A stretch of DNA of 64,000 nt, taken from the IMG/VR virus record IMGVR_UViG_3300027777_000022. One strand, written 5' to 3'. The position numbers and the translations under genes were made by a program. Source of the stretch: a virus. Lineage: Duplodnaviria > Heunggongvirae > Uroviricota > Caudoviricetes. Below the pieces are notes generated by a model, which saw nothing but the letters and a program-made list of their open reading frames with translations, had not been told where the DNA came from and ran no database searches. Below are positions 1 to 64,000 of this stretch, in pieces. The stretch's first letter is position 1. The number at the start of each line of letters is the position of its first letter.

Positions 1-149
1 GAGTAATCGGTATTTGGCACCACATCTGCATGGCGTGCAAATCTAAATTCATGTGCAGATAAGGTGGCTGCACCCATGCTGATGGCACCGGGACAACGAC
101 GGCGCATGCTATCCCGGTTTGTGTTCATGCCATATGCAAAGTAAAACAT
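1..149 (-). CDS. gamma-glutamylcyclotransferase (GGCT/AIG2-like) family protein, truncated by window edge
   Basis: Hand translation from ATG at 149: MFYFAYGMNTNRDSMRRRCPGAISMGAATLSAHEFRFARHADVV...; the N-terminal YFAYG(S/M)N is the GGCT-family signature. Not in the ORF track. Confidence 0.75.
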   Translation of the reverse strand, partial: MFYFAYGMNTNRDSMRRRCPGAISMGAATLSAHEFRFARHADVVPNTDY

Positions 150-154
150 TTAGA

Positions 155-463
155 TTATCGAATTTGTTTAATTGGAAGATGTCGCTCATTTATAACTGTA
201 GTGACAAATTCAAGCAACTGTTCAGGCGTCCATCCATTGTCCAACCATTCAGTTTCCCATTCATCCACTTTCCATAGCATGTGATTGTTCTGCGTCTTGA
301 TAATGTTCTCAAGTCGCTTGATGTGAGGACCTGGCCCTTCAAACAAGTATTTGAATTCAGCAATACCGCCCCAAGCGCCGGTGTAATCTTTTTCCCGGCG
401 TTCGGAGTCTCCAGTGATGCCAAATCCTACCCTAAAGGGACCTGGAAGAATGTAGAACTTCAT
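155..463 (-). CDS. hypothetical protein, possibly GIY-YIG/T5orf172-like
   Basis: 102 aa; FYIL...VGFGITGDSERREKDY resembles the GIT-x-D-x2-RR core of GIY-YIG-superfamily domains. Confidence 0.4.
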   Translation of the reverse strand: MKFYILPGPFRVGFGITGDSERREKDYTGAWGGIAEFKYLFEGPGPHIKRLENIIKTQNNHMLWKVDEWETEWLDNGWTPEQLLEFVTTVINERHLPIKQIR

Positions 464-471
464 TATGTAGC

Positions 472-1590
472 TTAGACAAAAAGATCTTTGATGTCATCAT
501 CAAGGAAGTCCAGAATCTTTGTAAAGCGATCCAACAAAGGTTGAGGGATCTTTTGAGTACCACCAAGTTTCTGATACGTCAACGCCAATACTGCTGCAAT
601 GGCTTCATCTTGCCAGTTTACTTTATATCCGTACGTGTAGATAGCCCAATTGGTATGAGCACGGTGTACAGCGTCATGAAACTGTGCGAGTCCTGCAAAG
701 TAACCTTGAAGAATACCTGCCAGCTCTGCCAAAAATTCGTCAGTGATCTCAATCTTTGCTGCGTTAAATGACTTGTACAAATCCTCAATCATGAACCACA
801 ACGAACCATTGATTTCGTCGTAATGAAAATAATTGTTGTGAAACTTACAAGCCATCTCAAGTATGGCATTGTCCATGTTCAATGCTTCCATGTGCGTGAA
901 CGTGCCTGGCTTGCCTACAAAATCACTTTCTTTGTCCACTGGGTAGCACTCATATTTTTCGCAGATTTGTTGTTTGAGTTCAGCAGCTACGTCATCTGGA
1001 TCTGTGCTGCCATCAATACGAACGCTCATAACTTTGGTACGGTGCTCGTACCAAAGGCTGATTTTCTTTTTACCTTTACCATTGATCAGTGCAAATGCCT
1101 TGCGAGCAAATGCTTTGTTATTGGTTTCGATGTACAGCAATGGCATTTCAACTTCGCGCCAATCTGCTTCACCAACAAACATGCCTGCATCAATAAGTGC
1201 AGCTACTAGAGTAGCAGTGTGCTGAGCATCAGTTGCATGATATTCTTCTTTGCCGGGTACTTTATTGCAATAGATTACCTGCAGGTATCGAGGATCAAAA
1301 GTTCCAATTCCGGCAATTTTTGTACAGTGCTTGGCATCAAGTTCTCGTTGAATGTCTTCATCAATGAAGATAAACTTCAGCTTGACCATCTTGATCATTG
1401 GACGCAGTTTGGGATCCAGCATAATACCTTGTTTTTTGTACTCAGCCACTAGCTTTTGCCATTGCTTGTAATTTTGCAAACTGGCAACTCGGTCAGCCAG
1501 TGCAACTACCTTGCTTTTGGTTTGCTTTAACGGATTGCGAAGTGCAAGTACATTAGGAATGCGAACTACTTCTTGATATTTGGGTAGCAT
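472..1590 (-). CDS. ParB/DGQHR-like domain protein
   Basis: 372 aa; IDEDIQRELD...FDP...YHATDAQHT matches the QR...DGQHR pattern of ParB/Srx-fold proteins; has its own sigma70 promoter. Confidence 0.5.
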   Translation of the reverse strand: MLPKYQEVVRIPNVLALRNPLKQTKSKVVALADRVASLQNYKQWQKLVAEYKKQGIMLDPKLRPMIKMVKLKFIFIDEDIQRELDAKHCTKIAGIGTFDPRYLQVIYCNKVPGKEEYHATDAQHTATLVAALIDAGMFVGEADWREVEMPLLYIETNNKAFARKAFALINGKGKKKISLWYEHRTKVMSVRIDGSTDPDDVAAELKQQICEKYECYPVDKESDFVGKPGTFTHMEALNMDNAILEMACKFHNNYFHYDEINGSLWFMIEDLYKSFNAAKIEITDEFLAELAGILQGYFAGLAQFHDAVHRAHTNWAIYTYGYKVNWQDEAIAAVLALTYQKLGGTQKIPQPLLDRFTKILDFLDDDIKDLFV

Positions 1591-1621
1591 TAGGAAAGCC
1601 TATTAGCGTTAATAAGTGTTT

Positions 1622-1650
1622 AGTATAGCAGGATTGGCTATACTGGTCAA
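1622..1650 (-). promoter_or_regulatory. sigma70-type early promoter
   Basis: TTGACC-17 nt-TATACT on the minus strand, upstream of 472..1590. Confidence 0.8.
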
Positions 1651-1659
1651 CCAAAATTG

Positions 1660-1677
1660 TGTTGTGTTTTCACAACA
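1660..1677. promoter_or_regulatory. palindromic box TGTTG-N8-CAACA
   Basis: tgttg tgttttca caaca, 9 nt upstream of the -35 hexamer; motif recurs at 8816, 39521, 40278 and 40323. Confidence 0.7.
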
Positions 1678-1681
1678 ATGG

Positions 1682-2038
1682 TCAAATAATTGCTATTTTT
1701 TCGTTGTGAGTTCTGCGATCACTGTGGATCTTCTCACCGCGAGCACGGATCAGATCAGCTGCCGATTGCGGATCTGTCTTGAACATTTCAACAATATCTT
1801 CTTGAGAGATATTACCATCCACACCAATAGCGTAGATTTCATAATACCGTTGTGGGTTGAATCGAGCCCGCAGCTTCCAATGTTCAATGTCGAAATCTTC
1901 TCGGGGCACAGGCTTGTTACCTAATATTGCCCAGGCTTGCATGGCGGGATCAACAATCTCTCCAATGGATTCTAGTCCGTGGCAATCCCACATCACAGCA
2001 AACGCTCGCATGCGCGGCGCTTCATCGTCTTGGTTCAT
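1682..2038 (-). CDS. hypothetical phage protein
   Basis: 118 aa ORF in a tightly coupled minus-strand gene run (ATGA overlaps). Confidence 0.7.
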   Translation of the reverse strand: MNQDDEAPRMRAFAVMWDCHGLESIGEIVDPAMQAWAILGNKPVPREDFDIEHWKLRARFNPQRYYEIYAIGVDGNISQEDIVEMFKTDPQSAADLIRARGEKIHSDRRTHNEKIAII

Positions 2039-2256
2039 AGTTGAAATTGTTTTAGCAGTTGGTTGGCTGTGTCAAAGTTTTTGACATCAAGATCCATGGT
2101 CTCATATGACAACACTCTCATGAGAGTGTCAGCTTGCATTTGGTCTCGATCCTCAAGAGTTTCGTACCAAGAAAGAAATTCATCATGTGTGGAACAGTTC
2201 CAAATTTTATCCAGCATGTTGCACTGTGCCTGTGTGAGATTGTGAATTTTTATCAT
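2035..2256 (-). CDS. hypothetical phage protein
   Basis: 73 aa, 4-nt overlaps with both neighbours. Confidence 0.7.
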   Translation of the reverse strand: MIKIHNLTQAQCNMLDKIWNCSTHDEFLSWYETLEDRDQMQADTLMRVLSYETMDLDVKNFDTANQLLKQFQL

Positions 2257-2441
2257 CGTGGTTCCTGCACTGGTACTGCGTACATGCCATTATCAGTCCA
2301 GGGATAAGATAGTAGTTGCACTGGCTTCCACCAACGAGCAAACATGTTGTTGATCAGTACCACGACTCCTGCCGCAGTCACACAGGTAAATCCAATCAGG
2401 ATTGTTCCTACAAAAATACTGGCTGCTTTTTCCACGTCCAT
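2253..2441 (-). CDS. small membrane protein
   Basis: 62 aa with one hydrophobic segment (IFVGTILIGFTCVTAAGVVVLI). Confidence 0.65.
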   Translation of the reverse strand: MDVEKAASIFVGTILIGFTCVTAAGVVVLINNMFARWWKPVQLLSYPWTDNGMYAVPVQEPR

Positions 2442-2444
2442 GAG

Positions 2445-2726
2445 TTATTCCTCTTTGTTGATTAATCCGTTACTGCGTCGATCTGATGTGTTGTCCACAT
2501 CCTGATCAAATCTTTTTTCTTGGATGGTAGGTTCGCCAAATACTTTCTCTCTAGAGCAGAGTAAACATTTAGGATTGCCACAATCCAATGCATGATGTTT
2601 GGCAAACTTGTGAGGAGTCTTTACTGGCACTCCAAACGTTTTGGCAATCTTGGTTTGCTTTTTCACAGCATTCTCATCTTTTTGAATGCGCTTGTTCTTT
2701 TTGATTCGGTCTTGTTCTGTACTCAT
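2445..2726 (-). CDS. basic hypothetical protein with C-x4-C-x2-C motif
   Basis: HHALDCGNPKCLLC; start placed at the ATGA overlap with the upstream gene. Confidence 0.65.
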   Translation of the reverse strand: MSTEQDRIKKNKRIQKDENAVKKQTKIAKTFGVPVKTPHKFAKHHALDCGNPKCLLCSREKVFGEPTIQEKRFDQDVDNTSDRRSNGLINKEE

Positions 2727-2959
2727 TGCCACTTCAGTAAAAATGCGAAATAATCTCGTTCGCTATCAAAATAAAAAATATATCTACCTGGTTGTTGATG
2801 GCTGCTCATCTCTACCAGTTGCCAACGCCAATCATGTACCAGTTCATCTTTGCACCAGGAGATCACCTGATCCAGTATTCCCAATTTCTTTTTGAGTTCA
2901 TGTGAATATTGAAAACTTGTCTGGTCTCGTATGGCAACATAATGATCTAAAATTTGCAT
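2723..2959 (-). CDS. hypothetical phage protein
   Basis: 78 aa; ends YIFYFDSERDYFAFLLKW, similar in pattern to the C-termini of 2982..3173, 30545..30781 and 33546..33875. Confidence 0.65.
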   Translation of the reverse strand: MQILDHYVAIRDQTSFQYSHELKKKLGILDQVISWCKDELVHDWRWQLVEMSSHQQPGRYIFYFDSERDYFAFLLKWQ

Positions 2960-2981
2960 GTATTATGTATGCACTTGTGTG

Positions 2982-3173
2982 CTACCTCAGGCACTTTAAA
3001 GTATAAAAGGTTGTCATTGCTTGCTCTCGAAACATCAGCACTACAGATTTGGGATTGGGAATATATTTCCACTCAAAATCTACACCTTGCACCAGTCCAT
3101 CAGCTTTGAGTTGATAGCATATTTCTATACCACGCACAGCACCAGTATTCTCAAACACAGTTTCATACCACAT
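2982..3173 (-). CDS. hypothetical phage protein
   Basis: 63 aa ORF collinear with neighbours. Confidence 0.6.
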   Translation of the reverse strand: MWYETVFENTGAVRGIEICYQLKADGLVQGVDFEWKYIPNPKSVVLMFREQAMTTFYTLKCLR

Positions 3174-3396
3174 AAGACTCTCGTATGTACTTTTCTATGT
3201 CATCTGTATGGTTGTCGAATAGCTGCAACACAGCATCGTATATCTCAAAATATTGGCAAAAACTTGCACCATACTTGATGCCTTTCAAAGCATCCCAGGT
3301 ATAGAGCTTTTGCCAATGTTCAAAGTCTGATTGTGAAATTTTGAGATCTCTGGCGTTGAACCGAGCACTCAGTTGGTCTACCATGTTTTTAAACAT
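3163..3396 (-). CDS. hypothetical phage protein
   Basis: 77 aa ORF overlapping neighbours by a few nt. Confidence 0.65.
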   Translation of the reverse strand: MFKNMVDQLSARFNARDLKISQSDFEHWQKLYTWDALKGIKYGASFCQYFEIYDAVLQLFDNHTDDIEKYIRESYVV

Positions 3397-4165
3397 ACTT
3401 GCTCAATCTAAAAGTTTCCAATAAGATGTAATACTGATCTTCCTCACCATAGAATGGTTTCCAAGCAGCATTATGGCCAGAGAGTGATATGCTACCCCAA
3501 TCAAACAAACTGTCCATCACACCATGCAAACTGTTTTTGTGGTTGACTGCAAACATAACTGGCCAGTTCTGATGATCTCGAAACCAAAACTGTGTGACAT
3601 TGTTTGATCGACGATACTGAGGTATGCGTTCTACACTGTGTAACTTCCAAGGAGCATCATATTCATATGGACTGCTCTTTTGAGCCTGTGTTATGGGAGT
3701 TGTCAATTTCATCACTGTGGCCACGGCTTGGTCTTCATGATAAAAATATGGCAAGCGATACAGCATGCCTACTTCACCTTTGGTCAACTCATGATTGCCC
3801 ACCAGAAACGCACCCAGCTTGGATCGCCAGTCGGATACTGGTCGACCACGCAGTCGTGCCATGACCAACTGATCCAAGAAGTGCTTTCTCACAGCAGCAC
3901 CCATCACACGGTCTTGTTCAGTGATGTCTTTGATATCTTCAAGATCTGTCCATAACCCACCGCCAGCATTGCCAATTCGCCAGCTGGCACAACTCAACAC
4001 CACTGGATCGTCATGAAACTTTAGTTTAGGGCTGTTGGTGTACGGGTCAGGCAGCACCCATAACACTGGATCTATATCAGCACTGATATTTGTGTCAACA
4101 GTAATATTTGTGTCGACAGTAATATTTGTGTCAACAGTGGTACTTGCGTCGAGACTGTGATTCAT
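3389..4165 (-). CDS. hypothetical protein with N-terminal TVDTNI repeats
   Basis: Start moved to ATG 4165 (MNHSLDASTTVDTNITVDTNITVDTNIS), just after the stop of 4167..4814. Confidence 0.7.
   Translation of the reverse strand: MNHSLDASTTVDTNITVDTNITVDTNISADIDPVLWVLPDPYTNSPKLKFHDDPVVLSCASWRIGNAGGGLWTDLEDIKDITEQDRVMGAAVRKHFLDQLVMARLRGRPVSDWRSKLGAFLVGNHELTKGEVGMLYRLPYFYHEDQAVATVMKLTTPITQAQKSSPYEYDAPWKLHSVERIPQYRRSNNVTQFWFRDHQNWPVMFAVNHKNSLHGVMDSLFDWGSISLSGHNAAWKPFYGEEDQYYILLETFRLSKYV
4086..4138. repeat. 18-bp in-frame tandem repeat x3
   Basis: atatttgtgtc(a/g)acagta three times, encoding TVDTNI. Confidence 0.9.
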
Positions 4166-4166
4166 A

Positions 4167-4814
4167 TCAATCCCAAAGGCCTTCGTAGTATTTTCCAAAC
4201 AGTCGGAATCCATTGGCGTTGCGTTTGTGATGTGCAGACAGTGCATCATAGTCGCATTTGTATGTGTCAAGTGGGCCGTTTTCGAATGTGTACAGTGTGG
4301 GCTTGCCGTCTGCATCCCAGGCGCAAGGAACACTCTTTATGTCATGTTCGCCTGAACGATACTGGTCTTCCCAACTGTCATCTACCTTGCACTCAAATGC
4401 CTGGATCATTTCATCCATGACCCAATCCCAACGACGGAAGTGGTTGTCATCGGTGTCCCATTCGTTTTCTTTTGCAGGGGCACTGGTACTACGCAGTTCT
4501 TCGGGCACATCTTCGTCGTCCACCAAGGGAGAACCGTGTTTGTCCTTCTTCAACTGTTTGAGCATGGGCAAAATAATGTGTGCCAGGGTATGATCCATGC
4601 TCCAGGTGTCATAGTGATCAATCTTCACGTACTCAATTTTGGGATGCACAAAGTCCAAGAACTTTTGTGCAGCCACACACAGTGGATTCAATCGATTGCT
4701 CCAGCGTTCAATCACAGGCTCGTCGTAGTCGATCTCACGCCAGAAGAACACTTTTTCCAGAATGGTATAGGGACTGAGCCAGTGATTGCGATAACCAGAT
4801 AGATATACTTTCAT
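4167..4814 (-). CDS. hypothetical phage protein
   Basis: 215 aa; DTWSMDHTLAHIILPMLKQLK...RWDWVMDEMI...GFRLFGKYYEGLWD, a pattern recalled from T4-like phage hypotheticals. Confidence 0.75.
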   Translation of the reverse strand: MKVYLSGYRNHWLSPYTILEKVFFWREIDYDEPVIERWSNRLNPLCVAAQKFLDFVHPKIEYVKIDHYDTWSMDHTLAHIILPMLKQLKKDKHGSPLVDDEDVPEELRSTSAPAKENEWDTDDNHFRRWDWVMDEMIQAFECKVDDSWEDQYRSGEHDIKSVPCAWDADGKPTLYTFENGPLDTYKCDYDALSAHHKRNANGFRLFGKYYEGLWD

Positions 4815-5008
4815 TTTTTACTTTCGTTGTCTACTTTTTTTATCTCCCAGGTGCCGTCACCACGGTCCACCCACTCCAAGTTGTCGCCGGGATTCCAGCC
4901 CACTTCATCCAGCATGCCCTGCGGAAATGGCAGCACAAGGTCACCACTTCCGTCATCGGCTTCTTCAAGGTTCACGGTCCATGTTTTGCGATTTTGTTCA
5001 GTCATCAT
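4811..5008 (-). CDS. AbrB/MazE/SpoVT-like DNA-binding protein
   Basis: LVLPFPQGMLDEVGWNPGDNLEW matches the swapped-hairpin AbrB pattern. Confidence 0.7.
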   Translation of the reverse strand: MMTEQNRKTWTVNLEEADDGSGDLVLPFPQGMLDEVGWNPGDNLEWVDRGDGTWEIKKVDNESKK

Positions 5009-5166
5009 TTGCTCCTAATATGATCAAGCACTTGCTGAGATTCACTGAAGTCGCTGAGTTCCAGTAGGAATTCCTCCAACTGTTCCTGTAGTCCACGGAT
5101 GGCAGTGTCCACCGGATACGGCTGCGACCAACGCACTGTGTATGATACTAGTTTTTCATCTCGCAT
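5005..5166 (-). CDS. small hypothetical protein
   Basis: MRDEKLVSYTVRWSQPYP..., fills the gap between coupled genes. Confidence 0.55.
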   Translation of the reverse strand: MRDEKLVSYTVRWSQPYPVDTAIRGLQEQLEEFLLELSDFSESQQVLDHIRSK

Positions 5167-5167
5167 G

Positions 5168-6061
5168 TTATACCTCAAAAGTTTGCAATTGCCAATCCGC
5201 AGCTTGTTGTTCGTATCCATGGTATCCACGTGGGTTGCAGACCACGCGGCATGAACCAATCATGTAGTCAAACTCGTGATGAGTGTGCCCATGTGTCCAC
5301 ATCTTGATCTGCGGATGATCCAACATCAACTCGCTCAAGTCTGAACTGTACGCACCATTCATCATGACATCATCTTGATACTGCGGCTTGGTACTCAGCT
5401 TGCTGGGAGAATGATGTCCTACTACCACAAACTTACCTTCAGGGTTCTCCGCTACTGCTGCACGAATAACTTCTAGCATGGCCTTGTGATCTTCTACAGA
5501 ATCCTCTGGACTGAACTTGGCATCACGCTCGTGAAACGTCACAATGTCCTTGCTGACATCATCGGGATGTTCGGGATTGGGCTGATAACCTTTGTAGGTG
5601 ACTTTTCGCAGGCTGTTCCTGATACAGCGGTAATCATTCATCATGCCAGTCACATGGTACAAGGTCTCCGGATCTTCTCGGTTCATGTCAGTCCACAATG
5701 TACCGCACACAAACGTGGTGTCGCCCAGTGTGATAGTTTGTTTTTCCAGCACATGCAGATTTTTCAAGTATGACAGCTTGTTGCGGATGTGCTGCACAGT
5801 GGTACCGTAGTCACCGTGGTAATGTTCATGATTACCTAGGATGTAAATCACGTCCTTGAACTCAGCTGCACAGCGTTCAAAGAACTCATGATATCTATGG
5901 CTCTTGGTATGTTCGCCCAGGAGATTGTGTACATCACGGTCAGATAAATCACGTGCCACGCAGATGTCTCCGCTGAGAATTAGAACGTCGGCATGATCAG
6001 TGTTGTGAAGTTCTAGTGGTCCAAATTCCAGGTGTACGTCAGATGCTAGTGCGATTTTCAT
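5168..6061 (-). CDS. calcineurin-like metallophosphoesterase
   Basis: Motifs SDVHLE, SGDI, GNHE, GHH, HGHTH. Confidence 0.9.
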   Translation of the reverse strand: MKIALASDVHLEFGPLELHNTDHADVLILSGDICVARDLSDRDVHNLLGEHTKSHRYHEFFERCAAEFKDVIYILGNHEHYHGDYGTTVQHIRNKLSYLKNLHVLEKQTITLGDTTFVCGTLWTDMNREDPETLYHVTGMMNDYRCIRNSLRKVTYKGYQPNPEHPDDVSKDIVTFHERDAKFSPEDSVEDHKAMLEVIRAAVAENPEGKFVVVGHHSPSKLSTKPQYQDDVMMNGAYSSDLSELMLDHPQIKMWTHGHTHHEFDYMIGSCRVVCNPRGYHGYEQQAADWQLQTFEV

Positions 6062-6407
6062 GTAATACTTCCAGTTGTTGTTTCAATGTGTGCAGTGCGG
6101 CAGGATCACCTTTGGCCACTGCTGCGTCCTTGTTAGGGTACCGTTGCCGGAATTGATCACGAATTTCTTCAATGTTTCGTCCAGTACACACAAATTCCTT
6201 TGTAAAGTAATTATAACACAGAAATTGGTCATTTACCGGTTCTACTTCTAAAATAACCAGAGTTTCGTCGGCCAATTTTGCCAAAGTGTCTTGTGCTTCT
6301 GGAGAAATTGCCAATGCTTGATTTACTGTTTGCACAGCCCGAATCAAAGAAACCATTACCCATCCAATCACAATGCCTATCACAACAGAAACCAAAAAGT
6401 CTAACAT
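6039..6407 (-). CDS. membrane-anchored hypothetical protein
   Basis: N-terminal hydrophobic helix, 122 aa. Confidence 0.65.
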   Translation of the reverse strand: MLDFLVSVVIGIVIGWVMVSLIRAVQTVNQALAISPEAQDTLAKLADETLVILEVEPVNDQFLCYNYFTKEFVCTGRNIEEIRDQFRQRYPNKDAAVAKGDPAALHTLKQQLEVLHENRTSI

Positions 6408-6414
6408 ACAGTAA

Positions 6415-6744
6415 TTACCCCTGACGAATTGATTCCATGGTGATCATCTTGCCCAACTCACGCTCAAAGTCCAAGTCATCCGGAATAACATAGTGACGGT
6501 ATTGAGTGTCATCCTTGCGTCGATCGTAGTGACGGAATGTGATGATCTTGCCGCCGATGGCTGGCATCACTGTGATATTCAACCCTGTGTGGCCATCGAT
6601 GTTGTCACTGTTTGATCGAACTATTGGGCCCCGAGTTAAGGCATTGCTCAACGCGATTTTCTCATCCCGGTTGCGCATGCTAGCGCCCACATTGTCCCAA
6701 TCTTCCCGCACCCAACGAGTGATCATGCGTTTAAACCATTTCAT
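6415..6744 (-). CDS. hypothetical phage protein
   Basis: Start at MKWFKR (ATGA overlap with 6741..7193). Confidence 0.65.
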   Translation of the reverse strand: MKWFKRMITRWVREDWDNVGASMRNRDEKIALSNALTRGPIVRSNSDNIDGHTGLNITVMPAIGGKIITFRHYDRRKDDTQYRHYVIPDDLDFERELGKMITMESIRQG

Positions 6745-7193
6745 ACTGCTTTCCTTTGTTTCAAATATTGTTCCCACTGCACCCATTTGTTCTTGACCAA
6801 GAAACCCCAATCACGCTGTTTGATACCGGGCATGAACAATGTCCAGCACGTGACGGCAGGATCCAGTTCAATCCTGTGATAGGTGTTTGCACCAGCAGTA
6901 CGGAAACTGCCCGCACCATACCATGCACACTTCTCTGCAATCTTATTTCCACAGTTGTCAAATATAGGTGTCCACTCCCAATAGCCACCACGCAGGATCA
7001 GAGTGGCAAACGGCCATGGATGGTCATGCACATCGTCAGGATCGCTTTTCAAAAACTTGTGTACAAAGATGTTGAATGGAAACCACGAGCGGTCTTTGAG
7101 AAACACATAATAGCGTTCCAGATACGGCTCGTTGTCTACTCGATCGTTGATAACTCGATACCGACCTAGCTTTTGAAAAATTTTCTTAATCAT
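6741..7193 (-). CDS. cupin-fold protein
   Basis: H...SDPDDVHDHPW...ILRGGYWE...YHRI metal-binding cupin pattern. Confidence 0.7.
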   Translation of the reverse strand: MIKKIFQKLGRYRVINDRVDNEPYLERYYVFLKDRSWFPFNIFVHKFLKSDPDDVHDHPWPFATLILRGGYWEWTPIFDNCGNKIAEKCAWYGAGSFRTAGANTYHRIELDPAVTCWTLFMPGIKQRDWGFLVKNKWVQWEQYLKQRKAV

Positions 7194-7215
7194 TGATCAA
7201 TTCCTTTACACAGCA

Positions 7216-7244
7216 ATTATACATGAACTTGAATTGGTGGTCAA
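7216..7244 (-). promoter_or_regulatory. sigma70-type early promoter
   Basis: TTGACC-17 nt-TATAAT. Confidence 0.85.
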
Positions 7245-7245
7245 G

Positions 7246-7272
7246 AAAAACCCTGCACCAGGCAGGGTTTTT
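7246..7272. terminator. intrinsic terminator (bidirectional form)
   Basis: aaaaaccctgc-accag-gcagggttttt; near-identical copy at 40297-40323. Confidence 0.8.
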
Positions 7273-7294
7273 GTGTGCAACCTATCGGATTGGA

Positions 7295-7561
7295 TCAGAC
7301 CAAACCAAGTGCCATGGCCTTGTAACCGGCTGCAATCAATGCACGGCTGGGCTTGCCAATACGGTATTCGGTAACTGCCACATTGTTGCCTGAGGTACGA
7401 CGGTTTGCATACACAGCATATCCTGCCTGACGGATACGTGACACATCAGCACTCATGTTCTTGATGCCAAATCGCTTTTCAGCTTGGCTTGGGCTCACGC
7501 TTTCGCCAGCTTGAAGCGCAGTGAACAATTTGTGTGTCTTGGTGTTTTCGCTAATACGCAT
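7295..7561 (-). CDS. winged helix-turn-helix DNA-binding protein
   Basis: LFTALQAGESVSPSQAEKRFGIKNMSADVSRIRQAGYAV, HTH followed by a wing. Confidence 0.65.
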   Translation of the reverse strand: MRISENTKTHKLFTALQAGESVSPSQAEKRFGIKNMSADVSRIRQAGYAVYANRRTSGNNVAVTEYRIGKPSRALIAAGYKAMALGLV

Positions 7562-7605
7562 GTTTTTAATCTCCTATAAAGTTGCTGTTGCCACAGCATG
7601 ATTGT

Positions 7606-7634
7606 AGTATAAGAGATATTTTGATTTACTGCAA
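7606..7634 (-). promoter_or_regulatory. sigma70-type promoter
   Basis: TTGCAG-17 nt-TATACT upstream of the HTH gene. Confidence 0.55.
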
Positions 7635-7704
7635 TACTGTTTGGCAATGAGTTTTGCCAAAATATCTAAAAATAAACGGCGCACATGAACAACTAAGTGA
7701 TTGG

Positions 7705-8052
7705 TTATTTCACGCTCTTCACGTGCTTGCAATCACCACGGAATCGAAATCCTGAGCAAGTGCAACTGAGTTGACCACGCACTTCTGTGACTTTGTAAAC
7801 ATCACCCTTGCTGCCCGCAACTTCCCACACACGGCCTTCGGGCGGTTCCACTGCAATTTCTGTGTTGAACTGCACGGCATTGACTTTGAACTTGCGGCCA
7901 CGCACATCGATGCGTATGGGTGCTTTGAACACAGTTGGTTGGTCAGAGCCTGTGGGCACATAAGCAAACATCTTGCTTTTGGCGTCATCCAGGAGATACA
8001 CATGGTTGGGCGCAGCGCCTTTCCATTCAGTGACTTCAGCAAACCATTTCAT
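7705..8052 (-). CDS. SWIM zinc-finger protein
   Basis: C-terminal CTCSGFRFRGDCKH (CxC-xn-CxH). Confidence 0.8.
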   Translation of the reverse strand: MKWFAEVTEWKGAAPNHVYLLDDAKSKMFAYVPTGSDQPTVFKAPIRIDVRGRKFKVNAVQFNTEIAVEPPEGRVWEVAGSKGDVYKVTEVRGQLSCTCSGFRFRGDCKHVKSVK

Positions 8053-8061
8053 TGTTGTTCC

Positions 8062-8229
8062 TTAGCTCGGTCGACGAGCACCACGTCGATATTGATATTC
8101 ACGCTTGAGCCACCATTTGTATCGACCAAAGTATTCAGCAAGTGTGTAACGAGGCTGGCCGTATCCTTCCAGCTCTTCACAGTTCTCGCGCCATAACTCA
8201 GTCAACCAATTGCGGAATGACTGATTCAT
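8062..8229 (-). CDS. small hypothetical protein
   Basis: MNQSFRNWLTELWRENCEE...YKWWLKREY; start placed after the stop of 8231..8449. Confidence 0.6.
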   Translation of the reverse strand: MNQSFRNWLTELWRENCEELEGYGQPRYTLAEYFGRYKWWLKREYQYRRGARRPS

Positions 8230-8230
8230 A

Positions 8231-8449
8231 TCAATCTTTCTTGGTAGTGATAGAAGTTTTGAACAAGAGATTGAACAGGAACTGTAGTCCCCAGGCCTGG
8301 AGCCAACCAATCTCTTGAACACCGTCAATGGCACCAACCAAGCAACCGTTCCACAGCATCATCACAGGCCAGGATAGCACAAAGGATAAGAACAGTAGGG
8401 TGGCGATGCCTGCCAGGATGGCGCCCAGTGCTAGGATAACTGCTTTCAT
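8231..8449 (-). CDS. small membrane protein
   Basis: Two hydrophobic segments; PVMMLWN...IGWLQAWGL. Confidence 0.7.
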   Translation of the reverse strand: MKAVILALGAILAGIATLLFLSFVLSWPVMMLWNGCLVGAIDGVQEIGWLQAWGLQFLFNLLFKTSITTKKD

Positions 8450-8474
8450 GATATTTTCCTCAGAGTTTAAAGAA

Positions 8475-8747
8475 TTAAGCGGCAGTCAACATACCGGCTG
8501 GTACTTTCCACAAGCCTTGCGCAGTCTTCACTGTCACGTACTTGATGGCTATTTTCTGCACGATGCCTGTGACACCACGACCCAGCTTGGTACTGTCAAA
8601 CGACACCTGGTCTCCCAACTTCAAGGAGCGTTTGGTTCGCTCCGACAGTCGAGCACGAGCATATTTCACAGCATCCACAATGCTGGTCAGTTGATCGTTG
8701 GTAAAGTTGCCTTGCAGGATTGCGGTGTTGATTGCTTTGATATCCAT
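8475..8747 (-). CDS. hypothetical early protein (SH3/KOW-like C-terminus)
   Basis: LKLGDQVSF...GIVQKIAIKYVTV...WKVPAGML; AGGAG SD and own promoter; ends LTAA. Confidence 0.7.
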   Translation of the reverse strand: MDIKAINTAILQGNFTNDQLTSIVDAVKYARARLSERTKRSLKLGDQVSFDSTKLGRGVTGIVQKIAIKYVTVKTAQGLWKVPAGMLTAA

Positions 8748-8777
8748 TTAGAACTCCTTTTTGCTGCGTATGTGTAT

Positions 8778-8833
8778 ATTATAGTGGATTTTGGCTTTTT
8801 GGTCAATCAAAAAGTTGTGGTTTTTTTACAACA
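8778..8833 (-). promoter_or_regulatory. sigma70 promoter plus TGTGG-N8-CAACA box
   Basis: TTGACC(8801-8806)-17-TATAAT(8778-8783); palindrome at 8816-8833, 9 nt upstream of -35. Confidence 0.85.
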
Positions 8834-8910
8834 ATTTCTAAATTTGTTGCTACTAACTAAAAATTCTTCTGAATCAGACACAGCGCAAAATGGTACGCGG
8901 TTGCTCATTA

Positions 8911-10020
8911 TTAAAATTTAGTATGCCAGGCAAAGAAATCAGGCAATTTTTCCTTATCGTTATAACTTTTATAGTTACTTACAAATTTTAACACATTAGG
9001 CGCATAATCAATTATCAATTGCTTGCTTAATGCGCCATCGGTGAATTGCAGCATAAGATCATCAATATCGCAGCGAAGTAAAATCTTAGCTATCTCAATG
9101 TTGTTAAATGGTGTCCAGGTGATGGTTTTTCCAAGGTGCCAATGTTGATGATCGTTTAATAATATATTTAATATCTGTTGATTCAATAGTTCAAGTGTGG
9201 GATATTGTTCACGCAATTGATGTCGTGAATTCCAGGAATCTTGCCATAGTTTATTATATTTAGAAAAGTGATAATAATGGTATTTGTCCGTGGACTTATC
9301 AAGTAGCTGTCTAAAATCAATATTGTGCCAAGCTGTTAACATGGCTATTATTGCCGGGCCTCTGAGTAGATATTCATCACCACAACTGCCAGTGGCTAAC
9401 CAGGTAAATGTAGGCCAATGGTGTATTTGTTTGTATCCCCAAAATGAGTTCAATGCCTGCTGATTGGCATGTGTAAACAGATCCATCACAAAGTATTCAT
9501 CTTGCACAAGGTCAAATGGCATCTGATGAAAAGACAATAGTGAATACAGTAAAAAAGTATCAATTCCACCACTGCAAAATAATTTCAAATTTTCTGGGTT
9601 ATATTCTTTTAACTGCTGCACTGATGTATCCAATTGTTCTTTTATTTGTTGTACAGCTTGATCACTGGACAATGAAATTGGATTTACAGAAAGATCTATT
9701 GAAATTTTACTAGTAGACACCTGACCATTGGTACCAATGGTCACATGATCATCTATCCAGGCTGACTGCAAAGTCAGCTGCCCTGGTAGATTGGTCACAA
9801 AATTGTCTGAATACCATAACGGAAAACTACGATGTTTGTTGTGATTGATCTCAATATATTGAGCATGTGTTGATATTTCACAATAGTTTTCAGGATATCC
9901 TTTGTAAAAAGTATTGTGTGCAGGCTGTTGCCACCCATGGTCATAATTGACCCACAGCTTTCCAACTTGTTGATTGTTTGGAAAACGTGAATCCAAATTG
10001 GGGCCTATACTAAAAAACAT
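8911..10020 (-). CDS. asparagine-synthetase-like PP-loop (adenine nucleotide alpha hydrolase) protein
   Basis: LFCSGGIDT PP-loop and GSCGDEY as in the AsnB C-terminal domain; AT-rich. Confidence 0.6.
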   Translation of the reverse strand: MFFSIGPNLDSRFPNNQQVGKLWVNYDHGWQQPAHNTFYKGYPENYCEISTHAQYIEINHNKHRSFPLWYSDNFVTNLPGQLTLQSAWIDDHVTIGTNGQVSTSKISIDLSVNPISLSSDQAVQQIKEQLDTSVQQLKEYNPENLKLFCSGGIDTFLLYSLLSFHQMPFDLVQDEYFVMDLFTHANQQALNSFWGYKQIHHWPTFTWLATGSCGDEYLLRGPAIIAMLTAWHNIDFRQLLDKSTDKYHYYHFSKYNKLWQDSWNSRHQLREQYPTLELLNQQILNILLNDHQHWHLGKTITWTPFNNIEIAKILLRCDIDDLMLQFTDGALSKQLIIDYAPNVLKFVSNYKSYNDKEKLPDFFAWHTKF

Positions 10021-10604
10021 CAGCGATGTGTTATTACTTTGTCAGCCAGACCATACAGCACTGCTTCATCCGCAGTCATAAAGTTATCACGCTCCATATC
10101 AGCCCGTAACTTGTCATAAGATTGACCGGTGTGTGTGACATAGATGTCTGTAAGAACTTTTTTCCAACGTAACAATTCACGTGCTTGGATTTCTACATCG
10201 GTGGCCTGCCCCGACGCACCACCCAACGGTTGATGAATCATGTGTCGTGCGTTGGGCAGGATAAATCGTTTGCCTGCTGCTCCTGCTGATGCCAACAACG
10301 ATCCCATGCTGGCGCCTTGGCCCATCACAATGGTTGCAACGTCTGGTTTGATAAACTGCATGGTGTCATAAATGGCCATCCCTGCTGTGACTGATCCGCC
10401 GGGACTGTTGATATACAAGCTGATGTCTTTGTCCGGATTGTCTGCTTCAAGAAACAATAACTGCGCACAGATTAGACTTGAGCTGTGTCCGTTGACTTCT
10501 CCGTCCAGCATGACCACACGATCACGTAGCAATCGGCTGTAGATATCATAACTGCGTTCACCTTTGGAAGTGTGTTCAAGAACGATGGGTACTAAATTTG
10601 ACAT
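10020..10604 (-). CDS. clpP: ATP-dependent Clp protease proteolytic subunit
   Basis: [28 protein letters not shown] (catalytic Ser), MIHQP (His), ERDNFM. Confidence 0.97.
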
Positions 10605-11581
10605 ATGATTCCTTGTTTAATTTTTTTCCACTGATTGTTGACATAACCAGTGAAATGATGTTTATTGTATAGTATTTTGTCTGATAATGCAAGATATTTG
10701 GCTTGCCAATATTTAGGAGTTTGCTCACATAGCACTGCTAAAAATGTGGGCAAATTTTCTGGTAGTGATAAATCAAGATCAGTTAAGTCTAAGAAATCAG
10801 TCACATAAGGTTCAAACCCACGATCTTGTAACCAACGTGTACCACCATCGGTATCATACACCAAAAATGGTCTGCATCCTACTATGGGTTTGTAAATTTT
10901 TTCTGACACAAACCCAGCCTGATTTATGTCATAAATTGTTTCAGTAACAATATTAACAAAATGACAATTCCAATTTGACATATGCCCTAGGCTTACTATA
11001 TCATTGGGTATACCATTGAGTTCAGGACCAGCATTTGGTGCCAAATTGTCATGTTCACGATCGATTGTTAACGACCTAACTGCTTGGCCAACTCCACCCA
11101 TACTCACAATTCCACAATCTAATAGATTGAGATTGTTCAGCTGCTGATATAAATGTTGTCGATGCAAATGCGGTTTTCGATTCAAACACATGTAAGCAGT
11201 GTCTATTTTGGATGAATCCATTAACAAATCCTGATTTGGGACTTCCAAAAATTCATTTATATATACTGCCCAAGCATCCACAAAGTGGTCACCGGGATAA
11301 TAGCCTACTGTTAAGATTTCACAGTCAAACTCACTATACTGCAAAGGTTGAGGTATAGCTTGATCTAGCATAGCTACCAGTACAATTCTATCTACAGGAT
11401 TATTTCTTAGCCAAGTCAACACTTGCTGATGATATTCATTAAAATACCAAACTGAATTTATTACCACGGTTCGACTCTGATCTATTGCAATATGCCGTAA
11501 TAAAGTATCAACTAAGTGTTGTTCAAATTTTTTAAGAGGCAAATGATTACCCCATCCATTGTCAAATTTTTGTATAATCAT
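10592..11581 (-). CDS. putative glycosyltransferase-like protein (paralogue 1)
   Basis: [10 protein letters not shown]; VNIVTET...[14 protein letters not shown] motif shared with three paralogues. Confidence 0.5.
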
Positions 11582-12608
11582 GTGTTGTTAAATCAACTTG
11601 GTAATTGCAAATTTTTGAAAGATGTTGTCTATTGTGCATGGCAATTTCATGAGCTTGTGTTAAAACTTCATGTTGGTCGCTGCGGCTGCAATCTAATAGT
11701 CTATTCATACTGTCACGCATGAGATTCCAACGTGCTGGCCCTTGATATAGATCATAACTTTCGTCCCAGAGTTCACTGTAGGTACGAAATCCCATACTGC
11801 GTAATCTTGCAAGATAATATTGTGGCCCGTACACCAGGATAGGTTTAGCAGCCATGAGTGGACGGGTAGTTTTTTCTGTGGGGAAAAAAGTATTGCCTAA
11901 TGTACAAGTCTCACATACAATTTCCACAGCAAATCGATTGTAATGTTGTAATATACTGGTATTGGTGCTTATCCAGGACGTTGGATTATCATATTGATCT
12001 ACTACTGATTTAGAATCCACACTAGATATAGGACTGCTGTTAAACCAATCAAACATGGCCACTTGTTCGTCAGACGGTAACCAGATAGATATATCTTCAA
12101 GATCGTATGTGCCTCTGTCTAGACACTTCCATGGAAAGGGGTGTGTGTGTTGCATAAGGCTGGCAAAAATTTGCCCGCTGATAGAATCAGTATTTGCAGA
12201 CATTAATTTATAAAGTATTGCAGCTCGGCTCATGGTCAATCGCCCAATGAATATTCCAAATGGTTGTTGGTATTGTAATTGTTGTTCTAATGTAGGTTCC
12301 GTGTGTTGCCAATATTCTCGGACCATACGAAAAAAATGACTCATCTTGCTGTATTTTACACGTTGATATGGTACAAATTCAACAGGATTACTCCAACTCA
12401 ACAACTGCACAGTATCAGGTGACTGTTTTGTATTTCTGAGCCAATCATTTATCACCGTGGTAACGCCCAACAATTCCAAACTAGGGCCTTCGTGACGCAT
12501 GTATAAAATTAAAGGTTTGCCCAGTGGGTGTTGGTTTAATTTTTGTTGAAATTCTTCTGGATTGTTCCAGCAATCACCCGAAGTATTAACTAAGATGAAT
12601 TCTGTCAT
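11562..12608 (-). CDS. putative glycosyltransferase-like protein (paralogue 2)
   Basis: EIVCET...FPTEKTTRP...LRSMGFRTY...DESYD. Confidence 0.5.
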   Translation of the reverse strand: MTEFILVNTSGDCWNNPEEFQQKLNQHPLGKPLILYMRHEGPSLELLGVTTVINDWLRNTKQSPDTVQLLSWSNPVEFVPYQRVKYSKMSHFFRMVREYWQHTEPTLEQQLQYQQPFGIFIGRLTMSRAAILYKLMSANTDSISGQIFASLMQHTHPFPWKCLDRGTYDLEDISIWLPSDEQVAMFDWFNSSPISSVDSKSVVDQYDNPTSWISTNTSILQHYNRFAVEIVCETCTLGNTFFPTEKTTRPLMAAKPILVYGPQYYLARLRSMGFRTYSELWDESYDLYQGPARWNLMRDSMNRLLDCSRSDQHEVLTQAHEIAMHNRQHLSKICNYQVDLTTHDYTKI

Positions 12609-12613
12609 CTTAA

Positions 12614-12633
12614 TACTTATGTTTCACTAAATA
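12614..12633. promoter_or_regulatory. divergent late-type promoters TAAGTA (-) and TAAATA (+)
   Basis: 5 nt and 4 nt before the ATGs at 12608 and 12638; no SD in either direction. Confidence 0.6.
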
Positions 12634-12637
12634 CTGC

Positions 12638-14233
12638 ATGAGAGATTTATTAGACCTATTAGACAGAGTGGCATTACCACTTGCAGAAGGTGTGGGCCTG
12701 GCCAATCGCAAACCTGGAGAAAAATTCAAGAATGCAGTGGGTGACATTGTTACCTTTCAAAATTTAGAATTCTATCCCAACTCAGGGCGTTTTGGTACCC
12801 CTGACGAACTGCAAGCTGGTGTAGATGCCATGTTGGCCGATAAGAACGTACCTGCTACTCAAATACATTGGGTCAACACACCTAACAAAAGTGCAGGTGC
12901 GTTCAGCATAGCCACATTCACTGGAGAGGATGGTACTCCTTATTACTTGGGTCGATGGGCTGGTGCAACCAGTGCAAATCGCACACAGAACAAATTTGCA
13001 CACGATGAGATTCCTGGTGATTTTAAATATCAAAGTCGAGTCGGGCAAAAAGAAAACTCCGGTCTCAAACCCAGCGAATGGCTAACACAGTTCCAGGACA
13101 ATACTCCCGACTCTATACTATCACAGGCTCAACAACACTTTGGTGCCGATAGCGACGAAGCCAACGCACTTGAGATCTTTATCAATTCTGATATCCCATG
13201 CACAGTACCGCGTGGCAACATGAACCCTGATGCTTTCCGTGATTACTTTGCAGAAGTGCTGCAACCCATTGCACTGGTGACAGGCAAACGAGTGGGCGGC
13301 AATGCAGAAGAAGCTGCTGACATATTCTTTGGTGAAGGTGGCTATGGCGAATGTACCATCAGCTTCAACAGCAATACCATTGGAGGGTTGTACGACAGCT
13401 TGTTGGTAAATCCCGAAGGCAAGCAAATCAAACTCAGTAGCAAGGGCAAAGATGGTGCTAGTGCTTCAGTCACAAATTTGTTAAAGTCAGTGAATGAACT
13501 ATCTGTCACCCCCAAAGGTCAAAAGTTATTGACCACACATAAAGATGCCATAGAACTGTTAAACATCATCCAGCAGGACGGACACTTTGGTGCACCGCTG
13601 ACTCTGGGTGTAAAATATGGCATCATCTCTCCTGAAGAAGCTGCACAGATACCACAACTCAAACAACTGGGACCAACTGACCAAATCGTTGGTGCAGGTA
13701 TCCTGAGTCCTCACTTGGAAGAACTGTACAATCGACGCAAGAGTTCTGACCCCAAACGGGTGATTCCACTGGAACACATGACTGCCAGCATAGCCTACAA
13801 TGTGGCTGACTATGTAAACAAGAACACCAACTTTGGTAAGGCAGCTTCAGAAATCCTAAACAATGCTGCCTTGGTGCAGATGTACACTTATACTTCGCAC
13901 ACTGACAAAACCATCACCATCAGCAAGCTGGAAGCAAAATATCCCAGTGACACAGTCAGTGGTGTGTACTTGGATGCCAGCAAGGTATATTATTCTACCG
14001 GCGGCAAAGGCAACTTTACCTTTACCATCATGAAGAATGGGGCCACCGAAAAAGATGTAAACCCTATGGATCCTGTGGATGATCTAGGTGATCAAGCACC
14101 TGCTGCTGTGAGTGCAGCCGATCTGGATGCCGAACTTGAAAAACCTCGATTGGCTGGCCCGGGGGCAAGAGCAGCTAGAACCAGTCGCGAACCCAGAATG
14201 GATCGCGCCACGCTAGGACGCGAACGTCGTTAA
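12638..14233 (+). CDS. large hypothetical protein, candidate head-packaged protein
   Basis: 531 aa; N-terminal MRDLLDLL...LAE; LYDSLL...IKLSSKG may be a PD-(D/E)XK variant; ends LGRERR. Confidence 0.75.
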   Translation: MRDLLDLLDRVALPLAEGVGLANRKPGEKFKNAVGDIVTFQNLEFYPNSGRFGTPDELQAGVDAMLADKNVPATQIHWVNTPNKSAGAFSIATFTGEDGTPYYLGRWAGATSANRTQNKFAHDEIPGDFKYQSRVGQKENSGLKPSEWLTQFQDNTPDSILSQAQQHFGADSDEANALEIFINSDIPCTVPRGNMNPDAFRDYFAEVLQPIALVTGKRVGGNAEEAADIFFGEGGYGECTISFNSNTIGGLYDSLLVNPEGKQIKLSSKGKDGASASVTNLLKSVNELSVTPKGQKLLTTHKDAIELLNIIQQDGHFGAPLTLGVKYGIISPEEAAQIPQLKQLGPTDQIVGAGILSPHLEELYNRRKSSDPKRVIPLEHMTASIAYNVADYVNKNTNFGKAASEILNNAALVQMYTYTSHTDKTITISKLEAKYPSDTVSGVYLDASKVYYSTGGKGNFTFTIMKNGATEKDVNPMDPVDDLGDQAPAAVSAADLDAELEKPRLAGPGARAARTSREPRMDRATLGRERR

Positions 14234-14281
14234 TGTTGCAAATCTGATATGGCATCCAGGCAAGCATCATGCATCGGCAAT

Positions 14282-14425
14282 TCAAATTTGATCAATATAT
14301 TCACGCAGGATACGTTCAATCATTTGATTTAGTGTGATATCTTGTTCATGTGCCAGCAGCATGATCTGGTACAACAGTTCAGGTTCAATGTCAATTTCAA
14401 CAGTTTCGCGAGTGTCTGTGGTCAT
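14282..14425 (-). CDS. small ribbon-helix-helix-like protein
   Basis: VEIDIEPELLYQIMLLAHEQDITLNQMIERILREY; GGAGG SD. Confidence 0.6.
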   Translation of the reverse strand: MTTDTRETVEIDIEPELLYQIMLLAHEQDITLNQMIERILREYIDQI

Positions 14426-14426
14426 G

Positions 14427-14645
14427 TTAACCTCCAAAGTATGCAATGATTGTGTCCAGGGCAGCAATCAGTTGAGCGTTGTTGACCACGTCGTCAGGAT
14501 GTAGCCAATGGCCAGTGGGATTGGCATCTGACTTGGGATTCTTTTTCCATTGTGCTAGTTCTTTTTTGAGATACGCACGTTGTTCTTTGAGAACTGCCAA
14601 AGCAATGCTGTCTGCAATTTCGCCATCCAATTCAATTTTTCTCAT
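14427..14645 (-). CDS. hypothetical protein
   Basis: 72 aa, coupled by ATGA overlap. Confidence 0.7.
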   Translation of the reverse strand: MRKIELDGEIADSIALAVLKEQRAYLKKELAQWKKNPKSDANPTGHWLHPDDVVNNAQLIAALDTIIAYFGG

Positions 14646-14878
14646 TCTTCAACTCCAAAATGTTTTCCTATCCGCTTAGAACAATCATCTGCCCAAGCAC
14701 TATATAATCCATCGTGATGTGTTCCTCTGTCAGCACAGACTTTAACACATTCCCGCACAATTAACTCGGCGAACTTTTTCAGTTCGGGATATCCAACCCA
14801 ATCATCGGCATCTACACATCCGAGTTTGTCAACAGTTATTCCAGCCTGTTCAGCAAGTTCTTGGATTCGTTCGTTCAT
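14642..14878 (-). CDS. MNERI...FGVEE family small protein
   Basis: MNERIQELA...KFAELIVREC...KHFGVEE; paralogue of 14997..15263. Confidence 0.75.
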   Translation of the reverse strand: MNERIQELAEQAGITVDKLGCVDADDWVGYPELKKFAELIVRECVKVCADRGTHHDGLYSAWADDCSKRIGKHFGVEE

Positions 14879-15000
14879 TCTTCAACTCCGAAATCTTTTT
14901 TAGCCTGTTCCCATACTTTACGGGGATTCATAACACACCAAGCACCAATGACAAACGGTGCTATAAGAATATACACAAGTTTTTTATACCATGGAATCAT
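14875..15000 (-). CDS. 41-aa membrane micro-protein ending FGVEE
   Basis: Hand translation MIPWYKKLVYILIAPFVIGAWCVMNPRKVWEQAKKDFGVEE; ATGA overlaps on both sides. Confidence 0.65.
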   Translation of the reverse strand: MIPWYKKLVYILIAPFVIGAWCVMNPRKVWEQAKKDFGVEE

Positions 15001-15263
15001 TCTTCAATTCCAAAATGTTGTTTAATCGTCTCAGTAGCCTCATAGATACCATTGACAATACCGTCCTCGTATGCCTCAAGATAAGAATCAGTTGATTGAC
15101 ATTGTGATTCAATGTTCTTGGCGTGTGCTTCACTAACTTGAATACATTCTCGCACAATCAACTGGGCGAACTTTTCCATATCAAATCCCATCATTATGAA
15201 TATGCATTGGCTAATTTCATCGTAGCCAAAGACCTTGGCTAGTGTTTTAATTCGTTCGTTCAT
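14997..15263 (-). CDS. MNERI...FGIEE family small protein
   Basis: MNERIKTLA...KFAQLIVREC...QHFGIEE. Confidence 0.75.
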   Translation of the reverse strand: MNERIKTLAKVFGYDEISQCIFIMMGFDMEKFAQLIVRECIQVSEAHAKNIESQCQSTDSYLEAYEDGIVNGIYEATETIKQHFGIEE

Positions 15264-15487
15264 TTGGGTTCATCCAGTGGGTGCATCACACCAGGCGATC
15301 GCTGGGTATAAAATTTTTCATCAGGCACTGCAATCACCATGACTTCATCCATGGTATTGCAATATGGGTCCAGTGGATTGGCATGTTTGATTATAGCGCA
15401 TTGTGTTTCTTGCCCTTGCTCAAATCGATCCAGCTTGCTCAGCAGGGTCAGGAGATTGCGTCGAGATAGATAAATTCGTTCGTTCAT
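15260..15487 (-). CDS. hypothetical protein starting MNERI
   Basis: Start at ATG 15487 (ATGAACGAACGAAT), ATGA overlap with the upstream ORF. Confidence 0.7.
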   Translation of the reverse strand: MNERIYLSRRNLLTLLSKLDRFEQGQETQCAIIKHANPLDPYCNTMDEVMVIAVPDEKFYTQRSPGVMHPLDEPK

Positions 15488-15654
15488 TTTGTTTTCAGAC
15501 AACGATGCCTGTCCTGTATGTTCATGGAGCGTACAGCTTCCTCGCAAAGGGCAACTGACTCAAATTGTGATAGGGAACGCCAATCGTATGCTTTGGCTTG
15601 GTAATGTCTATCACCACCCATAGCAACCACGGTCCAGATGAATAGTGTAATCAT
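15484..15654 (-). CDS. 56-aa hypothetical protein
   Basis: Hand translation MITLFIWTVVAMGGDRHYQAKAYDWRSLSQFESVALCEEAVRSMNIQDRHRCLKTK. Confidence 0.6.
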   Translation of the reverse strand: MITLFIWTVVAMGGDRHYQAKAYDWRSLSQFESVALCEEAVRSMNIQDRHRCLKTK

Positions 15655-15806
15655 TCTTCTGCACCTTTTTTCACATGTTTAGCACGACGACGATACTGCA
15701 CTCGACTCTGCTCCACACGGTGACGGAATGGAGTGTCGCGTGAGTACAGTTCCACAGCACGACGGCGCTGTCGAGGTAGTTCAATCACAAAACTTATGGG
15801 TCGCAT
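15651..15806 (-). CDS. 51-aa basic protein resembling alternative ribosome-rescue factor ArfA
   Basis: MRPISFVIELPRQRRRAVELYSRDTPFRHRVEQSRVQYRRRAKHVKKGAEE; PFRxRVE...YxRxxKH pattern; GGAGA SD; first gene after a sigma70 promoter. Confidence 0.5.
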   Translation of the reverse strand: MRPISFVIELPRQRRRAVELYSRDTPFRHRVEQSRVQYRRRAKHVKKGAEE

Positions 15807-15822
15807 CACAATCTCCGTAAAA

Positions 15823-15868
15823 AATCCGGTATATGCTGTATTATAGCATGTACCGGATTAGTGGTCAA
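15823..15868 (-). promoter_or_regulatory. sigma70 promoter with -10 centred in a 15-bp-arm inverted repeat
   Basis: TTGACC(15863-15868)-17-TATAAT(15840-15845); arms aatccggtatatgct and agcatgtaccggatt. Confidence 0.8.
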
Positions 15869-15886
15869 CCAAGGGTCAAAATCCTG

Positions 15887-16021
15887 TTAGATCCAACCTC
15901 GGAAATCTTCCATCATGATTCGATGAGCACCTGCTGTGTCTCCATGTGAAGCCAAATAAGCAGCAGCACGGCAGCGGCCATAACTTTCTAAGAAATTATA
16001 AATGGATTTTAATATGATCAT
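15887..16021 (-). CDS. 44-aa hypothetical protein
   Basis: MIILKSIYNFLESYGRCRAAAYLASHGDTAGAHRIMMEDFRGWI; TGATG coupling. Confidence 0.55.
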   Translation of the reverse strand: MIILKSIYNFLESYGRCRAAAYLASHGDTAGAHRIMMEDFRGWI

Positions 16022-16203
16022 CACACAACCCCTCTACGCTGTAGAATTCGAATTCTGCGTTCCAAATCAAATATGTCCGCAGAATCAGCTAGATAAGCTT
16101 CAACTTCTTTTCTGTAAGATGTTGTAAAAGTATCTCGTACCCACTCTAATACATCATGAATGGAAATTTCTAGTAGTGATTCTAATAGATTTGTATCTTT
16201 CAT
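16021..16203 (-). CDS. DUF3563-like small protein
   Basis: EAYLADSADIFDLERRIRIL matches the betaproteobacterial DUF3563 pattern AYLAxAxDxxDLERR. Confidence 0.65.
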   Translation of the reverse strand: MKDTNLLESLLEISIHDVLEWVRDTFTTSYRKEVEAYLADSADIFDLERRIRILQRRGVV

Positions 16204-16379
16204 AACAACCATCCTTTACCGGATTGTTGCAAGTCAAATTGGCGAGTCAGTCGATCCACATCACAGGTGTTTTGTGGAGCATTCTTGACGATGTATGCTT
16301 CCAATTCCGAACTGTAAGTTTTTGGCTCTGCAGAACTCTGAAACATCTTTTGGAAGTATTCAGCTAATTGGTTTAACAT
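16200..16379 (-). CDS. 59-aa hypothetical protein, distant DUF3563-like
   Basis: MLNQLAEYFQKMFQ...ELEAYIVKNAPQNTCDVDRLTRQFD...; missed by the 60-aa cutoff. Confidence 0.6.
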   Translation of the reverse strand: MLNQLAEYFQKMFQSSAEPKTYSSELEAYIVKNAPQNTCDVDRLTRQFDLQQSGKGWLL

Positions 16380-16385
16380 GATATA

Positions 16386-16667
16386 TCAAGCTCCTTTGGT
16401 TTTGCTGGTGGCTTGATATGCTTTCATGATGCCTTCGCCGAACTTGGCGTAGTCAAATTTGGAAGCTGTTTGGGCCAATTTGATTGATTCCTGCATGATT
16501 CCAGTGGCTGCATCTGTGGATGCTTTGAAAGCCTTTTTGGTGTATTCGGCTTGGCTGTCAATGAATTGGTTCATTGAAGTGGCGATGGTCTCGTTGGTGA
16601 CAAAAGTCTTAACGAATTGTTTTTTACCATTTTGAATGGTATCGATCATGGTGTCTGCTGTAAACAT
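16386..16667 (-). CDS. phasin-like amphipathic helical protein
   Basis: 93 aa Ala/Thr/Lys-rich, helical (FIDSQAEYTKKAFKASTDAA); PhaR-like box upstream; DUF3563-like neighbours. Confidence 0.45.
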   Translation of the reverse strand: MFTADTMIDTIQNGKKQFVKTFVTNETIATSMNQFIDSQAEYTKKAFKASTDAATGIMQESIKLAQTASKFDYAKFGEGIMKAYQATSKTKGA

Positions 16668-16758
16668 ATGTTTCTCCTTAGATAAGCAAGTGGACTATGG
16701 GACCTGCACCGTGCAGCATCCCATGTGCTATTGTAACATTATTTATGCTGCGGCGCAA
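16668..16758 (-). promoter_or_regulatory. promoter plus two-hairpin ROSE-like 5' leader, PhaR-like box over -35
   Basis: TTGCGC-17-TACAAT; TAAATA at 16740-16745; hairpin 16697-16724; CTTGCT-N6-AGGAG; CTGCGGCGCA at 16748-16757. Confidence 0.6.
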
Positions 16759-16803
16759 CATTTTACAAATAATTTTTTGCCAAAATTTCTCAATAAGTAT
16801 AAA

Positions 16804-18009
16804 ATGACAAAAAAATACATTGTTGGTTTAAGACACTATAACGCCTATTTTTTAGTAGGAGAACGTGAACATCTCAATTGGTTTACGGATGCTGACTACA
16901 CCGATGACCTGGAAAAATTCAAAGCCGACCCAAGACCAAAAATACTCATGATAGATTGTTTTTATCCCGGATCGGACACTCTTGGACTCCAAGGTGATTA
17001 CAGTTGGGTAGATTTAGTAATTGCTGTGACCAGTGAGTGTGCAACCGGCGGTACTCTCCGAGATACCTATTGTGATATAAAAACTGCACTTAATAATCAA
17101 AATATCATATTTGTTGTAGGAGCAAAAACAGTCAATCCGCCAGGGCCTGGACAAGTTGACCCAACCCGCGATTATAGTCCATTGTTGTGCTGGATCAATC
17201 ACGTGTATGATTGCAATGATTATACTCCGTCATTGCGTCCTGCACAAAAACCTTATCAATTTGATTGTTTGCTAGGACAAAATAGACCCCATCGACTATA
17301 TCTTTTTTACAAACTCATTGAAGATAACTTACTTGACAAAAATCTGGTGTCTATGTGGAGACACGGAAAACATGAATATTATAATTTTACCAAAGCAGAA
17401 CTTGATCAACAGTTCAATGATATATTTAAATCAGACCCAATCATTGGTGATTTGGTACAAAAACACGGAATAATTAATTTCTATCGATCGCCGGGACTAG
17501 ATGAATTGGAATTGCCTGATCTCATTTTGCCAAAAGATGATCCAATCAATTATACACCTGCCACTCCTACCAGCAGATATTGTAAGGCAAGACCCGAGGT
17601 GGTTCTAGACATGGGCATGGACATTCCTGTAAAAATATTTGACGCCAGCTGGTACAGCATTGTGGCAGAAACATTGTACGAAACTGTGTTTATTACTGAA
17701 AAAATTGGAAAACGTTTGATGACCAAACGTATATTTGTATTGTTTGCAGGTCAAGGATGTTTGAAATATTTGCGATCTCAAGGATTCCAAACTTTTGACG
17801 GTATCATTGACGAAAGTTATGATTCGGAGCCCGATCACCGTCGGCGTTTTGATATGGCTTGGGAACAGGTAAAATTATTGAACACCCTGGACCCTGTTGA
17901 AGTTTATCAACGTGCTGATTCAATCCTGGAACACAATTACAATTTATTTCCCACAATGAGAAATGAACATCTAAAGATAAGAGATTTTATTGCCCAATGG
18001 TTACCATGA
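16804..18009 (+). CDS. putative glycosyltransferase-like protein (paralogue 3)
   Basis: Start MTKKYIVG, 4 nt after TAAGTA; CLLGQNRPHR; SIVAET...FITEK...LRSQGFQTF...DESYD. Confidence 0.55.
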   Translation: MTKKYIVGLRHYNAYFLVGEREHLNWFTDADYTDDLEKFKADPRPKILMIDCFYPGSDTLGLQGDYSWVDLVIAVTSECATGGTLRDTYCDIKTALNNQNIIFVVGAKTVNPPGPGQVDPTRDYSPLLCWINHVYDCNDYTPSLRPAQKPYQFDCLLGQNRPHRLYLFYKLIEDNLLDKNLVSMWRHGKHEYYNFTKAELDQQFNDIFKSDPIIGDLVQKHGIINFYRSPGLDELELPDLILPKDDPINYTPATPTSRYCKARPEVVLDMGMDIPVKIFDASWYSIVAETLYETVFITEKIGKRLMTKRIFVLFAGQGCLKYLRSQGFQTFDGIIDESYDSEPDHRRRFDMAWEQVKLLNTLDPVEVYQRADSILEHNYNLFPTMRNEHLKIRDFIAQWLP

Positions 18010-18034
18010 TAAATATTTTATAGGAGACCACAAC

Positions 18035-18550
18035 ATGTTGAAGAAAATTATTGACTTTTTTACTGGTAAAAAGCCTGCACCCGCAGAGCCAGTGGACGCT
18101 TGGCCGCCAACAGCCACAGCGCCATACCAGATTCCTGAACCTGCTGCTACAACACCAATTCCGAATATTCCGTCCGTTGCTGTGCCAATTCCATACAGAT
18201 TTCAACCACCGGCAGCAGAAACAACAAACACGCCGCCTGTGGCTGTGCTGATCTCACCCGAACCTGCTGCGACACCACCAATCTCATTGACTCTGGCCAA
18301 CGAGCCGCCAAAGTGTGGTTGCGGACGTAGCTCAACAGGATTCTGTGTTGGACTGCATAAACTTTCACCAGAAGCCTGGGCAGCTAAACAAGCAACCATC
18401 AACCCTGCTGCTGTTGAAATTGCAACAGAATCTGCTCAACCAGAAAAGAAAAACCGCACATTTACTAGAAAATCAGCAGAACCAAAAGCAGCCAAGAAAC
18501 CTGCTGCAATCAAAGCACCTGCCAACCCTCGAGCCAAAAAGTCCCAGTAA
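18035..18550 (+). CDS. Pro/Ala-rich protein with CDGSH-like Fe-S motif and basic tail
   Basis: AGGAG SD; KCGCGRSSTGFCVGLH; internal PEPAATTPI/PEPAATPPI repeat; histone-H1-like KAAKKPAA tail. Confidence 0.7.
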   Translation: MLKKIIDFFTGKKPAPAEPVDAWPPTATAPYQIPEPAATTPIPNIPSVAVPIPYRFQPPAAETTNTPPVAVLISPEPAATPPISLTLANEPPKCGCGRSSTGFCVGLHKLSPEAWAAKQATINPAAVEIATESAQPEKKNRTFTRKSAEPKAAKKPAAIKAPANPRAKKSQ

Positions 18551-18573
18551 TAAACACCAGCTTTTTCTGCCAC

Positions 18574-18607
18574 AAACCCCACTTAAATACAAGTGGGGTT
18601 TTTCTTT
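18574..18607 (+). terminator. intrinsic terminator whose loop carries TAAATA
   Basis: AAACCCCACTT-AAATAC-AAGTGGGGTTT followed by TTCTTT. Confidence 0.75.
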
Positions 18608-18641
18608 GCCCGCATAATAATAATAACAATCAGGAGCAATC

Positions 18642-19163
18642 ATGGCACAATCACGTAGTGAGCGCGAAGCACGAATCAAAGATAAAGCAGGATGGGCAAT
18701 CACTGTGATTGCCGCACTGCTGGCAGTTAACACTTATGTTGCCAATGGCATCAGCAGCGAAGTGCTTACCAAAACAATCCGAGCCAATGACACTTGGAAC
18801 TTTTATCAAAGCAAAAGCATCAAGCAAACCATTGCAGAAAATGCTCGAGATGAAGCTGCGGCTCGAAAAGATACAAAGAAAGTTCAAGAACTCACAGCCC
18901 GGATTGATCGTTACGAAAGTGATCCTGTTCAAGGTGAAGGTAAACAACAATTAATGGCACGAGCTCGACAACTAGAACAAGAACGTGATCAAGCCAAAAA
19001 ACACAGTCCTTGGCTCACGTTTGCAGGATCTGCATTGCAGTTGAGTATCGTGTTGTTGAGTGCCAGCATCTTGGCAGTGAGTATGGGCATGTTCTACGCC
19101 AGCATTGGAGTGGGCATGATTGGTGCTGTTTTGATGGCCCAAGGAATATGGCTGTTTATCTAA
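18642..19163 (+). CDS. DUF4337-like membrane protein
   Basis: TM helix, ANDTWNFYQSKSIK, coiled coil, two C-terminal TM helices. Confidence 0.75.
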   Translation: MAQSRSEREARIKDKAGWAITVIAALLAVNTYVANGISSEVLTKTIRANDTWNFYQSKSIKQTIAENARDEAAARKDTKKVQELTARIDRYESDPVQGEGKQQLMARARQLEQERDQAKKHSPWLTFAGSALQLSIVLLSASILAVSMGMFYASIGVGMIGAVLMAQGIWLFI

Positions 19164-19175
19164 TGACCATGACCC

Positions 19176-19379
19176 ATGCACACATACTATCCTATCATAG
19201 CCCTGGCTGCAATATTCATTAGTGCCTCCTCTCCACAACCAATACCTGATGCCAAGTTAGATAAAAATCAAGAATACGTTTGTGTGCAGTGGCACGGCAG
19301 TGCAGACCATACCCAGCATCACCCCAGCGTGTGTTTGAAATGGGAAGTTCGGGACAAACCTTTTCACAGGAGGGTTTAG
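19176..19379 (+). CDS. small exported hypothetical protein
   Basis: Signal-like N-terminus; YVCVQW...VCLKWE. Confidence 0.55.
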   Translation: MHTYYPIIALAAIFISASSPQPIPDAKLDKNQEYVCVQWHGSADHTQHHPSVCLKWEVRDKPFHRRV

Positions 19380-19871
19380 ATGATAGATCCCTTCACAGCA
19401 TTTGCCTTGGCTCAGGGCGCAGTCAAAGGTATCAAAGCTGCAATACAATTAGGCAAGGACGTGAATGGACTTTACAAAGAGTTCAGTACATTCTTTCAAT
19501 CTGCAGATGAAGTTCATCGTGCCAGTACAAAAATGCGGATAGATAATATTGGTAAAACTGATGCTCAAATCAGTGACCAGGCGTTACAGATAGCCATGCA
19601 ATCAAAGCAATTGCGAGACCATGAAAAAGAACTAAAAGACTTGTTATTCTGGAGTGGTAATGCGCAGGTCTGGGAAGAAATGCAAGCTGAGCGACTGCGC
19701 ATGATGAAAGAACGCAATGCCGCTGAAAAAGCCATTGCTGACAAAAAACAAAAAGATCGAGAAGCCATGGCAGAACTGTTCATGAACTCCATGTATTTTA
19801 TAGGTGCATTGTTGATAGTTGTTCCTGTTATATACGGAACATATTACATTATTGTCAATCGGGGATTTTGA
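19380..19871 (+). CDS. coiled-coil protein with C-terminal TM helix
   Basis: MIDPFTAFALAQGAVKGIK N-terminus; 163 aa. Confidence 0.7.
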   Translation: MIDPFTAFALAQGAVKGIKAAIQLGKDVNGLYKEFSTFFQSADEVHRASTKMRIDNIGKTDAQISDQALQIAMQSKQLRDHEKELKDLLFWSGNAQVWEEMQAERLRMMKERNAAEKAIADKKQKDREAMAELFMNSMYFIGALLIVVPVIYGTYYIIVNRGF

Positions 19872-19872
19872 T

Positions 19873-20874
19873 TCAGGATCGAGCACTTACCAAATTGTCT
19901 CGGAATATTTCCCATGCATGCTGCCAACTCCAACGTTGACTGCCTGCCAGCACTTGATCTCTGCTCAATTGCAAGCACCCGGACACAGCGTCAGCTAGAC
20001 TTTCATTCACAAATCCAGTCACACCCGGTTCAATCACATCTTCAGGACCTTGACAAGGATACGCTGCTACTGGTGTGCCGCAGGCCATTGCTTCAATCAT
20101 CACAATACCAAATGTTTCCCAACGGCTGGGAAATACAAATACTTCAGCATTGGCATAATATCGAGCCAGCTCTACGCCAATTTTGAATCCAGTGAATGTG
20201 ACATCAGGATATTGTTTCTTGTATGTTTCCAACATGGGTCCGTCGCCTACCATGATCTTTTGGTAACCAGGATAATCCAACTCCAAGAAAGCTTCTAGAT
20301 TTTTTTCTTTACTGACTCGACTCACACACAGCAAATATTTGGCAGGAAAGTTTTCTCTTAGGTCAGGCTTGAAGATCTCACGATCAACACCACGTGTCCA
20401 AGGAACAACTTCTCCGCGAAACCCATGTGCCTTGAGTTCTTGAACCATGCTGTCTGTGGTAGTTAAAACTTTTCCGCTGTGCTTGTGGAACCAACGCACA
20501 AATCTCCAGGTCACGGTCTCAGGAATTCCAAATAACTTTTTCAAACCTTCAGGAAACTTAGTGTGATAAGCGGTATTATGCCTAATACCAGCCAATGACA
20601 AATACCTTCTAGCCCAACAACCAAGAGGACCTTCTGTTGCGATGTGTATATAATCCGGAGCAATCTCCTTGATCTTCTTGCCCATGTGGCGCGGCCAGGC
20701 AATTTTGACTTCGTGATATTTAGGGCAATCAATGTAGCGGAACCACCCGGGATGCAACACCACAACGTTATAGTCATCCAAAACCGCACATGCCTCGATA
20801 TTCTTGTAGGTCGTGACCACGCCATTTATCTGCTCCGGTAAGTTGTCGGTGATGATGAGAATGGTTTTTGTCAT
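19873..20874 (-). CDS. GT4 family glycosyltransferase (Agt/PimA-like lipid glycosyltransferase)
   Basis: ITDN...QINGVVTT, HIATEGPLG, YHTKFPE, RVSKEKN, FPSRWETFGIVMIEAMACGTPV. Confidence 0.9.
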   Translation of the reverse strand: MTKTILIITDNLPEQINGVVTTYKNIEACAVLDDYNVVVLHPGWFRYIDCPKYHEVKIAWPRHMGKKIKEIAPDYIHIATEGPLGCWARRYLSLAGIRHNTAYHTKFPEGLKKLFGIPETVTWRFVRWFHKHSGKVLTTTDSMVQELKAHGFRGEVVPWTRGVDREIFKPDLRENFPAKYLLCVSRVSKEKNLEAFLELDYPGYQKIMVGDGPMLETYKKQYPDVTFTGFKIGVELARYYANAEVFVFPSRWETFGIVMIEAMACGTPVAAYPCQGPEDVIEPGVTGFVNESLADAVSGCLQLSRDQVLAGSQRWSWQHAWEIFRDNLVSARS

Positions 20875-21761
20875 TGAATTTTCAACTTGATAAAATCCAC
20901 AATACGTTGTGCCATGTCCTGGTTGCAATACTTGTCCATACCTTCAAATCCAGGACTTGAATTGGCTTCACATATTTTATAGCCATCTTTGTCAAACAAC
21001 AAATCAACTCCTGCTATCTGTAAACCCAACACATGAGCTGTTTCTCTAGCAAGATAATCCACTTCTTCTGTGATTTCAAATAGTTCTGCTGTGCCACCTT
21101 GACTGATATTGGCACGGAAATCTCCGTCGGCTCCGGTACGTTTCATTGCAACCACTGTTTTTCCACCAATCACCCAAACACGAAGATCTGTACCAGGCTG
21201 GGCATCCACAAACTCTTGAATGATCATGGTTTTCTTTAGAGAAATACTGGATAACAAACTCATCAGCCCTGCAAAATCTTTTTTGTTGTGACATAGATGA
21301 ACAGTTTTTCCTTTGCTGCCACTGGTGGCTTTGACCACACAAGGGAATCCTATTTCTTTTTCAATTAACTCAACATCAACATCTCCGTTGACCAATATGG
21401 TTTTTGGAATAGGTAAATTTTTTTTAACCAGCAATTGACTAGTCAGCAGTTTGTCAGACACTTTGCTGATGCTGTCAGCATCGTTGATCACCGGGATGCC
21501 AAATTTTTCAATTTGTCTCATGACCGAACGTGTGAAATAATTGGTGCCGGCCCCGGTTCTGCTTAGCACCAAATCAGGCAATTCAATTTTTTCACCCCGG
21601 TAACGTATGCTTTTGATAGAACTGCGACTGACAATGATATCAAAATATTTAGGCTCAAGAACTTGCCCCTTCATTCCGTTTTTTTCCAAACACTTCAACA
21701 ACTGCTGATTTTCGTAGGAATTGATTTCTGCTGCATAGTGCAAGATCCAGATGTGTTTCAT
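20871..21761 (-). CDS. RimK-family ATP-grasp ligase
   Basis: DKLLTSQLL, P-K-T, VVKATSGSKG, IQEFV, DLRVWVIGG, FRANISQGG, GVDLL, CEANSSPGF. Confidence 0.9.
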   Translation of the reverse strand: MKHIWILHYAAEINSYENQQLLKCLEKNGMKGQVLEPKYFDIIVSRSSIKSIRYRGEKIELPDLVLSRTGAGTNYFTRSVMRQIEKFGIPVINDADSISKVSDKLLTSQLLVKKNLPIPKTILVNGDVDVELIEKEIGFPCVVKATSGSKGKTVHLCHNKKDFAGLMSLLSSISLKKTMIIQEFVDAQPGTDLRVWVIGGKTVVAMKRTGADGDFRANISQGGTAELFEITEEVDYLARETAHVLGLQIAGVDLLFDKDGYKICEANSSPGFEGMDKYCNQDMAQRIVDFIKLKIQ

Positions 21762-21910
21762 TATTCTGCCATTTCATCTGAGTCTTGTTCAATTTCTTGA
21801 TTGTCAAAATCTTCAGGCAAGTCTGCTTCATCCTCAGGTGTGTCTTTTTCCAGCTTGTTGTCCTGCTGAAAAGCATTTAGCCAATCAAACGGATTAAAAA
21901 TATTATTCAT
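21761..21910 (-). CDS. 49-aa acidic peptide ending in Glu, candidate RimK substrate
   Basis: MNNIFNPFDWLNAFQQDNKLEKDTPEDEADLPEDFDNQEIEQDSDEMAE; AAGGAG SD; TAATG overlap with the ligase start. Confidence 0.7.
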   Translation of the reverse strand: MNNIFNPFDWLNAFQQDNKLEKDTPEDEADLPEDFDNQEIEQDSDEMAE

Positions 21911-22661
21911 CATCTTTCTCCTTTGTCCATGTAATTATCTCCCAGGCACCGTCATGGTGCTCAACCAAGGCAGTACACGATTCAACCCAGTCCCCGTCGT
22001 TCATGTAAACAATACCATTTATTTCTTTTATTTCTGCGTGATGTATGTGTCCACAAATGACGCCATCAAACCCTCTCTTGCGGCAATACCCAACAAGAGT
22101 GAGCTCAAACTTAAACATAAAATCCACGGCTTTTTTAACACGATGCTTGAGATACTGAGACAGACTCCAGTAGCCAAACCCCATGCGATGACGCACCCAA
22201 TTAAATCTAGTGTTAAGAGTGAGGACAATGTCATATGCTTTATCCCCTAAAAAACTCAGCCATGGTGCTAGTCTTGTGATGCCATCAAACATGTCACCGT
22301 GTGTGACCAAGTAATGTTTACCGTCGGCACCTATATGTTCTGTTTGATTGTGTATTTCAATGAGTCCAAAACTGAAACCATATGGAATCATAGGACGCAA
22401 AAATTCGTCATGATTGCCTGCAATATAAATCACACGGGTGCCATGTTTGGCATGGCCGAGAACTCTACGCACCACATTGGTGTGGCTTTGTTTCCACCGC
22501 CATTTGTTTTGTTGGATTCTCCAGGCATCTATTATATCTCCTACCAGATATAACGTATCGCAAGAGTTGTGTTTGAGAAAATTATTAAGTTTGTCTGCCT
22601 GGCAATCTTTAGTACCAAGGTGTACGTCTGACACAAAAATTGATCGGTATGTTTTTTGCAT
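21903..22661 (-). CDS. PlcP/LpxH-like metallophosphoesterase (UDP-2,3-diacylglucosamine hydrolase family)
   Basis: YRSIFVSDVHLG, LYLVGDIIDAW, GNHDE, HGDMFD, CGHIH, YMNDGDWVESCTALVE. Confidence 0.85.
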   Translation of the reverse strand: MQKTYRSIFVSDVHLGTKDCQADKLNNFLKHNSCDTLYLVGDIIDAWRIQQNKWRWKQSHTNVVRRVLGHAKHGTRVIYIAGNHDEFLRPMIPYGFSFGLIEIHNQTEHIGADGKHYLVTHGDMFDGITRLAPWLSFLGDKAYDIVLTLNTRFNWVRHRMGFGYWSLSQYLKHRVKKAVDFMFKFELTLVGYCRKRGFDGVICGHIHHAEIKEINGIVYMNDGDWVESCTALVEHHDGAWEIITWTKEKDDE

Positions 22662-22710
22662 ATGGTATTTACATAAAAAATCATGCTAATCATATTACAC
22701 TTGTGTTACA

Positions 22711-22869
22711 TTAAATCTGCACCAGGGTCCACTTGGCGGTAAATGGTTTACCTTGGGCCTTGTGTCGTAATATTTTGCGAAACTCTTCTTTCTGAAGTTT
22801 TGCGATTGCTTCACTATCATGTGCAACACAGGCTCGATATAATTTTGTGATCAGTTTTGATTGTTTCAT
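22711..22869 (-). CDS. 52-aa basic hypothetical protein
   Basis: [52 protein letters not shown]; TATAAATA upstream. Confidence 0.55.
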
Positions 22870-22920
22870 GGCATGCTCATCCTTGAAAACTATTTATATA
22901 GTTATTGAGATAACGTTCAA

Positions 22921-22946
22921 TAGAAAGAGCCTTGCGGCTCTTTCTA
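22921..22946. terminator. hairpin terminator downstream of uvsE
   Basis: tagaaagagcc-ttgc-ggctctttcta perfect 11-bp stem. Confidence 0.65.
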
Positions 22947-22957
22947 TACAATTTGAG

Positions 22958-23980
22958 TTACAAACTCATCCAATGTTGGTGCAATTGGTCAGTGGCCAGG
23001 TTCTTGCCCTTGGCTTCTACCTGCATGTCCCACTCTTTGCTAAAAGTCACAGCCCAATCAGTCACAGCATGATTCCACAAGAAGTCGCTATGAGCTCGCA
23101 GCTTCTGCTTGCGGTATCCAAGGTCAATGAGTTGCTCAAGGTCGGGCCGAGTATTGGGATCGTGATCAACCAAAACGTCTTCACGGCTAACACTATAGTG
23201 CAAAGCAGGACGAGTACCACGCCAAGACTCCAAAACGCGACGCGAGCGAGGGTCATCAGGCGTGATGTATTCTCCGGTGCGGATCCAGTGGTGGTGGATA
23301 TCCAGCGTAAGAGCGCAATGCTCAGCCACAAGTAAAGTAACGTCGATCCCATTTGTCATCTCATCATTTTCAATAGCGATTAGATTTCTGGCTTCTGGAG
23401 TAAGTCGACCCAAAGTGCGTAGAAACTTTGACGGACCGCCTTTGCCCGACAAATGTATATTGATCTTAAATCCATGGTCGTGCCACCCAGCACCATAACC
23501 CATCCAACGAGCCATGTCTGCATGGTATTCAAACTCCAGGATACTGCGTTCCACAATCTCGTCTGCTTCTGACGCTAGCACACAGAACTGTCCAGGATGA
23601 AAGCTGAGTCGCACACCCAGTCTGCGAGCAGCTTCTCCCACAGGGGCAAAGATCTTTTCACAGTGGTCTTGTATTTCTTGCCGTTGCCACCAGGCAATCC
23701 ATGAAGGCTCAGTGTAGCCTTGCAGCATTTCCGAACCTAGACGTACCATACGGCGTTCGGGTGCCATTGCGCCCACACGTTCAACCATCATCAATGCAGC
23801 ACGAGCATTGTGATTCATGATGTCCCATTGACGTTGTTCAGCTAGATCTTTGTGTTCACGCAACCAACGCATTGTGGTACTGCGACCGTTGATATCACGA
23901 TCCGCAGCGTTGACTTTCATGCCGCCGGTTTCGTTGGGATTGTTAAGCCATTTGCAGCAGAAACCAAATCGAGGATGCAT
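22958..23980 (-). CDS. uvsE: UV-damage endonuclease (UvsE/UVDE)
   Basis: RLSFHPGQFCVLAS, NIHLSG, IENDE, LDIHHHW, HYS, AHSD, VEAKGK. Confidence 0.9.
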   Translation of the reverse strand: MHPRFGFCCKWLNNPNETGGMKVNAADRDINGRSTTMRWLREHKDLAEQRQWDIMNHNARAALMMVERVGAMAPERRMVRLGSEMLQGYTEPSWIAWWQRQEIQDHCEKIFAPVGEAARRLGVRLSFHPGQFCVLASEADEIVERSILEFEYHADMARWMGYGAGWHDHGFKINIHLSGKGGPSKFLRTLGRLTPEARNLIAIENDEMTNGIDVTLLVAEHCALTLDIHHHWIRTGEYITPDDPRSRRVLESWRGTRPALHYSVSREDVLVDHDPNTRPDLEQLIDLGYRKQKLRAHSDFLWNHAVTDWAVTFSKEWDMQVEAKGKNLATDQLHQHWMSL

Positions 23981-23982
23981 AG

Positions 23983-24528
23983 TTATTCACCGTTGTTGTT
24001 ACCTAACAATTGTAACACATTTGGCAATAGATCTCTAGTGATATTGGCAAGTTTCTGAATGGGTTCGGCAAGATCCGTATGATGATCTACAATTACCCAT
24101 TGTTTACCGCTTGAGCGCATGGCTTCGGCTAATAGCCCAACGTAGTTGGTTCTGCGTTCGGTAGGTTTGGTTTCCAGATCAAATCCTACCATAAGGATCA
24201 CATCGGCTACACTTGATACCAAATGGGCAGCAATTATGTCGTCAACCGAATCCACAGCAAAATCAAACTCACCGACAAATGCTCTCACACCCTTGGGTGA
24301 TTTTAACTGTTCATAAACTGTTTGCGGAATGTAAAGATTGCATATCTTTGCATATCCCTGTGCTATTAATTTAGTGGCTTGCTCAGTATCCCAACATACC
24401 ACATTGTCAGTGTTGTATCCTCGTTGGGTACGCCAGCTACCCCAAACGGGAGCAAGGTCTTTTATGGCCTGCACCGGTGTGGTAGGAGGCAGCATGGTAT
24501 TCTCGGCAAATAACCATGCTATGTTCAT
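23983..24528 (-). CDS. hypothetical protein
   Basis: Start MNIAWLFAEN at ATGA overlap; ILMVGFD recalls Maf/DUF115-type sugar-handling domains. Confidence 0.6.
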   Translation of the reverse strand: MNIAWLFAENTMLPPTTPVQAIKDLAPVWGSWRTQRGYNTDNVVCWDTEQATKLIAQGYAKICNLYIPQTVYEQLKSPKGVRAFVGEFDFAVDSVDDIIAAHLVSSVADVILMVGFDLETKPTERRTNYVGLLAEAMRSSGKQWVIVDHHTDLAEPIQKLANITRDLLPNVLQLLGNNNGE

Positions 24529-25442
24529 GGCTCTCTGTGCAAGTCTAATGTGACACAATGAAACCCGCCGCCTAGTGTTCTGCTGTGGCGAAGTTGCATG
24601 GGCACAACTGTGAATTGATTCTTTTCCAAAAAATCAATCAACATGGATTGATTCTTGTCTACAATTATTGTGTGTGGATTTACTACCAGCATGTTTAATG
24701 CTATCCATTTTGATGCGTATGGATATTGGAAGAAGCCTTGTTCCTCCACATGATTACAATAGATAACTTCCCAGTCTTTCAACACCCTAGGTAAGTTTTC
24801 TGGATTGACTCTACTACCATTCACTAACACCAGGCCTTCACGCAACGGCACTATGGTTGAGTCAATATGCACGCCTGCATAGAAATTAACTAGTTCAATA
24901 TCAACAGAAGGAAACTGTCGGCACATCCAATCATATGCAGCACGATTGCCAGACGCTGATTCCAAAAAGATCCACTTGTTGTTGAGCCGTGCTATGTTAG
25001 CAGCATCTAGAGTCATTCCTTCATGTCTAGGCATGAATACATAATTGCCAGCAGCATCTGCAACGTCGCTGTAACAATCAATCTCCATGTCTCTGCAAGG
25101 ATACATCATGGCAGGATTCACAATGGTATCACCGTACACTAGCAATCGATCTCTAGGACAATAGTTGTACATGCCATCGTTCTCTTGAAAATCAATATCT
25201 GTAGGACGATGCACTTCTACATTTAGAGATCTCAACACAGCCGATAGCTCATCTAGATCTTCATTGGCTTCCCGGATGATCCAGTCAGGCACAGGGCCCG
25301 ACGGTAATGGCGTTTCTTTCCAGAGTGTGCGAGCGCTTTCTGAACGGAACACAGGATCTTTTGTTGGCCAGTTGGCATGATCGGCACGCCCTACTACTAC
25401 GGACCGCAATGGATCCCATTCATTAAAACTGTGTATCTTCAT
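24525..25442 (-). CDS. amidinotransferase (glycine / inosamine-phosphate amidinotransferase family)
   Basis: SFNEWDPLRSVVVG, CPRD, DAAN, HIDST, RTLGGGFHCVTLD with catalytic Cys and His. Confidence 0.9.
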   Translation of the reverse strand: MKIHSFNEWDPLRSVVVGRADHANWPTKDPVFRSESARTLWKETPLPSGPVPDWIIREANEDLDELSAVLRSLNVEVHRPTDIDFQENDGMYNYCPRDRLLVYGDTIVNPAMMYPCRDMEIDCYSDVADAAGNYVFMPRHEGMTLDAANIARLNNKWIFLESASGNRAAYDWMCRQFPSVDIELVNFYAGVHIDSTIVPLREGLVLVNGSRVNPENLPRVLKDWEVIYCNHVEEQGFFQYPYASKWIALNMLVVNPHTIIVDKNQSMLIDFLEKNQFTVVPMQLRHSRTLGGGFHCVTLDLHREP

Positions 25443-25960
25443 ACTGTTCCAGTAAGTTGTAATGTATATCTATTAGTTTGTCCCATGTTAGCTGCTAAAT
25501 GCACAAAGTCATCACGCCAGCTTACCCAGTCACCTGCACGCCAGTTGGTAACTGGATATCCGTTCATTTCCAGATAGTGTCCACTGGCCCAATCTTCTAA
25601 GAACACAATGGTACGTACTACAGAATGTGTGGACTCTAATCCGTGTATCAATTTGAATCTATCGTAGGTATCACTGTGTGCAGGTAATACAGATCCTGGA
25701 ACCATACGATAAAAACTCCAGGCAAATCGTTCAAACGGAAATATTGCTTGAAATTGATCAACCCAATCAGGTGCAGTATAGCGCATGTCATACATGTCGC
25801 CAGTAAATCTAGTTTGTGTATAACCTAGATCGCGCCATTTGGTCAATGACACACGATCATTAAACGGTTCGTTGATGTATTTTAGATCTCTATGCTGTAG
25901 ATCCCACCAAGGGTCCACGTGCCCTCTAGCCCAGGCATTATTTTGTACGGGTGTTGCCAT
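25439..25960 (-). CDS. 2OG-Fe(II) oxygenase-like protein
   Basis: PGSVLPAHSD (HxD), distal HLAAN, RYTLQLTG. Confidence 0.65.
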   Translation of the reverse strand: MATPVQNNAWARGHVDPWWDLQHRDLKYINEPFNDRVSLTKWRDLGYTQTRFTGDMYDMRYTAPDWVDQFQAIFPFERFAWSFYRMVPGSVLPAHSDTYDRFKLIHGLESTHSVVRTIVFLEDWASGHYLEMNGYPVTNWRAGDWVSWRDDFVHLAANMGQTNRYTLQLTGTV

Positions 25961-27182
25961 AATGGACCACAGTGATACCATTCATGATTTGTGGTAGTTT
26001 GCGCCAGGGATCCACAATTACTGATCCTGAATGTATTTTGCAGTAAGGTTGAGTGTCCGGTTGGTCGCCGGTGTATTCGTATGTGATCTTACGATTGTGT
26101 GCCCACAAGAATATTGCAGCGCCATCCACATGGTCCACCACATCAGTGGGATCATCTGCCAATGGATCAACATACACTACCTTGTGGTTGTGTTTTTCAA
26201 CATAGTGCCCAACCAAGGTCGAATAACTACCAATGCAATATGCCACATCAGGTTTGTATGCTTTGCCATGAATCACAATGGGCAAATTGTTGTTGGCTTG
26301 ACTTTCCTTTACCAAGAACTTGGCCAAGTTCTCTGCTTGTATTTCTCTGGCATGCATCACAGTATCAAACAAGTCATAACCAATCTCGTATTCTTGTGCT
26401 AGCCAGCGCAGGGCAATATTGTCACGTGGATGACAAGCACCTGCATCGCCCATGCCTGCTGTCATGTATTTTGGACCCATGATACGCATGGTGCTTCGTG
26501 CCAGGGCATCGGTCACAACATCAACATTGATATGTCCAATCTTCATGGCAAAGTCTTGCACCATGTTTACTAGTCCAACTTTGGCCGAAATAAATGTGTT
26601 GTAGAAGATTTTGATAGCTTCGCATTCATCCCAAGTGCCAATTTCGTAACGTGGATTATTCTGCATCACCGTGTCATATAGTTCTTTGAGTTCAGACGCA
26701 ACTCCAGTTAAACTGCCGTCTTCAGTTCCAATCATAATCATTTCAGGATTGACCATGTCCCATTTAACTGATCCCATGGCAATGAGATATGGGTTATACA
26801 AGAACTGATGTGCAGGATCTAACAGTGTGATAAACTTGCTGCGTGTGGTGCCAGGCAATACTGTGCTGATCAACACCACTTTTTTAGGACCACAAGCATG
26901 TGTGTTGATTTTGTGAATAGCATCAATCACTGCATCGTGCCCAAAATCTCTAGGTTCCATATGGCTGCTGGGTACTGAGCCATCGTATCCTTCTGCATGC
27001 GGAGTGGGCACAGCGATAAAAATCCATTCGCTTTCGTTGACCAACTCGTCTATGCCACATACTTTTACTGAGTCACTGGTTCTTGGGTAAATATCATAGC
27101 CTCTGACTTCATGTTTTTCGGCCATGACTTCGGCGCAATCTAATCCCAATTTTCCAATACCAATAAAACCAATTTTCTTCAT
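25938..27182 (-). CDS. UDP-glucose/GDP-mannose dehydrogenase family protein
   Basis: GIGKLG Rossmann motif, FIAVPTP, STVLPGT, K-IFYN, GACHPRD, GKAYKP. Confidence 0.9.
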   Translation of the reverse strand: MKKIGFIGIGKLGLDCAEVMAEKHEVRGYDIYPRTSDSVKVCGIDELVNESEWIFIAVPTPHAEGYDGSVPSSHMEPRDFGHDAVIDAIHKINTHACGPKKVVLISTVLPGTTRSKFITLLDPAHQFLYNPYLIAMGSVKWDMVNPEMIMIGTEDGSLTGVASELKELYDTVMQNNPRYEIGTWDECEAIKIFYNTFISAKVGLVNMVQDFAMKIGHINVDVVTDALARSTMRIMGPKYMTAGMGDAGACHPRDNIALRWLAQEYEIGYDLFDTVMHAREIQAENLAKFLVKESQANNNLPIVIHGKAYKPDVAYCIGSYSTLVGHYVEKHNHKVVYVDPLADDPTDVVDHVDGAAIFLWAHNRKITYEYTGDQPDTQPYCKIHSGSVIVDPWRKLPQIMNGITVVHYGNTRTK

Positions 27183-28511
27183 ATGAATATTCCTTTAGAT
27201 AATCTATATCACTGGGTAGAAGGCCAGGCGCAGTACCCTGTGATGCTTTATGTATTCCGCCCGCACGGCAGCAAAGATATTTTTGACCTGCGACAGTTTG
27301 AAGATAAACCATCATATTATCCTACATCAATTCCAGTTGTTATTTGTCACGACCAGGAACCTTTAAATTTCAAATTGCACCAATTTAATCTGGATCTAGA
27401 ACGACTTAAACAGTTATTTCTAAAACGAGAAAGATATGATGATAGGATGATTGAATTAGCTTTGAAATTTTATTCATACCTAGACGAATTGCCTGCATTC
27501 AAACCAAATTGGCTAAATGTAGGCATGCCTAAAAATGATTGGTTTATATTGTTACATAGCGAGCAGAATAGCAATGACGTTGAACAATTTTCAATGAATG
27601 GATTTTGCCCAGTATATTATTGGTGCCATGCAATAATTGCAAGAGATTGGTATAGATTTGCCAAACATGATCAGAGGCTCAATCAACAATGTATACAAAA
27701 AACTTTTTTAGTATACTGCAGAGATTGGACGCCAACTCGAGAATACCGATTAAAATTTCTTGATTGTTTAGTGTCAGCTGGCTTAGTTGATGATTGTATC
27801 ATCAGCACTCAACACATAAACAATCAAGGAGTACATCTTAGCGACTATCAAGTTCAAGATTTACAATTTGCAGTAGACACACAAAAATTATTATGTATAC
27901 CCAACAATGACTCCCTTCCTAGTGCCAGTGCAGACTACAATGTAAATGACATCAATACTACTGCTATCAGTGTGGTACTAGAGACTGTGGTAGATGGCAG
28001 CAAAATACATCTGACAGAAAAAATACTTAGACCCATTGCCTGCGGTCATCCTTTTATTTTAGTAGCCGGCCCTGGTTCATTGGAATACCTTAAAGGGTAT
28101 GGATTTAAAACATTTAATTCAGTGTTTGATGAAAGCTACGATCAAGAAATTGACACTGTCAAGCGATTAAAAATGATTGTTAATACCATGCAGAATATAC
28201 AACAATTGACAGAATCAGACTGGAAAAAAATCAATGAAATTGCCAAATTCAATAAACAACATTTTTTCAGTGATGATTTTATAAATCAAGTTACCAATGA
28301 ATTACAAAAGAATCTAAATGGTGCAATACAATTCTGTCTTGACAATCAATTTGATACCCAATGGAGATGGAGGAAAATCATCAGAAGGACCAAATTAAAT
28401 CTACTAGAACCGTATTTCAAATCCGAAGATGCCAAGGGTAGAATTCAAGAACTAAGAAAATATAGATTACGTAGATCGAAGAATAACCCCAGTCCAGTCA
28501 TCACCAAGTGA
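27183..28511 (+). CDS. putative glycosyltransferase-like protein (paralogue 4)
   Basis: SVVLET...HLTEKILRPIACGHPF...LKGYGFKTF...DESYD. Confidence 0.55.
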   Translation: MNIPLDNLYHWVEGQAQYPVMLYVFRPHGSKDIFDLRQFEDKPSYYPTSIPVVICHDQEPLNFKLHQFNLDLERLKQLFLKRERYDDRMIELALKFYSYLDELPAFKPNWLNVGMPKNDWFILLHSEQNSNDVEQFSMNGFCPVYYWCHAIIARDWYRFAKHDQRLNQQCIQKTFLVYCRDWTPTREYRLKFLDCLVSAGLVDDCIISTQHINNQGVHLSDYQVQDLQFAVDTQKLLCIPNNDSLPSASADYNVNDINTTAISVVLETVVDGSKIHLTEKILRPIACGHPFILVAGPGSLEYLKGYGFKTFNSVFDESYDQEIDTVKRLKMIVNTMQNIQQLTESDWKKINEIAKFNKQHFFSDDFINQVTNELQKNLNGAIQFCLDNQFDTQWRWRKIIRRTKLNLLEPYFKSEDAKGRIQELRKYRLRRSKNNPSPVITK

Positions 28512-28820
28512 TTGTGTCGTTAGATCTCGAATACGTTCAGATAATATGGTATAAAAACTATCAAGCTCTCTATTCCATTTGCCTTGCAGATGCTCTATGG
28601 CATCTTCACAATACTTCCAATTACGATTGCGGTACTCTTTCATAAGATTGCTGTGTAATTGTTTAAATTGATCCAAACTGGTCATTTCCATCAAGGTCAC
28701 TCGTTCAACCAATGCATAGGTAGTGGTCAGTTGTTGATCAACTTGAAATGTGTCTAGTTCTAATACTATGTATTTTTCTTGAGCTTGTTGTGCAGCCGAG
28801 TCGCCAAATATTATGTTCAT
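28467..28820 (-). CDS. hypothetical protein resembling the C-terminal TPR-like tail of class III adenylate cyclases
   Basis: YRNRNWKYC...FYTILSERI...DDWTGV. Confidence 0.55.
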   Translation of the reverse strand: MNIIFGDSAAQQAQEKYIVLELDTFQVDQQLTTTYALVERVTLMEMTSLDQFKQLHSNLMKEYRNRNWKYCEDAIEHLQGKWNRELDSFYTILSERIRDLTTQSLGDDWTGVILRST

Positions 28821-28844
28821 GTGTAATCCTTTTAAATATGTATC

Positions 28845-29648
28845 ATGAGCATGACATTCGACTTAATTTCAGATCTACATTTGGAGACCTGGCCCGGGGA
28901 ATTTGACTGGACTGGACAACCCACTAGTCCAGTGTGTGTGGTAGCTGGAGACATAAGTTCAGACCCTAGAATAGTAAGAAACTGTTTAAAACATCTAGCT
29001 AATTGTTATGCCGCTGTGTTCTACATAGACGGCAACGACGAACACACATACAATTATCATAGACTAGGCGAAAGCTATCAAGAACTGGCCCGAAGCATAA
29101 ACAGATTGCATAGAGTTACATATCTACAGGACAATGTGGTTGTGATAGACGGTGTAGCCATTCTTGGCACTAATGGATGGTGGGGTTACGATTTAGATGA
29201 AAACATCAATCGTGATGATTGCAAACAACACATGACCAATTGGTATGCTAAAAAAATGCCTGGACATGAAATTGATCCTGAAGAAATTAGTGATCTATCT
29301 AGACGTGATGTAGCTTACTTGATCAACAGTGTACGACGATTGCAAACACATAATGATGTGAAAAAGATTGTGATTGTTACTCATACTGTTCCTAGTGCAA
29401 GCCTGATCAAACACGATATCAACTTATCGGGTACTACACAGTTTAACCACATGGGCAATCGACTCATGCATCTAGTGCATACCAATGATACCGAACGTAA
29501 AATAAACACCTGGTGTTTTGGGCACTATCACAGTGGTGTGGATCAAGTGGTCAATGGAATAAGATTTGTAAATAATTGCCGTGGACATGGTGATACTGCT
29601 TATCGGCAAGATGCTTACTTTCCCAAACGCATTGAAGTAAAAACTTGA
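28845..29648 (+). CDS. calcineurin-like metallophosphoesterase
   Basis: SDLHLE, AGDI, GNDE, THT, FGHYH. Confidence 0.85.
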   Translation: MSMTFDLISDLHLETWPGEFDWTGQPTSPVCVVAGDISSDPRIVRNCLKHLANCYAAVFYIDGNDEHTYNYHRLGESYQELARSINRLHRVTYLQDNVVVIDGVAILGTNGWWGYDLDENINRDDCKQHMTNWYAKKMPGHEIDPEEISDLSRRDVAYLINSVRRLQTHNDVKKIVIVTHTVPSASLIKHDINLSGTTQFNHMGNRLMHLVHTNDTERKINTWCFGHYHSGVDQVVNGIRFVNNCRGHGDTAYRQDAYFPKRIEVKT

Positions 29649-29649
29649 T

Positions 29650-29958
29650 TTATTTAGAATCGGGTTCTAGTTTGACTTGCAAAGGATATTCTTGCTCACG
29701 TGCGCTGGCAGTTACTTCGGTGCCTTTTTGTTCAGCGATTTCAAACGGTAATACAGCTACAACGGCTTGACCGTGCTCGTGTATGCTCACAGTTAATTGT
29801 GTAGCAGTTTCAATAGTATAATCAAAAAACTCTACTAAACTTTCAACCACAAATTCCATTGTGGTAGTGTTATCATTGATGTAGATCACACGATAAAGAG
29901 GCGGCTCTTTGATAGCTTTTTTGATTTTGGTAATGGTTGCTGCTTCTGTGTTTGACAT
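29650..29958 (-). CDS. clpS: Clp protease adaptor ClpS
   Basis: PPLYRVIYINDNTTTMEFVV, IHEHGQAVV, EIAEQK, YPLQVKLE. Confidence 0.9.
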   Translation of the reverse strand: MSNTEAATITKIKKAIKEPPLYRVIYINDNTTTMEFVVESLVEFFDYTIETATQLTVSIHEHGQAVVAVLPFEIAEQKGTEVTASAREQEYPLQVKLEPDSK

Positions 29959-29972
29959 ATGATTCCTCTTGG

Positions 29973-29996
29973 AGTGGCAGGGTGAGTCCTGCCACT
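29973..29996. promoter_or_regulatory. GC-rich hairpin between hsp20 and clpS, just downstream of TAAATA
   Basis: agtggcagg-gtgagt-cctgccact. Confidence 0.5.
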
Positions 29997-30013
29997 GTAT
30001 TTACACAATTATA

Positions 30014-30460
30014 CTACGAAGTGTAGGTGATTGCAATGCTCTTAGGCTTGGCTGAATCAGGAACTTTACGCTCCAGATACACAGTCAAGATACCATCTCG
30101 GATAGCTGCACCGTTGACCTCCACATGTTCGGCAAGCGGAAATGTCTGCTTGAAGTCACGGCTAGAAATGCCACGATGTAGATATTCATGTTCTACATTG
30201 TCATCACGCTTTTTGTTACCTGTCACAGTAAGCAAACGCTTGTCTAAACTGATATCAATTTCGCCTTCGGAGAATCCTGCCACAGCAACTTCGATTGTGA
30301 CTGTGTCGTCACCGGTCTTGATCACATTGTGTGGAGGATAGTTGGTTGAACTTTGAGTTTGTGTGACACGCATTAGGTCGTCAAACACATTGTCAAAACC
30401 AATTCCAAATTTGTTGAAAGCAGGAATATCAAAACTACGTAGGTGTAGAGTTTTTGTCAT
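30014..30460 (-). CDS. small heat-shock protein Hsp20 (IbpA-like)
   Basis: IGFD, NYPPHNV, IEVAVAGF, YLHRGISSRDF, DGILTV. Confidence 0.93.
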   Translation of the reverse strand: MTKTLHLRSFDIPAFNKFGIGFDNVFDDLMRVTQTQSSTNYPPHNVIKTGDDTVTIEVAVAGFSEGEIDISLDKRLLTVTGNKKRDDNVEHEYLHRGISSRDFKQTFPLAEHVEVNGAAIRDGILTVYLERKVPDSAKPKSIAITYTS

Positions 30461-30535
30461 GTTGTTTCTCCTTTAATAAGCAAGTATGACTGAATAATGT
30501 AGACCCCACCATGGGCATCTACAAGTGTATTTATA
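30461..30535 (-). promoter_or_regulatory. T4-type late promoter TATAAATA plus ROSE-like RNA thermometer
   Basis: TATAAATA 30528-30535; hairpin 30498-30523; CTTGCT-TATTAA-AGGAG able to sequester the SD. Confidence 0.7.
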
Positions 30536-30544
30536 CAGGAAATT

Positions 30545-30781
30545 TCATTGGTGGTCAAGTTTCATTGGCTCAATTATTCGATATGTTTTAAGGTATGCAT
30601 GTGGCGGATTCCAGCTTAGAGCAAAAAAACTATAAAGTTCGTCGGATGCAAATGCTACCCGGGTGACTTTTTTTACCGTTTTGATTTGAAAAGGTATATT
30701 GTATTTTTCGTGCCACTTACCCAATGCTTCTTCAATATCAGTCAAGTGACGGAAGTTTAACAGATCAAATGCAATATACAT
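30545..30781 (-). CDS. hypothetical protein
   Basis: 78 aa between clpX and hsp20. Confidence 0.6.
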   Translation of the reverse strand: MYIAFDLLNFRHLTDIEEALGKWHEKYNIPFQIKTVKKVTRVAFASDELYSFFALSWNPPHAYLKTYRIIEPMKLDHQ

Positions 30782-30785
30782 AGCA

Positions 30786-31988
30786 TCAGTCTGTACCAGT
30801 TAATGCAGTTGGTTTGTTCACCTGTGCAGGATCAATTTCCACACACTTGATACCTGTGCTGGCATAGCGACGTAGATTAAACATGTGCGGAATCAAAGTG
30901 CGTTCTAGTTCTGAATGCAAGCCACGAGCACCTGTTTTGTTGGCCAATGTATGTTCAGCAATGAGATCCAGTGCAGGCTCTGTGAATGTTAACTCAACTC
31001 CATCTTCTTTGAACAGCCAATGGTATTGTTCAATGTAGTTGTTCTTGACTTCTGTGAGGATACGTATCAAATCTGCTTTTGAAAGTTCTTTCAAGCTGAC
31101 CCAATTAGGAAAACGTCCCACAAACTCTGGAATCATTCCAAACTTTACTAGATCGTCTGGTGTGGTCATGCCCAGATCTGTGTCCATATTGGCTTCTACT
31201 CGGGCATTGAATCCAATACTTGTACCTTGCACACGATTCTTCACAATGCTGTCTAGTCCTACAAACGCACCGCCAGCAATAAACAAGATGTTCTTGGTGT
31301 CAATTTCAATCATTTCTCCACCTGGGTGTTTGCGGCCGCCGCCGGCACTCACGCGACATACTGTGCCTTCTACCATCTTGAGTAGAGCTTGCTGCACACC
31401 TTCACCACTGACATCTCGTGTGATTGAGGTTGATTCTCCTTTGCGGGAGATCTTGTCAATTTCGTCCACAAACACAATGCCCTGCTGCGTTTTGGCAACA
31501 TCATTGCCCGATGCTGCATACAGTCTGCTGATTAAACTTTCCACATCGTCGCCCACGTAACCTGCTTCGGTGATACTAGTAGCATCTGCGATAGCAAATG
31601 GTACGTCAAGATATCGTGCTACAGATTTGGCCAATAGTGTTTTGCCCGATCCAGTTGGCCCTAACATCAAGATGTTGGCTTTGTCTAGTTCAGGTTCTGT
31701 TGTGGTTTTGCCAATACGCTTGTAATGATTTACAATGGCCACAGCCAACATGACCTTGGCAGCATGTTGTCCAATCACATACTGATCAAGATAATTTTTT
31801 AATGCGACAGGATCCATCTTGTCTGACGGTTGTACTGGGGCCACAGGCACTGTTTCATCAGTAAGCAGATCTTGACAAAAGTCCACACACTCGTTGCAAA
31901 TACCTGCGTATTCTCCAACAATTAGTTTTTTTACTGAATCTTTGTTCTTGCCGCAAAAGCTGCAAGATGTATATGTTTCTTTGGTCAT
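30786..31988 (-). CDS. clpX: ATP-dependent Clp protease ATPase subunit ClpX
   Basis: C4 zinc finger CSFC...[16 protein letters not shown] pore loop, DEIDK, RKHP, IGF loop, TGARGL. Confidence 0.97.
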
Positions 31989-33541
31989 TTGGTTTGTGTT
32001 ATGCGTTGTTCAATTTGATCACGTTCACTGTCGTTCAGTTGGTCAGGGTCATATAATCCTTTTTCAATTTGACTGATCAGATGATCTATATAAGCTATAT
32101 CGTAAGTATAGTTATCTTGTTGAGTGTTGTCAATCCTAAGCCATTCCAATCCATTGTGTTTATACAGTCGATGTGGTATGCCAATAGTGGATATAAATGT
32201 ATCGCCTTTGGAACCGTACTCGGGCAGCACAGGGCCAAATCCTGAGTGGGGCACTTTGTCTAGATATTGCATCCAGGGCAGTTGATCTATTACTCCTGCT
32301 TCTAGCAAACGTCGATGGCGTTTTAGCGTATCACCCGGATTGTCAGCTTTCCATTGTTCTCTGGCTTCTTTGATTTCTGCACTGTCGTTTTCATTGTATT
32401 CGTCGTCACCCGGCAGAGTAACTTTAATTTGCACAGGTTCCTGATCATCCAAGAATGGCCCATCGCTTACATCACAGGCTCGATTTGGACAAAATGGCCC
32501 AATCCCTGGAGCGTTCATCAATGGCGTACCACATTTATAGCAAGGATCAAGTTCAGGATTGCTAGGTTGGTATACTTGTATTGGAACCGGTTCTACTCCT
32601 GGTGGGGTACTGCTGCCCGGGGGAGTGAACAAGTACGGATGATCGTTGATGTTGAATTCTTTTTCTGTTACTGTTTCAACAGGCTCAACCTCGCCGGGCC
32701 ATTCAACATATTCTTCCGCAGGGGCAGACTGCGGAGTCTTGTGCCCATCTTTGGATATTTCTTCTTTGATTTCCTTTACCAGTGGTTTACGAGCCCACTT
32801 GAGACTTTCTGTAGCTGACAGCAACATCATTATGGCCAATGGATCAAACACACATACCAGCAATATGATTACCCAACGTACAGAGCGTTCCAACACATTT
32901 GTATCTGGATTGTCTCCATAGATTAATGCTGCAATGTATTTGATAGGTCCTACTTCTGCTTCCACCTTGCGAACTTCAGCAGCAATCGGAGCACGTTGTT
33001 CATTGAGTGCTGAAATGCGTGTTTGACTTTCAGAAATTTCCGCAAGCAGGCGCTGACGCTCTTTTTGTTGGCCACGCCTAACAGCCACAGCTTTGTCTGC
33101 ACCTTTTTCGTCTGAGCTACGACCCATAACCTGGTCCACGGCTTCATCCATTTGTTTAAGGGATTTACGACTAACATCTATGTTTTCCTTTTCAGTCTTG
33201 ATTTTTTCATCATACACAGCAATCTTTGCTATCACGTCGCCGCTTACTAGACTTTGGTCACTGTGTGCTTTTGACAAAAACCCAAAGATGCCCATGCTGG
33301 TGATCAGCATCAACAGACACACAGCTGGTACTAGATACAATTTCATCAACCAACGGCAGCGTGACCAGTATTCGTGCAGCCACAAGGTGACCACAACTTT
33401 GGCCAGTTCCAATACAGAACCCATGATCATAATGGGTACCACAGCCGCAGCAAATATGGCAGCAAGGCCTGCAATACTATAATATGCAGCAATGGCACTA
33501 AGGCTCAAGGCCACTGCTAAAGTAATAAGACTAAGAAACAT
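31985..33541 (-). CDS. membrane protein with coiled coil and Zn-ribbon-like motif
   Basis: Three N-terminal TM helices, long coiled coil, EVGPIKYIA...VFDPLA, CYKC...CPNRAC. Confidence 0.75.
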
Positions 33542-33545
33542 AAGA

Positions 33546-33875
33546 TTATTTACCAGGTGTTGCAAGCACAGTTACCGCATACTTTATAGCTATCCAAGTT
33601 GCAAACTTTTCGTCGGGCACATCAAACCACACACGTTCGGTAGTCTTAGCAGATACTGGCCACATGCGATTGTTTCGATCCAACCGACGTTTAGCACCTG
33701 ATTGTCCCTTCCATCCGCGAATACCAAATTCGCGATTGGCTTCGGCAATGATCTTGTACCAGACTTCAGTGCTGTCAATTTCTACCCAAATACGGTGCAT
33801 GGACAAGGACGTTACTTCAAGCGAATTGAGTGACTCGGACATGCTCAACGCAGAGATCCCAATTTCAACAGACAT
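33546..33875 (-). CDS. hypothetical protein
   Basis: 109 aa; AAGGA SD; directly downstream of the structured RNA candidate. Confidence 0.65.
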   Translation of the reverse strand: MSVEIGISALSMSESLNSLEVTSLSMHRIWVEIDSTEVWYKIIAEANREFGIRGWKGQSGAKRRLDRNNRMWPVSAKTTERVWFDVPDEKFATWIAIKYAVTVLATPGK

Positions 33876-33901
33876 TTACATATCCTTTCCAGATTATTCC
33901 T

Positions 33902-34064
33902 CTTGGCATACTCCCAGGGTACCAGCCTGGTTTTGATCTTTCGATCGAGGTCTTAGTCGCAACCTATAAGATTTATGCTCACTTGCCACGGCACCTGCAG
34001 GCCCGGGTTATCGATTCACCCTACAGACACCATTGAACAACTCCATCTCCTTGCCCATGCCAAG
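33902..34064 (-). ncRNA. candidate structured RNA (six-stem, unassigned family)
   Basis: Closing stem CUUGGCAU/AUGCCAAG; 14-bp stem with 5 G-U pairs; GAUC-GAAA-GAUC; CCAGG/CCUGG; extended -10 TGTTATAAT just upstream; no ORF on this strand. Confidence 0.7.
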
Positions 34065-34078
34065 TAATTATAACAATT

Positions 34079-34276
34079 TTATTCCTTGTTTAATTCTTTG
34101 CCGGTGCAACTGCCATCTTCAAACCACTGAGCCATAGCTCGACGTCGATATGCATCTAAATCTATTTGCCTACGACGTTCAAGCATCAGGGCCCACTGCT
34201 CTTCTGTGAGTGCGTGGCTGGCATCACACCGGCCTTCGGGATTCAATGTCCTGCCGCAGTTACACATCACTTGCAT
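34079..34276 (-). CDS. small CDGSH-like Fe-S protein
   Basis: MQVMCNCGRTLNPEGRCDASH; TAATG coupling to the upstream gene. Confidence 0.65.
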   Translation of the reverse strand: MQVMCNCGRTLNPEGRCDASHALTEEQWALMLERRRQIDLDAYRRRAMAQWFEDGSCTGKELNKE

Positions 34277-34488
34277 TAGGTATCTCGTTCCATAACACAG
34301 GCTTCTGCTACCAGTGCCTGTACTTCTTCTAGTGTGCTGCACAAGATCCTAGCACTAACATAATCGCTTTTTTTGTTACGTCCGCCAACTTCTACCATGA
34401 AGCCATTGTCATACATGTGTACTGAGAAGTTGTCATTTACTTTGACCAGCTTGTCGCTGAGTTTAGTTACTGTTTTTGCTGTTGCCAC
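34276..34488 (-). CDS. hypothetical phage protein
   Basis: 70 aa; AGGAG SD, GTG start. Confidence 0.7.
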   Translation of the reverse strand: MATAKTVTKLSDKLVKVNDNFSVHMYDNGFMVEVGGRNKKSDYVSARILCSTLEEVQALVAEACVMERDT

Positions 34489-34693
34489 GATTTTCTCCTT
34501 TTAAAATCTGTATCATTCTATACTGTTCAAACAATTTTGTCAAGTCTACCCACTCGCCCGCACCGTTGGGCACTTCAAATGTTTCACCACTACACCAGGC
34601 TGCGGCGGCACGGTGATATAGAAGTTCTGCTGCATTTTCGTTGATCACTGGTGACAGATCCTGCACCATTTCTGTCCATAGATTTTGACTCAC
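34463..34693 (-). CDS. hypothetical protein
   Basis: 76 aa collinear ORF. Confidence 0.55.
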   Translation of the reverse strand: MSQNLWTEMVQDLSPVINENAAELLYHRAAAAWCSGETFEVPNGAGEWVDLTKLFEQYRMIQILKGENRGNSKNSN

Positions 34694-34717
34694 TATAAAG
34701 TTCTTTCCAGGGGTTGC

Positions 34718-35062
34718 TTATCTTTGGTCGACACTGGTAAGACCATCGCTCACTGAGGTCACTAGTTTTCTACCTATTCCGTGTCTACGGATTCTCCAGT
34801 CAACCACAAATGCACCCAGTATACATGCTACGATTGTGTGTGTGCCGCTTACGTCAAATTTATCACATGCACCTGCCATCACAAATGCTGCAATAAATGC
34901 ACTGATCAGCCCAATGATGGTGGCCTTTATAGAGCCAGGCACAATGATGTATTCAGCCACTGTGTCGATTGTGGTTGTACAGTGTGGGCAGCGTCGTGAC
35001 ATTACATTTATGTTTTTAGCACAAGCTGGACACACAATCCTGTCATCAATGTTATTGATCAT
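34718..35062 (-). CDS. zinc-ribbon membrane protein
   Basis: CPAC...CPHC followed by two TM helices. Confidence 0.7.
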   Translation of the reverse strand: MINNIDDRIVCPACAKNINVMSRRCPHCTTTIDTVAEYIIVPGSIKATIIGLISAFIAAFVMAGACDKFDVSGTHTIVACILGAFVVDWRIRRHGIGRKLVTSVSDGLTSVDQR

Positions 35063-35334
35063 TGAACTTTACCCCAACTGTTTCTATCATAATCCCAATG
35101 CCGCATATCGTAAAAATGCAGTTCCGCACCATATCCCAGCAACACCAACATCACTCTAGCACCTGCATGATCACCTTTGACTCTCAAATCAAACTCTACA
35201 TCAATAATATGACTAGTACGGTATCCATTGAACTCCACGGCTTTGTGCTTGGCAATTGACCTGCTGATGTTCCAAAGGATATCCCAAAGATCTCGACGCC
35301 ATGGATTGGCAATGCTGAAATTTAGATTAATCAC
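35059..35334 (-). CDS. hypothetical phage protein
   Basis: 91 aa, ends FYDMRHWDY; ATGA overlaps. Confidence 0.7.
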   Translation of the reverse strand: MINLNFSIANPWRRDLWDILWNISRSIAKHKAVEFNGYRTSHIIDVEFDLRVKGDHAGARVMLVLLGYGAELHFYDMRHWDYDRNSWGKVQ

Positions 35335-35564
35335 AACACATGCCCGAGCACTTGATAGATCAACTGGTCTAGCTCTGTTTGATAATCGTGATTGCCCAGC
35401 CGACGCTTCATCCAGATTTTTTCTACCAATTCTTTGGAATCAAATGATCCTTCAACTGGCAAACTGCCACGTGCTTCTAGTTCGTCCAGCAAGTCCTCGG
35501 TCTCAAACTCGCTGATGTCCACATCGACTTCAACTTCTGTGTATACTGTTTTGTATTTGCTCAT
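35331..35564 (-). CDS. acidic hypothetical phage protein
   Basis: EVEVDVDISEFETEDLLDELEARG. Confidence 0.7.
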   Translation of the reverse strand: MSKYKTVYTEVEVDVDISEFETEDLLDELEARGSLPVEGSFDSKELVEKIWMKRRLGNHDYQTELDQLIYQVLGHVL

Positions 35565-36937
35565 AGTTTATCTCCAGGTTCAAATCCGCGGAATCTCATG
35601 AATCTTGGGAATCGTAGGCTGTATGTCCCGTCTTGGTTTTGGGTGACTGCGTCCGCTTCGACTTCAACCACGTGACCAAGTAACTGATCCCGGGAAGTCC
35701 AATACTCATCACGATCGCTGTCAGACAAACCGCTACCAACATTAACTCTGATGTTTCTGTCATTATCAACTCCTTCACACACTATAGCACCCAACCGGCC
35801 AGCATTGCGACCAGTTCCTTCTTCAAATCCCACAATATTGAGATCCACGGTGATGGTGGGTTTCCATTTCATCCAGAAGTCAGACCGTTTGCACTCGTAG
35901 GGTGCATCCAGATTCTTGATCATGATGCCTTCAAAACCATCCTTTACTGCATCCTGTGCGTAGCGATTCATAATGTCGTGGCCTTCGGCTGTGTCCAGAT
36001 CCACTTCGATACCACTCATCAAACGCAAACATGTGGTTTGATCGAATCGACGGCACAATTGTTTTAGGGTTTCCAGACGTTTGTATTGACGGATATTGCA
36101 ATGTCCTTCCATGAATTCATGAAAACTCATCATGTCAAACACATGATACACCATGCCCAAAGTTTCAGCATCATTTTTACGATGTGCTTGACGCATGAGT
36201 TTCTGGAAACTCTCTCCCACAATTTCACCATCCAACACTAATCCGCCAGTTGGGCTGTGATCAAGGTCGAGATCAAGTGCTGCTATAGCATCTGCAATCT
36301 GCGGAAAGTTCACAAACTCTTTGCCGTTGCGGCTGAATAGTGTGACACCACTTTTTTTGACCACTGCCAACACACGCACACCATCCAGTTTAACTTCCAG
36401 GCGTTTGATGCCTTTCATTTTGGCTGGTCGATCTGTGGAGTCTTGAGCCAACTGGCATGAGAATACAGGAATACGATACTGTGTTTTGCCCACAACCTTG
36501 TTCAATGTTTTCTCACTGATACCACAGCGCAGGTCTTTGCGGATCACCGGCGCACATACCAAGTTCCACTCATCGCTATCAAACTCTTCGCTGATACTTT
36601 TTATCATGTCTCTAGCTGCATGGCCTGAGGTACCGCGTGTGCGTAGTGATTCCAACAAGCCCCAGAACCGTGGCCACGGATTGGCACGACCTGTGAGCCC
36701 TGAAGTCTCGGGCAGTTGTTTCACATGGAAAGTATAGAAAGGATTGTAGGCTTGATAGCAATTGAACAAAAAAGCCTGTGCATCGGCACTGCCCAGTTTT
36801 GCAGCCATCAAGGCTTTTTCAATTACCTTTTCTTTGTGGAGGCGGCTGTCGGATTCAGCCAGTTCCGTTATCCAGCCTGACGACATAGTGCCCTCGTAGC
36901 GTGGATCATCAATGTCGTATGTGAATTCATTTGTCAT
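35561..36937 (-). CDS. ATP-dependent DNA ligase
   Basis: EVKLDGVR (KxDG), SRNGK, LDGE, VFD, EGIMIK, WMKWK, VGSG, SLRFPRF. Confidence 0.95.
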   Translation of the reverse strand: MTNEFTYDIDDPRYEGTMSSGWITELAESDSRLHKEKVIEKALMAAKLGSADAQAFLFNCYQAYNPFYTFHVKQLPETSGLTGRANPWPRFWGLLESLRTRGTSGHAARDMIKSISEEFDSDEWNLVCAPVIRKDLRCGISEKTLNKVVGKTQYRIPVFSCQLAQDSTDRPAKMKGIKRLEVKLDGVRVLAVVKKSGVTLFSRNGKEFVNFPQIADAIAALDLDLDHSPTGGLVLDGEIVGESFQKLMRQAHRKNDAETLGMVYHVFDMMSFHEFMEGHCNIRQYKRLETLKQLCRRFDQTTCLRLMSGIEVDLDTAEGHDIMNRYAQDAVKDGFEGIMIKNLDAPYECKRSDFWMKWKPTITVDLNIVGFEEGTGRNAGRLGAIVCEGVDNDRNIRVNVGSGLSDSDRDEYWTSRDQLLGHVVEVEADAVTQNQDGTYSLRFPRFMRFRGFEPGDKL

Positions 36938-36940
36938 TAT

Positions 36941-37402
36941 TTACTTCTCTTGTTGTTTGGCCAATGCACATACAAATAGAAACTGTTCGTAGGCATCACG
37001 TACTGTTGGATTAGAGTATAACACATCTGCTTCAGAAAGTAAAGCATTGATTCCTGCCTGTGCAATATCGTGAGCACTGGCACCTTGCAATGTGCAAAGT
37101 TCATCACCAAATTCTTTGGCCAGTTTTTTCCAAGCTCGTTGTTGAGCAAGCGTGATAGGAGTTTGTCGTGGTTTCAATTCACTGGTCACACGCATGGCCG
37201 TGGTCATGGCATCTTCGGCAACCCGACTAGCAGCAATCAATCCAGCATGGTTGGGATCGATATTGTAACGGGTGCTGCGCCCACCTGGATATGTTATCAC
37301 AAGATGAGCGCCTTCGGGAAAGGATTCTATGAGCAAGCTATCGTACTCACGCACAGGCGTATACTTACGCCCTACCTTTTCATAAAATACTGTTTTTACC
37401 AT
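36941..37402 (-). CDS. hypothetical phage protein
   Basis: 153 aa; YEKVGRKYTPV. Confidence 0.7.
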   Translation of the reverse strand: MVKTVFYEKVGRKYTPVREYDSLLIESFPEGAHLVITYPGGRSTRYNIDPNHAGLIAASRVAEDAMTTAMRVTSELKPRQTPITLAQQRAWKKLAKEFGDELCTLQGASAHDIAQAGINALLSEADVLYSNPTVRDAYEQFLFVCALAKQQEK

Positions 37403-37773
37403 GAGCTGTTGTAGAATACTTTTAGGCCAATGAATATCTCAGCCTTGGCATTGCGAACAAATGCAAGATCATGTTCTCGATAATAGTCGTCGGCGTTATT
37501 GCCAAAGAAGAATCCAGTGGTACCGGGCAACTGTTTGTTTGTGACTGCACGTTCCAATTCTTCAAGGTCTTCCCACGTGAGTTCTAGTTCAGTACCATTG
37601 AACTGATCTTCAGGATGGCCGTTTGGACAGCCTTTGTGTTCCCACAGTCGATGCATCCATCCGTGCAGGTTAGGATGCTTGCGCCAGTATGCAATTTCAC
37701 GCTGTACCAATTTGCCTTGCTTGGCACTGTCGTTGGCCTGGGTGGCTGCATACGCATACATATCTAGTCCCAT
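37396..37773 (-). CDS. hypothetical phage protein (MGLDMY...YWRK family)
   Basis: MGLDMYAY, AYWRKHPNLHGWM, GFFFG, YNSSW; AAGGAG SD. Confidence 0.8.
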   Translation of the reverse strand: MGLDMYAYAATQANDSAKQGKLVQREIAYWRKHPNLHGWMHRLWEHKGCPNGHPEDQFNGTELELTWEDLEELERAVTNKQLPGTTGFFFGNNADDYYREHDLAFVRNAKAEIFIGLKVFYNSSW

Positions 37774-37783
37774 GTGTTTCTCC

Positions 37784-38137
37784 TTATGTCTTCACTAGAG
37801 TGGGCATTACACCATCTTTGAGTGTGCGCAACAGAATACGATTGCGTTCATCTTGTTCTTTGCGTTCACGCTTGGTATCCATATCCTTAGCAATCACCAT
37901 GCGATCATAATCGCGGGCCCATTCAACACCCTGCATCCAGTTTTCGGCACCTTCCAATGTGCCCGAAAAAAATTGTGCATCACGGGTATAGATAGGCAAA
38001 GCATTATCATCCTTGGGGATCAATGCTACATTGGCACCAAACTCGTTATCATACTTGTATGCAGCAAACTTCATTCCAAGTTTATCTGCTTGTTGTTCTA
38101 GTCTGCGAATCTGACGAATTGTATTCCATCCTGTCAT
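37784..38137 (-). CDS. hypothetical phage protein
   Basis: 117 aa ORF with SD. Confidence 0.7.
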   Translation of the reverse strand: MTGWNTIRQIRRLEQQADKLGMKFAAYKYDNEFGANVALIPKDDNALPIYTRDAQFFSGTLEGAENWMQGVEWARDYDRMVIAKDMDTKRERKEQDERNRILLRTLKDGVMPTLVKT

Positions 38138-38145
38138 GATGATTC

Positions 38146-38289
38146 CTACGTTAGCAAATTGTTAATGATGTCCAGTGCAAGTTGCACCATTTCTGTACTG
38201 ATATTGAGTTTAGCAGCCATATCTGACACTGTGAAATGTCTGTCCATCATCTCGCGTACTGCTAGAATGACGTCACGTTTGATAAACAT
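38146..38289 (-). CDS. 47-aa HTH-like protein
   Basis: MFIKRDVILAVREMMDRHFTVSDMAAKLNISTEMVQLALDIINNLLT. Confidence 0.55.
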   Translation of the reverse strand: MFIKRDVILAVREMMDRHFTVSDMAAKLNISTEMVQLALDIINNLLT

Positions 38290-38292
38290 ATT

Positions 38293-38319
38293 AAAAGCGG
38301 GCAGGCGTTGCACCTGCCC
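38293..38319 (-). terminator. intrinsic terminator
   Basis: GGGCAGG-loop-CCTGCCC-GC-TTTT after 38332..38751. Confidence 0.55.
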
Positions 38320-38331
38320 TGTGGACGTTGA

Positions 38332-38751
38332 TTATTTGGTACCAAACACAGCCATCATCAGGCTGTCAACTTCAGCTTCGGTCACTGTGACTTCGGCTGC
38401 TGCGGCACGAGCCTTGGCTGCTTTGGCACGGATGGAATCCATGGTAGGACGAGCCTTGACTGTGACAGTCTTGGAAACTTTCTGCTTCACAGTCTTTGCA
38501 GCCTTGACAGGGCGAGTCTTCACAGCCACTTCTGCTTGCAGTGCTTCACGCACAGCATCAGTGTCGGCAAATCCTTCCAGGCCCAACAGATACGCCACAG
38601 CACCTGCCTTGTCCATTGCAGACGGCAGCGGCACAATATTCACATCAGTATCACCCAGCTTGGCCAGCTGTTTGGCACGAGCCTCAGAGTTGGCAAAACG
38701 AACTTTGAGAACACCTTTGAGAACGGAAGTACCAGCGAAAGTGTAAGACAT
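38332..38751 (-). CDS. Ala/Lys-rich early protein
   Basis: KVRFAN N-domain, basic low-complexity C-half; AGGAG SD and own promoter. Confidence 0.75.
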   Translation of the reverse strand: MSYTFAGTSVLKGVLKVRFANSEARAKQLAKLGDTDVNIVPLPSAMDKAGAVAYLLGLEGFADTDAVREALQAEVAVKTRPVKAAKTVKQKVSKTVTVKARPTMDSIRAKAAKARAAAAEVTVTEAEVDSLMMAVFGTK

Positions 38752-38779
38752 AAAAACTCCTAAGTTAAATTAAAAATGT

Positions 38780-38808
38780 ATTATAACCAAAAACCCAATA
38801 TCAGTCAA
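38780..38808 (-). promoter_or_regulatory. sigma70-type early promoter
   Basis: TTGACT-17-TATAAT. Confidence 0.8.
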
Positions 38809-39446
38809 CCCCAGGCGAGCCCAAAGTTGCGGGCGCATACTGGACCATACCCAACTTGCACAGAACGGTCATCTTTCAACCCGTGATTGCAAAAACTACA
38901 ACCACCAGTGAGACGTCCATAACGTCCTGCTGTCGCAGATGGATCATCTGCAAACTCTTTTACTAGATCACACACTTCTTGCGTGGCACTGCGAGTAGCA
39001 AAAAACTCACCAGTAACATCCACACGGCCAAAGAACTTGTTGTTGCCAAACGGTCCGCCGTCAGTGATCAGGATCTGACCCACATACTTGCTGTTGGCAC
39101 CTGCACGGGCAAACGCCACTGGCTGTCCTTGTGCAGTTTGCAATTTAACTTTGACACGGCGCAGTTTCTTAGCAGCCAGATCAAACAGATCTTGGATCTT
39201 TTGAAAGTTAACTTGAATCTGTGCAACAGGTGCAGCAACAGGTTGAGTAGCACGTTGATGCAAAGTATCAACCCAGGTCAGCTGTTTGGGGGACAAGCTA
39301 CCATAACGATAGAAGTTCAGAATCAGGCTTGATGCAAAGTTGCCGTCGCTGTTGCTCAGCTTACCAAGCACAGAACTCAGTGTCTCTACCTGAGTTTGTT
39401 GTACTGAATTCAGTTGCACAGCTTTACGAGTTTGGGTTGCGGTCAT
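38805..39446 (-). CDS. DUF6011-like zinc-finger protein
   Basis: CSFCNHGLKDDRSVQVGYGPVCA; start MTATQ after AAGGAG. Confidence 0.75.
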   Translation of the reverse strand: MTATQTRKAVQLNSVQQTQVETLSSVLGKLSNSDGNFASSLILNFYRYGSLSPKQLTWVDTLHQRATQPVAAPVAQIQVNFQKIQDLFDLAAKKLRRVKVKLQTAQGQPVAFARAGANSKYVGQILITDGGPFGNNKFFGRVDVTGEFFATRSATQEVCDLVKEFADDPSATAGRYGRLTGGCSFCNHGLKDDRSVQVGYGPVCARNFGLAWG

Positions 39447-39471
39447 AAGCACTCCTTGTTGCGATGTATGT

Positions 39472-39538
39472 ATTATAACCGGAAATGCAATACCGGTCAA
39501 CCAAATCCTTCAGGATAAACTGTGGGTTTTATGCCACA
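39472..39538 (-). promoter_or_regulatory. sigma70 promoter plus TGTGG-N8-CCACA box
   Basis: TTGACC(39495-39500)-17-TATAAT(39472-39477); palindrome 39521-39538, 20 nt upstream of -35. Confidence 0.8.
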
Positions 39539-39927
39539 GCCACTCCCTCTACAAACAGGTCCACAGACTCGCTGTAGTAGCCGTTTGACTCGCCCAACCA
39601 ACGAACATCCACATAGCCCTTACGGGTAGCAAACTTGTAGAAGGTATAGGTGTAAGACTCGTAGTGCTCTTCGTCTGGCTCAGTCACACCCGAAACTTCC
39701 TCTGCGATCAACAAAGGCTCGCCCACCAGGTCCTGCAGGTCACCAACAATGTCGTTGATGTCCACGCTCTCACAGCAGTCCTGATAGTGGCTAAACAAGA
39801 ACTGCTCGCCCTCTGCGGTCACGAACAGCATCTCGCCTGAGCCAACTGACCCAGTCACCTGGACAAAGGTCTTGCCCTTCATCAACTCTAGTCCTTTTGC
39901 GGTATCCATCATGTTGCGGTAGTCCAT
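39529..39927 (-). CDS. hypothetical phage protein
   Basis: HYQDCCESV...ATRKGYVDVRWLGESNGYYSE; start after AAGGAG. Confidence 0.75.
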   Translation of the reverse strand: MDYRNMMDTAKGLELMKGKTFVQVTGSVGSGEMLFVTAEGEQFLFSHYQDCCESVDINDIVGDLQDLVGEPLLIAEEVSGVTEPDEEHYESYTYTFYKFATRKGYVDVRWLGESNGYYSESVDLFVEGVAVA

Positions 39928-39957
39928 CTGGTGCTCCTTGTTGCTGTCTATGTGTGT

Positions 39958-39986
39958 ATTATACCTGATCTGCCGATTCTGGTCAA
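39958..39986 (-). promoter_or_regulatory. sigma70-type early promoter
   Basis: TTGACC-17-TATAAT; near duplicate of the promoter at 40240-40268. Confidence 0.85.
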
Positions 39987-39991
39987 CCGTT

Positions 39992-40210
39992 TTAACGGAT
40001 CTCAAACAAAGGATTGATGCGATCACTGTTGGCCACACGGATTTTTTTGCCAGCGACTACAATGTAGCCATAGTGTTCATAGAGGCCGTGCGGGCAAGGT
40101 TCAATAGTTACCTTACGCACAATCTCACAAAAACCCCAACGCTTGGTAGGCAACTTACCTTGAAACAATCGCATGTTTTCCATGGAAGTAATCAGGATTT
40201 TTGCTTTCAA
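39992..40210 (-). CDS. small hypothetical early protein
   Basis: TTG start, GAGG SD, flanked by duplicated promoters. Confidence 0.6.
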   Translation of the reverse strand: MKAKILITSMENMRLFQGKLPTKRWGFCEIVRKVTIEPCPHGLYEHYGYIVVAGKKIRVANSDRINPLFEIR

Positions 40211-40239
40211 TTTGAACCTCGTTTGCTGTTTATGTATGT

Positions 40240-40295
40240 ATTATACCCGATCTGCCAATTTCGGTCAACCGCGATATTGTGGGTTTTTTGCAACA
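40240..40295 (-). promoter_or_regulatory. sigma70 promoter plus TGTGG-N8-CAACA box
   Basis: TTGACC(40263-40268)-17-TATAAT(40240-40245); palindrome 40278-40295, 9 nt upstream of -35; second box TGTGG-N8-CGACA at 40323-40340. Confidence 0.85.
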
Positions 40296-40296
40296 A

Positions 40297-40323
40297 AAAA
40301 ACCCTGCACAGGGCAGGGTTTTT
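40297..40323. terminator. intrinsic terminator after the porin gene
   Basis: aaaaaccctgc-acagg-gcagggttttt. Confidence 0.8.
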
Positions 40324-40366
40324 GTGGTTATTTTGCGACATTTTGTCGCAAACTACAGTTGGCAAT

Positions 40367-41266
40367 TTAGAAATTGTATTCAACCCCAACACCATATTGT
40401 GTGACATCTGTTGCAGCATCAGTGAAACTCCAACGTCCATGCACAGTAAGTGCCTTGCTCATTGAGTAAGCCACACCAAGTGTTTTGGCAGTTACACCAC
40501 TACTAGTTTCACCGTAGCCTCCTAATACTGCAAATTGTGGGGTAACGGCTTGACGAACACCCACGCTCTTACCTGTGGTGCTCACACCTGACACTGTGTC
40601 ATCGCTATACATACCAAACACTGTGGTACCTGTAGCAGCCACGGTGTACTTGGCACCCAGGATGGTGCTTGCGCTGTTTGTGCTGTTGTCGTAACGTGCC
40701 AAGGTAGCAGCAACTGGACCGGCTGCATAATCAATGCTGGCAGTTTGTACATTGGTCACACCAGCTGTTTCGCTATTGGCCATTACATAGTTGACTTTGA
40801 ATCCGGCCACTGTTGCTGTGCTCAAGAACACTGCGTTTTGCAAACGGCTACCTTGTGCGCTGTGGATAGCAGGTACGGTAGTACCATAGGTATTTTCCAT
40901 CACGTCAAAGTTGTTCAACACACGAACCACTGAGTGCTGGTCACGCCCTACACCAACCGAACCCAAGCTGTTGCTCAGGCTAAAAACGGAGGTACGATCG
41001 CCCAATGTGGTAGCGCCAGGTGCATCCATACCAATACCAGTTTCAATCACAGCACTGGCAGTGATACCGTTGCCAACATCAGCTGTGGCTCGGAAGCCCA
41101 AGCGACTGGAATCATTGGTCAAACGTGTTAATGCGCTAGCTGTGCCCAAGGTATAAGATTCTTGATACTCACGCACTTTGCCATAGACGCTGACTTGAGG
41201 GGTGGTCTGTGCCTGAGCAAAACCTGCGGCCAATGCCAGGGCCAGTAGTAAAGCATATTTCTTCAT
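40367..41266 (-). CDS. Gram-negative (betaproteobacterial-type) outer-membrane porin
   Basis: Signal peptide ending AQA, VSVYG, SRLGFR, amphipathic beta strands, YSMSK, C-terminal YNF. Confidence 0.88.
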   Translation of the reverse strand: MKKYALLLALALAAGFAQAQTTPQVSVYGKVREYQESYTLGTASALTRLTNDSSRLGFRATADVGNGITASAVIETGIGMDAPGATTLGDRTSVFSLSNSLGSVGVGRDQHSVVRVLNNFDVMENTYGTTVPAIHSAQGSRLQNAVFLSTATVAGFKVNYVMANSETAGVTNVQTASIDYAAGPVAATLARYDNSTNSASTILGAKYTVAATGTTVFGMYSDDTVSGVSTTGKSVGVRQAVTPQFAVLGGYGETSSGVTAKTLGVAYSMSKALTVHGRWSFTDAATDVTQYGVGVEYNF

Positions 41267-41341
41267 GAAGTTTTCCTTTTAAAAAGTTGTTGTTATATAC
41301 CAATTGGTACATTCTACTTAGCTAGTATAGCAGCATGATTT

Positions 41342-43264
41342 CTATTTTACAACCAAATTGGCTGCTTCTGCGTCGGTGTATCTGCTCGGAATCAATTTTG
41401 CACGTGGAGGAACCGAACTGGGTGTGCTAGGAATCACTGTGTCTTGTCCGGCTCCGGCAGCATCTAATGCTGATACATTTTTGCCTTCTCTCAAACAGGC
41501 CACTATGGCTTGCCCACCTTGTGTGTCAAGATCCGCCACTGATTCAAGAAACTGAGCTGGACCGTTTTGTTCAGTGTTGATTCCATAATCGGGCAGACTC
41601 TGTACAAAGCTCATGATCGGGCCACGACCGGTTGTTGACAAATTGGCTATGTCTATGCTGGCCAATGATAGATTGGTAAGTTCTGAACTGAGATTTGCCG
41701 CCATGGCAATGAAATTACTGTTCAACACTGAAGATTGTGTAGGGTACGAGTTTTCAATTACAACAACTTCTGCAGCAGCAGCACTAATCAATGCGTTTAA
41801 TGCAGCATCAGCATTGTCGTATGTGCCTGCTCCTGGGCCAGGGGGAATAATTACCAAATTGCCTACATTGTACACTCCATCTACTGCGGATTGCATTCGA
41901 ACATAAATCTCAATCAATGTGTTTAAAATTCCATCTGAAGTCATGCTGTTGATTGTAGTGGTAACATTGGTAAGATTACCGGTAAATGGTACTCCCACTG
42001 CTGCTCCCAACAGATCTGTTATGACCAATGTTCCATCAGGTCCTGATCCGGTTGCATATGTACTGGAATAAAATGCTGCCACAGATGGAGGTACCGCCTC
42101 CGGCAACGAACTGATGAGATCAAGATCTCGGGTGGTCTGCATGTTGATAAACGCTGCGGCCAACTGTGTCAAACTCATATTATTAATGTTCTTGATCTGT
42201 TGCAAACTGACTTGAATAGCTTTGGACGCCAGTGCTTGGTCTGGTGGTACAATCAAACTCAGTTGTTGATATGTGATCATATTGCTGCTGCCGGTAACCA
42301 AAATATATTGCGGCAAATAAATCAACAGTTTTGAATTTACAGTATCTTGATTGTTATCGTAGATTGCCCGCAATACACTTGATGTATCTTGACTGTAAGT
42401 TCTCACAGTAAGACTTGGATAACTGTTGGGGAAAATCTTAACAGGATTTAACAAATCAGCCATGGTAGTTATGTTAGGAGTTTTTATTCCAAATACTGCC
42501 AACACTTGCTCTAGGTCTGTACCTGTGACATTTAGCATGCCCTGGTATGCCAGTCGTTGTACATTGTTATCAACATTAACATTGGGGTTTACTATGTCAT
42601 TGATGTTGGCTTGATTGATTCCAGCTTGCGTTAATGCATTGTTCACCCCAGGCGTGATATTGGTCAGAGTGGCCAATTGACGTAACAATGCAGCAGGTGA
42701 TCCAAAGTTACCAAGATTGTTGAGATCAATCATTTGTCCCAATGCAGTTAGATCGGTACCAAATGATTGCATGGCCAATGTGGAATCACTGAGATTGCCA
42801 GTGATCAAACTGTTCATGCTGGTGAATGTTGATCCCAAATAAGTTTGACTATTAATGCTGGTATTGATATAACTATTCGTAGCAACCACATATCCCTGTG
42901 CTGCCGGAAATACTTGTGCAAATATGTTGTTGTTGCCGTTGCCAAGATAACTGTTGCCTTGAGTAGTTACTACTCCAGTAAATCCAGTAGAAATATTTGT
43001 ACCAAGACTACTATATGCAGCAGGTGTATTATCGGCCAATGCTGGCACAGTACTGGCACAAAATGTGAACATGCTGATCAATGTGGCCTCACTGATATTG
43101 GCCCCTGGTGCTCCAGCCACGGCCGCAAAGAATGGCGTGAGTAATGTTGTACCAGTATATGAATTCACCGCTGCTGTCCACGTATTTGCAATGTGAACGC
43201 CGCTATTGTTGTTCAGTGCTGCACCAGCAATCATTTGTAAAGGAGTTAGTATACCAGTGGCCAT
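41342..43264 (-). CDS. large putative virion structural protein
   Basis: 640 aa, Thr/Ser/Asn/Ala-rich, low charge, next to the PAAR gene. Confidence 0.6.
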   Translation of the reverse strand: MATGILTPLQMIAGAALNNNSGVHIANTWTAAVNSYTGTTLLTPFFAAVAGAPGANISEATLISMFTFCASTVPALADNTPAAYSSLGTNISTGFTGVVTTQGNSYLGNGNNNIFAQVFPAAQGYVVATNSYINTSINSQTYLGSTFTSMNSLITGNLSDSTLAMQSFGTDLTALGQMIDLNNLGNFGSPAALLRQLATLTNITPGVNNALTQAGINQANINDIVNPNVNVDNNVQRLAYQGMLNVTGTDLEQVLAVFGIKTPNITTMADLLNPVKIFPNSYPSLTVRTYSQDTSSVLRAIYDNNQDTVNSKLLIYLPQYILVTGSSNMITYQQLSLIVPPDQALASKAIQVSLQQIKNINNMSLTQLAAAFINMQTTRDLDLISSLPEAVPPSVAAFYSSTYATGSGPDGTLVITDLLGAAVGVPFTGNLTNVTTTINSMTSDGILNTLIEIYVRMQSAVDGVYNVGNLVIIPPGPGAGTYDNADAALNALISAAAAEVVVIENSYPTQSSVLNSNFIAMAANLSSELTNLSLASIDIANLSTTGRGPIMSFVQSLPDYGINTEQNGPAQFLESVADLDTQGGQAIVACLREGKNVSALDAAGAGQDTVIPSTPSSVPPRAKLIPSRYTDAEAANLVVK

Positions 43265-43267
43265 GTG

Positions 43268-43555
43268 TTATCCTGCAAATACATCCGAACTGCCCGAGGC
43301 CACTGCTGTGCAACCAGCAAGCCCGTCGCCTACTCTTGCTAGAGGACTGCCATCAACAAATACTGTAGAACTTCCACTAGAAATAGGAGCAACATGTGTG
43401 GGGCATGGACTACCTGGTCTAAGATGAGGAGTGCTCTGATCTCCAACTCTAGCTGCTGGTTTTGAGTTAACAAATACTGTAGAACTGCCCGTGGCAATGC
43501 TGAATCCGCTACAATGTGGAACTCCTTGATCACCCAATCTTGCCACTGGTCGCAT
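43268..43555 (-). CDS. PAAR-repeat spike tip protein (T4 gp5.4-like)
   Basis: PVARLGD, PAARVGD, PLARVGD; GSSTVFV repeats. Confidence 0.92.
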   Translation of the reverse strand: MRPVARLGDQGVPHCSGFSIATGSSTVFVNSKPAARVGDQSTPHLRPGSPCPTHVAPISSGSSTVFVDGSPLARVGDGLAGCTAVASGSSDVFAG

Positions 43556-43745
43556 ATGCCTTCTCCATGAGTGTATTAAAATGGTCTAGCCATGAATCAA
43601 TTTCATCGTGCTGCTGTTGAGTGTGAGGCCCTGGAGGAATTTCAGGAACAAACTCTATCACATGGTCTAGATCATCTGGGACATGGTCATAGCAATCGTA
43701 TGTTTCAATTTTATCACGCCGCATGATTACAAATCTATGTCCCAT
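43530..43745 (-). CDS. hypothetical phage protein
   Basis: MGHRFVIM...PEIPPGPHT; TAAATA 4 nt before ATG. Confidence 0.7.
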   Translation of the reverse strand: MGHRFVIMRRDKIETYDCYDHVPDDLDHVIEFVPEIPPGPHTQQQHDEIDSWLDHFNTLMEKAYATSGKIG

Positions 43746-43773
43746 ATGGTATTTATGGGAGCAAAAACTCGTG

Positions 43774-44064
43774 TCAGCCCAAATGTATGCTAGTAGTGCT
43801 TTGCATGTATTGGTCAGCAAATGATTTGTCGCTGGCCACTGCCACTGTTACTGTGGCTTTGCTCAAGTTGATATCCTTGTCGGGTGCCACAGTAAACAAG
43901 TACGGCATGAGTCCTGGTCCTTTGGCACCCATGGCAATCACCATGGGCTTTGACAGTTTGTAATGTGTAGCTGTTTCCTCATTGAGTCTTGCTACCAATT
44001 CCTCACCTGATGTGAGTTTGAGTGTGACCACTTCGCCTGCACTAACGCCTTTGTCTATTAACAT
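43774..44064 (-). CDS. hypothetical phage protein (Sm-like fold)
   Basis: VVTLKLTSGEELVARL motif. Confidence 0.7.
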   Translation of the reverse strand: MLIDKGVSAGEVVTLKLTSGEELVARLNEETATHYKLSKPMVIAMGAKGPGLMPYLFTVAPDKDINLSKATVTVAVASDKSFADQYMQSTTSIHLG

Positions 44065-44310
44065 TTAATCTCCGTATCCGCCGGCGGTTTCTTCGATGTA
44101 TTTTCTCAGTTCTGTGAATCCGCCAACGTGATTGTTGTTCACAAAAATCTGTGGTACTGTTCTTGCTGTGGGCACTGCTTCCAGCAAGTCTTCTCGGGTG
44201 TATCCTGACCCAATTTTCCGTTCTTCATATGCAATGTTCCGCTGCTCCAACAAGGCTTTGGCTTGATTGCAGAATGTGCAATTGTCTTTTGACCAGACGA
44301 TGGCTTTCAT
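44065..44310 (-). CDS. glutaredoxin
   Basis: CTFC active site, TVPQIF, GGF; downstream of nrdAB. Confidence 0.92.
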   Translation of the reverse strand: MKAIVWSKDNCTFCNQAKALLEQRNIAYEERKIGSGYTREDLLEAVPTARTVPQIFVNNNHVGGFTELRKYIEETAGGYGD

Positions 44311-44315
44311 TTTTG

Positions 44316-44927
44316 TTATCCTTTCGTGTTATATAGTGCTATCAATTTATAGTCGTTTCTCACAGCTGATGAATATAAATCTGTTTCTGCCGAAGCAGAT
44401 GGAACCAGATGATTGTTTACCAAACTTACCGGAAATGTATATGAAGTACCTCCAAATTTTGATGCTCCCAACATTTCTATTTGTTCTGGGGTAGGATTAT
44501 AAACCAACCCTCGGACTTCTACGCCCGGTATCTTGCTAAGACTTACCCAGGTTCTTGCACCGCCCGGTGTTTGACTAGAATCTGACACAATGTCAAGGTG
44601 TTCTATTGATAACAATATTCCATATAAACTTGTGGCCAATCCTTTATTTCTCCACGCATGATCTATTTCTAATCCCATAACATAGGCCGTATCTCCTGAT
44701 ATTTGCACTGTCAATATGCCGATAAGTTGTTTATCCGGGCTTAACAAGCAAACATCTTCATCCGTTCCTTTGGCGCCATAACTCATACTAGGAACTATTG
44801 CGTAATAATAATCGCTGTTAGGTAATGGACTAATATTTCCCTCAAGTTTTTTCAGTTTGGCATCCTTATTACCTAACATACCCAAAGAGTCTTTGGGCTC
44901 TACTGATCGTAATTCTTTTAGTTTCAT
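44316..44927 (-). CDS. GNAT-family acetyltransferase-like protein
   Basis: EIDHAWRNKGLATSLY acetyl-CoA-binding motif A; N-terminal MKLKEL. Confidence 0.65.
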   Translation of the reverse strand: MKLKELRSVEPKDSLGMLGNKDAKLKKLEGNISPLPNSDYYYAIVPSMSYGAKGTDEDVCLLSPDKQLIGILTVQISGDTAYVMGLEIDHAWRNKGLATSLYGILLSIEHLDIVSDSSQTPGGARTWVSLSKIPGVEVRGLVYNPTPEQIEMLGASKFGGTSYTFPVSLVNNHLVPSASAETDLYSSAVRNDYKLIALYNTKG

Positions 44928-44936
44928 GATATTCCT

Positions 44937-46037
44937 TTATAAACTAGGTAGTTGATCGTAGTCCAGGCTTTCACTCATGACTCCAATAACATAGTTAGTT
45001 GATTCATTCTCTTGCAGTGCAGTTTGTTTCTTTGACGTGTCCGAATGTTTGTTAAACCAAGGAATAGGTGTGCTACGTGGTGCCACTGCTTGATACTTGA
45101 TACCAATGTCTTTGAGCGCACCAACTGCTGTGTAATCCACAAAGTCTTTGAGAATGTTGGCATTGAGTCCAATCACTGGCCCCATCTTGAACAAGTAATC
45201 AGCCCAGGCTTTTTCTTCGCGAATCACGTCCAGATACAAGGCATATACTTCTGCTTCGCAAGCTTCTTTGGCAGCAGCAAACCGACTGTCTTCTTTGACC
45301 ACTTGGTTGATGAGATATGCTGTCCACCCTTTGTGCAGCAATTCGTCTTGCAAAATCAATCCAATGATATTGCCATTGCCAATGAAGATCTTGTTTTCAA
45401 CCATGGCAAGGCTTGTGGCAAACGATACCATGAAGCGGAATGCTTCCAATGCATAGCTGGCATGCAATGCCATCCAGACTGCACGAACATGTTCAATTTC
45501 TTCTACTGGTTGGCCCAGCTCTTTTGCGCAGTTGATTCGGTGCAGGTCATCGTAATATTGGCCTACACTAGATGCCATGTCTACAATTTCGGTTGTGTCA
45601 TGAATGGTATTGAAAACATCTTTAGGCACGTTGTAGATATTACGAATGATATGACTGTAACTCTTCGAGTGAATGTTTGTTTCAAAGAATCCCCAGTTGT
45701 ACATCAATGCTTCTACTTCTGGCAAGCTGCATACTGGAGTGAATACTTGTGTAGGACCACGTCCTTGCAAACTGTCCAGGGCAGTCTGACGCAACAGATT
45801 GCTGGTAAAAATATGCTTGACAGCATCGCTGGCATCCTTAAAGTCATTGGCATCTTTGCTGAGGCTGATTTCTTCAGGTTGCCAGAAGAAACCACGTGCA
45901 GTGGCTTCAAAGTCTGCAATCTTTTTATACTTGACTTCTTCAAAGCGTTGAATAGTTACTGGCCCTGCTGGGTCCAGAAACATCTTTCGATTTAGATAAT
46001 CTGTTTTGGTGTGTAAATTGTATTGTGCTTGTGACAT
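44937..46037 (-). CDS. nrdB: ribonucleotide reductase class Ia beta subunit
   Basis: FFWQPEE, LDSLQGR, ETNIHSKSY, LEAFRF, QDELLH, LQENE...Y. Confidence 0.95.
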   Translation of the reverse strand: MSQAQYNLHTKTDYLNRKMFLDPAGPVTIQRFEEVKYKKIADFEATARGFFWQPEEISLSKDANDFKDASDAVKHIFTSNLLRQTALDSLQGRGPTQVFTPVCSLPEVEALMYNWGFFETNIHSKSYSHIIRNIYNVPKDVFNTIHDTTEIVDMASSVGQYYDDLHRINCAKELGQPVEEIEHVRAVWMALHASYALEAFRFMVSFATSLAMVENKIFIGNGNIIGLILQDELLHKGWTAYLINQVVKEDSRFAAAKEACEAEVYALYLDVIREEKAWADYLFKMGPVIGLNANILKDFVDYTAVGALKDIGIKYQAVAPRSTPIPWFNKHSDTSKKQTALQENESTNYVIGVMSESLDYDQLPSL

Positions 46038-46045
46038 ATTGTTCT

Positions 46046-48367
46046 TTATAGTTTACATGCTTCGCAATCTTCTTCGTTGTCAAAGTCAATTGGTTCCAAC
46101 ATTGCAGGTGCTATTTCTGCATCAGCTTTTGAACCTTGCTTGTTGATCAAGCTGTAGTAAAAAGTTTTTAGTCCCCACGCATGTGATTGCATAAGATTTC
46201 GAGCAATCAAAGTGGTGGGCACTTTACGATCTGGAAAATGCGCAGGATTGTAAAAAGTATTGGTGCTGATTGATTGATCAACATACGCTGCAATCACTGC
46301 GGCTGTTTTCAAATAACCGTCACAATCTTTCTGTTCCCACATCAATTGATATTTATTTTTCAACTTGTGATATTCAGGAACAACCTGTACAAATGATCCT
46401 GCTTTGGATTCTTTTACACTGATTAGGCTCATTGGCATTTCAATACCATTGGTTGAGTTGATAGCAACTGAACTGGATTCCACAGGCGCCACAGCACCGT
46501 TGGTAGCATTGCGTACACCATACTGTTTCATATCGGCACGTAATGGCTCCCAGTCTAATTCAGGAGCAAAATCAGTTAGTTCGTTTACTCCGTTAGCACG
46601 TAATTCCCAAGGAAACATGCCTTGCCCATAACGTGTGTGATCACTACCCACACACTTGCCGCGTTCCTTAGCTAGCTCAACACTCATTTCAGTGAGATAG
46701 AATGTTTGATGTTCCATCCATGTTTTGAGTTCAGCCAGTGCATCCTTGTCACCATATTTGAGATTGCGTTTGGCATGCCAGTATGCCAAGTTAGTGATAC
46801 CAATGCCCAATGGGCGAATCTCATCATTGCTTAGTTTGGATTGGATGGAAAGAAAATCTTGGTAATCCAATATGTTGTTAAGACTGCGATGTAGAATACG
46901 GCAAGCACGGCGCATATCTTCTGGATTACGGAATGCTCCCCAGTTGATGCTTCCAAGTGTGCAAAGTGCGATACGTCCTTTGGGGTCGTCGAGTCTTTTG
47001 AATGATTTTGTTGGCAAAAGTATTTCACAGCATAAGTTACTCTGGTAAATGGTGTGATATTCAGGATCAAATGGTCCTTGATTCATCACATTGTCAATGA
47101 ACACTAGATAGATACGGCCAGTGTCCGTGCGCTCTTTCAAGATGCCCGACTTGAACACTTCTTCTGCGCTCATGGTCTTCTTGCGTAGATCTTTACGTTT
47201 TTCATACTTCACATACAGCTCTTCAAACTGTTGAGTATTTTTGTAAAATGCTTCGTATAGATCCGGAACTTCGTTGGGGTCAAAGAAAGTTATGTTTTCT
47301 CGGTTTTTAAATCTTCTCCAGAAGAAGGCAGAAAGTACCACTCCATAGTCCATATGTCGAACCCGAGTTTCTTCTGTTCCTTGGTTATTCTTAAGAACAA
47401 TAAGATCATCAAACTGATGATGCCAGATGGGATAAAACACAGTAGCAGAAGCATTGCGGATTCCTCCTTGTGAGCAACTACGCAAGTCACCAAACCATTT
47501 CTTCAAAAATGGTATCATGCCAGTATGCATGATCTCCCCGCCGCGTATGGGGCTACCTAATGGTCGCAGTCGTCCAATTTCCAGGCCAATGCCAGCACGT
47601 TTGCTGGCATACTTGGCCATCATTTCACCACTAGCAAAGATACTATCAAGGTCGTCATCAGACCGAATAAGAACGCAACTTGAAAATTGTTTAGTAGGTG
47701 TGCCCAGGCCAGCCAGAACAGGAGTAGCAAGAGTAAAAAGACCATCACTTGCAGCATTGTAATATTCTTTGATGTATCGCATTCTTGCTGTGTTGGGTTC
47801 TTCTGAGTGAAATACAGTAGCGGCCGCGACCATGTATCTAATTTGTGGAGTTTCATAAGTTTCCTTTGTGGCACGATTCTTTACTAGATACTTTTCAATC
47901 AGTTGCTCAATGGCAGCATAGCCGTATTGTTCATCTTTTGAATGATCTATCATGTCCTGCATACGATTCCAGTCAGCTTGGTCGTACCATTCCAGCAGTT
48001 CCGGAGTGTACAAGCCAGTGGCCACGTTTTTCTTCACAATTTCATACAGGTGGGGAGGCTCATAAGAGCCATATACGTCTTTGCGCAGCATGCTGAGACG
48101 TTGCTTGCCTGCCACATATTGATAGTTGGTATGGCCAACATCAGGATTGTGTTCTATGTCAATTAGATCCACAATGGCTCGTAGTGTAACTCCATCAATT
48201 TCTTTGGTAGTGATGCCATCATAAAAATGCATCTGTGCTTTGATCTCTACCATGCTTTGACTTACGTCTGCGATACCCGAACATACTTTGGCAATTTGGG
48301 TTTGCCATTTTTCCAGGCTCAATTGTTCTTTTCTTCCGTTGCGTTTGATAACTGTGATCTGTGTCAT
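46046..48367 (-). CDS. nrdA: ribonucleotide reductase class Ia alpha subunit
   Basis: ATP cone VIKRNG, FSSC, SQGGIR, SNLCCEI, KTFYY, C-terminal CEAC. Confidence 0.96.
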   Translation of the reverse strand: MTQITVIKRNGRKEQLSLEKWQTQIAKVCSGIADVSQSMVEIKAQMHFYDGITTKEIDGVTLRAIVDLIDIEHNPDVGHTNYQYVAGKQRLSMLRKDVYGSYEPPHLYEIVKKNVATGLYTPELLEWYDQADWNRMQDMIDHSKDEQYGYAAIEQLIEKYLVKNRATKETYETPQIRYMVAAATVFHSEEPNTARMRYIKEYYNAASDGLFTLATPVLAGLGTPTKQFSSCVLIRSDDDLDSIFASGEMMAKYASKRAGIGLEIGRLRPLGSPIRGGEIMHTGMIPFLKKWFGDLRSCSQGGIRNASATVFYPIWHHQFDDLIVLKNNQGTEETRVRHMDYGVVLSAFFWRRFKNRENITFFDPNEVPDLYEAFYKNTQQFEELYVKYEKRKDLRKKTMSAEEVFKSGILKERTDTGRIYLVFIDNVMNQGPFDPEYHTIYQSNLCCEILLPTKSFKRLDDPKGRIALCTLGSINWGAFRNPEDMRRACRILHRSLNNILDYQDFLSIQSKLSNDEIRPLGIGITNLAYWHAKRNLKYGDKDALAELKTWMEHQTFYLTEMSVELAKERGKCVGSDHTRYGQGMFPWELRANGVNELTDFAPELDWEPLRADMKQYGVRNATNGAVAPVESSSVAINSTNGIEMPMSLISVKESKAGSFVQVVPEYHKLKNKYQLMWEQKDCDGYLKTAAVIAAYVDQSISTNTFYNPAHFPDRKVPTTLIARNLMQSHAWGLKTFYYSLINKQGSKADAEIAPAMLEPIDFDNEEDCEACKL

Positions 48368-48371
48368 ATAC

Positions 48372-48794
48372 TCAATATAGTTGTTGTTTTACATCGCTCT
48401 GTGCAATGTGATGTTTATTTTGCTGTAGGTTGATATTTAACCCTATAGACTGATCCCAATTCAATATATATTTTCCACCCTCGACCAGGACTAAATTGCC
48501 CTGATCAGAATCAACCAACACAGCATCTTGAAGATCATCACGATCCAGCACAGTGATAGTATACAGGATTCCTAGCCCGCGAGCAAGATCACAATAGATG
48601 TTGTCGCTCAGAAGTTGCCAGGGATCAGGCCAATCCACACGATCGTCCCAGTGTAAATGATACGCTCGCCATGGAGTTTGCTGCCACCAGGAATTGATCT
48701 CCTCCAAGGCATCGGGCTTGGGCAGCATGCAAACACGATCTCGTAAAGTGTTCCACGCTGCCAAGCGTTGTTCAAAGGTTGAACACCACATCAA
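48372..48794 (-). CDS. hypothetical phage protein
   Basis: 140 aa; WPDPWQLL...YC; coupled to the tail-fibre-like gene. Confidence 0.7.
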   Translation of the reverse strand: MMWCSTFEQRLAAWNTLRDRVCMLPKPDALEEINSWWQQTPWRAYHLHWDDRVDWPDPWQLLSDNIYCDLARGLGILYTITVLDRDDLQDAVLVDSDQGNLVLVEGGKYILNWDQSIGLNINLQQNKHHIAQSDVKQQLY

Positions 48795-50377
48795 GCAAGT
48801 TTGGTTACTGAATAGTTAATAGTTGCTGCAATGCCAGTGTTAGTGGTAGCAGCTTTCCAACTCACAATACCAGCAGTTTCGCTGACACTGAAAGTAACAC
48901 CAGGTGCTACATTTTGCACACCAGTATCTGATCCTTGTATATTTGTACCTGCTGAGTCGGTGCCGGCCACAATGGTGTACACTCCTGTTCTGACATTGAC
49001 ATTCCGTACTATGGTATAGTTGATCTGTACTGCTCTGATCGCTGTGGCATTAAATGTCAATATGGTCTGGTTGGCAGTGTTGTTGAGTAGTGTTCCGGTA
49101 GCACCAGTTTGACGTACATAGGTGCCTTGTTGTGTTTGACTAGCCGCATCAAATGCTATGTTGATACCGTTGTTGATGTTCACCCGAGGATATGTACCAG
49201 CATAGGCTGTGGTACGTTGGAACATGTCACCAACGCTGACATTGTTTTGTCCTAGAAAATTAATCACTGCGGTTGCTGGAGAGGTAGTGCCGTTGAAGTG
49301 ATTACCCACATCATAGAACATGTTGTAACCACTGGCATTCATTCCAGTGTTGGCAGCAATCACGATACCTTCAGCATAGATGTTATCAAACACATTGCCC
49401 AAGAAACGGAATCCAGTGGGACCGCCACTTACTGGGGCAGGATCGCCTAGCAACACTCCTTGATAGTGAGTATTGAGTGTACTTTCTGTGACCAATACAC
49501 CTTGCACTTGATTGGGGGTTTCAAATGCCCAGGTAGTACCGCCAAACGTGCATCGACGGAAAGTGATATTGTTACAAACCAAACTGGCAGTGGATGAAAA
49601 TCTCACACATGCTGTATCGTCAACAGCATCTACTAGATCAGCTTTGCCCAGTGATCCCAAAAAGCTCACATCTGTAAACGTACATTGTTCAGCATCTTCG
49701 ACCAAGAATACATCTGCCAGACCCTCAGCTTCAAAACCCATGTTGGATATGGAAATATCCACAGGAGGTGTGGCACCATTGTTGCCAATGTTCACTCCTG
49801 TTTGCTGTAAGCTGTCGCAGTACACCGCCACATACTGACTGGCACTGGCTGCATCTAAAACAATAACACTAGAGTTGATACCTTCACCACATAACAATGC
49901 ATAAGGTGGAATTTTGATTAAACCAGTGACCAAGTAACGTCCGGCTGGAAAGAACAATGATCTGCGTATTTGTGGATTTGGTTCTCTACAGTACAATTGA
50001 AACAATGCACGATTGATAGCATCGGTATTATCAGTTACACCATCACCTACTGCTCCAAAGCTCAGCACACTGGCAAATTGATCTAGCCAACTTTGCAGCG
50101 GAATACTAATTGGACTTCCTGATGATGCTCCAGTTTGTACTGTATATCCAGCAGCGGTGCCTGCGTAAGTGTATGCACCACCCACCAGCAATATATCACT
50201 GTATTCAGTGAGAACTTCTGTATTGCCTATTACAGGTGCGCCGTCTTGCAAGGTTCCATTGCCGATGTATAGCCGACGTTGGTCAATGGCCCAGCCTAAT
50301 TCTGCGCCAGCTAGTTGCGGCAGATTTTCTGCTAGACCTTTACGGTTTGTTATTCGTGATACTTGAACTATTGCCAT
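48791..50377 (-). CDS. tail fibre/spike-like protein with pectate-lyase-like beta-helix
   Basis: LAGAELGWAIDQRRLYIGNG N-domain; FGAVGDGVTDNTDAINRA...FFPAGRY. Confidence 0.75.
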   Translation of the reverse strand: MAIVQVSRITNRKGLAENLPQLAGAELGWAIDQRRLYIGNGTLQDGAPVIGNTEVLTEYSDILLVGGAYTYAGTAAGYTVQTGASSGSPISIPLQSWLDQFASVLSFGAVGDGVTDNTDAINRALFQLYCREPNPQIRRSLFFPAGRYLVTGLIKIPPYALLCGEGINSSVIVLDAASASQYVAVYCDSLQQTGVNIGNNGATPPVDISISNMGFEAEGLADVFLVEDAEQCTFTDVSFLGSLGKADLVDAVDDTACVRFSSTASLVCNNITFRRCTFGGTTWAFETPNQVQGVLVTESTLNTHYQGVLLGDPAPVSGGPTGFRFLGNVFDNIYAEGIVIAANTGMNASGYNMFYDVGNHFNGTTSPATAVINFLGQNNVSVGDMFQRTTAYAGTYPRVNINNGINIAFDAASQTQQGTYVRQTGATGTLLNNTANQTILTFNATAIRAVQINYTIVRNVNVRTGVYTIVAGTDSAGTNIQGSDTGVQNVAPGVTFSVSETAGIVSWKAATTNTGIAATINYSVTKLA

Positions 50378-50423
50378 GTGAGTCCTAATTCTGTGGTGTA
50401 TTTAGCCAGAATCAGTCAGGCAA

Positions 50424-51140
50424 CTAAATGTGCCGGGTATAGTATTCTTCTACTTTGCGCCACCACAAGTCACGATAACGATCGTACTCAACACCTTCCA
50501 ACACAAATTCTTGATATTGAGGAGCACTGATGATATTGTGACTTGCATCAAGTTCAGGTTTTACACACATGAGAATCACACCCTTGCGTATTTTTGTGCC
50601 ATGCAATTCGTTGTGTGCTTCTGCATACGCACACAGTTGAACAAAGTAATCATCAATCCATTCACGCTTCTTGGGCTTGTTAGATTGTTTGTAATCCAAT
50701 ATAGATTCTTCATTTAGGTGCAGGCCTGCACCGTCGGTGGTACCTGCATATATCTTGGGAAAGTATAACGGTACTTCAATACCCCAGAATTCATTTACAT
50801 TTTTTAATCCATCACGGATCACAGTCTTGGCCATTTCGTGACTTGACCAACTAAACGGATTGGTGCCACGTTCTTTGATTGCGCCTGTTTTCACATAGTC
50901 TTCGAGATATGTGTGCATACGTGTGCCACGATTGGCAGCTTCGGTAGTGATTTGCTGTGCTTTTTCTGCACCCACTGCACGGCGCCAATTGTGTAGTGCT
51001 GCTTTGCTTTCTTCGCTTTTGGTTTTGTCAAGAATAGTAGTCACCGACGGCAACTTGTTTCCATCAGGTGTGGCATAGAAACGTTTGCCGTCTATTGTGA
51101 CTCTGGGGATTTCTTGATAATCAAATTTTGGATTGTACAA
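50424..51140 (-). CDS. PD-(D/E)XK (Cas4/RecB-like) exonuclease
   Basis: PSVTTIL, RGTRMH, AGTTD...ILDYK, QLCAYA; probable TTG start at 51140. Confidence 0.85.
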   Translation of the reverse strand: MYNPKFDYQEIPRVTIDGKRFYATPDGNKLPSVTTILDKTKSEESKAALHNWRRAVGAEKAQQITTEAANRGTRMHTYLEDYVKTGAIKERGTNPFSWSSHEMAKTVIRDGLKNVNEFWGIEVPLYFPKIYAGTTDGAGLHLNEESILDYKQSNKPKKREWIDDYFVQLCAYAEAHNELHGTKIRKGVILMCVKPELDASHNIISAPQYQEFVLEGVEYDRYRDLWWRKVEEYYTRHI

Positions 51141-51141
51141 A

Positions 51142-51465
51142 TTAAACTCTAAAACTTTCTCCACATCCGCAGCGATCGCGCTCGTTGGGATTGGAGAATT
51201 CAAATCCCTCGTTGAGTCCTTGTCGAACATAATCCACGGTCATACCTGAAAGATATACTTCGTGTTTTTTGTCCACTATCACAGAAAAACCAGATTGAGC
51301 ATAGTTTATTGTGGTATCGTCGGCAGTGTGTTCATCAACATATTCTAGCACATAAGCTAGTCCAGAGCAACCTGTAGTTTTTACTGCCAAACGAATGCCC
51401 ACGCCTCCGCGTTTCTCTAGCAATCGTTGTATTTTGCTTCGAGCAATATCAGTCAATGTAATCAT
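51142..51465 (-). CDS. iscA: A-type Fe-S carrier IscA
   Basis: TTGCSGLAY, NPN...CGCGESF. Confidence 0.93.
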   Translation of the reverse strand: MITLTDIARSKIQRLLEKRGGVGIRLAVKTTGCSGLAYVLEYVDEHTADDTTINYAQSGFSVIVDKKHEVYLSGMTVDYVRQGLNEGFEFSNPNERDRCGCGESFRV

Positions 51466-51538
51466 AAGGACGATCGTACAGTTGTTGCCAGTTATGCTCT
51501 AAGTTGTGTTTGTTCAATAAAAAAATATCAATCGCATG

Positions 51539-51913
51539 TTAATGTCGTTGTTGATAATCTGCTACTGCGGCTTTGATCGCATCTTCTGCAAGTATTGAAC
51601 AATGAATTTTAACTGGGGGGAGGGCAAGCTCGCTAGCAATCTCGCTATTTTTAATCGCTGCTGCTTGGGCAAGTGTCCGTCCTTTGACCCATTCAGTAAC
51701 CAGCGAACTTGACGCAATCGCGCTTCCGCAACCATACGTTTTAAATCTTGCATCTGTGATAATTCCATCTTGAACTTTTATCTGCAATTTCATTACATCT
51801 CCGCAAGCAGGTGCACCAACCATGCCCGTGCCGATGTCAGTGTCGTCCTTGGAGAACGACCCCACATTGCGTGGGTTTTCATAATGATCGATTACTTGAT
51901 TTGAATATGCCAT
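51539..51913 (-). CDS. iscU: Fe-S scaffold IscU
   Basis: YENPRNVG, APACGDVM, GCGSAIASSS, LPPVKIHCS. Confidence 0.96.
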   Translation of the reverse strand: MAYSNQVIDHYENPRNVGSFSKDDTDIGTGMVGAPACGDVMKLQIKVQDGIITDARFKTYGCGSAIASSSLVTEWVKGRTLAQAAAIKNSEIASELALPPVKIHCSILAEDAIKAAVADYQQRH

Positions 51914-51931
51914 GAGTTTTTCCTTACAGTT

Positions 51932-51960
51932 ATTGTAAGGTATTTACTCCGCTGTGTCAA
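51932..51960 (-). promoter_or_regulatory. sigma70 promoter with nested TAAATA upstream of iscU
   Basis: TTGACA-17-TACAAT; TAAATA at 51941-51946. Confidence 0.7.
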
Positions 51961-51970
51961 CAACAATGGA

Positions 51971-52318
51971 TTAGATACTACGATCTTTTTTCATTGCGGA
52001 TTGTGCAGCAGATGCCACAATATCCTGTGCTTGATTTACCGGCATTGTAACTGGTCCGGGTTGATCGCCACCTTTGAATATTAATTCGGTAGCGTCCGGA
52101 CTCATGGGTTCAATTAGGCCACTGAGTGGTGGTTGCCCAACTAGAGTTTGCAAAGTGTCAGGAGTGATGTCTATCCCCATACTTTGTGCTCGATTAATAA
52201 ATGCCTGCACTGGCATTTGCTTCTTGGCAGAAGTATCTTGTGCTCTACCCACAGCAAACCTAGCCAAGGCCAAGAGTCGGTCTGCGGTATCGTCTGCTTC
52301 TACTTCGTTGATTCGCAT
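51971..52318 (-). CDS. hypothetical protein, candidate head protein
   Basis: N-terminal MRINEV; coupled to the scaffold-like gene. Confidence 0.7.
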   Translation of the reverse strand: MRINEVEADDTADRLLALARFAVGRAQDTSAKKQMPVQAFINRAQSMGIDITPDTLQTLVGQPPLSGLIEPMSPDATELIFKGGDQPGPVTMPVNQAQDIVASAAQSAMKKDRSI

Positions 52319-53208
52319 TATCTACGCTCACGGCCTAGAGCTGCCGCTGGTCCACCAATTGCTGGTTCTTCGGGCGGGAGTTCAGCACCAGCTTCTTCAC
52401 CAGGTGGAGGACCTGCTAGTCCCATATCTCCACCTGGAGGAGGAGTCATGCCCATGTCGGCACCCGGAGTAGGCGCTTGTCCAGTAACTACACCAAGAGC
52501 TTGTTCCAGTTGTTGCTTGCTGCCTTGTAAGTTTTGCACCAATCCGCTGAGTGCTGCTTGTGCATCATTGTTGAACTGTGCTGCTTGGTCTGGTCCAATT
52601 TGATTTTTAATTGAATCAACCAGGGCTGGCAATTCTTTAAATTGCATCTCAGTGCTGTCTTCAATCATGCTTTGCATTTTGTCAACCATGTCTTGTGCAG
52701 CCAATACCACTTGCGCCTGTTGTACTTCTCCTTCACTAAGGTAGTAACCACCAGCTTGAGCACGACGACGCCATTCTTGCACTGTGGTAGTGGTTTTAGC
52801 AGCATTGAGTTGATTTTGAAGATCAGTGACTTCTTTTTTCTTTGCTTCAAGATCTGTTTCGAGCTTTTTAACAGTATCCACTTTTTGTTTAGCAGCCATA
52901 GCAGCAGCTTGTTGAGGATTTATACCAGGTGCTGCTCCTGGAGTTGCAGCAGCCATTTCATCTTCGTAGATCTTTTCAGCCAATGCTTGTTCCATCATCA
53001 TGAGTTTGAGATAAGACGGATTCTTTTCGCTATTATGGCGAGCAGGGCTAGAACGTACTTCGCTTAATACACCTCGCACCTGGCGATACATGTTATGCAA
53101 TTGGTTGCGGTTCAAAGTATCAAATTTGACTGACTGATCAAAGTGACCTTCAAACACTTTAGCGATTTGTTGTGTTGGGCGTGTTACGGCCAATTCGTTT
53201 AGTTTCAT
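52318..53208 (-). CDS. putative prohead core/scaffold-like protein
   Basis: MKLNEL start, several (L/I/V)xE sites, coiled coil, Pro/Gly-rich tail ending LGRERR; TAAATA upstream. Confidence 0.6.
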   Translation of the reverse strand: MKLNELAVTRPTQQIAKVFEGHFDQSVKFDTLNRNQLHNMYRQVRGVLSEVRSSPARHNSEKNPSYLKLMMMEQALAEKIYEDEMAAATPGAAPGINPQQAAAMAAKQKVDTVKKLETDLEAKKKEVTDLQNQLNAAKTTTTVQEWRRRAQAGGYYLSEGEVQQAQVVLAAQDMVDKMQSMIEDSTEMQFKELPALVDSIKNQIGPDQAAQFNNDAQAALSGLVQNLQGSKQQLEQALGVVTGQAPTPGADMGMTPPPGGDMGLAGPPPGEEAGAELPPEEPAIGGPAAALGRERR

Positions 53209-53650
53209 CTGAGTTTCCTCGTAGTTGCCAGTATTTAGCCAAATTTATACATTTTGCTAGTTCTTTCTCCAGGACTTGCGTATGTTCATGCCTGGCACTT
53301 GTTTTGTTAATCAAGTTTTCCCATGTGTGCCCGGCTGTGCGATCAGCCAATGCACGACGTACATATATGTCATTTCTCAATCTTGTTATGGATTGATCTA
53401 ATTGTTGTATTTGTCTAGCCAAATTAAGGTGGTTTAGATTGTCTGCTATACACCACGCTAGTGCAGGTTTGGTTCCAGAGAATGTGCCAATATCATCATC
53501 ACGCATGCGAACTTGAACGCCTGCAGGTACAGGTTGGATGGTGTATTTGCCAAATGCTCGATACTTTTTGCCATCTTCTATGATCACTTTGTCCAGCAGC
53601 AAAGGCAGCTCTTTTGCTGCCAACGCAGCCAATTTACAACTGGCTTTCAT
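53159..53650 (-). CDS. hypothetical phage protein
   Basis: Start MKASCK at ATGA overlap. Confidence 0.65.
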   Translation of the reverse strand: MKASCKLAALAAKELPLLLDKVIIEDGKKYRAFGKYTIQPVPAGVQVRMRDDDIGTFSGTKPALAWCIADNLNHLNLARQIQQLDQSITRLRNDIYVRRALADRTAGHTWENLINKTSARHEHTQVLEKELAKCINLAKYWQLRGNSDETKRIGRNTPNTTNR

Positions 53651-53907
53651 TTGAATACGTAATTTGTCAGCATCCAACCTACTGTGGCCACAAGGAATCC
53701 AATGATACCAATTCCCCAACTGATCAGCTGATCAGTACGTTTGTTGGACATGGTTTGCACCATGCTGTGTACTTCCGAAGTCATGGTTTTAACTGAGCCA
53801 ATATCGGACTCAACATTTTCAATCTTGAGTTCCAACATTCGGTAACGTTCAGCACAAAGCTCAACGTGGGCCTCTAAACTTTTCTTTTCAATATCTGTAG
53901 TGTCCAT
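53647..53907 (-). CDS. small coiled-coil protein with C-terminal TM (XhlA/holin-like)
   Basis: LEAHVELCAERY, one C-terminal TM helix; TAAATA 4 nt before ATG. Confidence 0.65.
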   Translation of the reverse strand: MDTTDIEKKSLEAHVELCAERYRMLELKIENVESDIGSVKTMTSEVHSMVQTMSNKRTDQLISWGIGIIGFLVATVGWMLTNYVFK

Positions 53908-53910
53908 GAG

Positions 53911-54321
53911 TTATTTATGGTTCAAGGGGTCAAACCAGATGTTCACACCTGGACGTAACAACGTGGTCAGTTGTTGTTCAACATAGTTAATGATGGGTAC
54001 ACCATCGCATGCTTGTCGTAGTCTTCCCACAGGATCATCATTGACTCTAAATACATCATCAAAATCTGTATCAAACTCAAATTGCCAACGTTGATCTTTG
54101 GCACGCACTTGTGATACTCGTACTGGTTGTGTGTAGAGACCAATCAACTGCATGATGGTTTCCCAGTTGCGTTGTTGGTTTCGACTGCGTACCCATGTGG
54201 ATACGTCAGTTACTTGTTGGCCTAGATGATCCGTAAACGGCAACAAATTTTCTCTCAGATGCCCAGTAACTCCGGTGGGCCTGCAATCAAAGTCGGTGGT
54301 TATTTGTATACTCAGTGTCAT
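53911..54321 (-). CDS. hypothetical phage protein
   Basis: RNQQRNWET; TAAATA 4 nt before ATG. Confidence 0.7.
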   Translation of the reverse strand: MTLSIQITTDFDCRPTGVTGHLRENLLPFTDHLGQQVTDVSTWVRSRNQQRNWETIMQLIGLYTQPVRVSQVRAKDQRWQFEFDTDFDDVFRVNDDPVGRLRQACDGVPIINYVEQQLTTLLRPGVNIWFDPLNHK

Positions 54322-54336
54322 ATGGTATTTACGGCC

Positions 54337-54370
54337 AAAAAAAAGCCTTGGAAATTAATCCAAGGCTTTT
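54337..54370 (-). terminator. intrinsic terminator
   Basis: aaaagccttgga-aattaa-tccaaggctttt, with a T8 run on the minus strand. Confidence 0.8.
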
Positions 54371-54391
54371 GTTCTTTACTACTGCCTGGAA

Positions 54392-54823
54392 TTAGACAGG
54401 AGCAAAGTTGGTTGCACTTGTGGTAAACACAGCATTACCAGCGCATGAGTTCAATTGCAAGTTCTGACCACCAGACGCCACTGTGGCACTGGTATTAGCA
54501 ATGGCCAACAGTGTCACATTGCTGTACACATCTGTTGGGTAGATAGCCAAGTTCAACACTGTGGGTGCTGCCGGGCTGACCTGATACATTGCTACTGTGG
54601 CCTTGGTCTGGATGGCTTGCATCAGGTTGTTGATGTAGCCATTGACGTTAGCAGAAGTTGTCAACGCACCATTGGCTACCAAGCTGAAAAAGTCCAGCTT
54701 GGGGCCTTGGAAGTTAACCGAGCCTGTGGCTGCAATGTTAGCTGTACCTTGAATGTTGCCATTCGCAGTGTCCATGTGGAATACCGGTTGGGTAGTTCCG
54801 TTTACTCTTGTAAATACTGCCAT
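54392..54823 (-). CDS. putative abundant virion structural protein
   Basis: Own TAAATA, AGGAG SD and terminator; Ala/Thr/Asn-rich, almost no charged residues. Confidence 0.6.
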   Translation of the reverse strand: MAVFTRVNGTTQPVFHMDTANGNIQGTANIAATGSVNFQGPKLDFFSLVANGALTTSANVNGYINNLMQAIQTKATVAMYQVSPAAPTVLNLAIYPTDVYSNVTLLAIANTSATVASGGQNLQLNSCAGNAVFTTSATNFAPV

Positions 54824-54883
54824 TTTAAAATCTCCTAGTTAGTGGGTTTTTGCCCTACACTTATTTATGAATTTGGCAAAAAA

Positions 54884-56863
54884 TTACACGGTTGGCGGAT
54901 TGTTTCGTGCTTTGTTTCTGGCAGTAAAGTCAAATCTGTTGACTGCTTTGCCATAGCCTGCAGGGGTGGCAAACACCCATCCTTCGTTACCGGGCACTTG
55001 CGCATCTAACTGTGATAACAGATCCAGCTTCAAGTCATGCAACAATTCAAACAACAAAAACGCAGCAGCCAATGCCTGCTCGTTTGATGTAGGGCTGCGT
55101 AGGTATTGTGCAATGTTGTTGACTTTTTGCGGAGTTTGAGTCTGCTGCAACCAAGACAAAAATCCTGGAACCAGATCGCTAAAGTCACCAGTGTATGCTG
55201 CATGATTTGGATCCACTCGCTTGTTGATATAATCCACTGCCAGCTTGGCCAAATCCGTAATCTTCATAGCACGCAACTCTGCAGGATTAAACAATGTGTC
55301 TAATGCTGCACGGTTTTGACGCAATAACTTCTTGATCTCTTTTGTTATGGCATCGTTCTTTGGAACAGGTTTGGCATAGATGGGTTCAATCAACAACAAT
55401 CCAGGTACAGGATTGAACTTGACTCTGCTGAGTGGTTGTTTAGCAGCACCTGCATCTTCATACATGGTATGCACTGCCACACCCACGTCGCTATTGGCAA
55501 TTTGCTGGCCCAACTTGCTGTTCACAGGAATGCGATACTGTACTGTGTTGGGTTGGAATACCAGATTGCCGGCTTCCACTGGCGGTGTTTGTGTGTATAA
55601 CAAATCACCTTTAACAAACCCACGGAAGTTTTCTGGAGTTGCGGCTTCAAGATATGGCCAGATGGTTTGATAAACCGGCAACAATGTTGCAACTCGTGTG
55701 GCTGCATTGCCTTTGGCTGCTGCATTGGCATCTCTGCGAGCCATGTCATTTGCAATGGCATCCGGACTGGTGAACAATCCGTCATAGCCGGCAGCAGTGA
55801 AACCTGCATCATCTGTGAGCACAAACTCACCAGTTTCTGGTTTGCGGCCAAACACCACAGCAGGTTTTCCATCCCACTTTACTGATCCAGTTTTGGGATT
55901 GGTATAGAATGAATCTGCAATGGCCAATGCTCGATCAACACCAGCTGTGCCTTGACGAAACACATAATCCTCCAGGTGCTCAATGCCCTTGGCTTTGCCG
56001 CCTACAGCAGCGGGTTCTGCTTCGTAAAGATGATATGTTTTTTTAGTTTCAATCAATGGTAGCATGCCTTGATTTACAATTCTATCACGTAGTCGTGCTA
56101 GGAAGTTTACGTCATTTTCTTTCACTGTGGTAGCAGGCTCTTGTAATCCTTCACGTGAGAGATATTCACGGAAGTCTGCTAATTTGGTGTCACGTGCAGG
56201 ATCTTGTGATAGTGCAGCATAGATGGATTCTACATTTTTTAGATTCTCACGGGTGGCACCCGGGCCTAGCAATACACTGGCCACATAGTCAGGGTCCATT
56301 CCGCCATCGACCAGTTGATTTGTTGTGCGAGAAAACATGCCATTGGCACCCACTTTGAGTCCCAATTGCTTGGCTATGCTGCTCATGAGCACATTGCGAT
56401 TCATACCTTTGTATGCTGAATCTGTGCCCCCAGCATAAAAAAACTGTCCCCAATCCAGGTTAGGAAAGAACATAAAATCTGTTTGTACAAAGCCCTTGTT
56501 GGAATCACCACCAATGGGTGTGCGTAAATGTACTTCGCCACTTTTTTTGACCCATTCCCTAGGATCAAGCCCTTGACTTTGCACAAACTGTGTAAGAGTA
56601 GCAGCCAATTGTTCCTTGCTGATCTCATTGAGATCCACAGCAAGATCAAGATCGCCTGATGTGGGTTTTTTACCAGTGCTACCCAACCAACGTAGTGGTA
56701 TTCCGTCAGAGCCTTTTTCTGTAGTAAAATCTATACCAGTCACTTGTTCAATCCAGTCAACTGTAGCAGGCACATCTTGAAGATTGATACGTTGTGTCAA
56801 TGGTTCACCCAACTTGGTTTTGAATACGTTGCCACCTTCAAGTAGCTGTTTAATTTGCATCAC
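54884..56863 (-). CDS. Pol-beta-type nucleotidyltransferase fused to a KxDG (DUF6267/ligase-like) domain
   Basis: LGSTGKKPTSGDLDLAV...VQTD in the N-half; HLED, SVKWDGKPA, KGDLLY, EGWV in the C-half. Confidence 0.65.
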   Translation of the reverse strand: MMQIKQLLEGGNVFKTKLGEPLTQRINLQDVPATVDWIEQVTGIDFTTEKGSDGIPLRWLGSTGKKPTSGDLDLAVDLNEISKEQLAATLTQFVQSQGLDPREWVKKSGEVHLRTPIGGDSNKGFVQTDFMFFPNLDWGQFFYAGGTDSAYKGMNRNVLMSSIAKQLGLKVGANGMFSRTTNQLVDGGMDPDYVASVLLGPGATRENLKNVESIYAALSQDPARDTKLADFREYLSREGLQEPATTVKENDVNFLARLRDRIVNQGMLPLIETKKTYHLYEAEPAAVGGKAKGIEHLEDYVFRQGTAGVDRALAIADSFYTNPKTGSVKWDGKPAVVFGRKPETGEFVLTDDAGFTAAGYDGLFTSPDAIANDMARRDANAAAKGNAATRVATLLPVYQTIWPYLEAATPENFRGFVKGDLLYTQTPPVEAGNLVFQPNTVQYRIPVNSKLGQQIANSDVGVAVHTMYEDAGAAKQPLSRVKFNPVPGLLLIEPIYAKPVPKNDAITKEIKKLLRQNRAALDTLFNPAELRAMKITDLAKLAVDYINKRVDPNHAAYTGDFSDLVPGFLSWLQQTQTPQKVNNIAQYLRSPTSNEQALAAAFLLFELLHDLKLDLLSQLDAQVPGNEGWVFATPAGYGKAVNRFDFTARNKARNNPPTV

Positions 56864-57095
56864 TGCGCCTCACTGTTCTAGCAAATTTTCCTGCATCTCG
56901 TGTACGGATAGCATTGAGCAATTTGCGTGTTAAATTTTCTGCTTGTTCTTGGGTGTAGGAAGCATCGATCTGTTCCAGCAGATTGATTGCGCCAGCAATG
57001 ATATTTGCAGCACGGCTCTCTATCACTAGGTCGCGTTCGCGCTCAATGTACATAGAATCTAATTCTTCTAGTAAACTACGAGTGCGTTTCTGCAT
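56850..57095 (-). CDS. hypothetical phage protein
   Basis: 81 aa; TAAATA upstream. Confidence 0.7.
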   Translation of the reverse strand: MQKRTRSLLEELDSMYIERERDLVIESRAANIIAGAINLLEQIDASYTQEQAENLTRKLLNAIRTRDAGKFARTVRRSDAN

Positions 57096-57113
57096 ATGGA
57101 TAAGGCCCTTGAC

Positions 57114-58124
57114 TTATTTATTGATTTTAGTTCCACATACATCATTACAAATTATCAAACGCCCTTGTTCGAATGCGGGTATTTCCCAAGTGGCAACCAC
57201 TTTATTAAACCAAGAAATACAATCTTTAAGAGAGTTCTCTAATGCGTTGTTCTCACCAATCAATGGAGTTAGTTGAGAGTTAACAGCACTATGATAATTG
57301 CCATGCCCGTAGGTCTTGGGGCTAAACCCAAGAAAGCAACAGGGATATACCTCACCTATACTAGTGATATATAATGACTTTTGTTTTTTTACTTTACAAC
57401 TAATCGTAGCCGGAGAGCGACCTGGAGTGATATCTTCAAGAATCACTGTGTCCTGAGTTCGAGTTTTCCATAGTATTTCAAAATTTGTTTCAGTGGAATT
57501 GCCCATTACATGTACTAGATTTTTATTTTTATCAAAAACCGGTCCCTGATTTCTCCCGTGGTCTAATAGAATAAAATTTTGAAATCCTATCTCTTCACTA
57601 AGTTGTCTAGCTTGATCTTGTTGGTGACGATTGTGATCAAAATCAATCATCTTCCAACTGGCCGTTCCGCCCGCTTCTAGGAATATCTTAGCATTTTTTA
57701 TCACAGTTGAATACATTGTATTTTGTCTGTAAAGACTATGAACTTCATCTATGCCGTCGATACAAAATAATACGGCCACTTCTTCATGGGCTAATGCTTG
57801 CCAAAAATCACGATCTCTTGCTCCGCCATTGGTACTGATTGTAATTTGAAGTTGTGGATTGTGTAATTTAAAGTATTTAACAATAGCGACAGTGGCCTGA
57901 TTCATTACCGCATCACCAAAGTTACCATTGATAAAAACTTCCGTTATCTGTTTTAAAAATTCTGGCTGGAATATTTGTTGAGCTTGCGCTAATGTCATGT
58001 CATGTTCAATGTAACCGTCATTGTGCGGATATCCATAGAAATTTCTCGGGCACAATGGGCAGGCTGCATTGCATCTACTAGATATTTCTAGATGAACATG
58101 TGTTATTTCTTCAATACTATACAT
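57114..58124 (-). CDS. radical SAM enzyme with SPASM/twitch-like C-terminus
   Basis: CNAACPLC, GNFGD, STNG, IDG, GEVYPCC, CNDVC. Confidence 0.88.
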   Translation of the reverse strand: MYSIEEITHVHLEISSRCNAACPLCPRNFYGYPHNDGYIEHDMTLAQAQQIFQPEFLKQITEVFINGNFGDAVMNQATVAIVKYFKLHNPQLQITISTNGGARDRDFWQALAHEEVAVLFCIDGIDEVHSLYRQNTMYSTVIKNAKIFLEAGGTASWKMIDFDHNRHQQDQARQLSEEIGFQNFILLDHGRNQGPVFDKNKNLVHVMGNSTETNFEILWKTRTQDTVILEDITPGRSPATISCKVKKQKSLYITSIGEVYPCCFLGFSPKTYGHGNYHSAVNSQLTPLIGENNALENSLKDCISWFNKVVATWEIPAFEQGRLIICNDVCGTKINK

Positions 58125-58127
58125 ATT

Positions 58128-59555
58128 TTATACAGTTTTGATCTTGCCCAACAACTGCTTTAGCTTGGTGCTTTGCACATCTGCAGAAATTTTTGGATCC
58201 AATGGATCATGCCCATCTTTGGGTTTTGGTCGTTCCCACCCGCCAGTGGATTCGGACGGAGTAACTGATGTTTTTGCTTTGATAGAATCCATCAAGCTGG
58301 GTTTGCGGAATGAGTTTTCACTGTCTTCACCACCGGCATCGGTGATACGCATGGTATCAATATTGTATTCAAGATCAATCTTTTGTCCTACGCCTGTTGA
58401 ACTACGTGACTTCATACACTGAATTTGATACTTGCCACGCTCTTTCATTTGTCTGCTGGTAAAGATACCAAACACATTGTCTGCTGTGTTGATTTTGGAT
58501 ATACCACCAGAAATATGACTGTGATCAAACTCTACTTCTTCCACTGCTGATCTATTCAACTGACTTGCAGTGACCATGAGTATTTGTAGTTCTTTGGCCA
58601 AGTTACGCAGTTCTTCACTCACATACTTGTCTTTCACAAACAAGTCATTAGGGCTTACCTTTGCACTCACGGGCATCAACAAGTCTAAATAATCAATCAT
58701 CACAAAGTCCACACGTTTACCTGTTTGTATTTGATATTCTTTCAAGTAAGCACGAATATCATTGATATTGCTCTGTGCCGGTAGTCCTTTCACTTGATAG
58801 TTACCAGATTTCTTGCCTACCATTTTTACTTTGAGTTCAGTGGTATCAATGTCCTTGCGAATATCCTTTGTGCTCATGTTTGTAAGCATGGCATCAGTTC
58901 TCAAACTTGTGAGTTCTTCACTCAATTCCAGCGTGATGTATACTCCGCTTAGTCCGGCCTGAACCCAATTCAATGCTATGTTCATCATCACAAGACTCTT
59001 GCCTGAGCCTGATCCACCTGCAAAGATGTTGAGTTCTCCGCGACTGAATCCGCCATACAGCAGTCGATCCATCTGCGGCCATCCTGTGCTGACTTGCCCA
59101 CCAGAGTTGAAATACTTTTCAATTCTGCCTTTGGGATCAGCAAAGTAATCTGTGCCCATGTCCTTGGTCAGACTAATCTGTACAGCATCTTTGATCAGTT
59201 TCTCTACTGGATCGTAATCACCCTTCTCCAACAAGTCTGCTGCTTTGAGAATAGCACGTTCTAGCTCTTGGCGTCGAGTAAATGCTTCAAACTCAGTCAT
59301 GAACCATTCAAAGTGACCTTCATTTAGTTCAGGCACTGGTTGTAATTTTACTCCTGTTGTGGCCGATATCTGTGCTCGATCAGGAAGTGTTTTGTATCGG
59401 TCTCCGTGCTCTTTAAGAAACTCAGCAGCTGGTCTCAAACTTCTATCAAAGTTCTCTGGATTATAAATGTTCTGCACACGCACATAGCCTTGTGCATCCT
59501 CCAGCATCATTTCTAGAAATAACTTTTGTACTTTAATTCCGTAGTCTTTTAACAA
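58128..59555 (-). CDS. replicative DNA helicase (DnaB/T4 gp41-like)
   Basis: GGSGSGKS Walker A, ITLELSE, IDYLDL, TASQLNR. Confidence 0.92.
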   Translation of the reverse strand: MLKDYGIKVQKLFLEMMLEDAQGYVRVQNIYNPENFDRSLRPAAEFLKEHGDRYKTLPDRAQISATTGVKLQPVPELNEGHFEWFMTEFEAFTRRQELERAILKAADLLEKGDYDPVEKLIKDAVQISLTKDMGTDYFADPKGRIEKYFNSGGQVSTGWPQMDRLLYGGFSRGELNIFAGGSGSGKSLVMMNIALNWVQAGLSGVYITLELSEELTSLRTDAMLTNMSTKDIRKDIDTTELKVKMVGKKSGNYQVKGLPAQSNINDIRAYLKEYQIQTGKRVDFVMIDYLDLLMPVSAKVSPNDLFVKDKYVSEELRNLAKELQILMVTASQLNRSAVEEVEFDHSHISGGISKINTADNVFGIFTSRQMKERGKYQIQCMKSRSSTGVGQKIDLEYNIDTMRITDAGGEDSENSFRKPSLMDSIKAKTSVTPSESTGGWERPKPKDGHDPLDPKISADVQSTKLKQLLGKIKTV

Positions 59556-60507
59556 GATTTTTCTTCCTTAGTTCTATTTTAATTCTGCTGGTTTCGCGAT
59601 TTTCAAATATAGTCAGCAGAGTTGCCAGTCGTCCGTAACGAACCACACTGTCGTTCACATCCTTGATGTCGTCGGGCCATGGTGGCATGCTTACTGCCCA
59701 TCCCAGTTCCACAGCACGATCCACCAGTTCCATGCCTGCCAAGTCCTGATCAGGTACCACAGTAATCTCTCGGCCAAGGCTGCGAATCAATCGTGCTTGC
59801 TGATCAGATATGGTGCTGTGCATCACTGCTAGACCCCCAATACACAGCGCATCAAACACACCCTCTACCACAATTGTATTAGTCCAGTCTGCATGCTGCA
59901 AGTCTGTACCAAACACGTAGCCTGGTTGACTGCTGCTGATGTATTTGGGTTTTCTGTTATCTAAGTATCGTTCTGTATGTCCTACCACACGGTTATGATG
60001 TGTGAATGGGATAATCACTGCTGGTCGATGATCCTGATGATTTTTAAAAATCAATGCAGGATAATCTTCAGGCACTCGTCGATGCCGTAGATACTCTTTA
60101 AACTGATTTTCTTCAGTCAACAACTCAGTCAATGGTGGTAACTCTTGTTCTTCAAACGTGATATCAGCCAGGATATCAAATGTACGTTGTCGATCATCAA
60201 TGATGCCGTATATGCCTCGATGTCTTAGACTTTCTAGGTTCAGCATATCAATTTCAGCATCGGGCACACCCATCCAACTCAAGAGCCTACGGGCCTTATA
60301 ACTTAATGTACGGCCAAGGATAAAGCTAGCGGTGTAGTTGCAGTTAAAGCAGTGATAACTCCAACCTTGTTCTGATGGTTTGATGCCACCACGATTGCGG
60401 TGATCTTTTGTACTGCTATTATGTTGACAACATACTGCATTGAAACTTATCCAACCTGATGGGGTGGCTTTTCGTTTCGCAGGCAAATACTCAAGGATGT
60501 CTAGCAT
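59533..60507 (-). CDS. DNA primase (T4 gp61-like)
   Basis: Zn-binding CC...YHCFNC, TOPRIM VVEGVFDA, PDQD, KDVND. Confidence 0.88.
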   Translation of the reverse strand: MLDILEYLPAKRKATPSGWISFNAVCCQHNSSTKDHRNRGGIKPSEQGWSYHCFNCNYTASFILGRTLSYKARRLLSWMGVPDAEIDMLNLESLRHRGIYGIIDDRQRTFDILADITFEEQELPPLTELLTEENQFKEYLRHRRVPEDYPALIFKNHQDHRPAVIIPFTHHNRVVGHTERYLDNRKPKYISSSQPGYVFGTDLQHADWTNTIVVEGVFDALCIGGLAVMHSTISDQQARLIRSLGREITVVPDQDLAGMELVDRAVELGWAVSMPPWPDDIKDVNDSVVRYGRLATLLTIFENRETSRIKIELRKKNLVKRLRN

Positions 60508-60509
60508 CC

Positions 60510-61244
60510 TTACATTGTAGCAGAGTCTATAGTAGAAATCAACTTTTCAGCAATCATCACATGTCCAATCTCGTTGGGATGTCCGCCAGGCTTGATCAGT
60601 TCGCGTTTCTGGTTGCCTGGATGATCGCGAAACCAAAGCGTAGTTGCAAAGTCGGGCCAAATTATGGTGGGGGTATTCTTCATTTTGCAGTCACCGGGCA
60701 TGACATGAAATTGCATCATGGGTATGTTGTGTCTGGCAGCAACCCCATCAAAAAATAATAAAGTTTGTTGGTAATTCAATCTTGCTAAATCGGCACAGTT
60801 AGTAAGCACCAGTTGTTGTTTGACCATGTTGCGGAATTCTTCAGGAATTACACTGCTTCCATATTCTACCCAGGTTGAATGAATAAACTTGTTCCATGGA
60901 GCATCATTTCCGTAGCTTTTATGATTGGGATTGTAGAAACTGAGTCTGTCGGAATCAGTGTGCCCTACCAGTACCAAACAGTTTTCTAGATCAGGTTCAT
61001 GATCCAACCACCACTGGAATGTCCAAATTGAGCTTTGCATTGACCCGCCTGGGATACCAAAGTTTTCAATGGGTACATTGTAATGTTTGCCAACCAGCCC
61101 TAGAAAGTTATGACTGTTTCGATATGTTTCATTCTGTGTCCAACATGAATGTGCATTGGCATGTTTGAGAACCAGATCTGGATCCAGCAACTCATCACCA
61201 TACATCCACGAATCACCAAATCCTACAATTTTTTTATATTTCAT
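60510..61244 (-). CDS. SGNH/GDSL hydrolase-like protein
   Basis: FGDSW near the N-terminus, GHPNEIGH near the C-terminus. Confidence 0.7.
   Translation of the reverse strand: MKYKKIVGFGDSWMYGDELLDPDLVLKHANAHSCWTQNETYRNSHNFLGLVGKHYNVPIENFGIPGGSMQSSIWTFQWWLDHEPDLENCLVLVGHTDSDRLSFYNPNHKSYGNDAPWNKFIHSTWVEYGSSVIPEEFRNMVKQQLVLTNCADLARLNYQQTLLFFDGVAARHNIPMMQFHVMPGDCKMKNTPTIIWPDFATTLWFRDHPGNQKRELIKPGGHPNEIGHVMIAEKLISTIDSATM
60514..60542 (-). promoter_or_regulatory. sigma70-type promoter for primase-helicase
   Basis: TTGATT-17-TACAAT ending 6 nt before the primase ATG. Confidence 0.55.
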
Positions 61245-62329
61245 CTAACTAATATGCTTACAATGGCTCCACGATTTAGACTGACCGCAGCAATTTGGTT
61301 GCTTTGCTGTGGGTTACTAACATAGCCTTGACCACCATTAATAACATTTATGGCACTTACTGAGGTACCTTCAATTTCTGCCTCGGCCACAGCACCCGCA
61401 CCCAGACCAATGATGTTCACACGTGGTGGCGCTAGATATCCGTATCCAGACTGTGTCACAGTTATACTTGTGATCACTCCGTTGGCCCCATATGCTGTGG
61501 CTGTGGCCAATTGTACCTGTTCTGTACCTGGCCATTGATCTGCCACAAGTCTCAACAAAGGATGATATCCCAATACATTGATATAGTCCGTACCAGTTTT
61601 ATTGTAATAACTTTGCTGTTCAGTAACATCTACCCAAACTGATTCATATGTTTGCGCACCTTGTGCTTTGACATTGCCAGTGAAGTGATCCATCTCCATT
61701 TGAAATGTGGTCAAACTGGTTCCATTGCTGTTCACATGACTACTGAATCGTTGCGGGTCGTTGTAAACATTTCCGTATGCACCTGGTGGATTTAATGCCC
61801 AGTCTGGATAGTTGGCACTGAATACAGGATCTAGAAATGCTTCTGGACCGTAGATGTTGGGTATAGTTACCAAGTGGCTGGGAACAAAAGCAGGCTTTAC
61901 TGAGTCTACGATATCTACATCACCACGAGCCTGTGCTTGTGCATCCACAAACACAGCCTCCACTAGATTGCCACTGGTACGTTCTATACTGTAGCTGCTG
62001 GGTTCGGGTGGAAATTCAGAAGTCTCTGCAGAGGTCAATGTGATTTTGGCACGTCCGTACTGTGCGCTGATGATGACCATGTCTTTTTCGATCAACTGTG
62101 CAGTACCTGCTAGATTGATCAATTTGAATCGTAAGTCACTTCCTGTGATGTTCACAGGCTTTTGGTCTTGATTAACAAACTCAAACAAGATCACGTTGTC
62201 AACACCTTTGTTGATGGTTAATTTTTTAGCGTACACAGGGTCCCACCTCCGGTCAAAATAAGCACCGCTGGAATCCAAGACCAACACTCGTTGGATTTGC
62301 TGATAGATATAGATCTGAGTTGAATACAT
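61241..62329 (-). CDS. putative virion structural (baseplate/tail) protein
   Basis: KGVDNVILFEFVNQDQKPVNIT; C-terminal ITVTQSGYGY / INVINGGQGY repeats. Confidence 0.6.
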   Translation of the reverse strand: MYSTQIYIYQQIQRVLVLDSSGAYFDRRWDPVYAKKLTINKGVDNVILFEFVNQDQKPVNITGSDLRFKLINLAGTAQLIEKDMVIISAQYGRAKITLTSAETSEFPPEPSSYSIERTSGNLVEAVFVDAQAQARGDVDIVDSVKPAFVPSHLVTIPNIYGPEAFLDPVFSANYPDWALNPPGAYGNVYNDPQRFSSHVNSNGTSLTTFQMEMDHFTGNVKAQGAQTYESVWVDVTEQQSYYNKTGTDYINVLGYHPLLRLVADQWPGTEQVQLATATAYGANGVITSITVTQSGYGYLAPPRVNIIGLGAGAVAEAEIEGTSVSAINVINGGQGYVSNPQQSNQIAAVSLNRGAIVSILVR

Positions 62330-62343
62330 ATGGCGCTCCAATG

Positions 62344-62373
62344 ATATTTACCTAGAGTCTCTTGGTATAAATA
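62344..62373. promoter_or_regulatory. back-to-back late-type promoters
   Basis: TAAATA on the minus strand and TATAAATA on the plus strand between divergent genes. Confidence 0.6.
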
Positions 62374-62389
62374 TCCGAAATAGTATAAT

Positions 62390-62767
62390 ATGGGCAGAGA
62401 CTTATTTCAAAAACTTGCTGACAAATATCCATTTATAACGCTGTGTGTGTATGCCACCAACGAATATGTGGGCATTGTACAGAATAGAGATGATATAATC
62501 ACCACCATCTATGACTTTGGAAATGTAAAAGATCTAGAGCAAAAACGTCGTTACTTGGATTTGGCCAACACCTGGTGGTGGGAATCCAATCGATCAATAC
62601 CCATTAACATATTCCTGCGTGGTGAATGGGATGAATTCCGTGGCTGTTTACGAACGTTTGTAAACAAGGACTTGGAAATACTGCACGGTCCTGTATGCAG
62701 CTTGAACGATATTGCCCGTAGAAAAAGCAAACGAAAGAGCATCACTTTAGTGAGGCGAATTGAGTAA
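62390..62767 (+). CDS. hypothetical phage protein
   Basis: EYVGIVQN, WWWESNRSIPINIFL. Confidence 0.75.
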   Translation: MGRDLFQKLADKYPFITLCVYATNEYVGIVQNRDDIITTIYDFGNVKDLEQKRRYLDLANTWWWESNRSIPINIFLRGEWDEFRGCLRTFVNKDLEILHGPVCSLNDIARRKSKRKSITLVRRIE

Positions 62768-63307
62768 ATTCATATGTAGCGCCACCAATGCTGCATAACC
62801 AATGGAATGTGCTTTTTTAAACGTGTAACCTCTGCTGAGATCACCATCCCACACTGAGTCAAACACTACGGGCCAAGGCTGATTCTGCAAATGTGCTTTG
62901 CCCGGACGTATCACACTAATAAATGCTGCCATTCTAGGAATTGAATCTGGTCGCATACTCTTTAGCAATGCTTGATAGTTGCCTATGTGTATCAGTTTAC
63001 TAGCCCAGTCTGGCTCCTGCCATAGTCTATCCCAAGGTGGTGTGGCTGCTAACATCTGTTCATAATGTGCAGGGTCACGAATCAAGTTGTACACACTCAT
63101 GTTCAACAAGTCAATTTTGAAATAACCACGGGCTTCGGCTGTTTCGTAATCAATGGCTGCGCAACCTACAACAGGATCACGTGGTATGTCTGTAATGTAG
63201 ATTCCTGAGTTGTGTTTTTTGCCATTGCTTTGCCGTGCCACTGTGTGCTGGATCAATGCCAGCACAGCATCTCTATTGGGCACGTCGATGTCAATGTCTG
63301 CGCTCAT
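62747..63307 (-). CDS. miniature DNA polymerase III alpha (DnaE)-like protein
   Basis: ADIDID, KHNSGIY, FKIDLL, IRPG, YTFKKAHSIGYA in DnaE order within 186 aa. Confidence 0.75.
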   Translation of the reverse strand: MSADIDIDVPNRDAVLALIQHTVARQSNGKKHNSGIYITDIPRDPVVGCAAIDYETAEARGYFKIDLLNMSVYNLIRDPAHYEQMLAATPPWDRLWQEPDWASKLIHIGNYQALLKSMRPDSIPRMAAFISVIRPGKAHLQNQPWPVVFDSVWDGDLSRGYTFKKAHSIGYAALVALHMNLLNSPH

Positions 63308-63654
63308 ATCTTTACCAATGCTGCTGTCATACGCAGTTGTTCCTCAGCTTTGTCCACAGCATCCACTAGATCGGCGATTGCTGGATGTTGTGCAGCCAAT
63401 GCTTGTATTTCTTTTTCTTGTTGCATTTTCTTTGCAGCCCATTCTAATACAATGGCATACTCGGGTTTGAGCATCACTGTTGCATAGCTGGTATTCATAG
63501 GCATCCATCTTGACCCGTCAAATGTTTCCATAACATTGCCGTTGATACGTATCATACCTTGTATGGGATTGTTTGTATTTTGTGTTACATACGGTACCGC
63601 AATGTCGCCACCATTGACAACTATGTACGAGTCACCTTGTAAACCTTTGATCAT
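63304..63654 (-). CDS. hypothetical phage protein
   Basis: 116 aa coupled ORF. Confidence 0.7.
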   Translation of the reverse strand: MIKGLQGDSYIVVNGGDIAVPYVTQNTNNPIQGMIRINGNVMETFDGSRWMPMNTSYATVMLKPEYAIVLEWAAKKMQQEKEIQALAAQHPAIADLVDAVDKAEEQLRMTAALVKI

Positions 63655-63655
63655 A

Positions 63656-64000
63656 TTACCATCCTGCTTTTGTTAAAATTTCTTTTGCATACGCTTGATC
63701 CTCGGGGTGATCAGCAAACTTCTTTTGCCAGATGTCCGAATCAATGTAAGGCCATATCATAGCCACTTGTTCTGCATTGAGTTCACTCAAGAACTTCTGT
63801 CCGGACTCACTATTGTAAATCACCCAAGCACTGATCCTACCTGTGGTGATTGCATAGCAATTGGCATTTGCACTGCCATAGCGTAAACAATCATGCGCCG
63901 GTGCATGTTGTTTTTCGCTCCAGTTCATACCGTGTTCGATTGCACGAGACAACGCATCATCCACAGCTTCTCGACGCACATACTCCACAAGATACTCTGT
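63656..64000 (-). CDS. hypothetical phage protein, 5' end outside window
   Basis: Frame open to the window edge; GRISAWVIY. Confidence 0.65.
   Translation of the reverse strand, partial: TEYLVEYVRREAVDDALSRAIEHGMNWSEKQHAPAHDCLRYGSANANCYAITTGRISAWVIYNSESGQKFLSELNAEQVAMIWPYIDSDIWQKKFADHPEDQAYAKEILTKAGW

Follow-up and report, generated by a model that had tools for sequence, protein, structure and literature searches.

The DNA analysed here (the window, 64,000 nucleotides) belongs to a lake jumbo phage, and on its minus strand a metallophosphoesterase gene, an acidic micro-ORF, a RimK-family ligase gene and a glycosyltransferase gene follow one another closely. The coupled block is headed by the calcineurin-like metallophosphoesterase (MPE; 21903..22661, minus strand), which is LpxH/PlcP-like (Pfam Metallophos, 2.7e-10), gives weak, below-cut-off matches to the LpxH-type models of NCBIfam and is 50% identical to a gene of Pelagibacter phage Mosig. 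Inside the 3' end of this gene we read a Shine-Dalgarno sequence, AAGGAG (21918..21923, minus strand), at spacings of 4 and 7 nt from the two ATG codons of the micro-ORF (21761..21913, minus strand), of which the first (21913-21911) would give a peptide of 50 aa and the second (21910-21908) one of 49 aa. The micro-ORF start overlaps the MPE stop codon (TAA, 21905-21903), and its own stop codon (TAA, 21763-21761) runs into the ATG of the ligase gene as TAATG, base 21761 being common to both. The ligase, a RimK-family ATP-grasp enzyme of the alpha-L-glutamate type (296 aa; 20871..21761, minus strand), is joined in turn to a GT4 glycosyltransferase (19873..20874, minus strand; Pfam Glycos_transf_1, 3.6e-25, plus Glyco_transf_4) by an ATGA overlap of stop and start at 20874-20871, and such start/stop overlaps are the rule across the whole block. 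As judged from these junctions, the peptide is predicted to be translationally coupled to the ligase. An earlier, sequence-only reading had described a 49-aa ORF with 17 Asp/Glu, an AAGGAG Shine-Dalgarno sequence and a TAATG overlap into the ligase, the pair lying between PlcP-like and GT4 genes; every one of these elements was found again when the sequence was re-read, and Pfam places the MPE and GT4 genes on either side of the pair.

The acidic micro-ORF and its terminal glutamate

The micro-ORF is present as a single copy in the 157-kb virus record, and the peptide encoded in the window contains 9 Asp, 8 Glu and 2 Lys and no Cys. A profile search recovered a family of 80 protein clusters (26-57 aa) from freshwater metagenomes, with a common layout of an aromatic head (NIFNPxxW), a variable Pro/Gln linker, a DLPEDF box and an acidic tail following the pattern acidic-acidic-x-small-Glu. 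The head motif and the DLPEDF box are conserved across the family, so that the aromatic, leader-like N-terminus noticed earlier in the window copy is a family trait; the median Cys count of the 73 full-length members is 0. AF2 modelled one short helix in the peptide (residues 8-17) and left the rest disordered, with a mean pLDDT of 61. The sequence occurs in 11 sequencing runs, all of DNA metagenomes, and 8 of these carry a freshwater label. A tblastn search with the peptide against 50,697 phage records gave no meaningful match and the ESM Atlas no usable look-alike, and the sole close match in a bacterial-genome search for the host was a 1.5-kb contig in a Bacteroidales bin, which is probably a mis-binned phage fragment.

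At the codon level, comparison of 19 loci gave a dN/dS of 0.15-0.20, and the micro-ORF is a genuine coding gene under purifying selection. This value excludes a mere upstream ORF serving translational coupling. A frameshifted C-terminal extension of the MPE was also rejected, since the peptide has its own Shine-Dalgarno sequence and ATG and the tails of long-form MPEs are unrelated to it. An acidic ORF ending in Glu at the same position in another locus (L068) was considered as a distant relative, and was treated as non-homologous because its score against the family HMM was below zero.

The C-terminal Glu noted in the window copy, where the final codon is GAA, proved to be the last residue in 80 of 80 clusters. 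It is encoded by GAG in 17 and by GAA in 2 of the 19 loci compared at the codon level, and it is kept both where stop and ATG overlap and where a spacer of 8 nt separates peptide and ligase (L010, L032, L037). Because it is retained ahead of this spacer, the terminal Glu is not forced by the overlap with the ligase gene, and an accidental origin, from the overlap or from the ribosome site of the ligase, can be discarded, both Glu codons being in use. Other small genes of the source phage end in Glu-Glu because their tails carry the ribosome site of the next gene. The penultimate residue in the 80 clusters is Ala, Thr, Ser or Asp and never Glu, whereas ribosomal protein S6 of E. coli ends in Glu-Glu.

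A ligase of the RimK family

The ligase scored 216.8 bits against TIGR00768 (NCBIfam cut-off 143.4), and Pfam identified both the RimK domain (PF08443, 1.2e-45) and the pre-ATP-grasp N-domain (PF18030, Rimk_N, 1.7e-12). Its fold is settled because its sequence matches solved RimK structures, from Pseudomonas (7qyr, 3e-46) and from E. coli (4iwx/5zct, 3e-38). It stays below the cut-offs of the S6-ligase equivalog NF007764 (152.4 bits against 331), the LysX equivalog TIGR02144 (155.9 against 275.6) and the MdnC/MvdC-type graspetide maturases TIGR04185 (26.3 against 425). In comparison with PDB entries it scored 135-161 bits against bacterial RimK, twice the 74-77 bits reached against LysX/ArgX.

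The two glutamate sites of E. coli RimK are R64 and R189 (PMC10375531), which align through 5zct with R68 and R194 of the phage ligase. R68, R194, N218, D253, E266 and N268 were invariant in 61 phage ligases, and E. coli R98 and E144 are both replaced by Ser. In the E. coli enzyme R189 and R64 bind the acceptor C-terminal residue and the incoming Glu, and judging by the alignment the phage ligase is predicted to keep both contacts, to the end of an acidic chain and to the glutamate that is to be added. The RimK-like assignment made from the sequence alone was thus sound, with TIGR00768 above its cut-off and the glutamate-site arginines intact.

Distribution of the peptide and its gene neighbourhood

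The peptide is present with 19 of the 20 ligases in the clade that is at least 89% identical to that of the window, and also beside L056 and L067. Its ligase partners fall into three separate lineages, which are at least 89%, 77% and 69% identical to the window. The remaining 27 ligases of this clade lack the peptide, as do all more distant homologues. Ligases without it comprise L030, the nearest ligase to that of the window, the group at 84-86% identity, most of the group at 73-83%, a 45%-identical ligase that occupies the same slot between MPE and GT4, and the RimK genes of four T4-like cyanophage genera, which have no consistent small partner upstream or downstream; no acidic upstream ORF was seen at the more distant ATP-grasp loci L071-L103 either. 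On the ligase tree at least five gains or losses of the peptide are needed. No relocated copy was found in five peptide-less records (fragments, 11-72% complete), and the gaps downstream of the ligase in peptide-less phages contained no peptide. Furthermore, no ligase residue tracks the presence of the peptide, with a single I/V column separating the two groups, and their ligases do not differ in net charge.

The absence of the peptide beside many ligases indicates that the ligase works without it, which leaves the peptide no more than an accessory role, as substrate or as modulator. The sequence-only reading had proposed a dedicated substrate or carrier and had looked to a consistent acidic micro-ORF upstream of phage RimK homologues as its check, with the absence of the peptide beside homologous ligases as evidence against it. 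Such an ORF is missing in most lineages and no ligase residue co-varies with it, so the word dedicated has to be given up; what stands of that interpretation is a real gene, ending in Glu and tightly coupled to a genuine RimK-family ligase.

The ligase slot between the PlcP-like phosphoesterase and GT4 is conserved but exchangeable in lake jumbo phages, and through this position the ligase is tied to a putative module for nutrient stress or lipids. GT4 lies downstream of the ligase in most related loci and upstream of it in L018, L057, L060 and L066. The genes next to the peptide-ligase pair vary between loci, and those within 5 kb of the ligase include an amidinotransferase-like gene, a 2OG-oxygenase-like gene and sugar enzymes. 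An MPE gene is found upstream in every homologous-peptide locus with enough flank, except in L177, where the head of the peptide has been swapped; synteny alone therefore cannot separate a partner of the ligase from a partner of the MPE.

This leaves room for a rather unlikely reading in which the micro-ORF would encode an unrelated small acidic protein, for example a partner or regulator of the MPE or a free polyanion acting on a host protein, and its place next to the ligase would reflect only tight gene packing and joint inheritance. The constant presence of the MPE gene agrees with it, as do the overlapping junctions found throughout the block, the full conservation of the ligase where the peptide is missing, with no sign of co-adaptation, and the Glu-Glu ends that other small phage genes owe to the next ribosome site. 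Against this, the distance from peptide stop to ligase start is fixed (0-8 nt in every locus read, whatever lies upstream), whereas the distance to the MPE gene ranges from a 14-nt overlap up to about 210 nt. The largest value comes from L108, where the end of the MPE gene lies about 210 nt further upstream although the string AAGGAGAAAGATGATG precedes the peptide there, and in L109, as it does in the window. At L177 an unrelated N-terminal part of ~70 residues stands before the last ~40 residues of the peptide, which have stayed with the same ligase junction and, outside the final 21-residue acidic tail, are 44-62% identical to the peptide family. Finally, an invariant terminal Glu, written with either codon and with or without overlap, coincides with the sole known recognition feature of the RimK family.

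Candidate roles of the peptide

The explanation that we favour, plausible if still short of probable, is that the micro-ORF product would be a small, mostly disordered accessory acceptor and that the adjacent ligase would lengthen it at its C-terminal Glu; conservation, the invariant Glu end and the place directly ahead of the ligase make the peptide a good candidate substrate. The aromatic N-terminal helix would dock the peptide on the ligase and the acidic tail would rest on the basic belt of the enzyme, where the carboxylate of the terminal Glu could be activated as an acyl phosphate and then extended, most likely with alpha-linked glutamates, the residues that RimK adds to ribosomal protein S6. 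This would yield a polyanionic peptide in the course of infection. Many sister phages that lack the peptide have a ligase which cannot be told apart from this one, so the enzyme should have another, older substrate, such as free glutamate or the S6 of the host; the peptide may be an add-on that exploits its existing specificity. A fuller version, which we hold with less confidence, sees the peptide as a phage scaffold whose aromatic head docks on the ligase, and the ligase would then add a chain of Glu, or load a different amino acid, at the terminal Glu to give a strongly polyanionic peptide for use in infection, for example a mimic of nucleic acid or of the S6 tail, with the acidic tail as a portable tag. 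The L177 chimera hints that this tail might indeed work as a portable tag on another protein head.

A close parallel to an accessory acceptor is found in RimK and S6 of E. coli and Pseudomonas. The phage enzyme is of the same family, with the same pre-ATP-grasp plus ATP-grasp architecture and with the catalytic residues and both glutamate-site arginines kept, and the tail of its candidate acceptor is likewise disordered and acidic, with Glu as the last residue. In contrast, this acceptor would be a peptide of 50 aa and not a ribosomal protein, its tail ends in a small residue and Glu instead of Glu-Glu, the ligase is not an S6-ligase equivalog, and its gene lies between a phosphoesterase and a glycosyltransferase. 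RimA and RimB partners are lacking in the phage, and neither an S6 gene nor a RimB-type protease (PF05618) was found in five phage records.

The comparison with Pseudomonas bears on a further, improbable alternative, that the peptide regulates the ligase, either by mimicking the S6 tail and sitting on the basic belt, where it would be a decoy or a competitive brake, or by activating the enzyme much as RimA and RimB modulate Pseudomonas RimK. Small partner proteins are known to tune RimK activity (PMC7343187, PMC11957791), and the patchy presence of the peptide beside otherwise identical ligases would fit an optional modulator with an acidic tail and a Glu end. However, the peptide has no similarity to RimA or RimB, the PF05618 protease is missing from the five records, and a tail with a Glu end suited to the acceptor site should itself become a target of ligation.

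More doubtful still is a LysW-like carrier, whose terminal Glu would be loaded with an amino acid or amine, at either its side-chain or its alpha carboxyl, before neighbouring enzymes tailor the tethered compound. LysW ends in EDWGE, which the acidic-acidic-x-small-Glu tail of the phage peptide resembles. In both cases a small acidic protein with a C-terminal Glu, essential in LysW, is encoded directly ahead of a RimK/LysX-family (or ArgX) ligase, and insertion of the tail in the ligase active site is proposed for the phage peptide as well. The phage ligase has kept the arginine that corresponds to LysX R173 (PMC10375531), and the amidinotransferase-like, 2OG-oxygenase-like and sugar-enzyme genes nearby could be seen as tailoring functions. 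Nevertheless, the ligase is closer to RimK than to LysX/ArgX and remains under the LysX cut-off, its context is a phage and not a biosynthetic operon, and the peptide, with no Cys and no globular domain in the AF2 model, has no zinc-ribbon domain. Moreover, Pfam and NCBIfam found no LysZ/Y/J/K-type kinase, reductase, aminotransferase or release hydrolase in the genes within ~5 kb, and the neighbours differ between loci. Membership in the LysW/LysX system thus fails on ligase type, carrier and adjacent enzymes, although the peptide does have the Glu tail of such a carrier.

Graspetides (microviridin-type RiPPs made by ATP-grasp macrocyclases) share with the phage pair a short precursor encoded beside an ATP-grasp enzyme, and the conserved aromatic helix could act as a docking leader, but membership was rejected because the ligase falls outside the MdnC/MvdC type and the tail has no conserved Thr/Ser/Lys partners for ester or amide cross-links, its conserved feature being a free C-terminal Glu. 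Ser, Thr and Lys are all absent from the last 30 residues of 14 of the 73 full-length peptides, and any Lys occurs in only 5 of 73, which bears out the earlier view that macrocyclisation fits badly. With pearlins and the tubulin tyrosine-ligase-like (TTLL) glutamylases the candidate acceptor shares the use of a ribosomal tail as a handle for non-ribosomal addition of amino acids; the enzymes are unrelated (tRNA-dependent, LanB-like PEARL enzymes, or TTLL), and the likeness is in working principle only (PMC9303977).

Phage rimK homologues from marine metagenomes are routinely labelled 'S6 glutaminyl transferase', and we know of no substrate that has ever been shown for them. They have been known since 2008, described without a partner peptide (PMC2530865). 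If the peptide is not modified, it would be one more small acidic phage protein. If it is, no earlier acceptor of a RimK-type ligase would be known from a virus, and the peptide would represent a new family of ribosomally made peptides that are lengthened by non-ribosomal addition, giving a handle on the role of these widespread phage ligases.

Gene block and RimK-family ligase

Four genes lie end to end on the minus strand of the window: first a calcineurin-like metallophosphoesterase (MPE, 22661..21903), then the micro-ORF (21913 or 21910..21761, from two adjacent ATG codons), a 296-aa ATP-grasp protein (21761..20871) and a GT4 glycosyltransferase (20874..19873). The final codons of the MPE gene, which stops at TAA 21905-21903, contain the start of the micro-ORF, and the two ATG codons follow an AAGGAG (21923-21918) by 4 and 7 nt. 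The micro-ORF ends in GAA-TAA, and the last A of this stop doubles as the A of the ligase ATG. The ligase stop in turn shares an ATGA with the start of GT4. In its 49-aa form the peptide contains 17 Asp/Glu and 2 Lys. When the sequence was re-read, the description of the micro-ORF and its junctions in the sequence-only reading proved right in all details. The MPE scores far under the LpxH cut-offs, and its nearest named relative is from Pelagibacter phage Mosig.

The source of the window is a lake jumbo phage. The virus record holding it measures 157 kb, with a CheckV completeness estimate of 45%, and contigs with a ligase identical or 92% identical to that of the window reach 333-363 kb. Ribonucleotide reductase, a DnaB-type helicase and an ATP-dependent DNA ligase are also encoded in the window, and eight of the 11 sequencing runs holding the stretch carry a freshwater-metagenome label. 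In 185,579 species genomes there was a single close homologue of the RimK-type ligase, on a 1.5-kb contig of an uncultured Bacteroidales MAG bin (L112, CAIKVR010000038.1); the contig probably comes from a phage and was mis-binned, and as a host hint it is weak at best.

The window ligase is a bona fide RimK-family enzyme, matching TIGR00768 at 216.8 bits (cut-off 143.4) as well as Pfam RimK and Rimk_N, and it falls under all four characterised equivalog cut-offs (MptN 170/350, LysX 156/276, S6 ligase 152/331, CofF 103/300). Its nearest solved structures are the RimK of Pseudomonas (3e-46) and of E. coli (3e-38), whereas the LysX and ArgX structures match much more weakly (~1e-20). The two glutamate-binding arginines described in E. 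coli RimK align with R68 and R194, and none of the 61 aligned phage homologues differs at these two residues or at N218, D253, E266 or N268. This invariance and the family match indicate that the ligase is very probably active and suited to the C-terminal carboxylate of an acidic chain. Additionally, the window ligase has serines (S102, S147) in place of R98 and E144 of E. coli RimK, which the 'electrostatic ratchet' model treats as an ion pair; in the phage homologues, too, serine is the most frequent residue at each of the two sites (40/61 and 49/61), with lysine at the first in 15.

The peptide family

A profile built from 18 copies of the peptide matched 80 protein clusters of 26-57 aa, none of which had a Pfam domain or a name beyond 'hypothetical protein'. 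dN/dS was 0.15-0.20 in head and tail alike across 19 loci, and the micro-ORF is a real gene. Behind the head, which keeps the motif N-[IF]-F-N-P-x-x-W, come a variable Pro/Gln-rich linker, a D-L-P-E-D-F box and then the acidic tail. Given the family alignment, AlphaFold2 predicted one short helix (residues 8-17) and disorder in the rest (mean pLDDT 61). Homologues of rimK in phages have been on record since 2008 (PMC2530865), and cyanophage genome annotations label them as S6-modifying enzymes; in open-access papers and preprints we found no mention of a co-encoded acidic peptide. Both the family and the phage context in which it occurs are new.

The only strictly invariant feature of the tail is a free C-terminal Glu, present in 80/80 clusters after Ala, Thr, Ser or Asp and encoded by GAG (17 loci) or GAA (2 loci). 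It is retained whether the stop overlaps the ligase ATG or is separated from it by an 8-nt spacer (L010, L032, L037), and is therefore not forced by the overlap. Glu-Glu ends also occur in several small genes at 14642-15809 (minus strand) of the window and in related phage records (G000-G003, G005): these genes end FG(V/I)EE-stop, always encoded as TTYGGAGTTGAAGAATGA. This string includes a GGAG ribosome site and the start codon (ATG) of the following, overlapping gene, and it has 1-5 copies per record in five related phage records and none in the reversed control. Such ends are formally candidate RimK acceptors, but they may instead be coupling cassettes that the ligase does not target.

Peptide distribution and an exchangeable ligase slot

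About 100 ligase loci were gathered from IMG/VR and metagenomes, and the sequence in front of every ligase was inspected. In the clade that shares at least 89% identity with the window ligase, the peptide was present beside 19 of 20 ligases (two more rows lacked upstream DNA); the sole exception was the nearest ligase to that of the window (L030), where a long-form MPE stands in its stead. It also occurs beside ligases of 77% (L056) and 69% (L067) identity. In the 84-86% group it is absent and the MPE reading frame extends into the ligase start, and no peptide was found upstream of L047/L072, L011, most of the 73-78% groups, the 45%-identical ligases (L022-24, L075-76), the RimK genes of four T4-like cyanophage genera (S-RIM12, S-RIM8, S-RIM32, S-CAM8) or twenty more distant ligases. 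Nor did a profile search turn up a copy elsewhere in five virus records without the peptide, although these are only 11-72% complete. The maximum-likelihood ligase tree needs at least five changes of peptide presence or absence. No alignment column, bar one Ile/Val position, separates peptide-bearing from peptide-less lineages, nor does ligase net charge. The earlier proposal that peptide and ligase form a dedicated pair does not survive this comparison, since the peptide is absent beside most homologous ligases; the ligase does not need it.

Other small ORFs were seen at some of these loci. A 37-aa acidic ORF ending in TEAE (L068:2004-2117) lies behind a non-MPE gene, overlaps a 67%-identical ligase at its start and scores below zero with the family HMM; it is either convergent or diverged past detection. 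A Cys-rich ORF of 57-61 aa with several CxxC-like pairs (L078:1191-1364, L079, L080:2806-2991) lies 10-20 nt before a 43%-identical RimK homologue and behind a peroxiredoxin-like gene; conceivably it is a LysW-like zinc-ribbon partner. Furthermore, in two peptide-less lineages the ligase and GT4 are separated by an inserted 57-aa ORF (L046:2850-3023, L051:2625-2798), which is conserved and has a hydrophobic N-terminus.

At L022-24 and L075-76, MPE and GT4 are 80-85% identical to those of the window (19873-22661) but the ligase between them only 44-45%, the occupant of the slot having been exchanged for another RimK lineage. Other loci have the order MPE-GT4-ligase or lack GT4, with GT4 before the ligase in L018, L057, L060 and L066. 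Because the flanks are conserved while ligase identity, gene order and GT4 presence vary, the RimK-type ligase is a recurrent yet exchangeable member of the MPE/GT4 block.

Possible roles of the peptide

We tentatively favour the peptide as an accessory acceptor, its free C-terminal Glu being exactly what RimK-family enzymes use. The order MPE-peptide-RimK holds in three of three divergent members located by identity look-up (P0349, P0343, P0347), followed by GT4 or an epimerase. The distance from peptide stop to ligase start is 0-8 nt in all peptide loci, and the MPE is variably spaced, overlapping the peptide by 14 nt at one extreme and ending about 210 nt before it at the other. The latter is seen in L108, where a short-form MPE 3'-end remnant (ITWTKEKDD, with its AAGGAG; 3460-3500) is retained before the peptide and the actual long-form MPE ends about 210 nt upstream, a trace of recombination within the module. 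A search for longer forms gave one 109-aa protein (L177:49-378, a 511-bp contig in two samples) that overlaps the start of a crown-type ligase (378-509) at the usual junction. Its C-terminal ~40 residues are the C-terminal part of the peptide, the last 21 being up to 90% identical to family members and the preceding stretch 44-62%, and its first 27 correspond to the beginning of a p186-type phage gene (family of window 17990-18550, via L027, L055, L073). Unless this is an assembly chimera, the tail would stay with the ligase even after head replacement.

A rather unlikely alternative is that synteny keeps an unrelated acidic protein near the ligase: the MPE gene is likewise always adjacent to the peptide. 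That the peptide regulates the ligase or acts as a decoy of the S6 tail matches its optional distribution, and we consider this improbable. Still more doubtful is a LysW-type carrier, as the ligase is nearer RimK, the peptide lacks a zinc ribbon and no LysZ/Y/J/K-type tailoring or release enzymes are among the neighbours. Graspetide-type macrocyclisation was rejected, the ligase scoring 26 bits against an MvdC-family cut-off of 425 and 14/73 peptides lacking Ser/Thr/Lys in the last 30 residues. As an accessory acceptor, the peptide would dock on the ligase through its head helix and lay its acidic tail along the basic belt of the enzyme, and its terminal Glu would be extended, most likely with alpha-linked glutamates.
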